Under the pieces are notes generated by a model. It had not been told where the DNA came from and did not search any database. It worked only from the letters and a program-made list of their open reading frames with translations. From Gloeobacterales cyanobacterium (GTDB lineage Bacteria > Cyanobacteriota > Cyanobacteriia > Gloeobacterales > PMM-0068): a stretch of DNA of 64,000 nt. Below, one piece after another: positions 1 to 64,000 of the stretch. The first letter of the stretch is position 1. Each line of letters opens with the position of its first letter. A program made the translations under genes and the position numbers. Location: the NCBI GenBank assembly GCA_038245785.1, contig JBBRSB010000016.1, forward strand, positions 1 through 64,000, in the 5' to 3' direction.

Positions 1-337
1 GCCGGTAGCAGGCACGATGATGGTTGAGCCCACGGAAAGCGAATCTAAAGAAGAATTGGACCGCTTCTGTGACGCGATGATTGCCATCCGCGAAGAAATT
101 CGAGCGATTGAAGAGGGTCGTTCAGACCGCAAAGATAATGCTCTCAAAAATGCTCCCCATACGGCTCAAATTCTCTTATCCGACGCATGGAACCACTCCT
201 ATTCCCGCGAACAGGCCGCCTACCCAGCACCCTGGACTCGTGAGCACAAGTTCTGGCCTGCAGTCAGTCGCATTGACAATGCCTACGGGGACCGACATTT
301 CGTCTGTTCCTGCCTACCGATGGAAGCCTATAGCTAG
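1..337 (+). CDS. gcvP: Glycine dehydrogenase (glycine cleavage P protein), 3' end, partial
   Basis: [26 protein letters not shown]...NAPHT...[16 protein letters not shown] is the GcvP C-terminus; frame is open from the window edge. Confidence 0.95.
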
Positions 338-367
338 AACCTCACCCCTTAATCCCCTCTCCTGCAG

Positions 368-512
368 GCTACTGTGTACACACAAGCCGAAACCACCTCA
401 AATCTCCATCTGAACCGCCCCCTAAATTCCCCAACTTTGGGGGACTTTGAGTTAAGAACCCCCCAGAATTGGGGGGCAGGGGAGCGACTCCAAGATCTGT
501 GTACACCGTAGC
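368..512. mobile_element. MITE-like element with 15-bp TIRs and 8-bp TSD
   Basis: gctactgtgtacaca (368-382) and tgtgtacaccgtagc (498-512) are inverted repeats with 1 mismatch; direct repeat tcctgcag at 360-367 and 513-520; internal hairpins such as cccccagaattgggggg. Confidence 0.85.
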
Positions 513-576
513 TCCTGCAGGAGAGGGGAAGAACTCCTCTGGGCGGCAGGGGGGCGCAAAAAGTCTAATGTCCCTA

Positions 577-2643
577 TCAAAAAGTTGTCTCAAGTCCCAT
601 ACGATAAACAATTCCCGGTGGTGTGTAGATGCGATTGACTCTCTCAAAGCTCGCTCCACCCAAATTTTCCAGATAAACATTCACCGCAGTACTACGGCTG
701 ATGGGAACTCTGGCCGTTAGATCTAGGGTTGTAAATGGAGCAGAGAAATCTGTTGTTTTCTCGCCAGGAAGGGTAAAGAAGGCCCTGCGAGAACCGCTAC
801 TAGAGTTAGCAAGTAGATTGACCTGCCAGCCTTCGTGTTGATAACTAATGCCTACTTGAGCCACGGAATAGGGAATTAGACTGTCTTGTAATCCTGTCAC
901 AATCTCACGGGCATCAGTGTAGGTGTAGTTCAAAAAGCTAGAAAACTCAGGGGACATTTGCCACTTGAGCGCTGTTTCAAAGCCTCCAACTTCTACAGGT
1001 CCGATGTTCTGCCATTTTCCATTGACCGCTTGCAAGCGATTGGACAGACTACTGCCGAAGTAGGTAAATTGCCCCGTGAAGTCAGGAGAAAACTGGACAT
1101 CGACTCCTGCATTCCAAGATGAACCTGTCTCAGGCCTTAGGTCGGGATTTGGGTCCCAACCGTGCACCGTGTCGAAAACATACAGTTGATCCAAGCCAGG
1201 ATTGCGCTGTGCCCCAGCCCAACTCGCACGCACAGCAACCCCCGTACTGGCATCCCATTTCAGGCCAGCACTTGGGTTAAAGTAATTCCCAAACTGACCA
1301 TCAAAACTGCCTCGCCCGCCTAGTTCCAGCGTGAGGTCTCTACTAATATTCCAGGTATCTAATAGGAAAAGTCCTGTATTAAGCAATGATCTATCTTCTG
1401 TAGCCCGACTGCGACCAGCTTGGGTGCTAACAACATTGCCAATGAGCTGGTTATTTTGCAGGTCTACCCCGTAGCGCAAGGTATTGGTCTTAGAGGTGAG
1501 TAGCTGATGTTCTATGCGTGCGGTAAGTTGCTTGGTATCGAGCGTACCCGTACGAGAAACTAACAGATTACCCGTGGGGCCATAGGTATTGAAATAGTCC
1601 TGATTATAACCCAACGTAGTGGTTAGCGTAGAATCACCATTCTCTGTCAGTAGAGATTTCCAATAAATACCAAGATTCCATCCATCATGATCTAAGCGGT
1701 CTCTATTGAGCGTTGTCAGAAATGGGTTAAAAGAATAGAGAAGACCCTTGCGGCTAACTATTTTAGTTGTATCAAAACTTAAAGTATTGCGCTGGTCTAA
1801 TTCGAGAGATACATTCGCTGAATAGCTGGTAAGGGAAGTATCAGAATTAAAGAATCGGCCGTTAGGATCTCGATTAGTGGACCCGAATGGGACTGGATAA
1901 TTATTCTCTGCCTTCGAATCTTGGAAACTAAATAAATAGCTCGTTTTATCATCAGAGCCACCATAACTGGTTCGATAGTCAGATTGCCCTAGAGAACCGA
2001 ATTCTACTTTGGCATTCAGCTGAGCAGGTCCGACTCCTTCTTTGGGGATAATGTTAACGACTCCACTAAAACCTCCTTCAGAACCATATAGGGTGGAACT
2101 AGCTCCACTGGAGAGTTCTACTCTTTCAACAGCCTCTACGGGCAGCGCATTTAAGTCTGTACCACCATGGTAGGTACTGATTCTGTTGCCAATTGGCCTG
2201 CCATTTAGCAAAATCACTGAATCGTTGAGAGAGCGTCCTCGGTAATAGCTCCCCGTGTGAATATCTGCCCCTCTCCCCACATCATTGATGGCAAATCCAG
2301 GTGCTCCTTTTAGGGTCTGACCTATATTCTGCGCTCCCTTCTTTTTAATTTCCCCCTTAGGAATGCTGTAGGAAGGAGAGGTTTGCGAAGGCCCTGTCTG
2401 CTTGCTTTTTACTCTTGGCTGGAATAGAGGAGTCTCTCCGTCTGAAGAAGTTTTTGGGACATTCTCTGACTCAGGTGCTGAGGTTGCAACCTCTTGCGCT
2501 TTTGAAGGAGTTCCCTCTTGTAACCCTTGCGCTGACTGGGTAGGAGTTGGTAATTCAGAAAGTTTTTGGATGGTTTGAGCAACTGTAGCAGTAGCACTAA
2601 AGATAGAAACAGAAATAGCTAGGACCCATGAGTAAGGTTTCAT
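577..2643 (-). CDS. TonB-dependent outer membrane receptor
   Basis: Signal peptide; plug motifs ILLNGRP, VERVELSSGASSTLYGS and GVVNII; NPDLRPETG; ENL motif near the C-terminus; terminal Phe. Confidence 0.92.
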   Translation of the reverse strand: MKPYSWVLAISVSIFSATATVAQTIQKLSELPTPTQSAQGLQEGTPSKAQEVATSAPESENVPKTSSDGETPLFQPRVKSKQTGPSQTSPSYSIPKGEIKKKGAQNIGQTLKGAPGFAINDVGRGADIHTGSYYRGRSLNDSVILLNGRPIGNRISTYHGGTDLNALPVEAVERVELSSGASSTLYGSEGGFSGVVNIIPKEGVGPAQLNAKVEFGSLGQSDYRTSYGGSDDKTSYLFSFQDSKAENNYPVPFGSTNRDPNGRFFNSDTSLTSYSANVSLELDQRNTLSFDTTKIVSRKGLLYSFNPFLTTLNRDRLDHDGWNLGIYWKSLLTENGDSTLTTTLGYNQDYFNTYGPTGNLLVSRTGTLDTKQLTARIEHQLLTSKTNTLRYGVDLQNNQLIGNVVSTQAGRSRATEDRSLLNTGLFLLDTWNISRDLTLELGGRGSFDGQFGNYFNPSAGLKWDASTGVAVRASWAGAQRNPGLDQLYVFDTVHGWDPNPDLRPETGSSWNAGVDVQFSPDFTGQFTYFGSSLSNRLQAVNGKWQNIGPVEVGGFETALKWQMSPEFSSFLNYTYTDAREIVTGLQDSLIPYSVAQVGISYQHEGWQVNLLANSSSGSRRAFFTLPGEKTTDFSAPFTTLDLTARVPISRSTAVNVYLENLGGASFERVNRIYTPPGIVYRMGLETTF

Positions 2644-2694
2644 GATAGAAGTTCAATTTAAAAAGCTCTGCAATGCTCTCTGAGACATCGCCAT

Positions 2695-2717
2695 ACGTCA
2701 AATGACAGACTGTCAAA
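2695..2717. promoter_or_regulatory. Putative PetR operator (GAC-N5-GTC palindrome), copy A
   Basis: tgacagactgtca palindrome at 2703-2715, part of a 23-bp repeat also present at 2810-2832. Confidence 0.65.
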
Positions 2718-2809
2718 CCTTAAATTTCCAAAATAAAGTAGGCCGACCATACAACATATAGTCAGCCCCTATCTCGTTTCTTCTGTAAGTTTGTCTTCTT
2801 AGGTATTAG

Positions 2810-2832
2810 ATGTCAAAAGACACGGTGTCAAA
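2810..2832. promoter_or_regulatory. Putative PetR operator (GAC-N5-GTC palindrome), copy B
   Basis: gacacggtgtc palindrome at 2819-2829, in the same flanking context as copy A. Confidence 0.65.
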
Positions 2833-2888
2833 GTTCAAGTGGCTACATAATGAGCGTGTTACTCTAGTTGCGTCTGATAGAACTAACA

Positions 2889-3308
2889 ATGGCTCCTCTT
2901 CCTAATAACCGACCGAATAGGCTTTCTCTAGGTCCTTTAGAAACAGAAATCTTAGAAATTCTCTGGGAGTTCCATTCTGCGACCACGAAAGATATTTATG
3001 AGCGAATACTGGCAGATCCAGACCGAGAGCTGACGTACTCTTCGGTAACTACTGTTCTACGGCGTCTGACTCAGAAAGGCTGGCTGACCTGTGATGAGGA
3101 AGGACGGGCCTTTGAATGGAAGCCTGTGGTTTCTAGAGAAGAAGCCCAGAGTCTAGCAGCCCATAATCAGTTGCAAAAGTTTCTCTCGGTGAGTACCCCT
3201 GAGATCATTGCTGCCTTTGCCGATAGTTTGGACCAAAACAGCTTAGAACAGCTGCAGGCGATCATGAGCCGCATTCAGGAAGTGCGTCTACAGCGGAGGA
3301 ATCCCTAA
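2889..3308 (+). CDS. petR: BlaI/CopY-family transcriptional regulator (PetR, copper switch)
   Basis: MAPLPNNRPNRLSLGPLETEILEILW...ILADPDRELTYSSVTTVLRRLTQKGWL matches the cyanobacterial PetR pattern; coupled to an M56 protease; ATG at 2889 chosen. Confidence 0.85.
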   Translation: MAPLPNNRPNRLSLGPLETEILEILWEFHSATTKDIYERILADPDRELTYSSVTTVLRRLTQKGWLTCDEEGRAFEWKPVVSREEAQSLAAHNQLQKFLSVSTPEIIAAFADSLDQNSLEQLQAIMSRIQEVRLQRRNP

Positions 3309-4189
3309 TGCATCTGCTGATGATTTGTGGTGTACTGGCCCTGTGTTGGTTTGTGCGTCAGGAAAGTTCTATAAGAAAAGGGCTTTGGTCTGTCCGCTGG
3401 CAAAGGACCCTAACTTCATTTCTGCTTCCCCCTTGTCTTTTGATCACAACAGCCCTTGCGATTCTCTGGATGGGTTCTGGGGGTGCGACCTTTAGCTTTT
3501 GGGATGGAAATCTAACCTATGGCTTGGCCTGGGGTTTCCTGTTCTTCTCTGCTATTCAGGGATCGAAACTAGCATGGTCTGGGACAAAGTTTCTCCGCAA
3601 AATCCAGACCTATTCCTTAGTCGAGGTACAGGGGACTTCTTGCCGCCGCCTCGAGACTGCGGCTCCCTTTATCGCCCAAGTCGGTTTCTGGAATCCTCAG
3701 CTACTGGTGAGTCAGGGCTTACTCGATAGTCTGGACCAAGAACACCTGGAAGCAGTCTTATCCCATGAGCAGGCTCACCACTACTACCGGGATACCTTTT
3801 GGTTCTTCTGGCTTGGATGGTTGCGCAGAGCTACGTACTGGTTGCCCAATACACAATCTTTGTGGGAAGAACTTCTAGCCTTGCGGGAACTACGCGCCGA
3901 TAGCTGGGCAGCCCAGCAGGTAGATGTTTTTGCTTTAGCTGAATCGCTGGTTTTGGTCGTAAATTCTGGCTCGACTCCGGTAGAATCCGAACTGTTCTGT
4001 GCAGGCATAGCGGCCCAATCTCCGAGCCGCTTGGAAGAACGCGTAGAAGCTTTACTGGCGGGCCCGGACTCTTCAAAAAGCTTTAGTCTTGGCTTCTTCC
4101 TTTGGTTATCCCTGATGTTGCTCCCTTTTGCCGCCCTTCCGTTTCACACGCATTGTGTGTGCCCGTTTTTGAAAAGCGGTTTATTCTAA
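3308..4189 (+). CDS. petP: M56/BlaR1-like membrane metalloprotease (PetP)
   Basis: TM segments, HEQAH zinc motif, RELRAD; start overlaps the petR stop. Confidence 0.85.
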   Translation: MHLLMICGVLALCWFVRQESSIRKGLWSVRWQRTLTSFLLPPCLLITTALAILWMGSGGATFSFWDGNLTYGLAWGFLFFSAIQGSKLAWSGTKFLRKIQTYSLVEVQGTSCRRLETAAPFIAQVGFWNPQLLVSQGLLDSLDQEHLEAVLSHEQAHHYYRDTFWFFWLGWLRRATYWLPNTQSLWEELLALRELRADSWAAQQVDVFALAESLVLVVNSGSTPVESELFCAGIAAQSPSRLEERVEALLAGPDSSKSFSLGFFLWLSLMLLPFAALPFHTHCVCPFLKSGLF

Positions 4190-4209
4190 GGCGCGAATAA
4201 GCAGAACCG

Positions 4210-5289
4210 TCAAACAGCAACCCAGATTTTTTGCTCATAGGATTGGTGCGCAGTATCAATCAGGATTTGAGAGCGTAATCCCTCTTTCAACGAAGGGGTC
4301 ATCGGGCGGCCCGTCTCTATGCTGTGAATGAATCGCTCCGCCATGCCAATGAACGCAGCAATTCTGCCATCTGGATAGGAGTGAACAAACTGGAGGTCTT
4401 GAGGAATAAATTGCTCTACCAAATCTTCTCCTGGTTTTGCTAGCCAGAGTTTGAATCCATGGATATAGTCCAATAAATTATCGCTACCTAAAACTAGGGT
4501 TCCGTACTCGCCATAGACGCGAATCCAATGGCCCTGTCCCCGCCAAGTCGCCGTACTCAGAGAGACAACAGCGGGCGTTCCCTGCTCGAATTCAAGGAGC
4601 AAGTTACAGGTATCATCACTGTCTACCGATTTTAAATTATCTGATGGGCTCATTGGATCGGGACGTTCTTTGATAGCCGTTGAGAGTTGAGCGCTAAGTT
4701 GGGCAATGGGGCCAAAAAACCACTCCAAATAGTCAAAACAATGGGAACCAATCGCTCCTAAGGCCCCTCCTCCTTTTTCTTTTTCTGAATACCAGTTCCA
4801 GGCTCGCTTCGCATCTGCTCTGCCTTCCACTTGCCATGCCACTTCTATAAAGCGAATGCTGCCAATAATATCTCGCTCTAAAAGTCGCTTTAGATATTGC
4901 CAATGGGGAACGGCCCGAAATTCAAAATCGACGCCATGGATGAGCTGGTTAGCTTCAGCCAGATCTAGCATTTCTGTTGCTTCAGCAGCATTCAAAGCAA
5001 CTGGTTTTTCACAGAATAATGCTTTCTTTGCTTTGAGTACCGCCATGGATTGTTCATGATGCAGATGGGGAGGGCTACTGATAGCAACTGCCTGAATATC
5101 TGGATGCTGAGCCATCTCTTCGACGGTAGCAAAAACCAAAGGAATATCCTGCTTTTCGGCCAGCATTTGTGTCTTCGCTAGATTTCTTCCCCAAATGCCA
5201 ACGATTTTCACATTAGGAATGGCTTGAAAGCCTGGAATATAGACCTTTTCCCCAAATCCTGTTCCAACGATGCCTATCTGAATGGCCAT
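4210..5289 (-). CDS. Gfo/Idh/MocA family oxidoreductase
   Basis: IGIVGTGFG, CEKP, GGGALGAIGSH motifs. Confidence 0.9.
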   Translation of the reverse strand: MAIQIGIVGTGFGEKVYIPGFQAIPNVKIVGIWGRNLAKTQMLAEKQDIPLVFATVEEMAQHPDIQAVAISSPPHLHHEQSMAVLKAKKALFCEKPVALNAAEATEMLDLAEANQLIHGVDFEFRAVPHWQYLKRLLERDIIGSIRFIEVAWQVEGRADAKRAWNWYSEKEKGGGALGAIGSHCFDYLEWFFGPIAQLSAQLSTAIKERPDPMSPSDNLKSVDSDDTCNLLLEFEQGTPAVVSLSTATWRGQGHWIRVYGEYGTLVLGSDNLLDYIHGFKLWLAKPGEDLVEQFIPQDLQFVHSYPDGRIAAFIGMAERFIHSIETGRPMTPSLKEGLRSQILIDTAHQSYEQKIWVAV

Positions 5290-5295
5290 AGCCCT

Positions 5296-6849
5296 CTACT
5301 CATGATTCTCGTGATGATGTTCTTTCTTTCTGCCACGTTCTATAACCTCATAAGAAGTGCGACCATAGGTCAGAGAAAGATCTGCCAATCGCTCAGCCAG
5401 TTGTTCACTCAAATCTCCCTGCTGATACCGCCAAATCCAGTTGTTTTCTGTCGTGCTTGGAAAGTTCATCCGCGCTTGGCCATCTAATCCTAATAAGTCC
5501 TGCAGAGGAATAATCGCTAAGTCAGCAATAGACATAAAGGCGAGACGAATCAAGTCCCAATGAATACCGTCAGGGCTGAAATGACCAAGATATTTCTTTA
5601 CGGATTCTTGCTCATGCTCAGATAGCTGATTAAACCAACCTACAGCTGTATCATTGTCATGAGTTCCAGTATATACGGCAAAATTGCGGCCATAATTATG
5701 GGGTAAGTAAGGATTGCCTGCCCCAGAGCCAAAGGAAAATTCCAAAATTTTCATGCCAGGAAAATTGAACTGGTCCCTCAGCGCCTCTACATCCGGAGTA
5801 ATCACGCCTAAGTCTTCCGCAAGAATAGGAAGAGTTCCTAACTTTGCTTCTAAGGCAGTGAAGAGGTCTTCGCCCGGTCCTGGTTCCCAGGTTCCGTCCA
5901 TCGCTGTAGTTTCTGTTGAGGGCACAGACCAATAGCTTTCAAAAGCCCGAAAATGGTCTACCCGAATCATATCTACATAGTTAAGCATCATCTTAAACCG
6001 ATCAATCCACCAGCTATAGCCTGTATCTTTCAGCTTTTGCCAGTTGTATAGAGGATTTCCCCATAGCTGTCCTGTTTCACTAAAATAATCTGGAGGGACT
6101 CCTGCCACATGGGTAGATTTATAGGTATCTTCTTCTAGATAAAAAAGTTCTGGATGGGCCCAAACATCGGAGCTATTGTAGGCCACGTAAATAGGAATAT
6201 CTCCAAGCAGAGAAATAGAACGTTCATTGGTATATTGCCTCAGCTTTTTCCATTGATCAAAGAAAATACACTGCATAAACTTGTGGCAAAAAATCTCTGC
6301 CCGATAGAGACGTTCATAGCGTTCTATGGTCTTGGGTTCGCGTTCCACAAGACCGACGCCCCAGGCGCTCCATTCCTCCTCTTTGAGGTTATCTTTTAAG
6401 GTCATGAACAAGGCATAGTCATTGAGCCAGTGCACATGCTGACTGCAAAAATGCATGAAATCATCCATCTGCTCACGGCTGGCTTTCTCTTTAAAGGCTT
6501 CACTCGCTCTTTGCAGGAGTACGGTCTTCAGCGGGATAAGCCTAGCGAAATCTACTTTTTCCTGGGAAAGCTCTGCCAACACTTCCAAATCCTCTACTTC
6601 AACGAGCCCCTGTTCACAAAGCGCTTCCAGGCTAATTAGCATAGGATTACCCGCCATCGCAGAAAAGCACATATAGGGTGAATTTCCAAAACCCGTGGGG
6701 CCAAGGGGCAAAATTTGCCAAATCGTCTGACCGGCTGCTGCCAAAAAATCTACAAACTCATAAGCCGTTTTGCCCAAGTCTCCGATGCCGTGGGGACTAG
6801 GCAAAGAAGAGGGATGGAGGAGCACGCCACTCGCGCGATGAAAAGCCAT
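5296..6849 (-). CDS. malQ: 4-alpha-glucanotransferase (GH77)
   Basis: RASGVLLHPSSLP, GDIPIYV, AGVPPDYFSETGQLWGNP, RVDHFR, AEDLG, YTGTHDNDT. Confidence 0.97.
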   Translation of the reverse strand: MAFHRASGVLLHPSSLPSPHGIGDLGKTAYEFVDFLAAAGQTIWQILPLGPTGFGNSPYMCFSAMAGNPMLISLEALCEQGLVEVEDLEVLAELSQEKVDFARLIPLKTVLLQRASEAFKEKASREQMDDFMHFCSQHVHWLNDYALFMTLKDNLKEEEWSAWGVGLVEREPKTIERYERLYRAEIFCHKFMQCIFFDQWKKLRQYTNERSISLLGDIPIYVAYNSSDVWAHPELFYLEEDTYKSTHVAGVPPDYFSETGQLWGNPLYNWQKLKDTGYSWWIDRFKMMLNYVDMIRVDHFRAFESYWSVPSTETTAMDGTWEPGPGEDLFTALEAKLGTLPILAEDLGVITPDVEALRDQFNFPGMKILEFSFGSGAGNPYLPHNYGRNFAVYTGTHDNDTAVGWFNQLSEHEQESVKKYLGHFSPDGIHWDLIRLAFMSIADLAIIPLQDLLGLDGQARMNFPSTTENNWIWRYQQGDLSEQLAERLADLSLTYGRTSYEVIERGRKKEHHHENHE

Positions 6850-6921
6850 AGTTCTGCAAGTAGGAAGATAGCGGTAGTCTAAGCGCTCTGCGTGCCTAAG
6901 GGCAGAAAATTTTGCTATCTC

Positions 6922-8430
6922 TCAACCTTTAGATTGAGCGTTGAGAAAATGTGTGGTTTGAGAAGCGTATGCTGTCCTCGTTTTTTCATCTAATTTATCT
7001 AGGTGGGCGAGAACAAGTCCCATTCTTCCCTGTTGGTTGAGTTTCTCCCGATGACGGTCTAAGAAGTTCCAGTAGAGATAATTGAAGGGGCAAGCATCCT
7101 CTCCTAATCGTTCTTTGGGGTTATAGCGGCAGCCTTCACAATAGTTGCTCATTTTGTTGATATAGTTTGCGGAAGCGGCATAGGGCTTAGAGGCAAGTAC
7201 GCCACCATCTGCAAATAGAGCCATCCCCAATACGTTCGTCTGCATCACCCAATCATAGGCATCAATATAAGCACTATGAAACCAGTTTTCTACTGCTTGC
7301 GGATTTAATCCAGCAATTAAACTAAAGTTTCCAAGAATCATCAATCGTTGAATATGATGGGCATAGCCTGTCTCTATCGTCTGTTCTAGCGTCTCTTTGA
7401 GACAGTTCATAGAGGTTTCTCCTGTCCAGAAAAAATCTGGAAGGGGCTGCTGATGGTCAAACCAGTTTTTCTGAGCATAGCCTTCGGGCATCTTGAGGAG
7501 ATAGAGCCCCCGGATATATTCTCTCCAACCGATTACTTGGCGGATAAAGCCTTCTACACTGGCTAAGGGAAGCTCTCGGCTTCGGTAGGCTTTTTCAATG
7601 CGCTGAATCACTTCTTTGGGGCTCAGAATTCCAAGATTGAGATAGGGTGAAATCAAGCCATGAAACATCGTCCACTGGCCTGTTATCATCGCATCTTGAT
7701 AGGGACCAAATTGAGCAAGTCGGTGCTGGATAAATTCTTCTAATACTTTGAGCGCATCCTCCTGCGTGACAGCCCAGCTAAAAGAGTTCACCTGACCAAA
7801 ATTTTGACCGAAATTCTTTTTTACTAAGTCGATAACAGATTGCGTAATGGAATCAGGTTTGAAGCTTAACGGTTCTGGTAGATTCAATCCTTTCTTAGGA
7901 GGCTTGCGATTGTCTTGGTCATAATTCCACTGTCCGCCTACTGGTTTGCCCTCATCCATCAGGATATCTAAGCGACGGCGTGTTTCCCGATAGAAATCTT
8001 CCATCAAGAGCCGTTTTCTGTCCTTGGCCCACTGACAGAATTCCTGGGCTGACCAGAGATAATGATTATTCGGCGTAACTGTAAGTTTGCATGCCAAATT
8101 TAGATTCTGGAGCAATTCCTGAAAGGGAATATTCGCAGGTTCCATGACCTTCAATTCAGTAATCTGATTATTACTGATAAACGTGGTTAGTTCCGGCTCA
8201 AAATCTTGTGCCTGTTCAACATAGTGAACTTGATATCCCTGTTCCTTCAGCCTCTCAGCAAAATGCCGCATTGCCGACCAGACAAGAACTAGCTTTTGCT
8301 GATGGTAATTGCGTACTTGCACATGAGCAATGGATTCAATCATTAAGACTGGAGCCCCTGCAGGCAATCCGTCCAGCGCAGAGTTCTCTAGATTGAGCTG
8401 ATCGCCTAGAATCCATACGGCAAGAGTCAT
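6922..8430 (-). CDS. Cryptochrome/photolyase family protein, FeS-BCP (PhrB/CryB) type
   Basis: WILGDQL, HQQKLVLVWSAMRHF, GGQWNYDQDNR, YAHHIQRLM, KPYAASANYINKMSNYCEGC...ACPF (4Fe-4S cysteines). Confidence 0.92.
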   Translation of the reverse strand: MTLAVWILGDQLNLENSALDGLPAGAPVLMIESIAHVQVRNYHQQKLVLVWSAMRHFAERLKEQGYQVHYVEQAQDFEPELTTFISNNQITELKVMEPANIPFQELLQNLNLACKLTVTPNNHYLWSAQEFCQWAKDRKRLLMEDFYRETRRRLDILMDEGKPVGGQWNYDQDNRKPPKKGLNLPEPLSFKPDSITQSVIDLVKKNFGQNFGQVNSFSWAVTQEDALKVLEEFIQHRLAQFGPYQDAMITGQWTMFHGLISPYLNLGILSPKEVIQRIEKAYRSRELPLASVEGFIRQVIGWREYIRGLYLLKMPEGYAQKNWFDHQQPLPDFFWTGETSMNCLKETLEQTIETGYAHHIQRLMILGNFSLIAGLNPQAVENWFHSAYIDAYDWVMQTNVLGMALFADGGVLASKPYAASANYINKMSNYCEGCRYNPKERLGEDACPFNYLYWNFLDRHREKLNQQGRMGLVLAHLDKLDEKTRTAYASQTTHFLNAQSKG

Positions 8431-8513
8431 TTGTCAATTTCAACAAATATTTTGGCTTTCCCAGCTTACTTGATGGGCAGAAAACGGGAACTTCAAATAC
8501 CTTCTAAAACGCT

Positions 8514-11408
8514 TTATCTCTTAATATCAGAGCTATTGATAGGCAGCAGAACCTTAAATGCAGTGCCTTTCCCCACTTCACTGGTAACCGTAATTTCTCC
8601 GCCCATCTGAACGATTGTTTCTTTGCAGATGGCAAGTCCCAGGCCCGCGCCTCCCTTAGAGTGATTCATCACATCTTGAACGCGGACAAAGGGCTGGAAG
8701 AGGCTATTCAGCTTATCGGTCGGAATGCCAGGACCATTATCTTCTACGGTAAAGAGAATATTTTGGCCTTGAGGGACAGCCTTAAAGACTACACGACACC
8801 CTATGCGTGTATGCCGACAGGCATTATCAATCAGATTGTGCAGAACAGCTATCAGTTTTTGACTATCGGTATTTAAACAGAGTTCACTGCTTAGCTTTTC
8901 AACAGAAAAGTCAGTGGAAAATTCTGCAATCGTTGGTTTCGCTTGCTGAACAACTTTTTGAATGATGCTTTCTACAAAAACATCTTGGAAATTCCAGGCG
9001 GAATTGCTCGCTTCTAGATTCACCAAAGTCGTGAGGTCATCCAAAAGATTGGTGAGTCGGGCGCATTCTTTTTCCATGCCTCCCATCAGTTCATGGACTA
9101 GATCTTTATCAATTTCTGGTTCATTGAGAATGGTTTCTACATAGAGACGCATCGAAGCTAAAGGAGTCCTCATTTCATGGCTAGCAATGCCAACCATATT
9201 GCTCTTGTACTCGTTGAGCTGCTTTAACTGATAGCTCAGGTCCTGTAGCTTTTCGAAGGCACAGGCTTGATTATAGGCAAGCGTCGTTTCCTGGACTAAG
9301 CGAGAAAAAAGTTGTCGTTCCCCAGCAGACCAAGTGCGCAGTTTATCATCCAGAATCAAAATCATGCCTGCGGACTGAACCCGCACTGCGATTAAACTTT
9401 TGATTGCGGTGCCCAGAGACCATTGGAACCAGTCATTCTGACTGCAGGCTATAGGTTCGGAATAGTGCAGAACTTCCTGCACAAATGGATTTTCTAAGGA
9501 TAGGGAATCACGTTCCAGGAGAGAAAAGACAGGATCTTCTGGCTCGACTTGAGGAAGAAAAGAGAGTCTAAATAAAGGACGACGAAAGGACTCTGTCAAC
9601 GTCAAGACTGAAGCATTAGGCTCCTGGCGTAAAAAGACGGCTTGGGCACTGTCTAGAACGTCTGTGAGTTGGACCAAGGCTTGATGCAAAATTGCTTTAG
9701 AGTCGCCAGCTCCGCGTATATGCCGCGCCGCCTGGTTGAGTCGATGTTCTAGCAGGGCTTGCTCTTTCGCTTGGTGATAGGTGACCGCTTGTCCTAAAGC
9801 CACGCCTACTTGCTCCGCCACCGCTTGCACAATCGACCGCTCCTCTTGGGTCCAGTTCTGAGGAGCATAGCAGCGATGGAGACAGAGAATGCCATTGGGT
9901 TGACCTTGGTAGGCCGTGCCGCAGACCAGCAGACTACGGGTCGCCCCCATGCTTAGTTCTTTGCGCCAGGACAAAAATCGGAAGTCGGTTTCAACATCAT
10001 CAATAGCCACAGGGGTAGAGGAGGTCAATCCTTGTTTCTCAATAGCACTTCCTGGTGCTGGAAATTTACCCGTGAACTTGATTACTCCCGTTCCACAGTA
10101 CTGATGAAGAATATCTAGGGGACCCTCAGGCGTGTGGTTGTAGTCCAAGACTAGACAGCGGTCTACATTCAAATGTTCTCCCAAACGCTGAACAGCTGCT
10201 CGTAGTACCTGGTCCGGGTCTAGAGAATCTCGAATATCACGGGTGATTTGGTTGATCAGGGTTTGCTCTAAGGCTTGGCGCTTACTGACCTCGTAGAGGC
10301 GCACCTGCATCGTAGTTACCCCGATCAAGTGAGCGAGGGCAGTGAGCAAGCGACTTTCCTCTGTAGTCCAAAGTCTTGGCTCTGTGCACATTTCCACGGA
10401 TAGATAGCCCAGTAGCTCATTCTGATAAATGATCGGATAAGCCATGAGCGCAGTGAGTTGAGTCCGCTTCAAATAATTTTGTCCGATCAATCCCCGCACA
10501 TCATTCAGGCAATCAGGAATAGAGACTAGGCGGTCCGCTTTTAGGGCTTGATGGAGGCTGTACAGTTCCTTTAGGGAAAATCTTTGACCAAGACTGATGG
10601 AGGGGACGGCTCTTTTGGTATGTGTTTTCGTCTGCTCTTGGGGAGGGATGGTTTGAACCATTGCTCTTACCCAAAAGTCTCTCTGGTCTGGATCAAGCCA
10701 ATAGATGGCGGTTCGTGAGGGTTGGATCCGTTCATGTACCTCTGCACAGACGGTCTGGAAGATAGTGTCTGCATCCTGAGGTTGGCGTAGACGGTCCGCC
10801 AGCGTGTACAAGGGGGAGTTGAGAGACTCTTGCTTCGCGACCTTGCCAGTATCCTGCGTTAAGGCGGTGCCCAGGAGATTGCCAAAGAGGTAGATTCCTT
10901 GTTCTGCCTCTCGGTCTAAAGGTCTTCCCCAGCGGGTTGAACCGAGGATTCCTACCCCTAGACATTTCCCTTGGTGCATAATCGGGAAACCAATCGTCCC
11001 TTGGATGTTCCATTCAGTCGCATAAGACCACCAATCTCGGCAGCGGAGGTCTTCTTGGAGATTGCCAATCTGGATCAGCGTCTGATGATGAGAAATAAGG
11101 TCTACTAAATCGCCTGGTTTAACCGTGCGACGGTTTAGTAAGATCGTCTCCTGCGTGGGTGCAAAACCTCCTTTGCCTGCAATAACCTTGTTGTTGTCCT
11201 CTAAGAGCCCAATCCATCCCAAATGGAATCCAAGGTCTTGCTCAAAGACATTGAAGACATGTTGAATTTTTTCTTGGAAATCACCAGGACGCTCCAGAAT
11301 TCTACTTAGAGCTCCCAAAATCAATAAGAATTTTGGCTTTTCTCCTTGCAGCGGCTCTTGACTCTTTTTTGGTCGTCTGGTGCTAAAGAAATTGAAGGAG
11401 TCAGCCAT
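8514..11408 (-). CDS. Multi-GAF sensor histidine kinase
   Basis: Several GAF domains; H-box SHEMRTPL; NLIDNA, VEDNGPGI, LFQPF and GAGLGLAI boxes; ATG at 11408 preferred over 11549. Confidence 0.9.
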   Translation of the reverse strand: MADSFNFFSTRRPKKSQEPLQGEKPKFLLILGALSRILERPGDFQEKIQHVFNVFEQDLGFHLGWIGLLEDNNKVIAGKGGFAPTQETILLNRRTVKPGDLVDLISHHQTLIQIGNLQEDLRCRDWWSYATEWNIQGTIGFPIMHQGKCLGVGILGSTRWGRPLDREAEQGIYLFGNLLGTALTQDTGKVAKQESLNSPLYTLADRLRQPQDADTIFQTVCAEVHERIQPSRTAIYWLDPDQRDFWVRAMVQTIPPQEQTKTHTKRAVPSISLGQRFSLKELYSLHQALKADRLVSIPDCLNDVRGLIGQNYLKRTQLTALMAYPIIYQNELLGYLSVEMCTEPRLWTTEESRLLTALAHLIGVTTMQVRLYEVSKRQALEQTLINQITRDIRDSLDPDQVLRAAVQRLGEHLNVDRCLVLDYNHTPEGPLDILHQYCGTGVIKFTGKFPAPGSAIEKQGLTSSTPVAIDDVETDFRFLSWRKELSMGATRSLLVCGTAYQGQPNGILCLHRCYAPQNWTQEERSIVQAVAEQVGVALGQAVTYHQAKEQALLEHRLNQAARHIRGAGDSKAILHQALVQLTDVLDSAQAVFLRQEPNASVLTLTESFRRPLFRLSFLPQVEPEDPVFSLLERDSLSLENPFVQEVLHYSEPIACSQNDWFQWSLGTAIKSLIAVRVQSAGMILILDDKLRTWSAGERQLFSRLVQETTLAYNQACAFEKLQDLSYQLKQLNEYKSNMVGIASHEMRTPLASMRLYVETILNEPEIDKDLVHELMGGMEKECARLTNLLDDLTTLVNLEASNSAWNFQDVFVESIIQKVVQQAKPTIAEFSTDFSVEKLSSELCLNTDSQKLIAVLHNLIDNACRHTRIGCRVVFKAVPQGQNILFTVEDNGPGIPTDKLNSLFQPFVRVQDVMNHSKGGAGLGLAICKETIVQMGGEITVTSEVGKGTAFKVLLPINSSDIKR

Positions 11409-11619
11409 AGTATGGGGATCTTGCGGGTTTCTGTAAAGGGTAGACAGTATGCTGGAAGGATAGAAAGTTAAAAAAGTTGGGCCAGTAGGCACAGCAGGCG
11501 AGCAGATAGGTCTTGCACGCTGAGTCTCCATAAATATAAAGTTGCACAAACTTTTGCGTTCTTCTCACTCTCAAACGGACTCTTCATCAGATCTTCACCT
11601 CGTCTAAGGACGACCAGAA

Positions 11620-12573
11620 GTGAGTCCTAATAATTCTGGGCACACTGCAATACGTATGAGGCTGTTGGCAGATATGGAGCTAAATAATCGAAAAGATACG
11701 CCAGATGGCCCTAACGATAGATCCGAGGACAAGAAGCCTTCCCATTTTTCTTCATGGCCTCCCATCAGACCTGAAGCTGAAGATTCAGACTTAGGGACCA
11801 ACGCTCCAGAAACCTTGGAAGCCGAACAGATTGCAGAAATGTCTGTCAGTCGGCTTGCGCGTATGGATAATCAGACCCTTGCGCGGATCGTCCATGAACA
11901 GGCCATGGTCAACGTTCAGCTATCGATGCAGCTTTCTTTTATTCAATCTAGAGAATTGGTGGCCAATCGGCAGATTCCTTTATCGATCGATCTAGACCGC
12001 CAAGCGCGCAAAGGGGTACGGGCAGAACAGGAGCTGGTCTCCGGCAGATTGTTAGAGGATTACCAGGAAAAATTACTGGATGCTTTCAGACAGCAAAACA
12101 AACCCCAAGTAATCTTGCCTGCTCGGTTTGACTCTCAAGAAGTGGGTCTTGTTTGGCGGGATATTCGCCAACAAATGTTCCGCATCCTGGAATTGCCGGT
12201 TCTAGCTTCTAGCGTGGATACGCTGGACAAGAAAGACTGCATGGAATCACAACTCTTGCGTCTCACTGAAATCTATAGGCCCTATTTCAATATTGCGATT
12301 CTGAATGTCGATACAACCGCTACCCTACTTTTGGCAAGCCGTACGGCCAGTTATAGTTACCTAGAAAACTTTGTACCTAACCGGATCGATGCTGCTTGGC
12401 GTGCCGCTTTTGAAATGAATTTGGATAACCCTAAAAGTTTGACGGCTAGGGCTCTAGTGCTGATTACGCAACAGGCTGTAGCACTGGCTAATCAGAACCT
12501 GAAATTGCCTCCTCTTAAACTTTTGGAGGTCTTACGATCCCATTTAGCGCCCCTCCGTCCTCTCTATCTTTGA
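11620..12573 (+). CDS. Hypothetical protein (disordered N-terminus, helical C-terminus)
   Basis: 317-aa ORF fills the gap between genes; no recognisable motif; start uncertain (11620, 11656 or 11674). Confidence 0.7.
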   Translation: MSPNNSGHTAIRMRLLADMELNNRKDTPDGPNDRSEDKKPSHFSSWPPIRPEAEDSDLGTNAPETLEAEQIAEMSVSRLARMDNQTLARIVHEQAMVNVQLSMQLSFIQSRELVANRQIPLSIDLDRQARKGVRAEQELVSGRLLEDYQEKLLDAFRQQNKPQVILPARFDSQEVGLVWRDIRQQMFRILELPVLASSVDTLDKKDCMESQLLRLTEIYRPYFNIAILNVDTTATLLLASRTASYSYLENFVPNRIDAAWRAAFEMNLDNPKSLTARALVLITQQAVALANQNLKLPPLKLLEVLRSHLAPLRPLYL

Positions 12574-12580
12574 TCAAGCT

Positions 12581-14035
12581 TCAGTTCTGGGGCGTAAACT
12601 TAGAGGTAGGAGTGATTTTGAGGACTTTGACGAATTCAACAATAGTATCTGCCTGACGATTGCCTCGTGTAAAACAATCTCCCAAAGCTACGCCATCGAT
12701 ATAGTTGGCTGCCAGATAAAAACCAGGAAGTGTCTCAGTAGCTTTCAGAATTTTAGCAATCCGCTCTTTGTGTCCTATTCCATACTGAGGGATCGCTTTT
12801 TTCCAGAGGGTGAGGGTTAAATTCTTGGCTTCTCCCCTCACACCAAGGACTGTCTGTAGATCTTGATGGGCAGTCTGGAATAGAGCTTCTTCTGAGAGAT
12901 TCTGGGCTTCAGGATCGGTGGTTCCGCCAATGAAACAGGTAAGCATCTGCCAACCTTTGGGTGCCCGGCCAGGGAAAAGACTACTATTCCAAATGCCGCC
13001 TAAACTGCGTACGCCCTGTTCGCGCGGGATGAGATGGCCAAACCCGCCAGTGCAGGGAGATGGGCTTGTTGTGGGAAAAGCGGTATCTGGATAAGCCACA
13101 CATACGGTAGCTACGGCTGGATAGATAATCTGATTCAGTTCTTGAGCGGCACTCGGCAACAGGTCTGAAAGGAACTTAGCAGCGATATAGGCCGGACTAG
13201 TGCACACCACCGTCATCGCTTCATAATTACTGCCGTCTTCTAGCTCAATGCGATAGCCTGGCTCTGTTTGGCTTCTTTCAAGACGCTGGACGCTGCTCTG
13301 ATAATGGACAGCCTCCCCCAGAGAACGGGCCAGTGCATAGGGCAGTTCGGCCAATCCATCTTTAAAGGAACATAGCCGCTTAACGGGGGCGGGTCCTTGT
13401 CGCTTTTTGCCCCCCTTGAGCAGACCGCGTATCAGGCTGCCATGTTCTGTTTCCAAAACTTTTAGTCGGGGTAGGGCCGCAGCGACACTCAGTTCTCGCG
13501 GATCGCCCGCATATACCCCTGAAATAAAAGGCGCTACTAATTTGACAAGAAGTTCTCGGCCCAAACGACGCTCTACAAATTCAGCAATAGATTCATCAGG
13601 CTTGCCTTTGGGCATGAAGGGTTCTAAACCTGCCTTGATCTTGCCTAAGGGTGAGATTAAAGGAGAAGTCAAAAAAGCGGGGGGACTCAGAGGGACTGCT
13701 AGCAATTTTCCCTCTCTTAGATTCCCCCCTTTCTGACCCCTCCAGTAAACGTAGCGTGGGGACTTTGGGTCGCCAAAGAGAACACGTTCTTCCAAACCCA
13801 ACTCTTTGACTAAGCTCGTAAATTCTGGCGTCTCTTGCAGGCTGTTGGGGCCTCCTTCGCACAGAAACTCACCGATACTCTGGGAAAGTACAGCTCCCCC
13901 TGGACGGTCATTTTTTTCTAAAACAAGAACGCGATATCCCCGTTTTGTAAGGTGGTAGGCAGTGGTTAAACCAGAAAGGCCTGCCCCCAGAATGATGGTG
14001 TCAAAGATGGCGGTCACAGAATCACGATGGAGCAA
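12581..14035 (-). CDS. hemY: Protoporphyrinogen oxidase, HemY type
   Basis: GAGLSGL FAD motif, EGGPNS, PFISGVYAGDP, AIPQY, NYIDGVALGDC. Confidence 0.93.
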   Translation of the reverse strand: MLHRDSVTAIFDTIILGAGLSGLTTAYHLTKRGYRVLVLEKNDRPGGAVLSQSIGEFLCEGGPNSLQETPEFTSLVKELGLEERVLFGDPKSPRYVYWRGQKGGNLREGKLLAVPLSPPAFLTSPLISPLGKIKAGLEPFMPKGKPDESIAEFVERRLGRELLVKLVAPFISGVYAGDPRELSVAAALPRLKVLETEHGSLIRGLLKGGKKRQGPAPVKRLCSFKDGLAELPYALARSLGEAVHYQSSVQRLERSQTEPGYRIELEDGSNYEAMTVVCTSPAYIAAKFLSDLLPSAAQELNQIIYPAVATVCVAYPDTAFPTTSPSPCTGGFGHLIPREQGVRSLGGIWNSSLFPGRAPKGWQMLTCFIGGTTDPEAQNLSEEALFQTAHQDLQTVLGVRGEAKNLTLTLWKKAIPQYGIGHKERIAKILKATETLPGFYLAANYIDGVALGDCFTRGNRQADTIVEFVKVLKITPTSKFTPQN

Positions 14036-14121
14036 TGGCTATATTTACCCTGTAGTGTACTGTTCTTGTCCGCCGTCGTCTCCCACACAGCTTATGAAAT
14101 TGCTAGAACTTACTAAATCGT

Positions 14122-14325
14122 TTACGAATTTTTTTGAAACAACGTATTGAGATAGGTCCGGGCCGCTCTGCGGTCGCCTCCACTGTTTTGCAACAGGAAT
14201 AGGGAAAGTGCGGCTGTAAATACCCGATTTTGGTCCCAGTCAGGATGCTTCTCTAAATACCCTTGTAAAGTATCGTGAAGCTCTTCTGGGATATCCGCCA
14301 TGATGCTGACCGTGGTCATGTACAT
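14122..14325 (-). CDS. DUF2811 family protein
   Basis: IPEELHDTLQGYLEKHPDWDQNRVFTAALSLFLLQN...AARTYL. Confidence 0.88.
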   Translation of the reverse strand: MYMTTVSIMADIPEELHDTLQGYLEKHPDWDQNRVFTAALSLFLLQNSGGDRRAARTYLNTLFQKNS

Positions 14326-14555
14326 AGACTGCGTACTCTTTGTGAAGTGAATGCATCCTATTGATACCGAGGAGTGGAAGGTCTGTCAATCACGCCCAGG
14401 TTTGTCGCCATGAAGACTATAGGCATTGTAGTCTTTGAAAGAATCGTCTATTTATCCCTGTTTGATTTACATTACTTCGTAATTTCTTGTTGCATTCAGA
14501 ATCATCTACTTAACCCTCTTGACAAGCCTGTAGACTCTATTGCCTCGTCTAAAAC

Positions 14556-14608
14556 TGTGGATAATCTGTGGATAACCTGTGGATAACCTGGGGACAATAA
14601 GGGGATAA
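14556..14608 (-). repeat. Array of five DnaA-box-like 9-mers at an 11-bp period
   Basis: tgtggataa (reverse complement of TTATCCACA) at 14556, 14567 and 14578; degenerate tggggacaa at 14589 and aggggataa at 14600. Confidence 0.85.
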
Positions 14609-14779
14609 CCTTACCCTTATGAAGAATTGTTACATGTTCAATCGGATAGGTGCGGTGAGCTAAAGGGTGATAAAAATATCAAGTTGTAGTTTTGTCTGTT
14701 CCCAGACTTCTGTTTTGGGACATTTTAAGAAAATTTGGGGAAGTTAATAAAAATATCAAGAGTCCGTTAGGAGCACCAA

Positions 14780-15031
14780 ATGGCTAGAACACCCAATGAA
14801 TTCGCACTCCATCTCATGCTGGATGGCGGTCATCATCAAGTTGTGAATCTAAAAACGGCCAAGGAAGTGAACGATATTGTCCAAATGATTTTTATGCAGG
14901 CGGATATGGGCAAAGACTATATGCACATTCCCTTGCAGCTAGAGGGCGAGTACGTGATGATTCGTCCTTCACGGGTATCGGGGATTCATGTAGAGCCGAT
15001 TTTCTCCTCTAGCATCGATAGTGGCTACTGA
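14780..15031 (+). CDS. Conserved small cyanobacterial hypothetical protein
   Basis: RBS aggag; MARTPNEFALHLMLDGGH...GEYVMIRPSRV...VEPIFSSS resembles a family I recall from cyanobacteria. Confidence 0.8.
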   Translation: MARTPNEFALHLMLDGGHHQVVNLKTAKEVNDIVQMIFMQADMGKDYMHIPLQLEGEYVMIRPSRVSGIHVEPIFSSSIDSGY

Positions 15032-15123
15032 ATAAGCGTACGTGGTGTATCCCCAATTTATGAAGATGGCACAATAGAAAGACGTTGCGCTAAGGGCGCG
15101 CTGTCTTTGGCTATGAGGTTGCT

Positions 15124-17193
15124 ATGGTATTCGACTGGTTCAAGCGAAAGTTCGTCAAAAAAGAAGATGCTTCTGATGCTTCCCCTATTGAACCCAGTGA
15201 GTCTTCTGTAGAAGAGTCATCTGCATCCGCAGAAACTCCTGTTGAAGAATCTCCCCCTCAGGTGCAGCCAGATTATTTGTCTTGGGCCAGAGAATTTACG
15301 TTTATCCAAAACCAGCGCACCCCGCCTCCTGAAGCTCCCCCAGAACCTCCGAAGGTAGAAAAGGTAGAAGAAGTTCGCGCGGTTACTCCCGAAGCAATCC
15401 CAGAACCTCAACCAGAGCCAGAACCCCTTGCCTCCAATGTGGCAGAAATTCAGGAGATCCAAAAAGTCGAGCCTATTCAAACTCCAGAGCCAGAAGCGCA
15501 ACCTGCTTCTGGTCTTCCCACTACTGAAGAAGGCTATCTGGCTTTAATACGCTCGTGGAAGCAAGATGCACCACCCGCAGAGCCTGTGGCACCAGTCAAT
15601 CCCGTGGTTGAGCCTGTTCAAAGTCCTGAAATCGCACAACCCGTTCAACCCACGTATGAGCCCATTCAAGAGCCCCAACCTGTGGCACAGGCTCCAATTG
15701 TCGAACCCCCTCCTCCCGTTCAGCCCACCTATGAGCCTATCCAAGAGCCCAAACCTTTAGAGAAGGCTCCAATTATAGAGCCCCCTGCTCCCACTCAACC
15801 TACACCTGTTTTTGAAGCCCCTGAACCCGTTATTGCATCACCCCCGACCACTCCAGCAATTTCAGCTCCAGAGCCCGAGACGACAGAAGAGGAAGAAGTC
15901 CCATTTTGGCGTAAAGCCTTTAACTGGAATCGGGGTGCTTCTCCAGAAACGGTTGCAACGCCTGAAATCGCTGAACCCGTTCAGCCTGTCCCCGTTTTTG
16001 AAGCCTCTGAACCCGCTATTGCATCAAACACTCCAACTCCAGCAATTTCAGAACCAGAGCCTGAAACTCCGGAAGATGAAGAGGAAAAAGTCCCGTTTTG
16101 GCGCAAAGCCTTTAACTGGAATCGGGATGCTTCTACTGCTGATGCTTCCGCAGAGAGTGTTTCTTCTCCTGAGCTGATTCCTGAGGAAGCTTTCGACGAA
16201 GGCTTCCTGTGGTCTGCAGAAGTCCTCAGCGCTCAAGGGCGTCGACCAGAGGATGTCACGGTAGAGGAAATCACCTGGCTGAAAAAGCTGCGTAAAGGGC
16301 TGCAACGCACCAGCCGTGGCTTAGTCAATGACCTCAAAGCTGTAGTAGGTAAAGGTCCGATTAGCGCAGATGATTTGGATGATATTGAAAATCTCTTACT
16401 CAGTGCTGATGTTGGAGTAGCCAGTACAGAGCGGATTATTGATGCTTTGAAAGTTCGGGTGAAAAAAGAATCGCTATCCGCAGAAGCGGTGTTCGATTTC
16501 CTCAAAGCACAATTAAAAGAACAGTTGGAATTCGACGATCCCGTCAGCTATGCCCCAAAGAGAGGCCAGCTTAATGTATGGCTGATTGTTGGGGTAAATG
16601 GCGTAGGCAAGACGACTACGATTGGTAAACTCGCGCATTTAGCCCAACAGTCTGGATATAAAACTCTGGTGGCCGCTGGCGATACCTTCCGGGCTGCGGC
16701 AGTGGAACAGCTACAGGAATGGAGCCGCCGCAGTGGAGTAGAAGTGATTGCCAATAAAGGTAAAAATGCAGACCCAGCAGCCGTTGTTTTCGATGGAATT
16801 GTAGCGGCTCAAGCGCGGGGTACAGAATTGCTTCTAGTAGATACGGCAGGGCGTCTCCAGAACAAAAAGAACCTGATGGAAGAGCTAGCTAAGATTCGGC
16901 GGATCATCGATAAGAAAGCTACCGGAGCCCATATTGAAGCGCTTTTGGTCCTTGATGCTTCTACCGGACAGAATGGTTTGGTTCAAGCCAAGGTATTTTC
17001 TGATGTGGCTAACTTGAGTGGGGTTATTCTAACGAAGTTAGATGGTACAGCCCGTGGTGGGGTTGCTCTTGCTGTAGTCGAAGAGTTGAAAATTCCGATC
17101 CGCTTCATTGGTGTCGGAGAGAAAATTAATGACCTCAGACCCTTTAATGGTTACGAATTTGTAGAGGCTCTATTGAGCGATCAGGGTTCATAG
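15124..17193 (+). CDS. ftsY: Signal recognition particle receptor FtsY with long Pro/Glu-rich repeated N-terminus
   Basis: GVNGVGKTTTIGKLA, DTFRAAA, DTAGRLQNK, TKLDGTARGG, GVGEK. Confidence 0.96.
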   Translation: MVFDWFKRKFVKKEDASDASPIEPSESSVEESSASAETPVEESPPQVQPDYLSWAREFTFIQNQRTPPPEAPPEPPKVEKVEEVRAVTPEAIPEPQPEPEPLASNVAEIQEIQKVEPIQTPEPEAQPASGLPTTEEGYLALIRSWKQDAPPAEPVAPVNPVVEPVQSPEIAQPVQPTYEPIQEPQPVAQAPIVEPPPPVQPTYEPIQEPKPLEKAPIIEPPAPTQPTPVFEAPEPVIASPPTTPAISAPEPETTEEEEVPFWRKAFNWNRGASPETVATPEIAEPVQPVPVFEASEPAIASNTPTPAISEPEPETPEDEEEKVPFWRKAFNWNRDASTADASAESVSSPELIPEEAFDEGFLWSAEVLSAQGRRPEDVTVEEITWLKKLRKGLQRTSRGLVNDLKAVVGKGPISADDLDDIENLLLSADVGVASTERIIDALKVRVKKESLSAEAVFDFLKAQLKEQLEFDDPVSYAPKRGQLNVWLIVGVNGVGKTTTIGKLAHLAQQSGYKTLVAAGDTFRAAAVEQLQEWSRRSGVEVIANKGKNADPAAVVFDGIVAAQARGTELLLVDTAGRLQNKKNLMEELAKIRRIIDKKATGAHIEALLVLDASTGQNGLVQAKVFSDVANLSGVILTKLDGTARGGVALAVVEELKIPIRFIGVGEKINDLRPFNGYEFVEALLSDQGS

Positions 17194-17240
17194 GATTGTT
17201 GACTGACCTGGCCCACGCGAGTTCCATTTTGGAGTATCTC

Positions 17241-17969
17241 CTACCATTCCAGATCAGGCAGCTCCCGGAACACGTTGCGAACGCCCTCGCTCCAGTTTGT
17301 GCTCAGTGCCGTGAAATAAGGGTCGCCCTCGTTAAAGCGGCGTCGCATACGGATCTCCAGGCTGTCCCGCTCGTAGCAAACCAGATCGATGGGCATTCCC
17401 ACAGACAAGTTGCTACGCATGGTTGAATCGAATGAAACGAGAATGCATTTGGTGGCTTCCGCCAGGGTGGTGGTGGGGGCAATGACCCGATCGATGATCG
17501 GCTTTCCGTACTTGGCTTCGCCAGTCTGTAGAAATGGTGTATCGTCTCCAGCTTCGATGAAGTTGCCCTCTGAGTAAATGCGAAACAGCCGCTGCGGCTC
17601 GCCTTTGAGTTGTCCACCGACGATAAAAGAGGCGTTGAATGAAATCGCACCGCTTTCCAGGAAGGAAGCATCGCGTCGCTCGATGTCGCGCACAGCATCC
17701 GAAACCAGGACTACTACATCGAACATGGTGCGCGCAGTCCACAGATTGGGCGGGCCATCCGTGACATTACTGCGCTGCTTCAGCAGGCTGATCACAGCTT
17801 GTGTCCCAGCCAAGTTACCGGAGCTCAGCAGAATGATCACACGATCTCCGGCCCGCTCGAACACGGTCATTTTGCAGAACTTGGCGAAGTTATCCACGCC
17901 AGCGTTTGTGCGCGAGTCGGACGCGAGGACGATCCCATCCTTTAGCAATATGCCGACACAATAGGTCAT
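17241..17969 (-). CDS. Proteasome-type protease (Anbu family, N-terminal Thr)
   Basis: M-TYCVG...ASDSRTNAGVD, SSGNLA, GEAKYGKPIIDR, SFDSTMRSNLSVGMPID; true start at 17969 exposes Thr1. Confidence 0.92.
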   Translation of the reverse strand: MTYCVGILLKDGIVLASDSRTNAGVDNFAKFCKMTVFERAGDRVIILLSSGNLAGTQAVISLLKQRSNVTDGPPNLWTARTMFDVVVLVSDAVRDIERRDASFLESGAISFNASFIVGGQLKGEPQRLFRIYSEGNFIEAGDDTPFLQTGEAKYGKPIIDRVIAPTTTLAEATKCILVSFDSTMRSNLSVGMPIDLVCYERDSLEIRMRRRFNEGDPYFTALSTNWSEGVRNVFRELPDLEW

Positions 17970-18133
17970 ACCCTGACTTTCTCCGCTAGCGAAACTCGAC
18001 TTCGACTGACCGTAGGGCGCATCTCGTCCGTCCACGCCTTGAAGCTTACCAGCATCGCGGGTCCGAAGCTAGTTGTGCGTGTGACATGCTCCGCGTCTCT
18101 GCCTGTGGCGATTAGGATGCGCCCGATGCGGGG
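17966..18133 (-). pseudogene. 3' remnant of a transglutaminase-like gene coupled to Anbu
   Basis: Translates PRIGRILIATGRDAEHVTRTTSFGPAMLVSFKAWTDE...*, paralogous to the C-terminus of 18320-19150; stop overlaps the Anbu ATG (ATGA); no start codon. Confidence 0.8.
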
Positions 18134-18319
18134 TCACCTGTAAATTATTCTGGGATGCTTTGCTCTACCACTAGTTGACCGAATGGACCGAAAAGAATCT
18201 TTCGCCAGTCGGGTAGGAGAATAACATTTCTACCACTTCAATAATTTGTAGTAGGGTTGATGTGATCTTTATCTCTTCCTGTGTGCAAGGTGAACCTGGG
18301 GCGCAGGAGACAGAGCCTT

Positions 18320-19150
18320 ATGTTAATTAGAGTCGGGCACGAAATTTCACTTACTTTTTTACAGCCTACGGCGACGGTTCTGATGCTTTACCTCCACCCT
18401 TCGCGTGCGGCAACTATCAGAAAGCCCGAGTGCTTGCAGATAGAACCTTGGACTCCTTTGTCAGAATACCTCGATCTCTATGGAAACCGCTGTGGCCGAA
18501 TCCTCGCTCCATCCGGGCGCGTCGTGTTTCGCAATGATGCAATTGTCGAAGATAGCGGGGAGCCAGACCCACAGATATGGGATGCACCACAGCACAATGT
18601 TGAGAACCTGCCGGATGATGTCCTCCTGTTTTTGCTTGCCAGCCGTTACTGTGAGGTGGACAGTGAGCTAAGAGGGATCGCCAGTACTCTGTTCAGTCAC
18701 ACGCTACCCGGTTGGTCCCGCGTGGTCGAGATCTGCAACTTTGTACACCAGCATATCCGCTTTGACTATATGCAGGCGCGCGCCAATCGAACTGCATTAG
18801 AGACCTTTCATGAAGGCACGGGTGTATGCCGTGATTATATGCATCTGGCGATCACCTTCTGTCGCATTATGGACATCCCGGCGCGCTACTGCACGGGTTA
18901 CCTTGGTGATATTGGCGTACCGCTGGTGGAACCGATGGATTTCAGCGCATGGTTCGAGGTATTTCTCGGCGACCGTTGGTATGCGTTTGACGCGCGCAAC
19001 AATATTCCACGTATCGGTCGCGTGCTCATGGCGCGCGGTCGCGATGCTACTGATGTGGCACTGACAACGACGTTCGGTGCCCATGAATTGAGTTCTTTCA
19101 GCGTCTGGGCTGAGGAAGTCGAGGATGCACTACTTTTGGATGACTCATAA
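18320..19150 (+). CDS. Transglutaminase-like family protein
   Basis: SRYCEVD, GVCRDYMHLAITFCR, PARYCTGYLGDIG, MDFSAWFEV, FDARNN. Confidence 0.93.
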   Translation: MLIRVGHEISLTFLQPTATVLMLYLHPSRAATIRKPECLQIEPWTPLSEYLDLYGNRCGRILAPSGRVVFRNDAIVEDSGEPDPQIWDAPQHNVENLPDDVLLFLLASRYCEVDSELRGIASTLFSHTLPGWSRVVEICNFVHQHIRFDYMQARANRTALETFHEGTGVCRDYMHLAITFCRIMDIPARYCTGYLGDIGVPLVEPMDFSAWFEVFLGDRWYAFDARNNIPRIGRVLMARGRDATDVALTTTFGAHELSSFSVWAEEVEDALLLDDS

Positions 19151-19210
19151 CAAGCCTGCCCATTGGGAAATCAACCCACGCCTCGGAAATTGGTAGTCTC
19201 CAGGTAGGGC

Positions 19211-19435
19211 CTAACGATGACGGTCGAGTGATTGTCTCTCCTCCACTCTAAGAATGTCTGCAATGCGCTCGCCGCTTGTTGCCTTCAAGCACTGAGAATA
19301 CAAAGTGAGCCAGTATTCTCGGTTGGGAGGGGCTTCAACTACAGGGGGCTCGATCTTGGCGATATGAAGCATAAGCTCATATGCCACTCGTTGCGGTGAC
19401 CCGGAATCTGAAATCTTGGTTGGTGCAGCTGCCAT
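19211..19435 (-). CDS. Small hypothetical protein
   Basis: RBS ggaagg; SPQRVAYELMLHIA...REYWLTLYSQCLKA. Confidence 0.65.
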   Translation of the reverse strand: MAAAPTKISDSGSPQRVAYELMLHIAKIEPPVVEAPPNREYWLTLYSQCLKATSGERIADILRVEERQSLDRHR

Positions 19436-19616
19436 GATTTGCGCCTTCCTATTGTGTTGTGTAGTAACTTCTAATTATGCTACGTAGAGCACCATTTATA
19501 TCTTCTCTGTATGCTGCTTTGACCTAGACTGCCAGGCCCTAATTATAGTTTAGCTGCTATTCTGCTGACTCTATAATCCCTTCAAGCCACTTGCAGTTAT
19601 GGAATGGAGCTTCTGT

Positions 19617-20744
19617 TCACATAATGGCCAAAACAAATTCACCTTCATTGAAAGACTGGTTGATGGAGGTGTGGAAAACCAATCCGGCACGGTCCGAGTA
19701 GACGTTTTTAACTGTAGGAAATTTACTCAACTTGTCAAAACTCAAAATTTGATATAAAAGATCGCCTTGCTTAACTGAAGATCCAAGAGCAACTCTAAAT
19801 TGAATCATGCCTCCTACAGGTGACCAGTATTTTTTGATTTGACTCGATGGCCTAGCACTCATGTTGGTACATGTTGGCTGCCCTCGCGAGAAATCTTCTA
19901 TTTTTAACATTCCCTTTTGGATCAAGTAGTTTTTAACTCCATCAACTCCTCTTGAAACTGAGTTTGGGCTCATTTCCATGCCAGTACCGAGTTCTAGAGT
20001 ATATGCTTCGACATCAAATAAGATTGGTTTGTCTAATTTAGATAAGGCACTTTCTAGGGCTAGCCAAGGCTTCATGAATGCCTCATCAAAAGCATCTCCA
20101 TCATAATCATCAAGCATGATACCGTGTTCAAGCAAGAACAGTCTTGCACTTTCTTCACGATCTCGAAAGTAATATAAATACTTTATTCCATAGTCAGTGT
20201 TGCTATGCAAATCAATCAAGTAATCAGCATCCACACAGAGAGATTGAAGTTTGTGAGCGAACTTATCCGTTAACTGGACACTACCAGGAGCATCAATTTT
20301 TGTTTGGATTTGTTCGAAGCTGGCTTTAATTTTTTGTCTATAATTCTGCTTTATAGCATCGGGTTCGAGGTTAATTTGAGACTTGGCAAATTCTTCTAAG
20401 TCTTTACAAACTTTCTCGAAATCCCAATAAATGCGGTTCCAGTCTTTTCCATCATAAGCATGATAACGTCCCGTAGCAAACCGATGAGAACGCTGATTTG
20501 TCGCCAAAGGATTACAGACTGGAACAAGCCAAATTTCCCCTGTTAAAAGTTCTTGGTCAAGAGCATTAAAAAATTCAATTAGTTGATGAATAACGGCATT
20601 GCCAACAATTTCTGCACCATGTAGATTAGCTTGTACATATACTTTCTTCCCACTGGCATTACCAGAGAATTTATAGACCCTAATAGACAGGTAATCGCCA
20701 GAAGCAAGTTGTAGTAGGGGAATGGTCTCAACCTGGGGAATCAT
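19617..20744 (-). CDS. Succinylglutamate desuccinylase/aspartoacylase (M14) family protein
   Basis: QANLHGAE, PVCNP, DWNR, IDLHS, TLELG. Confidence 0.9.
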   Translation of the reverse strand: MIPQVETIPLLQLASGDYLSIRVYKFSGNASGKKVYVQANLHGAEIVGNAVIHQLIEFFNALDQELLTGEIWLVPVCNPLATNQRSHRFATGRYHAYDGKDWNRIYWDFEKVCKDLEEFAKSQINLEPDAIKQNYRQKIKASFEQIQTKIDAPGSVQLTDKFAHKLQSLCVDADYLIDLHSNTDYGIKYLYYFRDREESARLFLLEHGIMLDDYDGDAFDEAFMKPWLALESALSKLDKPILFDVEAYTLELGTGMEMSPNSVSRGVDGVKNYLIQKGMLKIEDFSRGQPTCTNMSARPSSQIKKYWSPVGGMIQFRVALGSSVKQGDLLYQILSFDKLSKFPTVKNVYSDRAGLVFHTSINQSFNEGEFVLAIM

Positions 20745-20873
20745 ATTAATCCTAGTTGTGAATTTTCTGATTTACAGATAGTTAGCAAATACTAAAATAG
20801 TTCTTGTCCTTACTCCAAACTTTTGTCAGAGGCATTAAGTTTACACACCGACTCAATCATTAGGCTTCTTTGT

Positions 20874-21431
20874 CTAGCGTACAAGCTGTTGAAGTCGGGC
20901 AATTTCAGCCAGCACATCTTCAGGCTTGGTTTCCATTTCCAGATCTGCGAGTTCGCTATCTTCATCATTGTTGATGCCCATTTTGTCTTGAATCGCATCG
21001 AGCATTTGAAGCACCCGCGTCACTTCATGTTCAGTCAGCAAAGCGATTTGCAAATTTAAGTTGGCGCGGTTCTCGGATTCTTCGCTGAGGCGGTTCTGAC
21101 TAATCAGGACAAAGGTGGACAGAAAAATTGCTTCCAGGGACACGACCAGCGTTAAGAATCCGTAGGGAAAGGGGTCAAACGGAGCTATCCCAAATAGCTT
21201 TGTATTCAGTAGGATCCATGCCCCGAACCAGATGACATGAACATAGACAAACACCATTTGCCCTGAAAACTTGGTGATGCCATCTGAAATCTGGTCTTGC
21301 AACCCTCGCGCACGAGCCGCTTTGAGGCGAAGGCGAATAATGGTGCGAATATTACGCTCGATCACTTTAGACAGGAGTGGATTGTCTGCTTCGTCAGTTC
21401 TGTCGTCTGGGTTCAAACGGCTCTGGTACAT
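20874..21431 (-). CDS. DUF1003 membrane protein
   Basis: PFDPFPYGFLTLVVSLEAIFLSTFVLISQNR. Confidence 0.92.
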   Translation of the reverse strand: MYQSRLNPDDRTDEADNPLLSKVIERNIRTIIRLRLKAARARGLQDQISDGITKFSGQMVFVYVHVIWFGAWILLNTKLFGIAPFDPFPYGFLTLVVSLEAIFLSTFVLISQNRLSEESENRANLNLQIALLTEHEVTRVLQMLDAIQDKMGINNDEDSELADLEMETKPEDVLAEIARLQQLVR

Positions 21432-21666
21432 GGAAATGTTGCCCTCCGATTTGCTTCAGTGTCCCGTTCGATAAACTGTTCATCGAACAAGCTGTATTCG
21501 CACAATATTGCTCGGTCTGCTTTCTTGTTTCACCGATTGCAACTTCTGCTGACGGCAGAGGTGGAGTCGTCTACGTCTTTCTTTTTGTCAGAAGTCCAAT
21601 CTAGAAGTGCTTGACTTTCGATACTGAATCTTCCGTTCTTTCACCCCAGCACTACGTGTCATAAAA

Positions 21667-21706
21667 CCGGGGGCAACCGCAGATCAAGATCAGCCGCTAC
21701 CCCCGG
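21667..21706 (-). terminator. GC-rich hairpin, probable terminator of 21744-22361
   Basis: ccggggg...cccccgg arms followed by tttt on the minus strand. Confidence 0.5.
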
Positions 21707-21743
21707 CTTCGGTTCGCTGTCTTGACAGTGGTCCTTAGCGGAG

Positions 21744-22361
21744 TTATTTAACAGGGGCCTGGTGCTCAGCTGGCTTCTGCATTTCGACAGCTTTATCGTA
21801 GGCTGCTTTAACTATAGAAGCCATGTCCCTAGGGCCACTTAGTTCGCTCGCCTGCTGCTCGCTTTGAATACCTTTGCTCCAGGCGGTAGCTGCTTCGGAC
21901 TCAGGGAGATGACCAATTGGTTCCGACTTGGGACCGTTGTTTCCGGCGTCCTTCACTTCCTTGATAGCTTCGATCCTACCTTCGGCCTGCTCAATGAGAT
22001 CATCAGCACGCTCTTTAGTCTGCTCTATAAGGTCAGTAGCACGCTCTTTAGCTTGCCCAATAAATTCTGCAGCGTGCTCTTTGGTGCTCTGGACCGCTCC
22101 CCTTGCTTGCTCGACTGGGTCCTCGCCCCTTAGAGCTTTGGCAGCAACCGCACCGACTGCCGCGCCGACCACTGCGCCGACTCGGCCGCCAGTCAGCCCG
22201 CCGACCGCCGCCCCAATCAATCCGCCCACGACACTACTTAAGGACCCAGGCTTTTGTGGCTGCTGGCCATGCTCATCCTGCACGTTAGAAATTTCTGTCC
22301 GCTGATCCTTCTGACCTTGCTCGCCAGCTTTATCTAGATTTTGCTTCTTTTCGACGTCCAT
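21744..22361 (-). CDS. Glycine-zipper plus 11-mer helical repeat (LEA/YtxH-like) protein
   Basis: GGLIGAAVGGLTGGRVGAVVGAAVG; repeats KEHAAEFIGQA / KERATDLIEQT / KERADDLIEQA; RBS aggaaagg. Confidence 0.8.
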   Translation of the reverse strand: MDVEKKQNLDKAGEQGQKDQRTEISNVQDEHGQQPQKPGSLSSVVGGLIGAAVGGLTGGRVGAVVGAAVGAVAAKALRGEDPVEQARGAVQSTKEHAAEFIGQAKERATDLIEQTKERADDLIEQAEGRIEAIKEVKDAGNNGPKSEPIGHLPESEAATAWSKGIQSEQQASELSGPRDMASIVKAAYDKAVEMQKPAEHQAPVK

Positions 22362-22570
22362 GAGTTCGTACCTTTCCTATCAACCAAACCGTTTGTGCAG
22401 CTCGGTAGAAGCGAATACACTCTTAAGTTTAGCGATTGTCAATGGGCTGGACATCCGCCCCAGGAGTGAGATTCACGTGATAATGCGCAACAAACGCAGC
22501 TAACTAGATAGCCAGTAGGTAGCTGAGGAACCGACCTAGCCTTTACCTTCTTACGCTGTGTAGCCCTACT

Positions 22571-22708
22571 AAAGGTAAGAGCTTCACCAGTATTGATGCC
22601 TTGATGGCAGACTTAAATGCGGACGATTGAACGTTCATCAGCTTTCAAGCATGATTACAAGCGAGTGAAGATAACACTACGTCACAGCAAAGACTTGGAT
22701 TCACTATT
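22571..22708 (+). pseudogene. Partial diverged copy of the dinJ/yafQ junction
   Basis: Aligns by eye to about 28925-29062 (KGKSF.SIDALM.DLNADD* / MRTIERSSAFK.DYKRVK.T.RHSKDLD); truncated at both ends. Confidence 0.85.
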
Positions 22709-23107
22709 CGCAAAGAAAACATTAGGTGACACGTGGAAGTACTCCGCAAGTTTCTGGATATGCTCAACGGTAAGATTGCGATCTCCGTGCAGTATTGCAG
22801 ACACAATGGATTCAGTCTTAAAGATAGGAACCAAGTCCTTCTGTCGAAGCTCATGCTCTTCGATGAGAACCTTCAGTAGCTCGACTCCATAAATATCAGG
22901 AATAGGGTGATGAATCTGTTCATACTCATGAATAAGCGTACCGAGCACATTGATGTACTCACGCTCTTCTTGCCCCAGCGTTCCTTGATCCAGTATTGAA
23001 TTAACTGCCTCTTGTGCTTGTTTCAATTCTTCCTCCGATCTGATAGGCCGGGGAGGGAATTCTAAAAGCAGTTCTGCGTATCTGCTATCGCTTAAACCAA
23101 GTGTCAT
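22682..23107 (-). CDS. higA: HigA-type HTH antitoxin (orphan)
   Basis: FPPRPIRSEEE...LGTLIHEYE...LRQKDLVPIFKTESIVSAILHGDRNLTVEHIQKLAEYFHVSP; ATG at 23107. Confidence 0.85.
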   Translation of the reverse strand: MTLGLSDSRYAELLLEFPPRPIRSEEELKQAQEAVNSILDQGTLGQEEREYINVLGTLIHEYEQIHHPIPDIYGVELLKVLIEEHELRQKDLVPIFKTESIVSAILHGDRNLTVEHIQKLAEYFHVSPNVFFANSESKSLL

Positions 23108-23138
23108 TTCTCTTCCATTTTTCCTTGTCATATTCTGC
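23085..23138 (-). pseudogene. C-terminal remnant of HigB toxin
   Basis: Translates AEYDKEKWKRNDTWFKR*, resembling the (TH)AEYDK..W end of HigB; overlaps the higA start. Confidence 0.65.
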
Positions 23139-23168
23139 TAGCGCCAAAGCCTCTTATCTTAGCTGTAT

Positions 23169-23206
23169 ATTTAACCATAGTTATATTTATGTGACCATGG
23201 TTAAAT
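23169..23206. promoter_or_regulatory. TA autoregulatory operator
   Basis: Perfect 10-bp inverted repeat atttaaccat...atggttaaat upstream of the Phd gene. Confidence 0.65.
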
Positions 23207-23236
23207 AAAGGTAGGACTCATGCTTGGAGGTATTGG

Positions 23237-23464
23237 ATGCAAGTTGGAGCTGGTCAGTTCAAATCCCAATGTCTCAAATTAATGGATCAGGTTCAGCAAA
23301 CTCGTGAGGAGATTGTCATCACGAAACATGGTAAGCCTGTCGCAAAATTGGTTCCGATTCAGGAAGCTCATGCGGACTCCATCATTGGTTTTATGAAAGG
23401 CTCCGTTCAGGTTACTGGAGATATTATTGCTCCCCTGGATGAAGAATGGGAGGTATTGCAATAG
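23237..23464 (+). CDS. Phd/YefM family antitoxin
   Basis: MQVGAGQFKSQCLKLMDQV...IVITKHGKPVAKLVP. Confidence 0.92.
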   Translation: MQVGAGQFKSQCLKLMDQVQQTREEIVITKHGKPVAKLVPIQEAHADSIIGFMKGSVQVTGDIIAPLDEEWEVLQ

Positions 23465-23886
23465 TGGCGGCCGAGTTGTTGGTTTTGGATACGCATATCT
23501 GGATCTGGGCGATCAATGGCAATGAGGAGCGCTTATCCCAACAATGTCTAGAGGCAATAAAGCAGGCAGGAGCGAACGGTTGTTTAGGAGTTTCAGCGAT
23601 CTCTGTTTGGGAAGTGGGGATGTTGGAGTCGAAGGGCAGAGTCCATTTCCAAAAAGTGTGCATGGATTGGGTAAGAGATGCTCTGTCAGCGCCAGGTTTG
23701 CGACTTATTCCGCTCACACCGGAAATAGCAATCGAGAGTTCGCGCTTACCAGGAACCCTGCATGGAGATCCAGCAGACCGAATGCTGGCTGCGACCGCTC
23801 GGATCCTGGGTGCAACGTTGGTGACAAAGGATCGACAATTACTTGACTATGGTGCTCAATCCTATATTTCTGTGGTGAAAGGATAG
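23464..23886 (+). CDS. vapC: VapC/PIN toxin
   Basis: LDTHIWIW, SAISVWE, HGDPADR, TLVTKD; GTG start overlapping the antitoxin stop. Confidence 0.92.
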   Translation: MAAELLVLDTHIWIWAINGNEERLSQQCLEAIKQAGANGCLGVSAISVWEVGMLESKGRVHFQKVCMDWVRDALSAPGLRLIPLTPEIAIESSRLPGTLHGDPADRMLAATARILGATLVTKDRQLLDYGAQSYISVVKG

Positions 23887-23911
23887 TCGTAAAAGTACCC
23901 TGAGTAGTGAT

Positions 23912-24253
23912 TTAACGTTTTTCAATAGGCTGAAAATCATCCACTTCAATGCGCCACCAGATTAAACGGGCGGTGACGGCGACAAGGAGAAATCCGACTA
24001 GAAAAGCAAGGAATAGGTTAAATCCGAATAAATTCAGCCCGGCAATCATCAGGGCTAAAGTACCCCCTGCTACGCCAAGAAAAGGAACGAGCATCATACT
24101 GCGGTTAGCCACGCGGTCTCGCAGATAGAACTTTCCGCATTCTTGCATGGTGTATCCGCAGGCTAAGCAAGCAACAAAGGCTGCGATAAAAAGGAACACG
24201 GGCGGCTCTACCAACCCTGCCTGGGCAAGTAAAGCAAAATTGCTGAGAAACAT
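23912..24253 (-). CDS. Small membrane protein, hypothetical
   Basis: Three hydrophobic segments; EPP motif as in a conserved cyanobacterial family. Confidence 0.75.
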   Translation of the reverse strand: MFLSNFALLAQAGLVEPPVFLFIAAFVACLACGYTMQECGKFYLRDRVANRSMMLVPFLGVAGGTLALMIAGLNLFGFNLFLAFLVGFLLVAVTARLIWWRIEVDDFQPIEKR

Positions 24254-24370
24254 AGCGAGGGTTCTTTACAAAAAGTAATTATTCCCTATTGTGCCATGAC
24301 AAGCGAGATTCGGGGAAAGCGAGACCAAGTTGGGTAATCTACATCTAGATCATGCTTTTTTGTATACCTT

Positions 24371-25096
24371 GTGAATTCAAACTATCGCCTGCGCATTTGT
24401 GACTTGCCCAGCACGGAACGTCCTCGTGAACGTCTCTTGGAAGCGGGTCCCAGAAATCTTTCCACAGGCGAACTGATTGCCATTCTTTTGGGCACAGGTC
24501 AGGGACCGGGCAAACTCTCCGCCGTTGGACTCGCGCACTTATTGCTGAATGAACTGGGCAGAGGCAGTAAAGATCCGCTATCGGCCCTAAGAGAAGCGAG
24601 TCCTCAGCAATTGATGGAAATCGATGGCATTGGTCCGGCAAAGGGGGCAACGATTTTGGCGGCGATTGAGTTAGGGCGCAGAACATTTCTCAACCGTCCT
24701 CTGGATCGCCCGATTATTGATGGGCCTGAAACCGCTCATCTTATTTTTCAATCAGAGTTAGCTTTTCAACCCCAAGAACGCTTCATGGTCTTACTGCTAG
24801 ATATCAAGAACCGCGTGATGGCAACGCATTTAGTTTCTCTAGGAACCGCTGATGAAACGCTTGCCATTCCCCGTGATGTGTTTCGAGAAGCAGTTCGTCA
24901 GGGAGCAGTAGCGATTATTGCTGGTCATAATCATCCCTCTGGAGACAGCACGCCCAGTCCTGAAGATGTCGTCCTAACCCGTCAACTGCTGAAAGCATCA
25001 CAAATTCTCGGCGTTTCTCTCTTAGATCACTTGGTCATTGGGCAGGATTGCTTTACGAGCCTTAGACGCACTACCGATGTATGGGCAGGAGTTTGA
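24371..25096 (+). CDS. radC: RadC family protein (HhH + JAB)
   Basis: ERPRERLL, GIGPAKG, HNHPSGDSTPSPED, LLDHLVIG. Confidence 0.95.
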   Translation: MNSNYRLRICDLPSTERPRERLLEAGPRNLSTGELIAILLGTGQGPGKLSAVGLAHLLLNELGRGSKDPLSALREASPQQLMEIDGIGPAKGATILAAIELGRRTFLNRPLDRPIIDGPETAHLIFQSELAFQPQERFMVLLLDIKNRVMATHLVSLGTADETLAIPRDVFREAVRQGAVAIIAGHNHPSGDSTPSPEDVVLTRQLLKASQILGVSLLDHLVIGQDCFTSLRRTTDVWAGV

Positions 25097-25098
25097 AA

Positions 25099-25659
25099 TT
25101 ATCCCAATATCTGAACCAGGTCAAAGTTAATATCAGGAAAAGCTTGTGCTGAAATGGTTTGATTTCGTTGAAATCTCTGAGTGCTCTTATAACTATCCGC
25201 TGAAGGTTCTCGATAAATTTCAATAGCTAGGCCATTAAGATCTACTAGCCAAACTTCGGGAATACCCACGCTTGCATAGAGTGAAGTTTTTATACTCCGG
25301 TCAAATTCAAGGGTAGTATCCGCAACTTCCACTAAGAGCAACATATCTTGGGATTGAGGATGTCCCATTTCGTAATAATCTGCACGAAGTTGAACTATGG
25401 CTATGTCCGGCTGGGGTTCAGAACGCTCGCCTAGGGATAGGGGATTCTGAACTCGGATAAGCGCCTGTTCTCCTAGAAATCGGTTCAGTAGTCTGTTGAG
25501 ACGGTCAACACAGGCTGCATGGCGACTACCAATTGGAGCCATCTCAATAATTTCTCCATCGATGAGTTCAACATGATCGTCCGCCGTAAGGATATTGGCC
25601 GCACTCATTTGGTGATATTGCTGAACAGTAAAACGCCTTTTGGGGAGTTGAGCGAACAT
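25099..25659 (-). CDS. Uma2 family endonuclease
   Basis: RFTVQQY, VELIDGEI, SEPQPD, LLVEVADTT, YASVGIPEVWLVDL. Confidence 0.92.
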   Translation of the reverse strand: MFAQLPKRRFTVQQYHQMSAANILTADDHVELIDGEIIEMAPIGSRHAACVDRLNRLLNRFLGEQALIRVQNPLSLGERSEPQPDIAIVQLRADYYEMGHPQSQDMLLLVEVADTTLEFDRSIKTSLYASVGIPEVWLVDLNGLAIEIYREPSADSYKSTQRFQRNQTISAQAFPDINFDLVQILG

Positions 25660-25791
25660 AGTGCCCCATTGTCTAACGATGATTCAATAATATGCGAGTG
25701 CGTCTGTACATTCACCCACGCAGATAAAAAAGTTTTGGAGTTCATTCCTCCATGAATTCTAGGGAACTAGAATCACGAGGCCAATTTAGCT

Positions 25792-26343
25792 TTAGATTTG
25801 TTTATTCGGCAAGTTTAGGATGGATACCAAGTCTTGCATCATGCCTTGATCAATACTAAGCATTTGTCTTAGATCGCTAACGCTTCGATCGAGATATTCT
25901 CTAAACTCAATCTGATGTAAGTTTTTGTGCTTAAGTTTTTTACCATAGGCAATACTCTAGTCAAAATACTTTAACGTTTGCCTGTCATGCACGCGAAAGA
26001 CACCAGGATAGAGATATTGAGCGCAAAACTTCCAGAACTTCTCGTGACAGGGTTTCAAGTTCTCGTCATTGCCCATAGCTACGCCAATTACAAAACATTC
26101 ATCATGGCTTTGAAGACCACGTCCTAAGAGAATATGAAGGCAGTCGTGATTGAATAAATCCATAGCTCCTGAAAGCGAAAATCTACTTTTTGGGTTCTCG
26201 AATAGTTGGACTAAAGGGCTAATTTGATCCTGGCTGAATCCAGGTAGCCTGTTTAAAGCGTCAGATAATAGCTGCTCATCATTGACCAGTTCAGGATTCC
26301 AATCATTCTGTGCGCTTTGTTCGGTGATATTCATAAGTCTCAT
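25792..26343 (-). pseudogene. Coq4-like (HDxxH) protein interrupted by an in-frame TAG
   Basis: HDCLHILLG...DE motif; frame stays open past the TAG at 25957-25959 (SIAYGKKLK...EYLDRSVSDLRQMLSID) to a TAA at 25792. Confidence 0.65.
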
Positions 26344-26399
26344 TTTGAATCAGAAAATTTTCTGATTGCCAAACCTTGTAACCTAAAGGAATGCTGCAA

Positions 26400-26648
26400 T
26401 CAATGGTGAAGAATTTCTATAGCTAGATCATAAACTTCATTAGGCCATAGGCATAGATTAAACAAATTATGTTTGATGGTGCCTTTGTTTGAGTCGTCCT
26501 CTGCACTAATGGCGTCTCCTAATGCATTTCGATGCACTAGATAGGTAACACCGCGATAGTTCAACTTATAAGGAGATTGGCGAATGGGACGCTCAGGAGC
26601 TTTAGCAGGATCGTAGTTGTAGTGCTGGCCGCGATAGATAAGTTCCAT
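26400..26648 (-). CDS. DUF4278 family protein
   Basis: MELIYRGQHY...KLNYRGVTY duplicated YRG motif. Confidence 0.8.
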   Translation of the reverse strand: MELIYRGQHYNYDPAKAPERPIRQSPYKLNYRGVTYLVHRNALGDAISAEDDSNKGTIKHNLFNLCLWPNEVYDLAIEILHH

Positions 26649-27045
26649 AGTTTACCTTTTGGATAGTTGTAGGGGTTTGTGTATATATTGAGCATTGGTG
26701 CTAGTAACAAGGGTCGTGTTGCAAAAAATTAATTTGAATAAAAATTGATTTCAATTGGATTTTGAACGAGAAGAAAAGCCTTTCTGCTCCGAAAATGAAT
26801 TAATATCTAATTTTTAGAAACGTCTGACTTACCTATTCAGTAAAAACTACTGGTTACTGAGTTGAGGCCTGAGATTAACTAACTTATTTCTGACTTGTGA
26901 CTACTTTTGTTATGACTTTTAATGTTTAAGATTTGGACAGTCTCCATGAGGCTATTGCCAGTCGGGCATTAACTTGACAATACAGTGGCGAGCAGTCGAT
27001 AAAAATGGCTTCATCGATATCTTGATTCGCACACTTCCACTAAGA

Positions 27046-27072
27046 AAGTGATATGATAAACTGATATCATTT
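27046..27072. promoter_or_regulatory. Putative hicAB operator
   Basis: aagtgatat...atatcattt imperfect inverted repeat just upstream of hicA. Confidence 0.5.
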
Positions 27073-27080
27073 AGGGCCCT

Positions 27081-27362
27081 ATGAAACTGAATAGGAAACA
27101 AGCGAAAACGCTCAAAGCGATTTTCGAGAATCCTGTTCGTGCAGATATGCTGTGGACTGATATCGTCCGCCTGTTGGAATCACTGGGTGCCGAGGTGACT
27201 CAAGGACGCGGCTCACGAGTGCGGGTTCATCTTAGGGGTGTACGTGCCGTCTTTCATGAGCCTCACCCTGAAAAGGAAACGGATAAAGGCGCACTAAGGT
27301 CCGTGCGAGAATTTCTGGAAAACGCTGGAATTACGGAGAGAGAAGACGATGCTGACTTATAA
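27081..27362 (+). CDS. hicA: HicA family toxin
   Basis: GAEVTQGRGSRVRV...FHEPHPEKE. Confidence 0.92.
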   Translation: MKLNRKQAKTLKAIFENPVRADMLWTDIVRLLESLGAEVTQGRGSRVRVHLRGVRAVFHEPHPEKETDKGALRSVREFLENAGITEREDDADL

Positions 27363-27720
27363 GGGGTACAACGGACTGCTAGAGGTCGATACAGAAGCGG
27401 GCATTCTCTTTGGTCGGGTCCTTGACCTTCGGGATGTAATCACCTTCAAAGGTCGGACGGTGGAAGAAGCGGTGCAAGCCTTTCATGATTCGATCGAGGA
27501 GTATCTAGAGTTTTGTCAGGAACGCGGAGAGGAGCCGAACAAGCCGTTTTCAGGCAAGGTTCCGTTTCGGACGACGCCAGATCGCCATCGGCAGGTATAT
27601 ATCGCTGCACGAAAAGCGGGGAAAAGCCTCAATGCCTGGATGGATGACGTGTTAGGGAAAGCGGCTGCAGAAGCATTGGCGGAACGTTCAGTAGAACGTC
27701 GATCGGACTCCCTCAAATAG
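27349..27720 (+). CDS. hicB: HicB family antitoxin
   Basis: MLTYKGY...DVITFKG...FHDSIEEYL...KPFSGK...KSLNAW. Confidence 0.93.
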   Translation: MLTYKGYNGLLEVDTEAGILFGRVLDLRDVITFKGRTVEEAVQAFHDSIEEYLEFCQERGEEPNKPFSGKVPFRTTPDRHRQVYIAARKAGKSLNAWMDDVLGKAAAEALAERSVERRSDSLK

Positions 27721-27801
27721 CAAACCTTTGACCTCCAAGCTCAACTGCTCGACCTGATCAATGATGTATATGAAATGCTTTTGGAGACGCAGACTTCCAA
27801 T

Positions 27802-28233
27802 CTAGTTATCGGTTAGCGAACGAACATACTTAGGACAAGGCAACAAACTCTTGATCAGCACTTGATCCGCCGTCCAAAACTCAGCCCCGCAATGTTCAGA
27901 GCAAGCTAGGAAAGCAGCATCATATAGAGTGGCTAGCTTATATTGAGTAGCAATCGCCCAAGCCTTTGTGTTCACAGCGGGGTGAACGATAAACTCCAGA
28001 GGAAGCTGCTGAAAATCCTCAAAACAGGCTTTAGACTCTTCATCAGTCAATAATCCCTTTCGTACCTTCTTCCGTAAAACAGACCCCACTTCAGCCCAGG
28101 CAAAACAGGGCGCGACCATCGGTATCGAAAAAGCAATCGCATCCAAAATCAAGCGTTCCGCTTTCTCAGAGTGCTCCTCTGGCGTCAGGTAAGGAATCAG
28201 AACACTAGAATCGAGACAGAGGACTCTAGCCAC
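27802..28233 (-). CDS. vapC: VapC/PIN toxin
   Basis: LDSSV, FAWAEVGSVLRK, TLYDAAFLA, FWTAD. Confidence 0.9.
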   Translation of the reverse strand: MARVLCLDSSVLIPYLTPEEHSEKAERLILDAIAFSIPMVAPCFAWAEVGSVLRKKVRKGLLTDEESKACFEDFQQLPLEFIVHPAVNTKAWAIATQYKLATLYDAAFLACSEHCGAEFWTADQVLIKSLLPCPKYVRSLTDN

Positions 28234-28483
28234 GACGACCTTCTCCAGAGCGGAGTTCTCGGATCAGCTCAGTGGAGTCAGATTGTAGCCCCGTGCGTTC
28301 CAAAATAGATTGCCGACGCGCACGAATACGCTCATGAGCTGCGAGCCCTTGGCGGCGGCGTACCTCATGGTCGAGCGCTTCCACCACGAGATCGTTAAAG
28401 GATTCTTCATCCATCTTCAAAGACTTTGCTTGCGCCAGAAGCTCAGCAGGAAAACGAATGGTGATACTTTCGCGTTGGCTCAT
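28226..28483 (-). CDS. Ribbon-helix-helix antitoxin (YlcI/YnfO-like)
   Basis: ESITIRFPAELL...ESFNDLVVEALDHEVRRR...DSTELIRELR; overlaps vapC. Confidence 0.85.
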   Translation of the reverse strand: MSQRESITIRFPAELLAQAKSLKMDEESFNDLVVEALDHEVRRRQGLAAHERIRARRQSILERTGLQSDSTELIRELRSGEGRRG

Positions 28484-28659
28484 GGTTGCACTGTTCAGTT
28501 ACGTTGTGTGTAACCATATTACCGCAGAGAGCGTTTTAGCTATAAGAGTCTCTGTTAGCGGTCCAGACCTCCTCTGCGCCGCTGATCTTTTTGTTGGTGC
28601 AGCTACGCCTATGCTGTCCTTCTTGTTTAGCCAAGTTTAAAGAGCTACAAAACTTGCTG

Positions 28660-28680
28660 TGTAGTCGCATTGTGACTACA
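28660..28680. promoter_or_regulatory. Operator of the dinJ-yafQ module
   Basis: tgtagtcgca-t-tgtgactaca inverted repeat with 1 mismatch. Confidence 0.65.
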
Positions 28681-28717
28681 ATAGAACTTCCAGCATCAGC
28701 TTCTCAAGTGAGTCAAC

Positions 28718-28984
28718 ATGAGTACCGCTAATACCTACGTTCGCGCGCGCATTGATAAAGTGACCAAGGAACGCGCCGCTGATGCCCTCGAAGCAATGGG
28801 CTTGTCCATTTCCGACGCCATCCGTTTGCTCATGCTCCGTGTGGCGGATGAGCGCCGTTTGCCCTTTGAGGTTAAGGTTCCGAACAAAACTACCCGCAAG
28901 GCGATTGCCGAGCTTGAAGCCGGGAAGGGCAAGAGCTTCATCAGCATTGATGCCCTGATGACGGACTTGAATGCGGACGATTGA
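28718..28984 (+). CDS. dinJ: RelB/DinJ family antitoxin
   Basis: VRARID...MGLSISDAIRL...LPFEVKVPN. Confidence 0.92.
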   Translation: MSTANTYVRARIDKVTKERAADALEAMGLSISDAIRLLMLRVADERRLPFEVKVPNKTTRKAIAELEAGKGKSFISIDALMTDLNADD

Positions 28985-29255
28985 ACGTTCATCAGCTTTC
29001 AAGCGCGATTACAAACGGGTCAAGGCAACACCGCGCCACAGCAAAGACTTGGATCCACTTTTATCCACCATCTTGGCACTACTATTAATAGATCAGGCTC
29101 TGCCCGAGAGCAACCGCGACCATACGCTGAGCGGCAGTTGGGCGGACTACCGTGAGTGCCACATAAAACCCGACGTGCTGCTGATTTACCGGAAGCTAGA
29201 TGCCGACACCCTACGATTGGCGCGACTTGGATCGCATAGTGAGCTATTCGGTTGA
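28971..29255 (+). CDS. yafQ: YafQ family toxin
   Basis: FKRDYKR, RDHTLSGSW..YRECHIKPDVLLIY, RLGSHSELF. Confidence 0.93.
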   Translation: MRTIERSSAFKRDYKRVKATPRHSKDLDPLLSTILALLLIDQALPESNRDHTLSGSWADYRECHIKPDVLLIYRKLDADTLRLARLGSHSELFG

Positions 29256-29431
29256 GGTCGGCGGACATTCCGGTGTAAGCGCTTTTGACTGGGTGCTTCT
29301 CCTCATAGGGCCTCTGCTGAGACGATTCCCTATTTCCTCCCCTGTGATCTCTTAGAGGGGGAAGTTGTGCCTCTCCCCCTTTTCTCCTCGTTTGCCCCAT
29401 AGGGAGACGGAAGGGGGGCGTAAGCCTCTCT

Positions 29432-30023
29432 GTGGACAGTAGTAAATTTTGCCCAAGGCATCAATCTGAGCCAGTAGCTTCTGCGCCGCATACCAGCTAT
29501 CCATCAGCACTGTGCTAAACGGCAATTGCTTGCTATGCACTACCCCGTTAAGCATCTCGGCCACATGCTCCAGTTTGCTGTGGCCATCCCCCGCTGGGTC
29601 GTAAACCCGATAGTCAATCACCCAGAATTGTCCGCTTTCAGCATTCACATAGACACAGCTAATCAAGCCAATGCCGAGAATCACGCGGTGTTCATTCCCA
29701 CTGTACTGACGTCGAGTCAGTTCAATCGCTGTGGCGTAGCGCTTGTCTAAAACCGTGTCATCAAACAGGAGGTAGGCCTTTTGCGCTGGGACCAACAGGG
29801 ACTTAATGTTGTCCCACAAAAGTTGAGGGGTCAACTTCTCTCCGCGCAGATAACGATTAATACGGTCATGGCCAATTCCCTGCAGATGCTCCGCCATGTT
29901 GGTGATGATGAAGTTGATGGGGCTCCTGAGCAGGTATTGGCAGTAGTCGAGTTTAGTGAAGCTCATCCCTCAAGTTTAGAGAGAGCACCTGTACCTGGGC
30001 CATCAGTCAGTGCGTAAGTCCTG
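29432..30023 (-). mobile_element. Truncated IS701-family element (transposase 5' half from 29966)
   Basis: FTKLDYCQYLL, HDRINRYL, FDDTVLDK, RRQYSGNEH, VLMDSWYA, YYCP, after which similarity is lost; terminal caggacttacgca at 30023-30011. Confidence 0.88.
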
Positions 30024-30074
30024 TTTAAATCACTTCCTTCGCTGAAAAATCTTCCTCAGACATACACTGTTTTT

Positions 30075-31445
30075 CTAACCCATCTTCTCCAACAAGGCTC
30101 GAGCCGCCAAATTCCCAGAAAGGGTCGCTCCTTCCATCGAGTCTATGTAGTCTTGAGCGGTGTAGGCTCCAGCCAGGAAAAAGTTCTCGATCGGAGTGGC
30201 TTGCTTGGGGCGATAAGGATCCATCCCAGGAGCCTCCCGATAGAGAGATTGAGAAAGTTTTACCACGTTCCAGCGCAGCAATTGGAGTTTCCGGCTAGAA
30301 GGAAATAGGTCTTGGACTTGCTTTAAGGTGTGCATGGCGACTTGTTCATTGGGCATGGTGATGAATGGATCGCCAGGGGTGAGGACTAGTTGCAATAGGG
30401 ACCCTTCCCCTTCTACATAATAATTTTTGGGACTAGTAATAGCGAGGTCCGCAAAGCAGGAAAAATCAGCATCAGCCGTATAGAGCAGATTATCAATATC
30501 CGTCACCCAGCCATCGAAACGAAGCTGCACTGTAGCAACAGGGACAGAGGTAAGCCGATAGATATTGTCGAACTGTGGAAACTGACGCCAGGCCTGGGGC
30601 AGGATTTTTTTCGCACCGTCCACAGCAGCTGCGCAAACATAGGCATCCGCTTTGATCTGCGTACCATCTTTGAGCAATAGCCCTTGAACGCGACCATTCT
30701 CCGTCACGATTTCTTGGACCCGACTTTTTATCCGAAACTGGCCACCACGGTCGGTAATATACTTCATTAAGGGTTGATGCAAACGCTCTGCTGGAGCACC
30801 ATCTAGAAAGTTCAATTTGGAAGCATCCGTTTTTGTGGCGAAGAAGAGAAAGATTGTCAGCATGCAACGGGCGCTAATCTGCTCCGTATCAATGAATCCC
30901 AAAGCATAGGCAATCGGGTTCCACAGCCGTTTCAGGCTAGATTCAGTGCCACCATGACTTTTGAACCAGTGGGCAAAACTCACGCCATCCAGTGCTTGAA
31001 TATCCTTGAGGGCCGCTTCATAGCTGACCAAGCCCTTCACAATCGGACTAGTCCCTAGTGCAAGAGAGTTGCCAATTTTGTCGGTAACGGAAAGTTGGGG
31101 CGTGGTAAAAAAAGCTTTTAGGCCATGGAAGGGCGCACCTACCATAAAGCGGAAATCCAACTCGCGAATGTCTTGGCCCCGATTGACAAAGGTGTGGGTA
31201 TGCTCTTTGAGCAAAAAACGGTCCCGTGCTCCCACCTTCTCCAACATTGCAAAGAAATTGTAGTAGCAGCCAAAGAACACATGCAGGCCCATCTCCAAAT
31301 GGTCTCCCTGAGCATTCTGCCAAGAACCCACCTTGCCACCAATGAAAGGCTTTTCTTCGAGGAGGACTACTTCATGCCCTTCGTCCACCAAATTGATGGC
31401 CGTGCTCATCCCTGCTAGACCTGCACCGATAATCGCGACCTTCAC
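30075..31445 (-). CDS. zds: 9,9'-di-cis-zeta-carotene desaturase (CrtQ)
   Basis: [56 protein letters not shown]. Confidence 0.95.
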
Positions 31446-31569
31446 AAAACTTCCAAAAAGCTCACACTCCAGTGTATAAGGCTTTGAGAACCCAATGACC
31501 TTATAGTCTGGCAGTTACTAGGCTTAAGCTGCCAGAATTCGTCCTAGAACTCCGGGAATTCTCTAATCT

Positions 31570-32247
31570 CTACCGTCTCTGCACCAGACCTGAGTTGGCC
31601 ATCGCTTCTTCCGCTTTGTACATCAGTTCATCACAGATTTTCAGTAAGTCTTGGCCTGTATGCAGGTGGCCCACATCATAGTTTTGGACAAAGTAGCCTA
31701 ACTCATCGAGGCCGTCTTTGAGCTGATTTAAGCTGTGATATAGATATTCAGCAGCCAGGGCTAGGGTCGCAGGATTCGGCTTAGAGCGGAATGTGGTCCA
31801 GGCAATATCACAAGAGCGTTGTGAAGTTTCCAGATATTCGGCAAAGGCTTCAACCAGTTCATCGTCGTAGGGGTCATAGGAAAGGTCATCTAAACGGCTT
31901 TCAAATGAACCTACAATGCGACTGATGGCTCTGGCTACAGGATAGTAAATTCGCTGTAGCCAGAGGACTTGAGCCTCATCTTCCCGGCTGCCTCTGGGTT
32001 TAATCGGGTTTTTGGGCACATGGTAAGGCCGGGGAATATCTTCTAGCGTCTGGTCATAGGTCTCTCTACGCTTCACTTCCGTCAGCACGGCGTAGGCTTC
32101 GTTCAGCTGCTTCATGATTTCCACGTCAGAACCATTATTCAAATCTGGATGGTGTTGACGGGCCAGCCGTCGATAGGCCGCTTTAATCTGCTCCGTACTG
32201 GCAGAGGTCGAGACTTGTAGGCGCTGGTAGTGGGTGTGGTTCTCCAT
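31570..32247 (-). CDS. DnaJ-domain protein (type III)
   Basis: IKAAYRRLARQHHPDLN, LNEAYAVL; C-terminal DPYDDEL...HTGQDL typical of a cyanobacterial family. Confidence 0.9.
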   Translation of the reverse strand: MENHTHYQRLQVSTSASTEQIKAAYRRLARQHHPDLNNGSDVEIMKQLNEAYAVLTEVKRRETYDQTLEDIPRPYHVPKNPIKPRGSREDEAQVLWLQRIYYPVARAISRIVGSFESRLDDLSYDPYDDELVEAFAEYLETSQRSCDIAWTTFRSKPNPATLALAAEYLYHSLNQLKDGLDELGYFVQNYDVGHLHTGQDLLKICDELMYKAEEAMANSGLVQRR

Positions 32248-32397
32248 GAAGACGATCTTAAGGGCTTTCCAGAGCTGGGTCTACAGCTTATCGCTACAAA
32301 ATTAAGAGCAGGTTTGAGAAATTCGGGGAAATTATGTCTGAGCAAGCTCTATGGGCGCGGTTATATTAAGCTAAGTAGGCTAATTTCCTTTAAATGT

Positions 32398-33090
32398 ATG
32401 CAGCTCTGGGTTTTCACCGATTTTGATGGTCCGATTATTGATGTTTCTGAGCGCTACTATCAGGTCTACCAGCACGTTCTCAGAGAAGCCGCTCAAAGTT
32501 CTTCCCTTATCCCTTTAGATAAAAAAACTTTTTGGGACTATAAACGCGCAAAGATTCCAGAGAGAGAGATCGGGATTCGTTCCGGTTTGAATCTAGAGCA
32601 AGCTAAAGAATTTGCCCGTCTACGCAAAAAATTAGTCCATGCTATCGAATATTTCCCCTTAGATGAAATTCACCCGACGGCTATCGCAGCTCTTGAACAG
32701 CTACAGAATGCTGGTGTCATGCTCGGCGTGGTAACTATGCGCCTCGTACGAGAACTAGAGCCTGCCCTAGCCAAATTTGACCTCGAACGCTTTTTCACAG
32801 CCGAACACCGCTACTGCATCTCCAATGAACACGTCAAAGATGATGACATCCGAGATAAAGCGATGCTGCTAGCTCGTGCCCATGCCGCTTTTAAGAACAG
32901 TACAGCAGAGACAGACGCTCAATGCTATATGGTTGGAGACACTGAAGCAGATATCTTGGCGGGCCAGAAACTAGGGATTCCTTCCCTCGCCGTTCTCTCT
33001 GGTATTCGGGACCAAAACCACCTGAGCAAATTAGCCCCCTGGAAAGTAGTCCAGACCTTGCAGGAAGCGGTTCAAGTCATTTTGGATTAG
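32398..33090 (+). CDS. HAD family hydrolase
   Basis: TDFDGPIIDVSERYY, MVGDTEADI, VLSGIR; ATG at 32398. Confidence 0.9.
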   Translation: MQLWVFTDFDGPIIDVSERYYQVYQHVLREAAQSSSLIPLDKKTFWDYKRAKIPEREIGIRSGLNLEQAKEFARLRKKLVHAIEYFPLDEIHPTAIAALEQLQNAGVMLGVVTMRLVRELEPALAKFDLERFFTAEHRYCISNEHVKDDDIRDKAMLLARAHAAFKNSTAETDAQCYMVGDTEADILAGQKLGIPSLAVLSGIRDQNHLSKLAPWKVVQTLQEAVQVILD

Positions 33091-33171
33091 TGACATACCC
33101 CCGACAAATAGGTCCTAATAATCTTGCCGAATACTATATTGTTCGAATCATGAGTTCTAATGCGGCATGGA

Positions 33172-33699
33172 TTACTTTTCGATTTTGAATAATTCATCAC
33201 CCTCATCGTAGAAGCGATCCGTTTTTCCGATGTAAGTCATACCCAATTTTTGAGCAACTCTAATCGAGGCCATGTTAGTAGGTGTGATTACAGCATATAG
33301 AGCAGGAAGTTTTATATCATTCAATCCGTAATTAATTAGAGCCTGCCCGATCTCTGTAGCATAACCTTTGCCCCAAGATGCTTTTCGAAGATGCCAGCCA
33401 ATTTCATAGTCATTTATAAGCTGCTCTTCTTTTTTGTCGTAGAGAGGCGCCAGTAAAGCTGCCCCAATCACTTGACCAGAGGCTTTTTCAACGACAGCAT
33501 ACCAAAGGTCATCGTCATCAGCAGATTCGAGATGTTCTTGAAGCTGCTGGCGCGTGGTTTCAATACTTTCATCGGGTTCTATACCAAGAAAGCAGACAAC
33601 CTCTGGATTTCCATAAATCTCAAAGGCCGCCTGAATATCTATATCGAGATTCCAAGAACGTACCAATAAGCGATTGGTTTCAAAAATGATTTCGTTCAT
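33172..33699 (-). CDS. GNAT (RimJ/RimL-like) N-acetyltransferase
   Basis: FETNRLLVR, EIGWHL..WGKGYATE, NMASIRVAQKLGM. Confidence 0.9.
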   Translation of the reverse strand: MNEIIFETNRLLVRSWNLDIDIQAAFEIYGNPEVVCFLGIEPDESIETTRQQLQEHLESADDDDLWYAVVEKASGQVIGAALLAPLYDKKEEQLINDYEIGWHLRKASWGKGYATEIGQALINYGLNDIKLPALYAVITPTNMASIRVAQKLGMTYIGKTDRFYDEGDELFKIEK

Positions 33700-33751
33700 C
33701 CTATCTCTTTGCTATCTTCGAAGCCTGGGACACTTTGAAGTCACAACCCAC

Positions 33752-33776
33752 GTTCGGCTGAGCTCACCGTCGAAGC
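33752..33776 (-). repeat. 25-bp small dispersed repeat
   Basis: gttcggctgagctcaccgtcgaagc is the exact reverse complement of 63725-63749. Confidence 0.85.
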
Positions 33777-33830
33777 CCAGTATACCTACCCTACGGGAAG
33801 CTGCGGGGAGGCAGGGGGGCGAAACTCAGT

Positions 33831-34256
33831 TTAAGGAGTAGCCCGCACAGGCCAATTAATTTGAAAAGGAGCAAAGGTTACCTTGCTGCCCTTCTTCGGC
33901 TGACCTACTAGGCGTACGGTGTAGGGACCGGGACTGGGAAACATCAGCTTTGCCATCACCCGTTCGTTCCCAGACAGCGTATATTCACCAATCGCTTTCG
34001 CTTTTGAATTAGGCTTACCAGAATACACTTTGACCGAACAAGAACAGTCTTGAGCTGTAATGCTATTTCCTCCTTTTTTGCGGATCTCGAACCACCCCTC
34101 CACGGGCACCCCAGCCTTTGGCTGGTCATCAGGCTCAATGTGGAATAAGGCTCCTACATTTTTGTCTTTCTCTAAGTCATGGGCAAAGGCAGGTGTAATG
34201 GTTAATGCAAGTAAACTAAAGAGAGTGAGAGCATACTTCATAGATTTAAAGTTCAT
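33831..34256 (-). CDS. Exported protein with His at the mature N-terminus and a CxC motif (putative metal-binding)
   Basis: Signal peptide ...TPAFA|HDLEK, FHIEPDD, DCSC; start at 34256 or 34241. Confidence 0.8.
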   Translation of the reverse strand: MNFKSMKYALTLFSLLALTITPAFAHDLEKDKNVGALFHIEPDDQPKAGVPVEGWFEIRKKGGNSITAQDCSCSVKVYSGKPNSKAKAIGEYTLSGNERVMAKLMFPSPGPYTVRLVGQPKKGSKVTFAPFQINWPVRATP

Positions 34257-34902
34257 CCTTTTTGTAGTTAGAAGAGCGACTAAAAGACTTAATGGACAAA
34301 TATTTCGCCAGAAGAATGAATACAGATAAAGTAAACAAAAGCAAAGCATTGGTGAATTTGAACGTATCCCATCCTGACCCCAAATAGTGGACGCCGAGCC
34401 AAATACTATGGATTAGGCCCAGAATAGCAGCGGGATAGACCAAGAGATGGAGTTGCTTCCAATATTTCCCCAACCTGCGAATAGAAAACTGGTTACTGGT
34501 TAAAACAAGCGGCACCATTAATCCTAAAGCGACCACTCCCAGCCAAGCACCCACTTGAAAGACTGGCAAAAGAAAACTGATGCCATCCCAGCGGCCTCCC
34601 AAAATATGCTCAACCGAAGTGAGGGTATGCATCAATGCAAAGGCAAAAGTAGTCAGACCTAACCAACGCCGGTCTTGTGTGATGCCAGGTAATATCGGTT
34701 CTAGCGGTCTACTTAATATCAACAAACCGAAGCAGAATAAAGCCCCATGCCCCTGAAGTTCTGAGATTAACTGGCCAGCTTGATGATTTCCCGTTGTCCA
34801 ATAATCCCAAACCACTAAGCCAACCCAGGCTAAGCCAATCCCGATAGCCAAAAAGGGCCAGCGTAGGGGCCGGAGGTCGACCGTCGGGATAGGAGCAGTC
34901 AC
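34246..34902 (-). CDS. Ferric-reductase-like transmembrane (MsrQ-like) heme b protein
   Basis: RRWLGL..F.FALMH, LTSNQFSIRRLGKYWKQLHLLVYPAAILGLIH. Confidence 0.88.
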   Translation of the reverse strand: MTAPIPTVDLRPLRWPFLAIGIGLAWVGLVVWDYWTTGNHQAGQLISELQGHGALFCFGLLILSRPLEPILPGITQDRRWLGLTTFAFALMHTLTSVEHILGGRWDGISFLLPVFQVGAWLGVVALGLMVPLVLTSNQFSIRRLGKYWKQLHLLVYPAAILGLIHSIWLGVHYLGSGWDTFKFTNALLLFTLSVFILLAKYLSIKSFSRSSNYKKDEL

Positions 34903-34938
34903 ACTGAGTCTTGCGGTAACATGTGTACGATCATATAA

Positions 34939-34949
34939 GACACATGGTC
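34939..34949. promoter_or_regulatory. GAC-N5-GTC box upstream of the 34902 operon (possible PetR site)
   Basis: gacacatggtc, directly upstream of a TATGAT -10-like hexamer on the minus strand. Confidence 0.4.
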
Positions 34950-35083
34950 GTAGTGCAGGTTGTTCGTGGACGACAAAGACTGTTGGATTACCAAAATTCA
35001 GACGCGAGCGTGGTCTATACCGTTCAATACAATGTCCATAGTTTTTTCAGAATTGAAATAGGGAAATTGGTGGGAAGGATATC

Positions 35084-36277
35084 TTGGCTGACCGAAAGCT
35101 TATACTCACGTTGAAAGGATGGCTGCTTTACAGCCTCCTGATCCTAGGTTTTGTAGTTTATGGCTTAGGAGAATTCCTTCTTAAGAACAAAGAACCGAAC
35201 TTCCTTTTTCATGGACTGGGATCTGCTCAAACGTCTAAACCCGATATTTCAAGCGGTACGCCCTATCTATCGACCCTAAAAGATTTTGCTTTTCCTGTGG
35301 CAGTGACTCAAGACTCAGCCGGAAATCTATGGGTGATTGACCATAGCAACAATCGGATTTTGCGCGTGGAGCGAGACAATCGGGTTTTCTTGGTCGCAGG
35401 CAATGGTTCTAGCAAAGCGAGTGGGGATGGAGGACCTGCCCAAAAAGCAGGGATTTTCCCCTTGGCTCTTGCCCTGGGCCCAGATGACAGTGTCTACATA
35501 GCCGATCATGAGAATCATCGCATCCGCAAAATTTTTTCTGATGGAACTATTGAAACCTTAGCGGGCACAGGCCAAGCCGGATTTTCCGGAGATGGAGGGC
35601 TGGCATGGAAGGCACAGCTTGATGACCCAACAGGGGTAGCGGTAGACCAGGCCAACAACGTCTACATCGCAGACCACGGAAATCATCGAATCCGGGTTGT
35701 TCGTCCTGCAGGCACGATTGAAACTTTGGCTGGCACGGGGCAGGAAGGATTTTCTGGAGATGGCGGCCCTGCCTTAGAGGCAAAGCTCAGCAGTCCCTGG
35801 TCCGTGACTCTGGATTGTAAGGGTAGTTTGTTGGTAGCAGATTTAGGCAATAACCGCATACGAGCGATTAATGCAGACCGTTCGATCCAAACGTTAGTAG
35901 GCGATGGAAAGGGTGAATTTAAAGGAGACAGGGGACCAGCCGTAGCAGCTTCTATTAATAGCTCTGTTGCCGTAGCCCCCGATTGCCGTACGCAGTCTCT
36001 CTACGTTGCCGATACGGGCAGTGACCGAATTCGTAGAGTCAACCGAGAAGGAATTATTCAAACGGTAGCGGGGAAAGGTGCTTTTGGTTCGAAGGGAGAT
36101 GGGGGTAAAGCTTTGAACGCTGAACTTGGTTCTCCCTACAGCCTTTGGGTAGACACTCAGGGAGGTGTTTACGTTGCAGATGCCAATAACCAACGCATAC
36201 GCTACCTAGCTCCTGATCAAAGCATCCGGACTGTCCTCAGCCCTTTAGGTGCGCGACTTCCCGATTTAACACGCTAG
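35084..36277 (+). CDS. NHL-repeat beta-propeller protein with N-terminal anchor
   Basis: Repeated YIADxxNHRIR and AGTGxxGFSGDGGxA units. Confidence 0.9.
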   Translation: MADRKLILTLKGWLLYSLLILGFVVYGLGEFLLKNKEPNFLFHGLGSAQTSKPDISSGTPYLSTLKDFAFPVAVTQDSAGNLWVIDHSNNRILRVERDNRVFLVAGNGSSKASGDGGPAQKAGIFPLALALGPDDSVYIADHENHRIRKIFSDGTIETLAGTGQAGFSGDGGLAWKAQLDDPTGVAVDQANNVYIADHGNHRIRVVRPAGTIETLAGTGQEGFSGDGGPALEAKLSSPWSVTLDCKGSLLVADLGNNRIRAINADRSIQTLVGDGKGEFKGDRGPAVAASINSSVAVAPDCRTQSLYVADTGSDRIRRVNREGIIQTVAGKGAFGSKGDGGKALNAELGSPYSLWVDTQGGVYVADANNQRIRYLAPDQSIRTVLSPLGARLPDLTR

Positions 36278-36340
36278 GAGATTCCGCCGCGCTGCCCTCC
36301 TTCTCGTATGATCGAGATAGCTCTTGTGATACGCACTCCC

Positions 36341-38008
36341 ATGGTTAGTTTTGATTCTATCCCCAATGCTCTAGAGGACCTCCGCTCTGGAAAAATGGTG
36401 GTCGTTGTTGATGATGAAAACAGAGAAAACGAAGGAGACTTGATTGGGGCTGCACAGTTCGCTACCCCAGAGATCGTTAACTTTATGGCTATCGAAGCCA
36501 GAGGTCTGATCTGTTTAGCGATGACTGGGGAGCGGCTAGACCAACTGCAATTGCCTTTAATGGTGAGTGCAAATACCGATAAGAACCAGACAGCTTTCAC
36601 CGTCAGTATCGATGCAGGACCAGAACTAGGGGTCAGTACTGGCATTTCAGCTGCCGACCGTTCTAAAACGATTTTGGCAACCATAAACCCGTTAGCGCGG
36701 CCTGAGCAACTACGTAGACCAGGACATATTTTTCCCCTCAGAGCCCGAGATGGGGGCGTACTCGAACGGGCAGGCCATACCGAAGCAGCCGTGGACATGG
36801 CCCGTATGGCTGGCCTCTACCCAGCAGGGGTGATTTGCGAAATTCAAAATCCAGATGGCACTATGGCTCGATTGCCCGAACTCGTCGAGTATGCCCAGAA
36901 GCACAATCTCAAGATCATTTCCATTGCCGAACTGATTAGCTATCGCCTGCAAACTGAGCGCCTCGTCCATCGAGAGACCAGGGCCAAGCTCCCCACAGAA
37001 TACGGCCTGTTTGAAATTTTTGGATACCGCAGCACGCTGGACAACTCGGAGCACGTAGCGATTGTACGGGCTCAAACCGATCCTGAAATCTATGCTCCTT
37101 TTGCCGATAGCCAAGAATCGACCCTAGTCCGCGTTCACTCAGAATGCCTTACTGGAGACGCTTTTGGTTCTCTTCGCTGTGATTGTCGCAAACAGCTGCA
37201 AGCGGCCCTGAAGATGATTGACCATCTGGGAGAGGGGGTTGTGGTTTACCTGCGGCAGGAAGGCCGAGGTATTGGGCTGGTGAATAAATTAAAAGCCTAT
37301 GCGCTGCAGGATATGGGCTTAGACACGGTAGAAGCGAATGAACGGCTAGGTTTTGCTGCTGACCTCAGGAACTACGGCATTGGGGCTCAGATTCTCAACG
37401 ATTTGGGTGTTCGCAAAATGAAACTAATTACCAACAATCCTCGAAAGATTGCCGGAGTCTCGGGATACAACTTGGAAATCACAGCCAGAGTTCCTCTAAT
37501 CGTTGAGGAAACAGACTTTAATGCCCGCTATCTAAACACCAAAGCCCTTAAATTGGGCCATCTGTTGCCTCAGAGACCTTCTCAGTACGTAACATTGGGT
37601 CTACATTTCGTGGGAGAACAGACCCCTAGTCAGAGAGCTCACCAAGTCTCACAGCTAAGGGCACTGGCTGATACAGACGATCTAACGATCCAAGAAGAAG
37701 ACCGTCCAGTTGCCTGTGCGCTGTTTGGAGCAGGGAGTATCATCGTACATGTAGGTTCCTTGCTAAAGACAGAAGAACCTTGGTATCTTGACCCGAAACA
37801 AGAAACCTACCAAAAACTGGCTAACTTTCTGATACAGGTGAGTCGCTGGGAAAGCCTTACCCGTATGGAGTTTCTGGCTGGAGGAGAGAAAGACCCTTTA
37901 GCTCATCTTAGTCAAAGACTGGACCGCAAAGAGCAACCTTTAAACAGGTTAAAGGATTACCTAAATGAAGCACTCTCCGAACAGGTTGTATACAGTTTTA
38001 CAATGTAA
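36341..38008 (+). CDS. ribBA: Bifunctional DHBP synthase / GTP cyclohydrolase II
   Basis: DDENRENEGD, RPGHIFPL, GHTEAAVD, RVHSECLTGD, RCDC, QEGRGIGL, TNNPRK; cyanobacterial C-terminal extension. Confidence 0.96.
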   Translation: MVSFDSIPNALEDLRSGKMVVVVDDENRENEGDLIGAAQFATPEIVNFMAIEARGLICLAMTGERLDQLQLPLMVSANTDKNQTAFTVSIDAGPELGVSTGISAADRSKTILATINPLARPEQLRRPGHIFPLRARDGGVLERAGHTEAAVDMARMAGLYPAGVICEIQNPDGTMARLPELVEYAQKHNLKIISIAELISYRLQTERLVHRETRAKLPTEYGLFEIFGYRSTLDNSEHVAIVRAQTDPEIYAPFADSQESTLVRVHSECLTGDAFGSLRCDCRKQLQAALKMIDHLGEGVVVYLRQEGRGIGLVNKLKAYALQDMGLDTVEANERLGFAADLRNYGIGAQILNDLGVRKMKLITNNPRKIAGVSGYNLEITARVPLIVEETDFNARYLNTKALKLGHLLPQRPSQYVTLGLHFVGEQTPSQRAHQVSQLRALADTDDLTIQEEDRPVACALFGAGSIIVHVGSLLKTEEPWYLDPKQETYQKLANFLIQVSRWESLTRMEFLAGGEKDPLAHLSQRLDRKEQPLNRLKDYLNEALSEQVVYSFTM

Positions 38009-38129
38009 CTGTTCCGTATTGATCTCCGCGATATAGATTTCACTGCAAAATTTCCGCGATGGTACGGTAATGTGTTTGAACTTTTTGTAATACATTATCT
38101 GAAGTAACAGAATCCTCACTGCTAGAGTT

Positions 38130-38573
38130 ATGCATTCACTAAAACTTTACTTAGAAGGGAGCTACAGAGCGATCAGGGTGGTGGGTCCTATCCCTCTCCT
38201 TCTCTCTCTGTCGCTGATCCTGCTGATCAATCTTGTCTGTTGGGCCCTCTGGCAACCCATCTTCATCACAACTTTTGGGCAGCTCCAAGGGTTTTGTTTA
38301 ACTTGGGTCCTTTGCGCAGTGCTCTATATCTTTGGAACCCAGATCCGAGAAACGTCTTATCTAATTTGGCAAGGCTGTCTACTGGGAAGTCTTTGGCATT
38401 TGATTAATGAATCTTGCCAGCCATTTCTGGGTTTCTGGGCTAACTTGTTGGGACTTATAGTTACCGCTGGCTTAGTGTGGTGGTTTTTCCTAAGAGGAAA
38501 TAATCGTGGCGATGGAGGTCTCTCTCTTTCCACCCCAACTCCCCAAACACCTAGCCCAGTTTTGGTTCGCTAA
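38130..38573 (+). CDS. Hypothetical membrane protein
   Basis: About 4 hydrophobic segments. Confidence 0.7.
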   Translation: MHSLKLYLEGSYRAIRVVGPIPLLLSLSLILLINLVCWALWQPIFITTFGQLQGFCLTWVLCAVLYIFGTQIRETSYLIWQGCLLGSLWHLINESCQPFLGFWANLLGLIVTAGLVWWFFLRGNNRGDGGLSLSTPTPQTPSPVLVR

Positions 38574-38625
38574 ATATAGCCGTCCTATAAAAATGAACAC
38601 TTATCGAAAGAGGTTGTAACCAGCC

Positions 38626-38880
38626 ATGATTAGCCGCGTACTAGACCCACATGATATTCAAACGTATCGTTATAGAGTCAGACTTTTGGGACGGGAGCTG
38701 TTAGATGAAGAAGATCAAATCAAGCGAACAACTATTGCCTTGCTTTTAGCTGACACTGCAGCAACGCTAGCCAAACTAGAAGTCCAAGAAGCACAAAAAC
38801 TTAGAGAAGAGTGTATGCCTCCTGACAGTATGGAGCACGCTCACCTTGTGGATGGTTCCTTCGCAACCTCTGAGGCATGA
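38626..38880 (+). CDS. Small hypothetical protein
   Basis: RBS agagg; helical ORF of plausible composition. Confidence 0.7.
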   Translation: MISRVLDPHDIQTYRYRVRLLGRELLDEEDQIKRTTIALLLADTAATLAKLEVQEAQKLREECMPPDSMEHAHLVDGSFATSEA

Positions 38881-39066
38881 GATAAGCTTTGCTTCTCTCC
38901 ATTACCTAGAACGTTTTCACTAACGCTCTAGGCCGCAAATTTAAAGTGATCTTGATCTTGCAAAATCCAATGGAACTGTGCGGTTCTGTTGGATTTTTTT
39001 TATCGCACAAGGAATGATTGCACCTTTTGATTAACCTTAGGTTAATAGCCATTTATTGCAAAGGAT

Positions 39067-42000
39067 TTACTCTGCAGGAGTTAAAACTTGTCCTTGGGAC
39101 TTCACTAGGAGACTCTCGGCCTCAGACGGGGGAACTACCAGCCAGAATTGGGGTAAATAGGATTCCCACTGTTCTAGGATCGTCTGGGCTTTTTCGCTAT
39201 CTGTATAACGGCAGTGCCCCTGGATCAGAGACTTCAACTTAGTCTGGCCCTCGAGACTGCTTACCCGTTGAAGTTTCTTGCCATTGTCTGCATTGAACTT
39301 CTCTGCAAATGTTCCAGACTCATCGAGAACAAAGGCAAGACCTCCGGTCATTCCTGCCCCAAAATTACGGCCCGTTGGTCCTAAGACTACTACATGACCG
39401 CCTGTCATATACTCACAGCAATGGTCTCCGGCCCCTTCAACGACAGCATCGGCTAGGGAATTGCGCACCGCAAATCGTTCTCCCGCGCAACCATAGGCGT
39501 AGAGCGTTCCTCCGGTGGCTCCATAGAGGCAGGTATTGCCGATGATTACATTCTCAGAAGGGGTATAGGTTGCCCCTTCAAAAGGACGAATGACAATTTC
39601 TCCGCCATTCATGCCTTTGCCCACATAATCATTTGCTTCACCGATCAAAACTAAACGCAGTCCTTGAACGCAAAAGGCTCCAAAACTCTGCCCTGCAGAG
39701 CCACGGAATGTCAGATGAATCAGTCCTTGGAATCGAGCATTACCGTGACGCTCAGCGATGACGCCACTGAGTCTAGCTCCTACCGATCGGTCTGTATTAA
39801 GGATGGTATAGGTTTTTTCAACGGTGCCGTGTTGCGTAACAGCCTGTTCAATGTCTGAGTCAGCGATCATTTCGTCGTCGAGGACAGGACCATTACTGTG
39901 AGCAGAAAGACTGCGCGTAGATACCCAAGAGCGGTCAGCAGCTGTACCTGCGCCGTCCATGAAGAAAGACAAATCGAGATTTTTGACCTTACTTAAAGTC
40001 ACTGGACGTTCTTTGAGTAAGTCCATCCGCCCTAGCACTTCATCTAAAGTCTTGAAGCCAAGGCCAGCCAAAGTTACCCGCACTTCTTGACCAATGTAGG
40101 TAAAGAAATTCACTACGTGGTCAGGAACTCCAGGGAAACGAACCCTGAGCGCTTCTTTTTGAGAGGTGACGCCTACGGGGCAGTTATTCGTGTGGCAAAT
40201 GCGGGCCATGATGCAGCCTTCTGCCACCATCGCAATCGTGCCAAAGCCATACTCATCCGCGCCAAGCATGGCCGCAAAAACCACATCCCAGCCTGTGCGC
40301 AGGCCGCCATCGACCCTGAGTTGGACCCTATCGCGTAGACCATTCAAAATCAAAGACTGATGGACTTCTGCTAAGCCCTGCTCCCAGGGAGAACCAGCAT
40401 GTTTGATCGAGCTAAGCGGCGAAGCGCCTGTTCCGCCATCGTGCCCAGAGACTTGGATTACATCCGCATTGGCCTTGGCCACGCCTGATGCAATCGTTCC
40501 AATTCCGGTCTCCGCCACCAGCTTCACTGAGACTTTGGCCTGGGGATTGATCTGATGGAGGTCAAAAATCAACTGGGCTAAATCTTCAATCGAATAGATG
40601 TCGTGGTGGGGAGGAGGTGAAATAAGCGAAACGCCAGGCTTAGAACGCCGGAGCGCAGCGATATAGGCTGATACCTTGTGTCCAGGAAGCTGACCGCCTT
40701 CCCCAGGCTTCGCCCCTTGAGCGATCTTAATTTCTAGCTGGTCTGCCAATTTCAGATACTCGGGAGTCACCCCAAAACGCCCAGAGGCGATTTGGCGAAT
40801 GGCAGAGCCAGCTCGGTCTCCAGGCTTTAATCCCTTTAGGCCAGGGAAGTGGGGAGAAGTACCATCGGCTTGAATGTCTTGAATTGGCTTATAGCGAAGC
40901 GGGTCTTCGCCGCCTTCGCCTGAATTAGATTTACCGCCAATCCGATTCATGGCGATTGCCAAGACTTCATGAGCTTCCTTAGAAAGCGCACCCAAAGACA
41001 TCCCGCCCGTGCAGAAGCGCTGCAGGATAGACTCCACGGATTCCACTTCGTCTAGGGGAATTGCCTCTCGGTCAGACGTTAATTCAAACAGGTCTCGGAT
41101 CGCGGTAGGCGGACGATTTCGGACAATAGACAAATACCGCTCATAGAGTTCATGCTCAGATAAGCCAGACTTATCTTCTTTAAGCCCCACCGCTGCGTGT
41201 AGAGCCTTAACCATTTGCGGATTGTTGATATGGTATTCACCATCCGGCTTGTAGGCCAAAAGACCATACTGGACAAGCTTTGTACTTGTTAGCTCTGGAT
41301 AGGCCTGTTGGTGAAAGCTAACTACTTCCTGCGCCAAGTCCTCTAGCTCCAGACCCCCAATGCGCGAAGGCGTGGCGTCAAAGGCTCGCTTAATTAAGGT
41401 TGGTCCCAAGCCCAAGGCTTCAAAGATTTGGGCTCCTGAATAGCTAGACAGGAGAGAAATTCCCATCTTCGAGAGAATTTTGAGAATTCCAGCTTCCACA
41501 GCCTCGACATACTTTTGTTGCGCTTCGATGACGGTGAGTTTTAACTTTCCCTGGCTCAATTCCATCTGTGTTTTTGGATGGTCATACCAGTGGCGGATCG
41601 TCTCGTAGGTTAAGTAGGGACAGACTGCACTAGCTCCATATCCCAGCAGACAGGCAAAATGATGAGTGCTCCAACAGGCTGCCGTCTCGACAATCAGGCT
41701 GGCTTTCATTCGTAGGCCGGCCCGAATCAAATGGTGATGGACCGCACCTACGGCGAGCAAGGGCGGAATCGCTGGATGGTCCGCCTCCAATGCCCGGTCA
41801 CTGAGAATAAGTAAAGATTTCCCAGCTTTGACTTGGGTTTCAGCTTCGACACAGAGCTGTTCTAAGGCTTTTTCTAAGCCTTGAGGGCCGTCGCCTAAGT
41901 TAAAGACGATAGAGAGCACCGCAGCGCCAAAGGGTTCTGGTTGCTGCTTAAGTTCTTCCAATTGGCGCTCACTCAGGACTGGACTCTTAAGATGAATAGT

Positions 42001-43683
42001 TCGAGCAGCTTCAGGCGTTTGACTGAGGAGATTGGCCCGCGCTCCCAAATGCATCTCCAAAGACATGACCAAACCTTCCCGGATTGGGTCAATCGGCGGA
42101 TTGGTTACCTGAGCGAACCGTTGCTGAAAATAGTCGTACAAAGACCGGGGTAAATCGGAGAGAAAGGCAGGGCGGGCATCATTGCCCATGGAAAAGGTTG
42201 GCTCCTTTCCTTCAGCCGCCATCGGATTGATCACTACATCCACGTCTTCAGCGGTGTAGCCAAAAGCGATCTGGCGCGTCAGAAGCGCTGGAGCCTCGAA
42301 AGCTTTTTCCGTTAAGTAACTGGGGCTACTGATATGACGGCGATGCTCGGCAATCCACGCGCCATAGGGTTTTTCCTGAGCGACCCGAGCCTTGATCTCC
42401 CAGTTGCGCAGCACTTCTCCCCGCTCCAAATCTACAGCCAGCATTTGCCCAGGACCCAGACGACCCTTTTCCACGACCCGTTCAATTGGGACATCGACCA
42501 CGCCAGCCTCGGAGGAAACGATTACCGTATCGTCGTCCAAAATCATGTAGCGGGCAGGACGCAGGCCATTGCGGTCTAAGAGCGCCCCCACTTGTTTCCC
42601 GTTAGAAAAAGCAATCAGGGCCGGACCATCCCAGGGCTCTTGCAAAGCGCTGTGGTATTCGTAGAAATCTACTACTTCAGGATGGTCTGCCAGTTCTGGC
42701 TGGTTCTGATAGGCTTCGGGCACCAGCATCATCAGAGCATGGAGCGGAGAACGCCCAGAGTGTACCAAGAGTTCCATCGCATTGTCTAAACTGGCCGAGT
42801 CAGAACCTGTCGGGAATACAACAGGTTTTAGCTCTTCCAAACGGTCTGCCCAATAAGGGTGGCTTAGGTCTGCTTCTCTCGCTCTCATCCAATTACGGTT
42901 GCCAATGACCGTATTAATTTCTCCGTTGTGACCAAGAATCCGCAGAGGTTGGGCCAAAGGCCAACGAGGGTCCGTATTCGTAGAAAAACGACGGTGATAG
43001 ACTACAAAAGAAACTTGATAGTTGGGGTTGGTTAGATCGTCATAGAACATGCCCAAGACTTCAGAACGAACCAAGCCTTTGTAGATGATGGTACGACTCG
43101 AAAGGGAAGCGACGTAGAACTCTTTATACCATTCAGGTTTGTCGATCAAAGACTGCTTCATCCGTTTGCGGACCAAGAATAGTTCTCGTTCCATCTGGTC
43201 TTCGGACCACTGAGAAGGAGATTCCAAAATCACTTGATAAATATCAGGACAGGTCTTACGCGCCTGCTTGCCAAGGAACTGAGGACGGACAGGCACTTTG
43301 CGCCACTGCACAACCCGAAATCCCGCCTCTGCCAGCACTTGATCACAATGACTTGTACAGTAAGCAACAGCTTCTTTCGACTCTTCAGCCCCTTCTCTCT
43401 TCGGCAAAAAGACCATACCCACCGCTCGATGGGCTGGAGCAGGAAGTACGATTCCTTCGGCTTCTAGTAGTTCCCAGGGAATATTAGAAAGAATTCCTGC
43501 CCCATCTCCCGTATCTCTGTCTCCGCCACAGGCTCCTCGATGTTCCATGCAATCTAAGGCATGCAAGGCCTTCGTCAGCATGTCATGGGTGCGACGGCCT
43601 TTGGTATCTGCCAAAAACCCTACACCGCAGGCGTCATGTTCTTCAGTCAAGAAGGAGTAGTCTTTCATAAGAGAGGGGTACAT
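39067..43683 (-). CDS. glsF: Glutamate synthase, probably ferredoxin-dependent
   Basis: DACGVGF, HRRFSTNT, GGKSNSGEGGED, QGAKPGEGGQLPG, CHTNNCPVG, GXGXG domain; no gltD adjacent. Confidence 0.93.
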   Translation of the reverse strand: MYPSLMKDYSFLTEEHDACGVGFLADTKGRRTHDMLTKALHALDCMEHRGACGGDRDTGDGAGILSNIPWELLEAEGIVLPAPAHRAVGMVFLPKREGAEESKEAVAYCTSHCDQVLAEAGFRVVQWRKVPVRPQFLGKQARKTCPDIYQVILESPSQWSEDQMERELFLVRKRMKQSLIDKPEWYKEFYVASLSSRTIIYKGLVRSEVLGMFYDDLTNPNYQVSFVVYHRRFSTNTDPRWPLAQPLRILGHNGEINTVIGNRNWMRAREADLSHPYWADRLEELKPVVFPTGSDSASLDNAMELLVHSGRSPLHALMMLVPEAYQNQPELADHPEVVDFYEYHSALQEPWDGPALIAFSNGKQVGALLDRNGLRPARYMILDDDTVIVSSEAGVVDVPIERVVEKGRLGPGQMLAVDLERGEVLRNWEIKARVAQEKPYGAWIAEHRRHISSPSYLTEKAFEAPALLTRQIAFGYTAEDVDVVINPMAAEGKEPTFSMGNDARPAFLSDLPRSLYDYFQQRFAQVTNPPIDPIREGLVMSLEMHLGARANLLSQTPEAARTIHLKSPVLSERQLEELKQQPEPFGAAVLSIVFNLGDGPQGLEKALEQLCVEAETQVKAGKSLLILSDRALEADHPAIPPLLAVGAVHHHLIRAGLRMKASLIVETAACWSTHHFACLLGYGASAVCPYLTYETIRHWYDHPKTQMELSQGKLKLTVIEAQQKYVEAVEAGILKILSKMGISLLSSYSGAQIFEALGLGPTLIKRAFDATPSRIGGLELEDLAQEVVSFHQQAYPELTSTKLVQYGLLAYKPDGEYHINNPQMVKALHAAVGLKEDKSGLSEHELYERYLSIVRNRPPTAIRDLFELTSDREAIPLDEVESVESILQRFCTGGMSLGALSKEAHEVLAIAMNRIGGKSNSGEGGEDPLRYKPIQDIQADGTSPHFPGLKGLKPGDRAGSAIRQIASGRFGVTPEYLKLADQLEIKIAQGAKPGEGGQLPGHKVSAYIAALRRSKPGVSLISPPPHHDIYSIEDLAQLIFDLHQINPQAKVSVKLVAETGIGTIASGVAKANADVIQVSGHDGGTGASPLSSIKHAGSPWEQGLAEVHQSLILNGLRDRVQLRVDGGLRTGWDVVFAAMLGADEYGFGTIAMVAEGCIMARICHTNNCPVGVTSQKEALRVRFPGVPDHVVNFFTYIGQEVRVTLAGLGFKTLDEVLGRMDLLKERPVTLSKVKNLDLSFFMDGAGTAADRSWVSTRSLSAHSNGPVLDDEMIADSDIEQAVTQHGTVEKTYTILNTDRSVGARLSGVIAERHGNARFQGLIHLTFRGSAGQSFGAFCVQGLRLVLIGEANDYVGKGMNGGEIVIRPFEGATYTPSENVIIGNTCLYGATGGTLYAYGCAGERFAVRNSLADAVVEGAGDHCCEYMTGGHVVVLGPTGRNFGAGMTGGLAFVLDESGTFAEKFNADNGKKLQRVSSLEGQTKLKSLIQGHCRYTDSEKAQTILEQWESYLPQFWLVVPPSEAESLLVKSQGQVLTPAE

Positions 43684-43805
43684 TTAGGTGGCTAGGGTCA
43701 ACAAACAAACTTTGATGGCCGTATTGGTGTGATGCAGCTATGACATTAGCTGCACGCTTATATTCACCATTTTAATCTACAGCTTAAGTTGCTATGCGAA
43801 GCTGT

Positions 43806-44495
43806 TTATTGCTCAGAATCTAAGGGAACACTTGCCAACCGTAATAGTTCTGCTTCAGCAGCTTGAGCTACGGTCTCAGACGAGTCTTTAGCCAGAAACT
43901 TCAAAGGAGCCAAGGTTTCAGGACTGCCAATACTTCCTAGCGCTTGAGCTACTTTCTGGCGCATCATCCAAGAATCAGAAGCAACGAAGGGCAAAATATA
44001 AGCCAAGCCCCTGATGTCTCCTAGCTCTCCCAACGCACTGACGGCTCCCTCTTTCATCAGACCATCTCCCTGTTTGAGGGCGTCCACAATCATATTGAAA
44101 GCACGGTCGTCTCCAAGATTGCCCAGGGCTACAATTGCACTAAAACGGACAATCCACTCCGTCTCTTCGTAGAAAGCCCGAACCAAAGCGTCATAGGCCC
44201 TTACATCTTCCAGATTGCCTAGAGCGCCAGCGGCATCTGCACGTACTCCGTGGTCTGAGTCTTCCTGCAATACTTTGAGGAGGAGCTCTAGGGATAGGTC
44301 ACAGGGTTTTTTGCCCAGTAAAACGCAGGTATAGGCCCGTAGCTGAACAGCAGGGTCTTGAATAATGCTGCGCGCCAAGTCAGCACATAGCTCAGCGGGT
44401 TCATCCCGTAAAGATAGAAGAGCTCTGAGCCGCTCTTGCCGTTCTGGGCTCTGGAGACGAAGCCGAGTAGACTGAACATCAATCACGGGGATCAA
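43806..44495 (-). CDS. nblB: PBS lyase HEAT-repeat protein (NblB-like)
   Basis: VRADAAGALG, RAFYEETEWIVRFSAIVALGN, AVSALGELG. Confidence 0.8.
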   Translation of the reverse strand: MIPVIDVQSTRLRLQSPERQERLRALLSLRDEPAELCADLARSIIQDPAVQLRAYTCVLLGKKPCDLSLELLLKVLQEDSDHGVRADAAGALGNLEDVRAYDALVRAFYEETEWIVRFSAIVALGNLGDDRAFNMIVDALKQGDGLMKEGAVSALGELGDIRGLAYILPFVASDSWMMRQKVAQALGSIGSPETLAPLKFLAKDSSETVAQAAEAELLRLASVPLDSEQ

Positions 44496-44513
44496 GCCTC
44501 GTTAATATCTGCA

Positions 44514-44876
44514 ATGTTAGTACACAATTTCATGCTGCACATAAGAGATGTTCGTAAGAAAGACTTTATTCAGTATCAAGACCTGATGGATCTCTTGGGA
44601 TTTGGTCCCTATGGCGTTTTGGGAGACCTCAAAAAGCGCTATGCCATAGTAGTTTTTGATAGCATAGTCTGCGGACTCGTTCGTTATACGGTTAGTCGCA
44701 AAAGCGTTTTGGTCATTTACGACTTATTGTTTATAGCGGATTATGCAGGCCAAGATTTAGAACCTTTGGTGGTAGAACAGCTGAAAGAACGTCACCGACC
44801 GGAAAAAACAGTTGTCAAACCTACAAGACCGCGCTGGGATGCCCGTCCTCTAGATGAGTCGGATGAGGAAGAGTAG
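44514..44876 (+). CDS. Hypothetical protein (weak GNAT-like pattern)
   Basis: ORF fills the gap; IRDVRKKD...CGLVRY...YAGQDL; start at 44514 or 44532. Confidence 0.6.
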   Translation: MLVHNFMLHIRDVRKKDFIQYQDLMDLLGFGPYGVLGDLKKRYAIVVFDSIVCGLVRYTVSRKSVLVIYDLLFIADYAGQDLEPLVVEQLKERHRPEKTVVKPTRPRWDARPLDESDEEE

Positions 44877-44981
44877 AAAGGACGGGTCGCAGAACAGGGA
44901 TCCATGTGGCCTGGAAGTGCGCGTGATACAATCCTTATCAATTTAGTCTTCTGCATAAGCAACATAAACGAGCTTTCTTAC

Positions 44982-46046
44982 ATGGTCGATACGGTTGATT
45001 CGTTACCCCCTCTGCACCAAGCCCTGAGACCGATCCGGTTAGGAGTAATTGGCGTAGGCAATATGGGACAGCACCACACCCGGGTGCTTAGTCTTCTCAA
45101 AGACGTTGAGCTTGTGGGCATTGCTGACACCAGCAAAGAACGCGCTATTGATACGGCTGGGAAATATCGCATCAAGTGCTTTGATGATTACCGAGAATTG
45201 CTACCCCATGTAGATGCTGTATGCATCGCAGTTCCCACTCGCCTTCATTACGACGTCAGTATGGAGTGCATGAAAGCAGGGGTCCATATCCTCATTGAAA
45301 AACCGATTGCAGCCAATATTCAAGAGGCAGAAGCCCTGGTTAAAGAGGCTGTTGAACGGGATCTGATCCTACAGGTAGGCCACATCGAACGCTTCAATCC
45401 AGCCTTCCGCGAACTCTCCAATGTCCTCAAAAGAGAAGAAGTCCTGGCCCTGGAAGCTCACCGCATGAGTCCTTATTCTCAGCGGGCCAATGATGTCAGT
45501 GTGGTCTTTGACTTGATGATCCACGACATTGACCTTGTCCTGGAACTGGTCCCTTCTCAAGTTGTGAAGATGCAGGCTTTTGGCAATCGAGCTTCAGATT
45601 CTGGCTATCTGGATTTTGTGACTGCCATCTTAGTTTTTGCCAATGGGGTTGTCACGACGCTGACCGCCAGCAAAGTCACCCATCGAAAGATTCGGACCTT
45701 AGCGGCCCATTGTAAAAACTCTCTCGTAGAAGCAGATTTTTTGAACCATCAAATCCTGATCCACCGTCAAACTACTAGTAACTATATGACAGAGTATGGT
45801 CAGGTCCTTTATCGCCAAGATGGTCTGATTGAGAAAGTCTCGACCACAAATATCGAACCGCTCCATGCCGAATTGGAACATTTCATTCACTGTGTTCGAG
45901 GAGGAGAACCCCCTTCTGTTGGTGGAGAACAAGCGTTGAAAGCTTTGCGACTGGCTAGCTTGATTGAGCAGATGGCTGTAGATGGCACCCTTCAAAATGC
46001 CAACGACGCTGACAACCCGACGCCAAGGACGGAGGTCCCAGTTTGA
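44982..46046 (+). CDS. Gfo/Idh/MocA family oxidoreductase (sugar-nucleotide dehydrogenase-like)
   Basis: GVIGVGNMG, IEKP, QVGHIERFNPA, DLMIHDIDL. Confidence 0.92.
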   Translation: MVDTVDSLPPLHQALRPIRLGVIGVGNMGQHHTRVLSLLKDVELVGIADTSKERAIDTAGKYRIKCFDDYRELLPHVDAVCIAVPTRLHYDVSMECMKAGVHILIEKPIAANIQEAEALVKEAVERDLILQVGHIERFNPAFRELSNVLKREEVLALEAHRMSPYSQRANDVSVVFDLMIHDIDLVLELVPSQVVKMQAFGNRASDSGYLDFVTAILVFANGVVTTLTASKVTHRKIRTLAAHCKNSLVEADFLNHQILIHRQTTSNYMTEYGQVLYRQDGLIEKVSTTNIEPLHAELEHFIHCVRGGEPPSVGGEQALKALRLASLIEQMAVDGTLQNANDADNPTPRTEVPV

Positions 46047-47152
46047 TTCCCATTTTTGATACCAGTGCCCAAACTGCCAAGCTTCAAGAACAATTCAAGG
46101 AAGTGCTGGCAGATGTCATGCTGGATGGCCGCTATATTCTCGGTCCCAACGTCCAAGCCTTTGAAAAAGAAGTAGCTGCCCTCTGCGATGTGACCTTAGG
46201 TCTTGGTGTCGCCTCCGGAACCGATGCGCTGCATCTTGCGCTCAAGGCTTGCGGTGTCGGCCCTGGTGATGAAGTGATCACGCCTTCATTCACCTTTATT
46301 GCAACGGCAGAAGCGATTGCCTACTGTGGAGCAACTCCTGTCTTTGTGGACATTGATCCGGAAACTTTTAACGTAGATCCTGTGCAGGTAGCACAGAAGA
46401 TCACGGCTCGGACCAAGGTGATTATGCCCGTCCACCTGTTTGGTCAAATGGCTGATATGGACGCAATCATGAGCTTGGCTCAGGAGCATGGAATCCAAGT
46501 AGTAGAGGACTGTGCCCAGGCGATTGGCGCTACTTATAAAGGTCGTCCTTCCGGTTCTTTTGGCGCGGCAGGATGCTTTAGTTTTTATCCGACTAAGAAT
46601 TTAGGCGCTTTTGGTGACGGAGGTATGGTCGTCACTGCTGACCCAACCCTGGCTGCTCAGGTTTCTAAACTGCGAGCCCATGGTTCCAATGTCCGTTATT
46701 ACCATGATGAAGTCGGGTTCTGCTCTCGACTCGATGAAGTACAAGCAGCTATTTTACGAGTGAAGCTTCCCCATCTGCAAAGCTGGAATAATCGACGGGC
46801 TGAAATTGCCCAGTTCTACAATGAACGGTTTGAAAATCTACCCGTCCAGACTCCAGTAACTGCCTCAGGCAATAACCATACCTATCATCAATACACGCTC
46901 AGAGCGCCAGACCGGGACCGCTTGGTAAAAGAAATGGAAGCAGCAGGCATCGGGGCGATGATTTACTATCCAGTCCCAATTCATCTGCAAAATGCCTTCC
47001 AATCTTTCGGTTATCAACCAGGAGCTCTTCCCGCTTCTGAAAAAGCGGCAGCGGAAGTTCTATCCCTGCCTATTTTCCCAGAACTCACTGACTCACAAGC
47101 TGAACAGGTAGCGGATACATTGACTGCTATTTTGAACAAAGTTGCCGTTTAA
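46043..47152 (+). CDS. DegT/DnrJ/EryC1/StrS aminotransferase
   Basis: SGTDAL, PVHLFGQ, EDCAQAIGA, SFYPTKNLGAFGDGG, SRLDEVQAA. Confidence 0.94.
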   Translation: MIPIFDTSAQTAKLQEQFKEVLADVMLDGRYILGPNVQAFEKEVAALCDVTLGLGVASGTDALHLALKACGVGPGDEVITPSFTFIATAEAIAYCGATPVFVDIDPETFNVDPVQVAQKITARTKVIMPVHLFGQMADMDAIMSLAQEHGIQVVEDCAQAIGATYKGRPSGSFGAAGCFSFYPTKNLGAFGDGGMVVTADPTLAAQVSKLRAHGSNVRYYHDEVGFCSRLDEVQAAILRVKLPHLQSWNNRRAEIAQFYNERFENLPVQTPVTASGNNHTYHQYTLRAPDRDRLVKEMEAAGIGAMIYYPVPIHLQNAFQSFGYQPGALPASEKAAAEVLSLPIFPELTDSQAEQVADTLTAILNKVAV

Positions 47153-47156
47153 TGAT

Positions 47157-47254
47157 GCCCTCATCCCCTAACCCCTTCTCCCAAGTTTGGGAGAAGGGGA
47201 ACCGGACTCTTGCTCTGTTCTCTCGATTTTAGACGAGGGGTTGAGAGAGAGGTT
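47157..47254. repeat. Cyanobacterial REP-like palindromic element
   Basis: ccccttctcccaa-gt-ttgggagaagggg hairpin in a ccctcatcccctaacccc context, like 339-529. Confidence 0.75.
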
Positions 47255-47477
47255 TGTTGAAGTAATTCTTTCTTGAATTTGCATATGCCTGGCAAAGCTC
47301 ATCAAATTTAGTCATCTTTTTTTCCGCGATGCTCCCTCTGGGTCAATTATGCCCCACACCTGTAAAGGCTTGATTTTATCGAGGTCAAGACTTGCAATAA
47401 AGAAAGTCTTCGCCCAGGATTAGCAGCCAGTCCAGGGTATTATAGAATACGTATATGTATACGTCCTAAGTACAGCC

Positions 47478-47702
47478 ATGCACAAAAAAATGACCATCAC
47501 CCTAGATGAAGAAGTTTATGATGCACTCCATCGAGTCGTAGGACGAGGGAATATCAGCCAGTTCATCGAGGATTTGGCTCGTCCTCATGTCCTCAAGGAA
47601 GATCTAGCCTCTGCTTATCAAGCAATGGCCGCAGACACTGAGCGGGAACGGGAGGCAATGGAATGGATCGAGGGCACCATCGGGGATGTAGGGGATGCTT
47701 AG
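47478..47702 (+). CDS. Antitoxin (RHH-like) of a MazF/PemK module
   Basis: [12 protein letters not shown]...[11 protein letters not shown]...[16 protein letters not shown]. Confidence 0.88.
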
Positions 47703-48021
47703 GGGTGAGGTTTGGTGGGTTGATTTCGAACCAGCCCTAGGAGGAGAAATTCGTAAGACTCGCCCTGCTGTTATCGTTAGCAATGATGCGGCTAATGCTG
47801 CCCTAAACCGAGTGCAGGTAATCCCTTTAACCACTAACACTGGAAGACTGTATCCCAGCGAGGCAATCGTGATGGTGGATGGCAAGGAAAGCAAGGCCAT
47901 GGCCGACCAGTTGACAACAGCATCCAAAGAACGACTCAAGAATCAGCTTGGGACCCTTTCTTCAAAGGATGTAAAAGCGGTTGAGCGTATTATCAAAATT
48001 CAACTGGGAATGAAGCTTTGA
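47695..48021 (+). CDS. mazF: PemK/MazF family toxin
   Basis: [37 protein letters not shown]. Confidence 0.93.
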
Positions 48022-48156
48022 TACCCCCTGAAGGCATAGGCTTTCTTTAGACAAAGCCTGCGTACTACCTATAGTGAGCTGTCAGGGGGCAACCCTATAT
48101 ATTACAACTTGGCGAATCTTGGAATCCGAAAAATGTGCTATGCAGTTTAACTGGTT

Positions 48157-48576
48157 TTAGTTTTGCTGAGTCGCCACAACCAATTTTTTCAAACCAGCTT
48201 GTCGCGCTGCATCCATAACCCGAACTACATCTTTCTGTTTAGAGTTAGCATCCGCTTGCACTACTAAGACCGTTTGTCCTGTCTCTTTAGCCTGTTTCTC
48301 TAGAGCTGGGAGGAGCGCATCGCCGCTAATCTTGGTTCCATTCAAAGCGTATTGGCCCTTGGCGTCTATGCCGACCGTAATATTTTTCTGCTCCGTCTTG
48401 TCTCCCGATTTGGAGGTAGGAAGTTCTACCTTTAAGCCCGAATCCTGAATCAACGGTGCGGTGATGAGCAAGATAATAACCAGGACCAGGAAGACGTCCG
48501 TGAGCGGTGTTATGTTGATTTCTGTAAAGCCACCGCGACTCCGAGAACCTCGTCCTCCCCCCATCTTTACTGCCAT
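48157..48576 (-). CDS. exbD: Biopolymer transporter ExbD/TolR
   Basis: EINITPLTDVFLVLVII, VELP, ADA...VVRVMD..RQAG. Confidence 0.92.
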   Translation of the reverse strand: MAVKMGGGRGSRSRGGFTEINITPLTDVFLVLVIILLITAPLIQDSGLKVELPTSKSGDKTEQKNITVGIDAKGQYALNGTKISGDALLPALEKQAKETGQTVLVVQADANSKQKDVVRVMDAARQAGLKKLVVATQQN

Positions 48577-48591
48577 GGTCGGAACCTCTTG

Positions 48592-49278
48592 CTAATAGCT
48601 TTGATAGGGTTGGTCGGTGGATGGAGAATAGGCCGATGATTTACCTGCAGGCATCTTGGCGGGCATGCTAGATTCAGAAAAACTGAGGAAGAGGCGCTTT
48701 AAGAGCTGCATATCATCTTCAAATTTGCCCAGAATACTCTGGAAGATGTTGTAGGCCACTACGGCGATGATGGCGATGACCAAACCAGCAGCGGTAGCAA
48801 TGAGCGCGAAACCGATCTCAGAGGCCAGTTGATTACTTCTAGCCCCAGCCTGGGCAAAAGTTTGGAAGGAACGAAGAATTCCGACTACCGTTCCCAGTAG
48901 TCCCAAGAAGGGTGTTACCGCTCCAATCGTTCCCAATATAGAAAGGTTCTGCTCTAACTTGCGCAAACCAAGGCTTGTCGCAATGTCAAAAGCTGATTCA
49001 AAGCCTCTGCGGTTTACTTCTAGCAGCCGAATACCTTCTTGCGCTACATCGCCTAGGACGCCGCCCATATTTTCTGCCATGGACTGAGCAGAATTCATAT
49101 TGCCTGCCTCAAGTTCCCGTTGGACGCGTTCAACGAATTTGCCAACATCTCGGCGGTTGCGGTTCAGGAACAGCGCTCGCTCGAAAATTACGGCTATCGT
49201 CATGACCGAGGCAGCAATCATCGGCAGGGAGATCCACCAATCATTGAAGAGGAATTTTAGAATGTCTTCGAAAATCAT
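48592..49278 (-). CDS. exbB: MotA/TolQ/ExbB proton channel
   Basis: LGTIGAVTPFLGLLGTVVGI, ALIATAAGL. Confidence 0.92.
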   Translation of the reverse strand: MIFEDILKFLFNDWWISLPMIAASVMTIAVIFERALFLNRNRRDVGKFVERVQRELEAGNMNSAQSMAENMGGVLGDVAQEGIRLLEVNRRGFESAFDIATSLGLRKLEQNLSILGTIGAVTPFLGLLGTVVGILRSFQTFAQAGARSNQLASEIGFALIATAAGLVIAIIAVVAYNIFQSILGKFEDDMQLLKRLFLSFSESSMPAKMPAGKSSAYSPSTDQPYQSY

Positions 49279-49521
49279 TGCAGGCTCATGTAGGGATCGG
49301 ATTTGATTAATTGTAGCGAAGTTTTACAAACCATTTCTGGAGAGAGATGCGCTAAATTACTGTACAGCCGTACTTCTCAAAGACAGACCTGCCCCATTAC
49401 CCAAAAGTTCCGGGCCAAAAGTCTTCGAGTATGTACTAAGCATAGCCTAGTGTACCCTTCAGGGATCTTAGCCCCTCGCATACCGATATGCTGGGTTTTG
49501 TATATCGGTCTTAACAAGTTT

Positions 49522-51042
49522 GTGGAAAACACTGAGAAAGTATCGTTCATAGGTGCGGGCCCAGGAGGACTGGATTACTGGACCAAGCGAGGTCTAGAAC
49601 TTTTGCGTAGTGCGGAAGTGGTCCTTTATGACGACCTTTTAGACATCGAATGGCAGAAGGTCATAGGTCCTAGAGCCATCCTCGTTCCTGTGGGTAAACG
49701 AGGAGGACAAGAAACCATATCCCAGCAGGAAATCAACCAACTCCTGATTGAGTACGCCCAGAAAGGCTACAAAGTCGTACGGGTGAAGGCCGGTTCCCCT
49801 TGGCTGTTTGGACGCCTAGCCGAAGAATTGGATGCTTTAGTGGACGCAGGATTTTCTTTCGAGGTAGTACCCGGCATCAGTTCTTCGTTGGAAGCGCTTG
49901 GGTTTGCGGGGATTCCGCTGACAACGAAAACAGATAGTCGATGCTTTGGCGTGTTTTCAGGCCATAATCTCGACCTTATTCCCTGGGCAGGAGTAGCTCA
50001 ACTGGAGACTTTGGTCATTCTGATGGGAACCCGCAATCTCCCAGCCATTGCCCAGCGTCTAGTACAGGAGGGAAAATCCACGACTACACCGCTGGCGGCT
50101 ATCCAATGGGGCGGTACCCCCAGACAAAAGGTTCAAACTACAACCTTAGAAGCCATCCTCCAAGGGGAGAAAGTCCTCGATTCTCCCGCTACGCTCGTGA
50201 TTGGTTCGGTGGTAGAAGCCAGACAGCGGTATCAATGGTTTGATCAAGGACCACTTTTTGGGCAGCAGGTACTGGTAACGAGAGCAGTGACGGGTGAGAA
50301 GGATTCCCTAACACAAGCCCTCCGTTCTTACGGGGCGCTGGTCCTGGAAATGCCTGTTTTAGAAATCACGGCACCTAGCCATTGGGAACCCTTGGATCGG
50401 GCGATTCAGGACCTAAGAAGTTTTCATTGGTTGATGCTGACCTCTGCGCAGGGCGTTCACTATTTCTTTGAGCGTTTACGGGCGGTGGGCTTAGACAGTA
50501 GGGCCTTAGGTGGCGTCAAGATTGCCGTAGTCGGTCAAAAAACGGCAGAAAGCTTACTGCGTCAAGGGATTATTCCTGACTTCATCCCCAGGGCTTTTGT
50601 GGCAGATGCCCTGCTTCAAGAATTCCCCGACCGTGAACAGCTTACAGGCCAAAAAATTCTCTTTCCTCGCGTGGAGTCAGGAGGGCGAGAAGTGCTGACC
50701 GAAGGCTTAAGAGCACTGAGAGCTGATGTGGTAGAAGTTCCGGCCTATCAATCCCGCTGCCCCGACCAAGTCTCTCCAGCAATTATTCAAGCGCTCTCCT
50801 TTGGACAAGTACAAGCGGTAACCTTCACCAGTTCTAAAACCGTCCGTCATTTTTGTACCCTATGCATACAGGCAGGGTTAGATCTCACGCTTATCCTGCA
50901 ATCCGTAACCATCGCTTCCATTGGTCCTCAGACTTCTAAGACCTGCCAGGAACTCCTAGGACGGGTAGATGTGGAAGCAAATCCGTATACGATGCAATCT
51001 CTTGCAGAAGCCCTTGCCAAATTTCAGAGCAAAATAAAGTAA
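49522..51042 (+). CDS. cobA: Uroporphyrinogen-III C-methyltransferase / uroporphyrinogen-III synthase fusion
   Basis: GAGPG, VVLYD, EVVPGISS, then HemD motifs VLVTR, TSAQGV, FTSSKTV, SIGPQTS; GTG at 49522 preferred. Confidence 0.93.
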   Translation: MENTEKVSFIGAGPGGLDYWTKRGLELLRSAEVVLYDDLLDIEWQKVIGPRAILVPVGKRGGQETISQQEINQLLIEYAQKGYKVVRVKAGSPWLFGRLAEELDALVDAGFSFEVVPGISSSLEALGFAGIPLTTKTDSRCFGVFSGHNLDLIPWAGVAQLETLVILMGTRNLPAIAQRLVQEGKSTTTPLAAIQWGGTPRQKVQTTTLEAILQGEKVLDSPATLVIGSVVEARQRYQWFDQGPLFGQQVLVTRAVTGEKDSLTQALRSYGALVLEMPVLEITAPSHWEPLDRAIQDLRSFHWLMLTSAQGVHYFFERLRAVGLDSRALGGVKIAVVGQKTAESLLRQGIIPDFIPRAFVADALLQEFPDREQLTGQKILFPRVESGGREVLTEGLRALRADVVEVPAYQSRCPDQVSPAIIQALSFGQVQAVTFTSSKTVRHFCTLCIQAGLDLTLILQSVTIASIGPQTSKTCQELLGRVDVEANPYTMQSLAEALAKFQSKIK

Positions 51043-51126
51043 TGAGTTGTCCTCCAGCCATGTCACTCAGAGCTCATTTTGCACCGAGTTAGCTAGACTG
51101 GACTTAGCTAGTTTCAGGGTTTATCG

Positions 51127-51366
51127 ATGTATCAAGCAAATATGCATGAGGCCAAGAGCAAGCTTTCCCAATTGGTTGAAATGGTCCTAGCGGGTGAAGA
51201 GGTGATTATCAACAGAGCGGGGAAGCCTGTAGCCAAGTTGATCGCTTATCAAGAAGAGCAAGAAGATCGAGCTTTGGGGGCATTGAAAGGAAAATTATGG
51301 ATATCCCCAGATTTCGATGAGCTCCCCCCAGACCTTGAAGCAGCCTTCTATGGTGAAAATGTATGA
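51127..51366 (+). CDS. Phd/YefM family antitoxin
   Basis: NMHEAKSKLSQLVE..LAGEEVII.RAGKPVAKL; ttagctag repeated twice upstream (51089-51111). Confidence 0.92.
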   Translation: MYQANMHEAKSKLSQLVEMVLAGEEVIINRAGKPVAKLIAYQEEQEDRALGALKGKLWISPDFDELPPDLEAAFYGENV

Positions 51367-51740
51367 GATTGCTGCTAGATACCCATGTATTGCTGTGGGC
51401 TTTAGCAGACGATTCTGAGTTATCCGAAAGCATGCGGTCCAGTATTGTCTACAGAAAGAATGAAGTCTTTGTCAGTACTGCTAGCATTTGGGAAATCTCT
51501 ATCAAAGAAGCCATAGGGAAGTTAAAAACTGCTGAAAACCTTTTGGAATTTATCGCCCAGGCAAGATTTATAGTCCTGCTGATCATGGCTAACCACGCTC
51601 AGTTCGCTGGTCGTTTGCCCATGCATCATAGAGACCCTTTTGACCGGATGTTGGTAGCCCAAGCCATCCTTGATGGGCTAATACTGGTCACAAAAGATGG
51701 ACAACTATCGGCTTATCAAGTGCCACTCTTCCCTTGGTAA
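51363..51740 (+). CDS. vapC: VapC/PIN toxin
   Basis: LLDTHVLLW, STASIWE, HHRDPFDRMLVAQA. Confidence 0.93.
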   Translation: MRLLLDTHVLLWALADDSELSESMRSSIVYRKNEVFVSTASIWEISIKEAIGKLKTAENLLEFIAQARFIVLLIMANHAQFAGRLPMHHRDPFDRMLVAQAILDGLILVTKDGQLSAYQVPLFPW

Positions 51741-51829
51741 GACAATCGTGAAGTCTTGATGTAGCAGGGTAAAAAGCGCTGTGGTCCGGGAATTCTGGGG
51801 ACTGTAACGCTTAGTAGAAGAGGCGGACT

Positions 51830-52462
51830 TTGCGTACTCTGTATTGGATTGGTTCAGCCTATATCGCGCTCTGTGCTCTGGTTTTGACTTCTCATGTGCT
51901 GACCTCTGAGACAGATGCTTCCGTAAACACTCCCCCAAGTACCTCTTCAGTGAGCGCGGCTGGAAATTCTCCAGGGGAACGCTGGTTTAACCAAATCAAA
52001 GCCCATTGCAATTCCGTAGAAGTAGCGACGGCGATAGAGTCTTCCCCTTCACCCAAGGACGCTGAGGGGTCTGCGTACAAGGCTGGATGCTATGCCCTGG
52101 CTGGAAAAACGAAGCTTGCCAAAGCGACTATAGACGGATTATCAACCCGTGACCAAGATTATGCAGCTACCATCGTTTTCAATATTGGTCATCCGGTGGC
52201 TGATGCGGGGGACGATGAGTCAGCTGGCCCGATTATGCGCTTGGTGGTTGGCTATCAGCCCTACAACTTCATGGCTTTGTACCATGCAGGGATGTCGGAG
52301 TATGCGATTGGCGAAAACGACCGCGCTACGCTCCACCTGAAGCAATTTTTGACAATTTATCAAAGCAATGATGGCTGGCGACAGAATGCCCTATCCGTAC
52401 TGCAGACGATTGAGAGCGGGTGCGGCTGCAAAGCGAAAAATCTCCTTCAGATGGAAGGCTAA
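51830..52462 (+). CDS. Exported or anchored TPR-like protein
   Basis: N-terminal hydrophobic segment, Ser/Thr linker, TPR-like PYNFMALYHAGMSEYAIGE...LKQFL. Confidence 0.8.
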   Translation: MRTLYWIGSAYIALCALVLTSHVLTSETDASVNTPPSTSSVSAAGNSPGERWFNQIKAHCNSVEVATAIESSPSPKDAEGSAYKAGCYALAGKTKLAKATIDGLSTRDQDYAATIVFNIGHPVADAGDDESAGPIMRLVVGYQPYNFMALYHAGMSEYAIGENDRATLHLKQFLTIYQSNDGWRQNALSVLQTIESGCGCKAKNLLQMEG

Positions 52463-52465
52463 GCG

Positions 52466-54307
52466 ATGACCTATCTTGCTCTAGGGACCCGAGTTCAAGA
52501 CCGCTATGAATTGCTGCGCGAGATTGGTCGCGGAGGCCACTCCATAGTCTATGAAGCTCAAGACCACAAGCTGGAAATGCGGGTAGCGCTCAAGATGATT
52601 GTTCCGCCCCCAGCGGTCGCTCATATCGCCCGTGAACGGATACGTCGGGAAGTGCTAGCCGTCCGGGCCTTAACCCATCCTCATATTGTTCAAGTCTTTG
52701 ACTTATTGGAAGAAGACCCCTGGAATTTTATTGTCATGGAGTTGGTTCTTGGGGCAGATCTGCAAGAGACCGTAAAAAAACAGGGTCCCTTGTCCGCAGA
52801 ATTTGCCACTCAGATTGGTCACGACATAGCTCAGGCTCTGGCTCTAGCCCATCGTCGAGGAGTCTTGCATCGCGATGTGAAGCCCTTGAATATTTTGGTC
52901 GGAGAAGACCGCTTAGCGCGTTTGGCAGACTTTGGTTCTGCCCGTGTCGAAGGTCAAATCACGATGACCCAACTAGGATCTTTTGTTGGGACGCTAGACT
53001 ACACGGCTCCAGAAGTACTGATCGGTAAACGAGCGGATGCCCGTTCCGATATTTTTGCACTGGGCATGACCTTGTATTTCATCTTGACGGGGAAATTTCC
53101 AGACCGCCCTTCACCTAATTTCCCTCCAGCCCCGGCTCCCCAAGGCCATCATCCCCGCAGCGAAAGGCTAGAAATTCCTGACTGGTTGGATAGCATCGTA
53201 GCCCAAGCCACCCGTTCCGACCCGTCGATGCGCTTTCCTACCGCGCACAGTATGGCTGAGGCATTGAAACAGCGCACCTTAGCTTCCAGCAAAAAAAGCT
53301 TTTCTAAAGCCCAAGTTTGCCTGGTATGCAGTGCCCCAGATCCGCTGAGTCTTTCGGTTTGTTCCAGCTGTAGAAGTGCGACGACCGAACCTGTGGATAC
53401 CCTCGTGGTCTCCTATCCTCCCGCCGGACCAGAGGCCAGACAAGTCTTAGAAGATACGCTCGTTGAACTATTTGAAGTTTCTGTCGTTGAGGTACAGGAA
53501 GCCCTAGAAGGGACTCGTCCCTTACTCTTGGTTCCGTCCAGTAGTGCATCCGCTATCGTGGCACAGCTAGCGACCCATAAGGTCTCTGCCCGCGCTCTCC
53601 CTACAAAGCAAGCCTGGCGTTTGATCCCAGTTCCTTTCTATGGTTTTCTAGCAGGGATGACAGGATTTGGCTGTTTGGTCGGTCTCTGGGCCTTACCTGT
53701 GCTGCTGTGGACCAGTATGGTCTTGGGGAGCGTTCTCTTTTTCGTGGCCTATCAGTCAGCAAGAAAGCCTCTGATAGAGCTGCAAGCGTCACCCACCTCA
53801 GAAGATCTTCCGCCTGCCGTAAAAACGAAAGTGGTGCAAGTGCTTTCGCTACTGCCTTCTGGAACGGCCCGGAGTTTGCTATCGGATGTAGTCTATCTGG
53901 GGCAAGACCTGCGCAAAACCTTCGCTCAAACCAAATCGATTCCCTCAGATGTCGAACGCTATGCTGGTGAGTTGCTCATTGCTGCCTGCAATTCAGCTTT
54001 GGTCCTAGAGCGACTAGACCGCACCCTCGTCCGTCTAGAAATTCAGCGTCTAGAGTTTTCAGACCTGCCTGCAGAATGGCTTGAAGGATTGAACAAGTGT
54101 GAACAAACGCGGGACTGTCTGGTGCAAAAACTGTTAGAAACGGTGGCGATGTTGGGGATTGCTCAGAGTCAAGCCGTTCTCGCCCCTCGAGGCGTTGGCC
54201 AACAGCTGGCAGAAATCAATACAGAACTACGTCGTGAACTCCACATCCAAGCTGAAGTGACCCGCGAATTTGAGAAGTTATTCCATCCCCTGCCTCTCAA
54301 GGCGTAG
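52466..54307 (+). CDS. Hanks-type Ser/Thr protein kinase with zinc ribbon, TM pair and helical C-terminus
   Basis: GRGGHSIVY, VALK, HRDVKPLN, DFG, GTLDYTAPE, SDIFALG; CLVC..CSSC; two TM segments. Confidence 0.93.
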   Translation: MTYLALGTRVQDRYELLREIGRGGHSIVYEAQDHKLEMRVALKMIVPPPAVAHIARERIRREVLAVRALTHPHIVQVFDLLEEDPWNFIVMELVLGADLQETVKKQGPLSAEFATQIGHDIAQALALAHRRGVLHRDVKPLNILVGEDRLARLADFGSARVEGQITMTQLGSFVGTLDYTAPEVLIGKRADARSDIFALGMTLYFILTGKFPDRPSPNFPPAPAPQGHHPRSERLEIPDWLDSIVAQATRSDPSMRFPTAHSMAEALKQRTLASSKKSFSKAQVCLVCSAPDPLSLSVCSSCRSATTEPVDTLVVSYPPAGPEARQVLEDTLVELFEVSVVEVQEALEGTRPLLLVPSSSASAIVAQLATHKVSARALPTKQAWRLIPVPFYGFLAGMTGFGCLVGLWALPVLLWTSMVLGSVLFFVAYQSARKPLIELQASPTSEDLPPAVKTKVVQVLSLLPSGTARSLLSDVVYLGQDLRKTFAQTKSIPSDVERYAGELLIAACNSALVLERLDRTLVRLEIQRLEFSDLPAEWLEGLNKCEQTRDCLVQKLLETVAMLGIAQSQAVLAPRGVGQQLAEINTELRRELHIQAEVTREFEKLFHPLPLKA

Positions 54308-54457
54308 CTTTGCCTGTTGATCTTGTACTGACTGCCAACATTGCGACGCGCATATTGAGATTGGCTCGGCTTGATGAATATAGCCTTGTGGTTAAGAAGT
54401 GTTAGGTAGAGAAATTTGTCTGTGTAATGACTACTAAAATTATGAGTATTTCAAAGA

Positions 54458-54925
54458 TTGACACATCTAATGAATCCAAAAGACATTCTTTCAAAAGCTG
54501 AAATGACAAAAGAGCGAATGCCTCAAGAGTTGTCAATTTGGGTAGAAGATCGCCATAGTCTGTTCTGGACTTCCAAGGAATCACGAAAATACTGTAGAGA
54601 AGGTCGTGGTCTTTCCAAGAAATTTATTAAATCAGAAGGAGGATTAGAAAACCTTCTCTTACTCATCAAGAAAGCGGCTGAAGGCAAATCTAATAAGCCA
54701 TATGGGAGTCAACATATTCTACTTGTTGTGTTCTCGAACTATCTAAGTTTTTTGCTTAAAGAAGAGGATAAATATCCAGAGAATTCAAGTTATATAAAAA
54801 GCTTTAAAGACTCTGTATATAGGGATATAGTGACGTTACCCCTCGATTTTCAGATAGTCTATGTTTTTGATTATTCTAGTAGTATTTTTTTGCCGATTCC
54901 AATAGAAAAGTATAATTTGGGTTAG
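54458..54925 (+). CDS. AT-rich hypothetical protein or fragment
   Basis: 155-aa ORF, visibly lower GC, weak TTG start. Confidence 0.45.
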   Translation: MTHLMNPKDILSKAEMTKERMPQELSIWVEDRHSLFWTSKESRKYCREGRGLSKKFIKSEGGLENLLLLIKKAAEGKSNKPYGSQHILLVVFSNYLSFLLKEEDKYPENSSYIKSFKDSVYRDIVTLPLDFQIVYVFDYSSSIFLPIPIEKYNLG

Positions 54926-55197
54926 TACATCTAACCCACTGCCGATTAAGAAAAATCTTAGGAATGGTTTAGCAGTATCTAGAGACAAAATCAAATGGTT
55001 GTCGATGTCTACAAATCTATCTAAGTTACTGCCCACACAGCGCCATAGCTTGAGAAGGCTCTTGTGGTAAAGATTGCTCGCGTGGCAATATCTGAGCGCT
55101 ATAGAGCAGGGACAGAAGTTGACTTCATCGCCTGATCTGGCATGCGGACGCATCTGCTCAACTTGCCATAGCTCCTATAAATATTCTAGGGACTTTT

Positions 55198-56004
55198 TTA
55201 TGGGTTTTCTGGATTCGAGGTTGCTTGAGCTACGGCTTCGATTTTTTCTAGGGGCAGATGGAGTGCCTGGGCTATTTGTTCTAGGCTGAGACCCAATTTG
55301 AGTAATTCAGGCACAGTTTCCAGCTTGCCTTCCAATTTGCCTGCCAGCTTGCCTTTACTCTCTATCGACTTATAAAGCCTAGATTGCTCGAACTCACTGT
55401 CTGTTATCGTCAGCATTGCCTCTATCTCCTCGTCGCTCATACTAGAGAACTTGTAGGAAACCACTGTCTCAATTAGTTCTATCATATCCCTTCGGATAGG
55501 CTCCCTTGCCTCAGACCGTACTTGTTCCAGAAGTCGTCTTGCTTTTTCTGCTGCTGTGGTTTCCGGTTCTACGACCAGTTTAAGAATACCCAGACTCATG
55601 GATGCTCCTTCTTCATCTACTTCATCCAGATAAATTCGCTCCACCTGATTACAGTTCAACAGGGCTCGATAGTGAGATGAATCATCGGGCTCCACGTTCC
55701 TGCCAGGGAAAATGACTACCGCACGCCAATCACTGGGCTCTGGGTACTGTCTCAAGTACAGAAAAATCTCAGAGAAGAACCGAGCATAAAATTGAGGATC
55801 CTCCTGAAACTGCACTTCTGCAAAATAAACGGGCTGGGCAGGACGACTCGGCAGAAATATGCCATCGATACGAAAGGCAGTCTGCTTAATTTCCACGGAC
55901 CGAAATTGATAGCCCTCGGCTTGTTCTGGAGACTGACCAATAAGAGAGAAGAAACTGCCTGGCAGGGTCTGAAAAATTCGGTAGAAGAGGCTATCTGTTT
56001 TCAC
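55198..56004 (-). CDS. Rpn family recombination-promoting nuclease/putative transposase (DUF2887)
   Basis: MKTDSLFYRIFQ, FRSVEIKQTAFRIDGIF, FAEVQFQ, GKLEGKLE, GLSLEQIAQAL. Confidence 0.92.
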   Translation of the reverse strand: MKTDSLFYRIFQTLPGSFFSLIGQSPEQAEGYQFRSVEIKQTAFRIDGIFLPSRPAQPVYFAEVQFQEDPQFYARFFSEIFLYLRQYPEPSDWRAVVIFPGRNVEPDDSSHYRALLNCNQVERIYLDEVDEEGASMSLGILKLVVEPETTAAEKARRLLEQVRSEAREPIRRDMIELIETVVSYKFSSMSDEEIEAMLTITDSEFEQSRLYKSIESKGKLAGKLEGKLETVPELLKLGLSLEQIAQALHLPLEKIEAVAQATSNPENP

Positions 56005-56050
56005 AGCGCTTAGTTTAGCGCAGACTGGTCATTAGATTTTATAGCCTCCA

Positions 56051-56884
56051 ATGACCCTTTACCTCGTCGCAACACCGATTGGAAACCTAGAAGACATTAC
56101 CTTGAGAGCCCTACGGTTGCTCAAAGAAGTGGACTTAATTTTGGCGGAGGATACCCGCCATAGTCGCAAACTGTTAAACCACTTTGCAATTACTACGCCG
56201 CTAGAAAGCTATCACCAGCACAGTGGTCCAAAAAGAGTGCAAGTAATTGTCGAACAGCTGGTGCAGGGCAAGACGATGGCCTTGGTCAGTGATGCTGGAA
56301 CACCCGCAGTCAGCGACCCCGGAGTGGAATTAGTCCAAGCTTGCATTGCGCAGAATATCCCTGTAGTGGCACTGCCAGGAGCGAATGCTGTTTTATCTGC
56401 GCTGATTATTTCGGGCTTGCCTACCGACCGTTTTGTCTTTGAAGGATTTCTGGATGACAGCCAGACTAGATGCAGAGAACAGATTACCGCCTGGAAGACG
56501 GAGCCTCGGACCATCGTTTTCTATGAAGCGCCTCACCGCTTGCGAAAAACCCTGGCAGAACTGCTCACCATGCTTGACCCGCAACGTCCTCTGGTCTGGA
56601 CCCGTGAACTTACCAAAATCCACGAACAGGTAGGGCGTGGCAGTCTGCAAGAAGTCCAGCACTATTTCCAAGAGCACGAACCCAAGGGAGAATTCACCCT
56701 TGTCTTAGCTGGCATTACAGAGCATCAACCGAGAGACCTCAGCGATGAATCTTTAGCGCAAGAGTTAAAACGTCTCCTTAAAGCAGGGCAGTCTCCCTCA
56801 GAGGCCGCACGACTTTTAGCAGAAGAAACGGGATTGCCACGCCGCCGAATTTATCGTTTATCGCTGGAACTAGGAGACTTTTGA
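56051..56884 (+). CDS. rsmI: 16S rRNA (cytidine1402-2'-O)-methyltransferase
   Basis: LYLVATPIGNLEDIT, AEDTR, SDAGTP..SDPG, FYEAPHR, RELTKIHE, PKGEF. Confidence 0.96.
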   Translation: MTLYLVATPIGNLEDITLRALRLLKEVDLILAEDTRHSRKLLNHFAITTPLESYHQHSGPKRVQVIVEQLVQGKTMALVSDAGTPAVSDPGVELVQACIAQNIPVVALPGANAVLSALIISGLPTDRFVFEGFLDDSQTRCREQITAWKTEPRTIVFYEAPHRLRKTLAELLTMLDPQRPLVWTRELTKIHEQVGRGSLQEVQHYFQEHEPKGEFTLVLAGITEHQPRDLSDESLAQELKRLLKAGQSPSEAARLLAEETGLPRRRIYRLSLELGDF

Positions 56885-57609
56885 GGTTGAGCAATCGCTC
56901 TTATTTTCTGGATGATGTCATGGACTTTAGCTTCGTCCAGCGTCCCTTCATGACGATCCAGCTCTTTGTCTAGATGCGCGATATCAGTGATATACACTCC
57001 CCGCAGTTTCATCGGTTTCACTTCCGCCCGGGTGAAGCAAAGCACAGGATGAACCGTCAAATCCAAAGCCCGCAGCGCATCTGCCAGGGAACGCGTTTGG
57101 GCCACAAAATCTTTCTTAGGCCAAACCATGCCCATCGGTTGCCGAAAACCAATTCGTCCTTGGGATACCATCATCGTTCCCTGTTGACTCTTGGTTTCTA
57201 CAATCACGATCCCTTTCGGTCCGACCAATAAATGGTCTACGTCGCCGATATCTTTGAGCAAGATGTTGTTAAACAAATGCCAGCCTTCTCTTTCCCGTAA
57301 CAGCTCTTTGAGATGAGCTGATACGACTTCCTCGGCCTTGGCTCCCCGCCGCGCATTGTAGACCAGACGGCTCTGTTGATTTAGGCGATAGCCTAAAAAG
57401 ATCGATAGCAGGCAGAGGAGGGAAGTAAAAAAGACGTCCCTAAATACCAGAGCCGCTACCATGGCTACAACAGAGAAAAATATCGAAAAGAAACCTAAAT
57501 TCAGGGCGGTGAAACGGCGTTTTTTGGCGAGTCCGCGCACGTAAGAACCGGCTGAGTTGCTTTCCAACTCATCGTTATCTTCCATGGGTGTCGATTGGGA
57601 TGAGCTCAC
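56851..57609 (-). CDS. NERD (nuclease-related domain) membrane protein
   Basis: Two TM segments, then GAKAEEVV...GDVDHLLVGPKGIVIVETK. Confidence 0.88.
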   Translation of the reverse strand: MSSSQSTPMEDNDELESNSAGSYVRGLAKKRRFTALNLGFFSIFFSVVAMVAALVFRDVFFTSLLCLLSIFLGYRLNQQSRLVYNARRGAKAEEVVSAHLKELLREREGWHLFNNILLKDIGDVDHLLVGPKGIVIVETKSQQGTMMVSQGRIGFRQPMGMVWPKKDFVAQTRSLADALRALDLTVHPVLCFTRAEVKPMKLRGVYITDIAHLDKELDRHEGTLDEAKVHDIIQKIRAIAQPQKSPSSSDKR

Positions 57610-57814
57610 AAGCTACCTTTGCAGTCTCTCAGGGCATAAATACCTATCTAGTAATAGTTTAGCTGCAGGATTGTTCGGCTTGGAAACTCTTAACTTTACT
57701 CGCGGAATCCCCCATTCTCTAACGCGGTGGGGCAGGTCACGGGAAACCACATAATGACGGCAGTAAACGCTACACGCTAGCATAAAAGAGAACGCCGTTA
57801 GTGTAGGAACGTCC

Positions 57815-58129
57815 ATGGGATTTTTTGATTCTGACATTGTCCAAAAGGAAGCAGCACAGTTCATGCAGGACTATCAAAATCTGACAGCCTTGGGTGGTAA
57901 GTACGGCCAGTTTGACCGGGCTGGCAAAGAAATGTACATTGCCCAGATGGAAGACCTGCTCAGCCGCTATCGCATCTTCTTGAAACGGATGGAACTGTCC
58001 GATGATTTTATGGCGCAGATGTCCATGAAGCAGATGCATGAACAAATTGGTAATCTCGGGGTAAGCCCAGCCCAAATGTTTGAGCAGATGGAGCGGTCTC
58101 TAGCGCGGATGAAACAGGAAATTCAATGA
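57815..58129 (+). CDS. DUF1825 family protein
   Basis: MGFFDSDIVQKEA...YGQFDRAGK...RYRIFLKRMELSDDF. Confidence 0.9.
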   Translation: MGFFDSDIVQKEAAQFMQDYQNLTALGGKYGQFDRAGKEMYIAQMEDLLSRYRIFLKRMELSDDFMAQMSMKQMHEQIGNLGVSPAQMFEQMERSLARMKQEIQ

Positions 58130-58566
58130 AAAAGGCCCAAGGTCGATCCATGCTATCTCAAACGCATAAGCAGACGGGACTGCGCCAAACCAAAGGCCAG
58201 CAGGCAGTTCTCGATACCTTGGGAAGGAGCGAACATCTGCTCAGCGCTCAGGAAATCTATGTCCAACTCAGAGCGACAGAGTATCCTGTGGGGCTGGCGA
58301 CGGTCTATCGGGCAGTGGAGTCTCTGGTGGAAGAAGGGAAAATCCAGTCCATCAGTTTGGAAGGCCAAGCCTACTACCAAGTTGCTCAAGGCAGGCATAG
58401 CCGTCACCATTTAGTTTGTCTGGAATGCAAAAAAGTAATCCCGATTGCTGGTTGCCCGGTAGGTGAACTGGAGCGTCAACTCTCCTCCCAGCATGCTTTT
58501 GTGATTAACTATCACGTGCTGGATTTTTTTGGCACCTGTGCTCAGTGTGATTCCCTTAGTCCTTAA
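58126..58566 (+). CDS. zur: Fur family regulator, Zur/FurB-like
   Basis: SAQEIY..L...VGLATVYR, HHLVCLEC, CPV.ELE.QL, YHVLDFFGTCAQC. Confidence 0.82.
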   Translation: MKKAQGRSMLSQTHKQTGLRQTKGQQAVLDTLGRSEHLLSAQEIYVQLRATEYPVGLATVYRAVESLVEEGKIQSISLEGQAYYQVAQGRHSRHHLVCLECKKVIPIAGCPVGELERQLSSQHAFVINYHVLDFFGTCAQCDSLSP

Positions 58567-59696
58567 GACAAATTCTCAGCCCTCACCAGCAGAACAAGAT
58601 TATCTCGGTGGACCGCTTCTTCTGCGCCTTCATGGCCCAATATTTCTGGAATACGGTCACTTTTTTGACCAAGTAACTTACGCAAATCACTGCTGCTGTA
58701 GTTAACCAATCCACGAGCAAATGCTGAACCGTTTAAATCACATAGGTCCACCAGCGATTGAGCTTTAAAATTTCCCTCCATCGCCTTGATCCCTGCAGGC
58801 AGAAGTGATTTACCCTGGGCTTGAAGCGCTTTTACGGCGCCCTTGTCTAAGAGCAGTTTCCCTTTGGGCACGAGGCCATAGGCTATCCAAAGTTGACGGG
58901 AGTTCATCGGCTCTTTCTGTGGCAGAAATTTAGTTCCGATGGCCTCTCCCGCCAGAATTTTGGGCAGATTTTGGGGAATGGCTCCATCCGTAATCACCAT
59001 CGTGATTCCGCCCACCGTAGCGATTCGGGCGGCTTCCAGTTTAGTGAGCATGCCTCCAGTGCCCCAGGCACTCCCTTTCCCGACCGCTACTTGGTCTAGC
59101 TCGGCAGAGACTTTGTCTACTTCTGCGATCAGTTGAGCTTCCGGGTCCAGATGGGGATTGGCGGAATATAATCCGGCTACATCAGTGAATAGAATTAACC
59201 AGTTGGCTTTGACTAGCGTTCCAACCCGTGCTGAAAGAGTATCGTTGTCTCCGAACTTGAGTTCTTCTACCGCGACCGTGTCATTTTCATTGATGACGGG
59301 AATGACGCCGAGGGCAAAAAGTTCATTCAAGGTGCGGTATATATTCAAATAGCGGTCACGGTCTACTAAATCGGCTCTGGTCAGTAGCACTTGGGCAACG
59401 GGCTGGTCAAGAAAGGAAAAAAAACGGTCATAGAGACTCATCAGCAAGCCTTGCCCAACCGCAGCAGTGGCCTGTTTGCCTTCTAACGTAGTCGGACGAG
59501 TCTTCATCCCTAACCGCTTGGCTCCTACGCCCACGGCTCCAGAGCTAACGAGGACTACTTTCCAACCTGAACGTCTAAGCCGGGTGAGCTCTTCGGCCAA
59601 ACCACCAATCACAGACAGCTTCAAGTCTCCCGTGGTCCGGTCTGTCAGACTTGAAGTGCCAATTTTTACGACTACCGTACCGAGTTTTTGGGCCAT
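58563..59696 (-). CDS. proB: Glutamate 5-kinase with PUA domain
   Basis: VVKIGTSSL, VSSGAV, INENDTV, FGDNDTLS, GTGGM.TK, HRDNL. Confidence 0.97.
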   Translation of the reverse strand: MAQKLGTVVVKIGTSSLTDRTTGDLKLSVIGGLAEELTRLRRSGWKVVLVSSGAVGVGAKRLGMKTRPTTLEGKQATAAVGQGLLMSLYDRFFSFLDQPVAQVLLTRADLVDRDRYLNIYRTLNELFALGVIPVINENDTVAVEELKFGDNDTLSARVGTLVKANWLILFTDVAGLYSANPHLDPEAQLIAEVDKVSAELDQVAVGKGSAWGTGGMLTKLEAARIATVGGITMVITDGAIPQNLPKILAGEAIGTKFLPQKEPMNSRQLWIAYGLVPKGKLLLDKGAVKALQAQGKSLLPAGIKAMEGNFKAQSLVDLCDLNGSAFARGLVNYSSSDLRKLLGQKSDRIPEILGHEGAEEAVHRDNLVLLVRAENLS

Positions 59697-59774
59697 AGTG
59701 CAGGTCACAAGGTCAAGAGAGCCTATCTATTATCCTTAGGAGCTGTACCCTGGTGGTAGCACTGAAATTATTGA

Positions 59775-61244
59775 ATGGCCTTACAACAACTCCAACGAAA
59801 CTGGCGGGCCGTCGCCAAAAAATTTGAAGCAATTGTCGGTAAAACCGCAGTCGTCTGGGCTCCTGAGGAGTTAGTGGTTTTTGAATGTGACGGTTTGACC
59901 AGTTATCGAGAACGCCCGGAAGTAGTAGTGCTGCCCCAGACCACGGAGCAGTTGGCAGAAGTAATTAAAATCTGCAACCGTGAAGAGATTGCTTTTGTCG
60001 CTAGAGGCTCTGGCACCGGGTTATCTGGAGGTGCCTTGCCCGTTGAGAACTGTGTGCTGATTGTCACAGCCCGGATGCGCAAAATTTTAGAAGTGGATCT
60101 GGAAAATCAGCGAGTTGTCGTTCAGCCAGGAGTGATTAACAGTTGGGTGACCCAAGCCGTCAGCGGTGCAGGGTTTTACTATGCGCCAGACCCTTCCAGC
60201 CAAATCATCTGCTCTATCGGAGGCAATGTGGCGGAGAACTCAGGGGGGGTTCACTGCCTGAAGTATGGAGTGACCACCAATCACGTTCTTGGTCTAAAGT
60301 TAGTCCTGCCGGATGGCTCCATTGTTGATGTTGGCGGTAAGTTACCCGAGATGCCTGGTTATGATCTAACGGGCATTTTTGTCGGCTCAGAGGGAACCTT
60401 AGGCATTGCCACAGAAATCACGCTCAAGATTCTGAAGGCACCGGAAACGGTTCATGTTCTACTCGCTGACTATGCCACGGTGGAAGAAGCAGGGTCTACG
60501 GTCTCTGACATCATTAGCGCAGGCGTTATCCCTGGTGGCATGGAAATCATGGATAACTTAAGCATCAACGCCGTAGAAGATGTAGTCGCGACAAACTGCT
60601 ATCCACGGGATGCGGGAGCAATTCTACTGATTGAAATTGATGGACTGGCTGTAGAAGTTGAAGCCAGCAGTCAAATTGTTGAAAAACTCTGTCGCAAAAA
60701 TGGAGCCCGAAATGTCAAGGTGGCTACCGACCCCGATGAACGCTTAAAAATGTGGAAAGGGCGAAAGGCGGCGTTTGCTGCAATGGGGCAGCGCAGCCCT
60801 GATTACTATGTGCAAGATGGCGTCATTCCTCGGACAAAGCTAACCTATGTGCTCAAAGAAATTGAAGCTCTAGGGAAGAAGCACGGTTATGAAGTTGCTA
60901 ACGTTTTCCATGCTGGTGATGGTAATCTCCATCCTTTGATTCTTTACGATAATGCAGTTCCTGGCGCGCTAGAAGAAGTGGAAGAACTGGGTGGTGAGAT
61001 TCTGAAACTCTGTGTGCGCATTGGCGGCAGTATTTCTGGAGAGCATGGAGTCGGTGCCGAAAAGCGCTGCTACATGCCAGAAATGTTCACGCCAGCAGAT
61101 CTGGAAACGATGCAGTGGGTGCGCAAGGTTTTTGATCCAAAAGGGATAGCCAATCCAACCAAGATTTTTCCGACGCCACGCACCTGTGGAGAAGGGGCAC
61201 GCCCTATCCATAACGAGAAGTTCAAATCAGTGGAACGGTATTGA
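59775..61244 (+). CDS. glcD: Glycolate oxidase subunit GlcD
   Basis: RGSGTGLSGG, PDPSSQ, GGVHCLKYGVT, GSEGTLG, FHAGDGNLHP, GEHGVG. Confidence 0.94.
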   Translation: MALQQLQRNWRAVAKKFEAIVGKTAVVWAPEELVVFECDGLTSYRERPEVVVLPQTTEQLAEVIKICNREEIAFVARGSGTGLSGGALPVENCVLIVTARMRKILEVDLENQRVVVQPGVINSWVTQAVSGAGFYYAPDPSSQIICSIGGNVAENSGGVHCLKYGVTTNHVLGLKLVLPDGSIVDVGGKLPEMPGYDLTGIFVGSEGTLGIATEITLKILKAPETVHVLLADYATVEEAGSTVSDIISAGVIPGGMEIMDNLSINAVEDVVATNCYPRDAGAILLIEIDGLAVEVEASSQIVEKLCRKNGARNVKVATDPDERLKMWKGRKAAFAAMGQRSPDYYVQDGVIPRTKLTYVLKEIEALGKKHGYEVANVFHAGDGNLHPLILYDNAVPGALEEVEELGGEILKLCVRIGGSISGEHGVGAEKRCYMPEMFTPADLETMQWVRKVFDPKGIANPTKIFPTPRTCGEGARPIHNEKFKSVERY

Positions 61245-61246
61245 GA

Positions 61247-61273
61247 CTGGCTTCGACTCCGCTCAGCCAGCAA
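61247..61273 (+). repeat. REP-like repeat, left outer copy
   Basis: ctggcttcgactccgctcagccagcaa; inverted copy at 63858-63884 (26/27 identical). Confidence 0.85.
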
Positions 61274-61333
61274 AAGCCAGTGAAAAGACATCAAAGAAGC
61301 AGACCGTGAATTTAAGCTCCCTTTGGCTCTTGC

Positions 61334-61419
61334 TCCCTGAGCGGAGTCGTGTCCGGCACAAAGTACCTGCTGCCGTAGGCAGATTGAACAGGTAGGCGAA
61401 GCCGAGAAGGGAGCGACAA
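61334..61419 (-). repeat. About 86-bp composite repeat, left inner copy
   Basis: Reverse complement closely matches 63213-63298 (gctcccttctcggcttcgcctac...cctacgg...gtactttgtg.cggacacg.ctccgctcaggga). Confidence 0.85.
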
Positions 61420-61573
61420 GGCAATACAGGAGATCTTCATGTGGCCGAGGCATCGGCTGATTGGGCAGTAATCGCGATGAGAAAAAGATGCAGCGGTCAG
61501 ACAGTGGGTGCAATCTTTAAGATGAATTCAAAAAACCTGAATCCAAAATGAGGGAAATTGCTCCTCTGTTTGA

Positions 61574-63004
61574 TTACTGCTGCGTTAAAGAGACAGTACT
61601 TTTTTCCAGCTGCAGAGCACGAGAGAACTCCGGTGCTTCTGCATAAAAGGGACTTTTGTATTTCAACCGATAGTAAAGCATCGGCACAATACCAATCAGA
61701 ATTGAACCCACACTCAAGACGGCAATTGTCCGCTCAAGTTGGGTCAATTGATAAACAAAGAGCATCAACAAAAAGATAGCTGATATCAGCGGCCAAATGC
61801 CTTTGAGTAGCAGGGTCGGCAGGTTTTGCGCCAATTGCTGACGATAATACCAGACACAGGCAAATCCAGTCATCGCGTAGTAGACCGAAACCTGAACGCC
61901 AATCGCGCCGATTAAGCCTGTCATCACTTCACCCACACTAGGACTGGCACTCGATCCAATCAATAGCAGCAGCGCGAGAATGCCAATGACAAAGGTGGCT
62001 AACCAGGGTGTTTGAAAGGTCGGATGCAAGTCCCCAAAGCGTTGGCTAATGACACGATCGCGAGCCATCGAAAACAGCGTACGCGAACATTGTGTTAATT
62101 GCGTTTCGATCGTCCCCACCGTACTCACCAGCACGGCCAGCACTGCAATGTTTCCCCAGGGATGCGGTAACACCTGATTCCCCAGCACGGCCAGCAAATT
62201 TGCTCCAGCCTTGTCAATTTGTTCGGGGGTCATGCCTATTTGGACGAGGTTCTGAATCATTTGAAACAGGAAAAAAACGCCAATCATGCCCAAAACGCCG
62301 CTGTAGCCAGGAGTTGAGTTCGAGCCTCTAGTCTCTTCAGCCACATTTGAAGAAACATCCCACCCAAAATAATAGAAGGTGGCAATTAACATCCCCGCCA
62401 TAAAGGTCTTAAAGTCGCCAAAGCCAGTGGGTGAGAGCCAATTCCAGGAAAATGACTGCACTGGAACCGTAGAAAATTTGACCAGTGCCCCGATCGCCAG
62501 GGCCAGCAAACTAATCACTTCAATCGCTGTCATCAAACGCTGAAATCTAGCTGCAAAACCTACTCCCATTACGGTAATAGTGGCGACGGCAATAAACCAT
62601 AAACTGCCTACAAGGGTCGCTAAGACCAAGTTCTCGGACCATTCGGTTGAAAATAACGATAGGGTGGCAACCCCGATCGGCAACGATGCTGCTGCCATAA
62701 AGAGGGTGCTCAAACTTAGGAATGTCCAACCCGACAGAAACCCCAAGGATGGCTTAATCGTGCGACCTACCCAGGCATAGGAAGCGCCTGCGTCCGATCG
62801 CCATTGGTTGAGATACATAAATGCAAAAGAAATGCCGAACATGGGAATAGCCGCATACAGCAATGCCGCTGGGGAAGCCAATCCCACAGCGGCAACGAGG
62901 GTAGCAGTCGTGGCATTGAGTGAATAAGAAGGAGCTGATCCAGCCACCGCCAAAGTAACCGTATCGATCAACCCGAGTGCCTCCTTCTTTAAACCTTTAG
63001 ACAT
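61574..63004 (-). CDS. APC family amino acid/polyamine permease
   Basis: About 12 TM segments, AGASYAWV, FGWD...AEET, SRTLFSMARD, HPTFQTP. Confidence 0.93.
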   Translation of the reverse strand: MSKGLKKEALGLIDTVTLAVAGSAPSYSLNATTATLVAAVGLASPAALLYAAIPMFGISFAFMYLNQWRSDAGASYAWVGRTIKPSLGFLSGWTFLSLSTLFMAAASLPIGVATLSLFSTEWSENLVLATLVGSLWFIAVATITVMGVGFAARFQRLMTAIEVISLLALAIGALVKFSTVPVQSFSWNWLSPTGFGDFKTFMAGMLIATFYYFGWDVSSNVAEETRGSNSTPGYSGVLGMIGVFFLFQMIQNLVQIGMTPEQIDKAGANLLAVLGNQVLPHPWGNIAVLAVLVSTVGTIETQLTQCSRTLFSMARDRVISQRFGDLHPTFQTPWLATFVIGILALLLLIGSSASPSVGEVMTGLIGAIGVQVSVYYAMTGFACVWYYRQQLAQNLPTLLLKGIWPLISAIFLLMLFVYQLTQLERTIAVLSVGSILIGIVPMLYYRLKYKSPFYAEAPEFSRALQLEKSTVSLTQQ

Positions 63005-63212
63005 TGCCTTACTCCGTTGTTGTATTTGTTGTGAATAATTTCAACCATGCAATCGCTTACATAATGGACGTGCTCAAGCCTGCCCGAGCCTATGTGAGGC
63101 CCGAGTTCCGATATAGGGCAGGAAGCATTCCCACGTATTTAAGATGAGGGCTATATTCAAATTCAATTAGCTGTTAGCTGTTGTATTCTCAAGCACATAA
63201 TTGACTTGAATG

Positions 63213-63368
63213 TTGTGGCTCCCTTCTCGGCTTCGCCTACTGCCTCAATGCTCCTACGGAGCGCAGTACTTTGTGCTGGACACGGCTCCGCTCAGGGAAC
63301 AATGCAAAGTCGAAGGGAAGCCAAGTTCTCTGAGCAGAATTAAGTTCCCTGAGCGGAGCCGAAGGGAA
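63213..63368 (+). repeat. Composite REP-like repeat cluster, right inner copy
   Basis: Inverse of 61334-61419, plus hairpin arms cggctccgctcagggaac / gttccctgagcggagccg. Confidence 0.85.
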
Positions 63369-63389
63369 GGGAATAATTTTGGAGGAGTG

Positions 63390-63820
63390 ATGCCCTATAT
63401 GTATATGCTTGAGTGTGTTGATGACAGCTATTACACGGGCAGCACGACTAATTTAGAATTCGGCTGGAGCAGCACCAAAGTGGTTACGGGGCAAAGCATA
63501 CGGCGAAGCGATTACCTGTGAGGTTAGTCTACTGCGAGTTTTTTGAGCACGTGGCGAATGCGTTCTATCGCGAGAAGCAGGTGCAGGGCTGGAGCCGCAA
63601 AAAGAAGCAGGCATTGATTTCGGGAGATACTAATCTATTGCATAAGCTGGCTGCATGTCAGAATAAGAGCCATTATTTGCTCCCTATGCTTCCTTCGGCT
63701 CCCTTCGACAAGCGTTCGACTGAGGCTTCGACGGTGAGCTCAGCCGAACCGCTCACGCCGAAGTCTCAGGGCAGTGCGCTCAGGGAGCAAAAGCCCAAGC
63801 CAACGGAAGATAAGAGTTGA
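63390..63820 (+). pseudogene. GIY-YIG nuclease, frameshifted near 63460
   Basis: MPYMYMLECVDDSYYTGSTTNLE / RLEQHQSGYGAKHTAKRLPVRLVYCE...REKQVQGWSRKKK; one base missing at gaattcggctg; RBS ggagga. Confidence 0.88.
63688..63788 (+). repeat. Four-level nested short repeat
   Basis: Successive insertions of ttcg...gctca units into each other (detailed in findings). Confidence 0.75.
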
Positions 63821-63857
63821 TGAATGTTCTTTACACATCTACTTCCATTCATACATC

Positions 63858-63884
63858 TTGCTGGCTGAGCGAAGTCGAAGCCAG
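63858..63884 (-). repeat. REP-like repeat, right outer copy
   Basis: ttgctggctgagcgaagtcgaagccag, inverse of 61247-61273. Confidence 0.85.
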
Positions 63885-63893
63885 GGAGCAAAG

Positions 63894-64000
63894 ATGAATT
63901 TGGAAAGTATGAATCTAAGATGGGAAAAATTGCTTCTCCAATTTGGAGTAGAGCAACAAATGGCTCAGAGCTTATTTTTAGATTTGAGCAGGTTCTATTC
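63894..64000 (+). CDS. 5' end of a CDS, possibly a COG4339-type HD phosphohydrolase
   Basis: MNLESMNLRWEKLLLQFGVEQQMAQSLFLDLSRFY; open to the window edge; family guessed from the N-terminus only. Confidence 0.5.
   Translation, partial: MNLESMNLRWEKLLLQFGVEQQMAQSLFLDLSRFY

Follow-up and report, generated by a model that had tools for sequence, protein, structure and literature searches.

Our analysis of a 64,000-nucleotide stretch of Gloeobacterales DNA (the window) suggests that PetR activates an outer-membrane receptor of the Anabaena All3310 type when copper is scarce, and that this receptor imports Cu or a small Cu complex; we give this reading a probability of roughly 0.6. Control of the receptor by PetR is very likely on the sequence evidence, and copper is its probable cargo. 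The receptor promoter carries the same motif as cytochrome c6 genes, thus the switch likely turns the transporter on. How Cu passes the cyanobacterial outer membrane at scarcity is poorly known, and the accessible part of a 2025 review names porins alone for this entry; a widespread candidate can now be named, together with its regulator.

At window positions 577-4189, petR-petP lies head-to-head with a gene for a TonB-dependent receptor. The initial annotation had described a BlaI-type regulator and an M56 protease divergent from such a receptor, and Pfam confirms these genes. The features are:

577..2643, minus strand: TonB-dependent receptor, 688 aa (Pfam Plug and beta-barrel)
2697..2717, minus strand: predicted proximal PetR activator-type box TTTGAC-N9-TTTGAC (exact motif match)
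2730..2782, minus strand: candidate PetR-activated small RNA, ~55 nt (ends estimated; terminator and fold prediction)
2812..2832, minus strand: predicted distal PetR activator-type box (exact motif match)
2889..3308, plus strand: petR, BlaI/CopY-family regulator (Penicillinase_R, E 4e-30)
3308..4189, plus strand: petP, M48/M56 membrane protease (HEQAH at 153-157)

The gene petR is single copy in the genome, and the petP start overlaps the petR stop. PetR has the LQKFL segment, which likely holds the cleavage Phe (F98). PetP has the first of the two conserved loop Met residues (M53 and M58, the second proposed as a Cu ligand) as M55, and the second is absent here and in most PetP of the same order. 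Synteny of petRP with petJ is present in relatives: in the sister genomes G001 and G002, petJ lies divergent to a petR of 93% identity, and petR/petP homologs lie <1 kb from a petJ match in G037, G082, G088, G128 and G236. In Synechocystis, Cu activates PetP, which destroys PetR, and by orthology the same would happen here. The neighbours of petRP include a DUF1775 (YcnI-like, Cu-binding) gene.

In the gap between the divergent genes, the minus strand reads TTTGACA-N3-TGTC-W-TTTGAC twice without mismatch, at 2832-2812 and again at 2717-2697. These two copies are 115 bp apart, as first reported, and are the only exact copies in the whole 5.0-Mb genome. The bare GAC-N5-GTC core is common, with 966 matches in the genome and 15 in the window (10.2 +/- 2.8 expected). 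The initial annotation had correctly named this core as the PetR site, and both boxes also match, with 0 mismatches, the longer petJ-type activator motif of PetR around it, TTTGAC-N9-TTTGAC (Garcia-Canas et al., bioRxiv 2020.07.31.226407). When scored by a matrix whose training set was limited to 36 petJ promoter sites, all taken from other genomes, the two boxes are the top-scoring sites in the genome at 31.8 and 30.6 bits, and the next site reaches 18.0 bits. The second half of the proximal box forms the -35 of the predicted receptor promoter, followed by a 17-bp spacer and a weak -10, GAGCAT, at 2678-2673. The -10 at receptor sites has A at -11 in 43/53 and T at -7 in 29/53, with no conserved -12 T. 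At Synechocystis petJ, PetR binds in the absence of Cu to a box standing in place of the -35 and turns on a promoter whose -10 is weak; the receptor promoter would be activated in the same manner. The distal box is followed by its own -10 (CAAACT, 2793-2788) and shares positions with the likely -35 of the petRP promoter on the opposite strand (its -10, CATAAT at 2846-2851, plus strand, was read by eye). Between the two boxes lies a minus-strand terminator hairpin (2768-2740) that was absent from the initial annotation. Because the distal box reads into this terminator, only the proximal box is expected to drive the receptor directly, a correction to the initial annotation, in which both -35-like elements point at the receptor.

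The arrangement recurs far beyond this locus. In an even class sample of 251 genomes, 39 bear the receptor, and the box (<=3 mismatches, coding strand) stands upstream of it in 34 of them (32 with <=2 mismatches). It was found on the opposite strand in 0/39 and at unrelated paralog loci in 0/14, and the genome background is ~0.007 per 400 bp. Four of the five orthologs that do not have the activator-form box carry palindromic GACA-N3-TGTC boxes instead, and one of the five is split from petR by inserted ORFs. The receptor occurs in 39/174 PetR-positive and 0/77 PetR-negative genomes, counts in which kin are not independent. Head-to-head petRP and receptor is the minority layout, and most boxed receptors lie far from petRP; motif conservation across cyanobacteria, proposed earlier as a check, holds whether or not petRP is near. 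Whole-genome pattern searches for the box return petJ, the All3310-type receptor, a second receptor clade and exbB, as well as SodC-like, DsbD_2/ferric-reductase and His-N-terminal periplasmic genes. Alternatively, the boxes could solely autoregulate petRP or be leftovers of a deleted petJ promoter, given that the distal box shares positions with the likely petRP -35 and derives in part from a petJ box. However, orthologs that lie far from petRP have this box upstream too, with orientation and spacing preserved, and petRP mRNA is unchanged with Cu in Synechocystis. Boxed receptors far from petRP, together with the unboxed paralogs, argue that autoregulation alone, which the initial annotation had named as a refuting outcome, is not the explanation, and we consider this alternative most improbable.

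The receptor is, judged by its sequence, the ortholog of Anabaena All3310 ('BtuB1'). It is 53% identical over 672 aa to the protein of a locus (L158) where five published btuB1 primers align without mismatch, and it falls in an All3310-type clade of 48 rows including this primer-matched locus (SH-aLRT 95, in a quick tree with a long branch for the window receptor). The name BtuB1 implies a constitutive low-rate cobalamin transporter, for which the box would be incidental or secondary. The top NCBIfam and Foldseek matches are indeed BtuB, and the receptor is the sole PF00593 match and the sole TonB-dependent outer-membrane transporter detected in a genome that encodes MetH. (An extra TonB on contig G000:C83 was set aside, as this 4-kb contig has 54% GC and transposases.) In Anabaena, mutation of btuB2 raises btuB1 expression, and no strain lacking both btuB1 and btuB2 was obtained, which hints at overlap with B12 uptake. 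Against this, the scores stay below the BtuB cut-offs (TIGR01779, 102.8 vs 599.7; PRK10641, 96.7 vs 836 bits), and no cobalamin riboswitch was found in window 1-5000, where no known RNA family matched, or at five ortholog loci scanned; the genome's one cobalamin riboswitch sits elsewhere, before a chelatase-like gene. Anabaena btuB1 likewise has no riboswitch and no cobalt induction, and its mutant took up B12 like the wild type, with no significant defect, when measured after Co starvation. Nor is a box incidental that is conserved in perfect form throughout the class. We therefore regard cobalamin as a rather improbable cargo.

The initial annotation had called the receptor His-rich, a description that fails with 6 His in 688 aa (0.87%). 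What distinguishes these residues is their conservation: four or five (H129, H159, H319, H379, H494) are near-invariant among 59 homologs, within a conserved set of D127, H129, H159, D163, H319, D320, D491 and H494. The His/Asp motifs are shared by members of the All3310-type clade. H319 and H494 are missing from the sister paralog without a box, all four His are missing from the riboswitch-bearing B12 receptor, and the plug His pair is also present in unboxed paralogs. The receptor ends in Phe and has no Cys and 3 Met in total, and neither an OprC-type CxxxM-HxM site, a Met-rich track nor any Met/Cys motif was found in it. Among solved structures, BtuB and Cir come nearest (17-20% identity), with PfeA also among the closest and OprC ranking lower; OprC is absent from the 31 sequence matches, and fold comparison does not tell BtuB, Cir, PfeA and OprC apart. 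The structure model (mean pLDDT 65.7, plug loops <50) is too weak for metal-site geometry. The receptor may bind metal by the plug residues H129/H159, the loop residues H319/H494 and acidic neighbours, all conserved, and would pass it to the periplasm using TonB. Such sites made of His and Asp suit Zn, Ni or Co no less than Cu. If PetR activated an importer for a different divalent metal, or a receptor for a wide range of metal chelates that rebalances metals at low Cu, this would agree with such ligands, with the reduced Mn, Fe and Cu of btuB mutants, and with the sharing of the box by SodC-like genes. We judge it unlikely all the same, since a DUF1775 gene is among the petRP neighbours, and the PetR system senses Cu specifically and has a narrow validated regulon (bioRxiv 2020.07.31.226407).

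PetR might also activate the receptor for a cargo of iron or heme, supplying cytochrome c6 after the switch. The receptor adjoins petJ in G088, G111, G167, G183, L012 and L024, Cir and PfeA resemble it in structure, and IacT, another receptor with the box, has been linked to both Fe and Cu; an excerpted supplement note cites all3310 induction by iron deficiency. However, the receptor is kept facing petRP in genomes without a petJ match (petJ had no match in 6/6 genomes of this order whose petRP faces a boxed receptor), G001 and G002 keep petJ without a receptor match, and Fe-schizokinen uptake is described, in a secondhand citation, as normal in the btuB1 mutant. This cargo thus has a minor share of the probability. 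Published expression data point both ways for the copper reading. In its favour, a biofilm RNA-seq has petE (+3.2) and the Cu exporter alr7635 (+3.9) rising and petJ (-2.1), all3310 (-3.1) and iacT (-3.8) falling; against it, 17.7% of genes changed in this set, with many transporters down, and in another of the Table S6 conditions, excerpted without the condition header, all3310 drops along with both petJ and petE. Also unfavourable are reports of all3310 transcripts in nearly every condition and of its presence in proteomes from standard medium, as well as the supplement note on iron deficiency. On the favourable side, a PbtuB1-gfp fusion stayed at background level in each medium tried, none of them described as Cu-free in the accessible text. 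The earlier proposal that PetR activates an outer-membrane Cu importer is supported, activation by PetR through the class-wide motif, with copper as the probable cargo.

The genome has petE, and searches of the 98% complete assembly with profiles, proteins and nucleotide sequences found no petJ. Alignment with G001 and G002 suggests that petJ was lost here by deletion between two boxes, and that G001 and G002 retained petJ but no longer have the receptor. The distal box would then be, by its sequence, a fusion of the ancestral petJ box with the box downstream of petJ, and the genus ancestor may have had the layout petP-petR <> box-petJ-box-RNA-box-receptor. A metagenome scan for this full layout in close relatives returned distant loci only. 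With petJ deleted, the cell would depend on plastocyanin, and we propose that scavenging took the place of switching.

The distal box, at somewhat less than even odds, drives a small RNA that dampens plastocyanin synthesis through the petE start. This candidate has an unpaired 5' part, the terminator hairpin and a U-rich tail (fold z -5.3), and its seed (2780-2771) is complementary to the petE start region (G000:C51). Promoter, terminator and unpaired seed are all predicted and are kept in 3/3 genomes, with hairpin and seed retained in G001 and G002; 0/12 pairs have a two-sided change. Plain RNAduplex ranks petE 16th and 29th of 4775, less cleanly than run-length and accessibility tests. No obvious box-plus-terminator RNA appeared among the matches listed in a pattern scan of 13 other genomes, and looking for repressor-type boxes close to a -10 yielded no usable result. 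By pairing with the petE start codon, the ~55-nt RNA would limit plastocyanin output and do the work of a repressor box, which petE does not have in this genus.

More doubtfully, PetRP may be an ancient copper-economy regulon that activates class-wide His-site Cu importers misnamed BtuB1, together with IacT and ExbBD. Early-branching lineages would drop cytochrome c6 and scavenge Cu, and the PetR-made small RNA, silencing plastocyanin in this genus, would be a bacterial counterpart of plant copper microRNAs. If the main reading is true, All3310 is reassigned, and both the response of iacT to copper and the persistence of PetRP in genomes without petJ are explained. The small RNA, if real, is a copper-sparing regulator of photosynthesis in bacteria.

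The window receptor resembles OprC of Pseudomonas aeruginosa in its TonB-dependent barrel and, as proposed here, in outer-membrane Cu import. The two are 13-14% identical, and the CxxxM-HxM site of OprC contrasts with the absence of Cys and of conserved Met here. All3310 of Anabaena sp. PCC 7120 shares the His/Asp set and the box (83 bp upstream at the primer-matched locus); it was published as a constitutive cobalamin receptor, whereas our reading has it activated by Cu limitation, and in the Anabaena lineage the gene lies apart from petRP. IacT (All4026) of Anabaena is likewise a TonB receptor with a perfect petJ-type box (in G253, before a gene matching the published iacT primers), but belongs to a different receptor clade and has an AMIN domain. 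The accessible text reports transcription of iacT at limiting Cu and an effect on Cu transport; we found no IacT-PetR link in print. IsaR1 is the cyanobacterial metal-sparing small RNA for iron. Like IsaR1 and miR398, the candidate is a short RNA predicted under metal shortage that would lower a metalloprotein; unlike them, it has no Rfam match, occurs in three genomes of one genus and has a predicted expression. In plants, miR398 is such a metal-sparing RNA (PMC7896320). Slr0240/Slr0241 of Synechocystis sp. PCC 6803 provide the closest regulatory parallel, with a BlaI regulator, an overlapping M48/M56 protease with HEXXH, and the petJ-type motif at the -35. Unlike in Synechocystis, petJ is missing here and petE has no GAC-N5-GTC within 300 bp. 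The published Synechocystis regulon comprises petE, petJ and slr0601-0602 and no transporter, whereas the two top sites of this genome would serve the receptor and the candidate small RNA.

petR and petP lie divergent from a TonB-dependent receptor in the window, with two boxes in the gap between receptor and petR, as the initial annotation had read:

577-2643, minus strand: TonB-dependent receptor, 688 aa
2832-2812 and 2717-2697: distal and proximal box, within the 245-bp receptor-petR gap
2889-3308, divergent from the receptor: petR, BlaI-family regulator
3308-4189, overlapping petR: petP, M48/M56 protease

In the Synechocystis-type switch, as described in the accessible text of Garcia-Canas et al. 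(bioRxiv 2020.07.31.226407), PetP degrades PetR when copper is present, and PetR acts as repressor of petE (plastocyanin) and as activator of petJ (cytochrome c6). The same text gives the PetR core site as GAC-N5-GTC, just as the initial annotation had given it, and TTTGAC-N9-TTTGAC, centred at -35, as the longer motif of petJ promoters. Against this longer form, each window box has 0/15 mismatches; the pattern shared by the two, TTTGACA-N3-TGTC-W-TTTGAC in the initial annotation, has no further exact copy in the genome (5.0 Mb, 98% complete). When a matrix is derived from 36 petJ sites, all outside the window's genome, they score 31.8 and 30.6 bits, against 18.0 for the next site in the genome. 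A weak -10 follows 17 bp past each box, the arrangement found at other sites. We consider it highly probable (roughly 0.9) that PetR acts through the proximal box to activate the receptor; copper shortage would stabilise PetR and thereby switch the receptor on. The window PetP lacks the second loop Met, a proposed ligand, so that the details of copper sensing may not be the same.

Receptor orthologs (E <= 1e-120) were present in 39 of 251 genomes sampled evenly across the class, and ~400 bp around each start were scored against the published motif, after removal of duplicate loci and the gene fragment L046; the L028 region, whose gene has an internal stop, was placed by hand. A coding-strand box with <=3 mismatches is present in 34 of the 39 (32 with <=2), and an opposite-strand box in 0/39; the background is 170 sites of <=3 mismatches in 10 Mb (both strands of the window's genome). 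Four of the five box-less orthologs (G150, G159, G175, G199) instead bear palindromic GACA-N3-TGTC boxes, one or two each, and in the fifth (G035) we read transposase-like ORFs as inserted between petR and receptor. Paralog loci mostly lack the box (14/17, best 5 mismatches; only 98 bp scannable in one), and the three boxed paralogs belong to a second receptor clade likewise facing petRP. PetR occurs in 39/39 receptor genomes and in 174/251 overall, counts in which kin are not independent. Among the 39, direct head-to-head layout is found only in G000 (the window's genome) and G011, with near-variants in G035 (the insertion) and G088 (petJ between). Therefore, the general feature is the box, not adjacency.

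Within one Nostocaceae receptor subclade (L165-L172, L013, L014, L017, L146), the activator box has given way to palindromic GACA-N3-TGTC boxes (one or two per locus, ~42 bp apart), and regulation may be reversed or retuned. The second receptor clade (L040, L041, L042, L201; ~28% identical) carries a plug His pair, a Cys pair and a PetR box, with petRP opposite in family f2; the same slot is served by two receptor clades.

Pattern searches over 15 whole genomes, which also returned chance intragenic matches, placed the box before petJ, the All3310-type receptor and the second receptor clade. In addition, it precedes exbB in G088, SodC-like genes in G004, G008 and G010, a DsbD_2/ferric-reductase gene in G253, and a small exported protein with a His N-terminus in G005 and G011. 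The exported SodC-like proteins of genus g3 (L206, L209, L236; divergent from petJ in G004) have an activator-type box, odd for a Cu enzyme, and are perhaps Cu-binding or Cu-free variants. In the window, the minus-strand stretch 33831-34949 contains a two-gene unit, made up of a ferric-reductase-like membrane protein (34246-34902) and a small exported one whose N-terminus carries His (33831-34241; no Pfam family, a weak YtkA-like lead from Atlas). Its GAC-N5-GTC core (34949-34939) lies a short way upstream of a TATGAT -10, where a petE-type repressor site would sit; in other genomes, both genes have homologs that carry activator-type boxes or adjoin petP. At L092:5058-6013 (G002), a DUF1775 (YcnI-like) gene and a His-N-terminal exported gene are convergent to petP.

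G253 also has a perfect box ahead of a gene matching two published iacT primers; a second perfect box (L224) lies 524 bp upstream, ahead of a short TPR-like remnant. The available parts of earlier work report iacT transcription under Cu limitation, not Fe limitation (PMC2771747), and an effect of IacT on Cu transport (PMC4284471). In Anabaena biofilms, petE and a Cu exporter rise 3.2- and 3.9-fold, and petJ, all3310 and iacT fall 2.1-, 3.1- and 3.8-fold (PMC13156569, consulted portions). Loss of PetR would be expected to produce this pattern, but 17.7% of genes change in that data set, and petE, petJ and all3310 are all down in a second condition of the same supplement. The supplement also notes all3310 induction by iron deficiency, as would suit the rival reading of a receptor supplying iron or heme.

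Five published btuB1 (all3310) primers match the L158 gene of G253 exactly; this gene shares 53% identity with the window receptor, and a box lies 83 bp upstream of it. The initial annotation called the window receptor His-rich; it is not, with 6 His, 3 Met and 0 Cys in 688 aa. Across the 48-row ortholog clade, D127, H129, H159, D163, H319, D320, D491 and H494 are invariant; H319 and H494 are missing from an unboxed sister pair, and L051, the sole receptor with a cobalamin riboswitch, has none of H129, H159, H319 and H494. A basal place in the tree puts the host of the window probably in the Gloeobacterales. The window receptor scores far under BtuB cut-offs, and the OprC CxxxM-HxM site (PMC11836926, accessible part) is not present in it. 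Fold search ranks BtuB and Cir on top and OprC below, at under 21% identity throughout, and the plug His of the predicted model lie within loops of pLDDT under 50; therefore, structure does not name the cargo. B12 uptake is an alternative that Graf et al. 2024 (PMC10878165, text available in part) retain as a hypothesis for BtuB1, citing btuB2 cross-regulation and the lack of a double mutant; they found neither a riboswitch nor cobalt induction, no GFP signal from the promoter, and B12 uptake at wild-type level in their mutant. The receptor might also import another metal, to be weighed against its copper-switch box. With end-point RT-PCR, Mirus et al. 2009 (PMC2771747, in the portion available) detected the all3310 transcript under almost every condition, which counts against tight Cu control. 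On balance, we favour Cu or a small Cu complex as cargo. No other TonB receptor was found in the window's genome, whose 4-kb contig C83 (54% GC), with transposases and a TonB C-terminal domain, is possibly foreign.

Profile, same-genus protein and nucleotide searches did not find petJ in the window's genome, where the best matches were cytM-like and psbV-like (~31%). In the same-genus sisters G001 and G002, it is petJ that faces petR, and downstream of petJ the two boxes of the window are retained together with the intervening DNA; no receptor follows those boxes or was found elsewhere in these assemblies (94% and 97% complete). The left part of the window spacer aligns with the sisters' petR-petJ spacer and the right part with their post-petJ region, switching inside the distal box. 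Judged from these alignments, deletion of petJ between two boxes would explain the spacer. A misassembly might have created the same junction, but is unlikely. All six same-order genomes with petRP facing a boxed receptor fall among the 8/14 without a petJ match (6/14 have one). Because several of these genomes are incomplete and PetJ is reported in some genomes of the order (PMC8386580, accessible part), such absences mean only not found with the query used. On this reading, the receptor would import Cu or a small Cu complex in a cell without cytochrome c6 as fallback.

From the distal box, a predicted transcript would run, 20 nt past its start, into a hairpin (z -5.3) followed by a U-rich tail. 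The 12 consensus pairs are all kept in 3/3 genomes; three changes are one-sided and none is two-sided. The hairpin could be only the old petJ terminator. An unpaired 9-nt seed is invariant in the three genomes, and in G002 the distal box is intact and the receptor-side box decayed. The seed is complementary to the first petE codons (contig C51), a region identical in G001. This match was spotted by eye and ranked afterwards, using the whole 20-nt unpaired part against 4775 start regions: 14 do as well in run length as petE with G-U and 19 without, petE is fourth by accessibility-corrected energy, and for the G001 RNA version petE alone gives the best perfect match (11 bp; 1/4775). GAC-N5-GTC is absent upstream of petE in G000 and G001, so that the RNA could replace direct repression. 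Since the match preceded its ranking and three related genomes offer little evidence, a small RNA from the distal box acting at the petE start is a tentative candidate, at slightly less than even odds. Another plastocyanin-like protein (G000:C32:35355-35828), which has a lipoprotein signal and is found throughout the order, may serve as an electron carrier anchored in the membrane; its gene is not a target of the predicted RNA.

Searches of the open literature gave no connection between PetR and a TonB receptor, all3310, iacT or a small RNA, although subscription papers, theses, and the final PNAS text and supplements could contain one; such a connection is likewise absent from the available parts of PMC13421787, PMC12292863, PMC9252766, PMC6974561 and PMC7896320. 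The components are already known, and it is the wiring between them that appears to be new.
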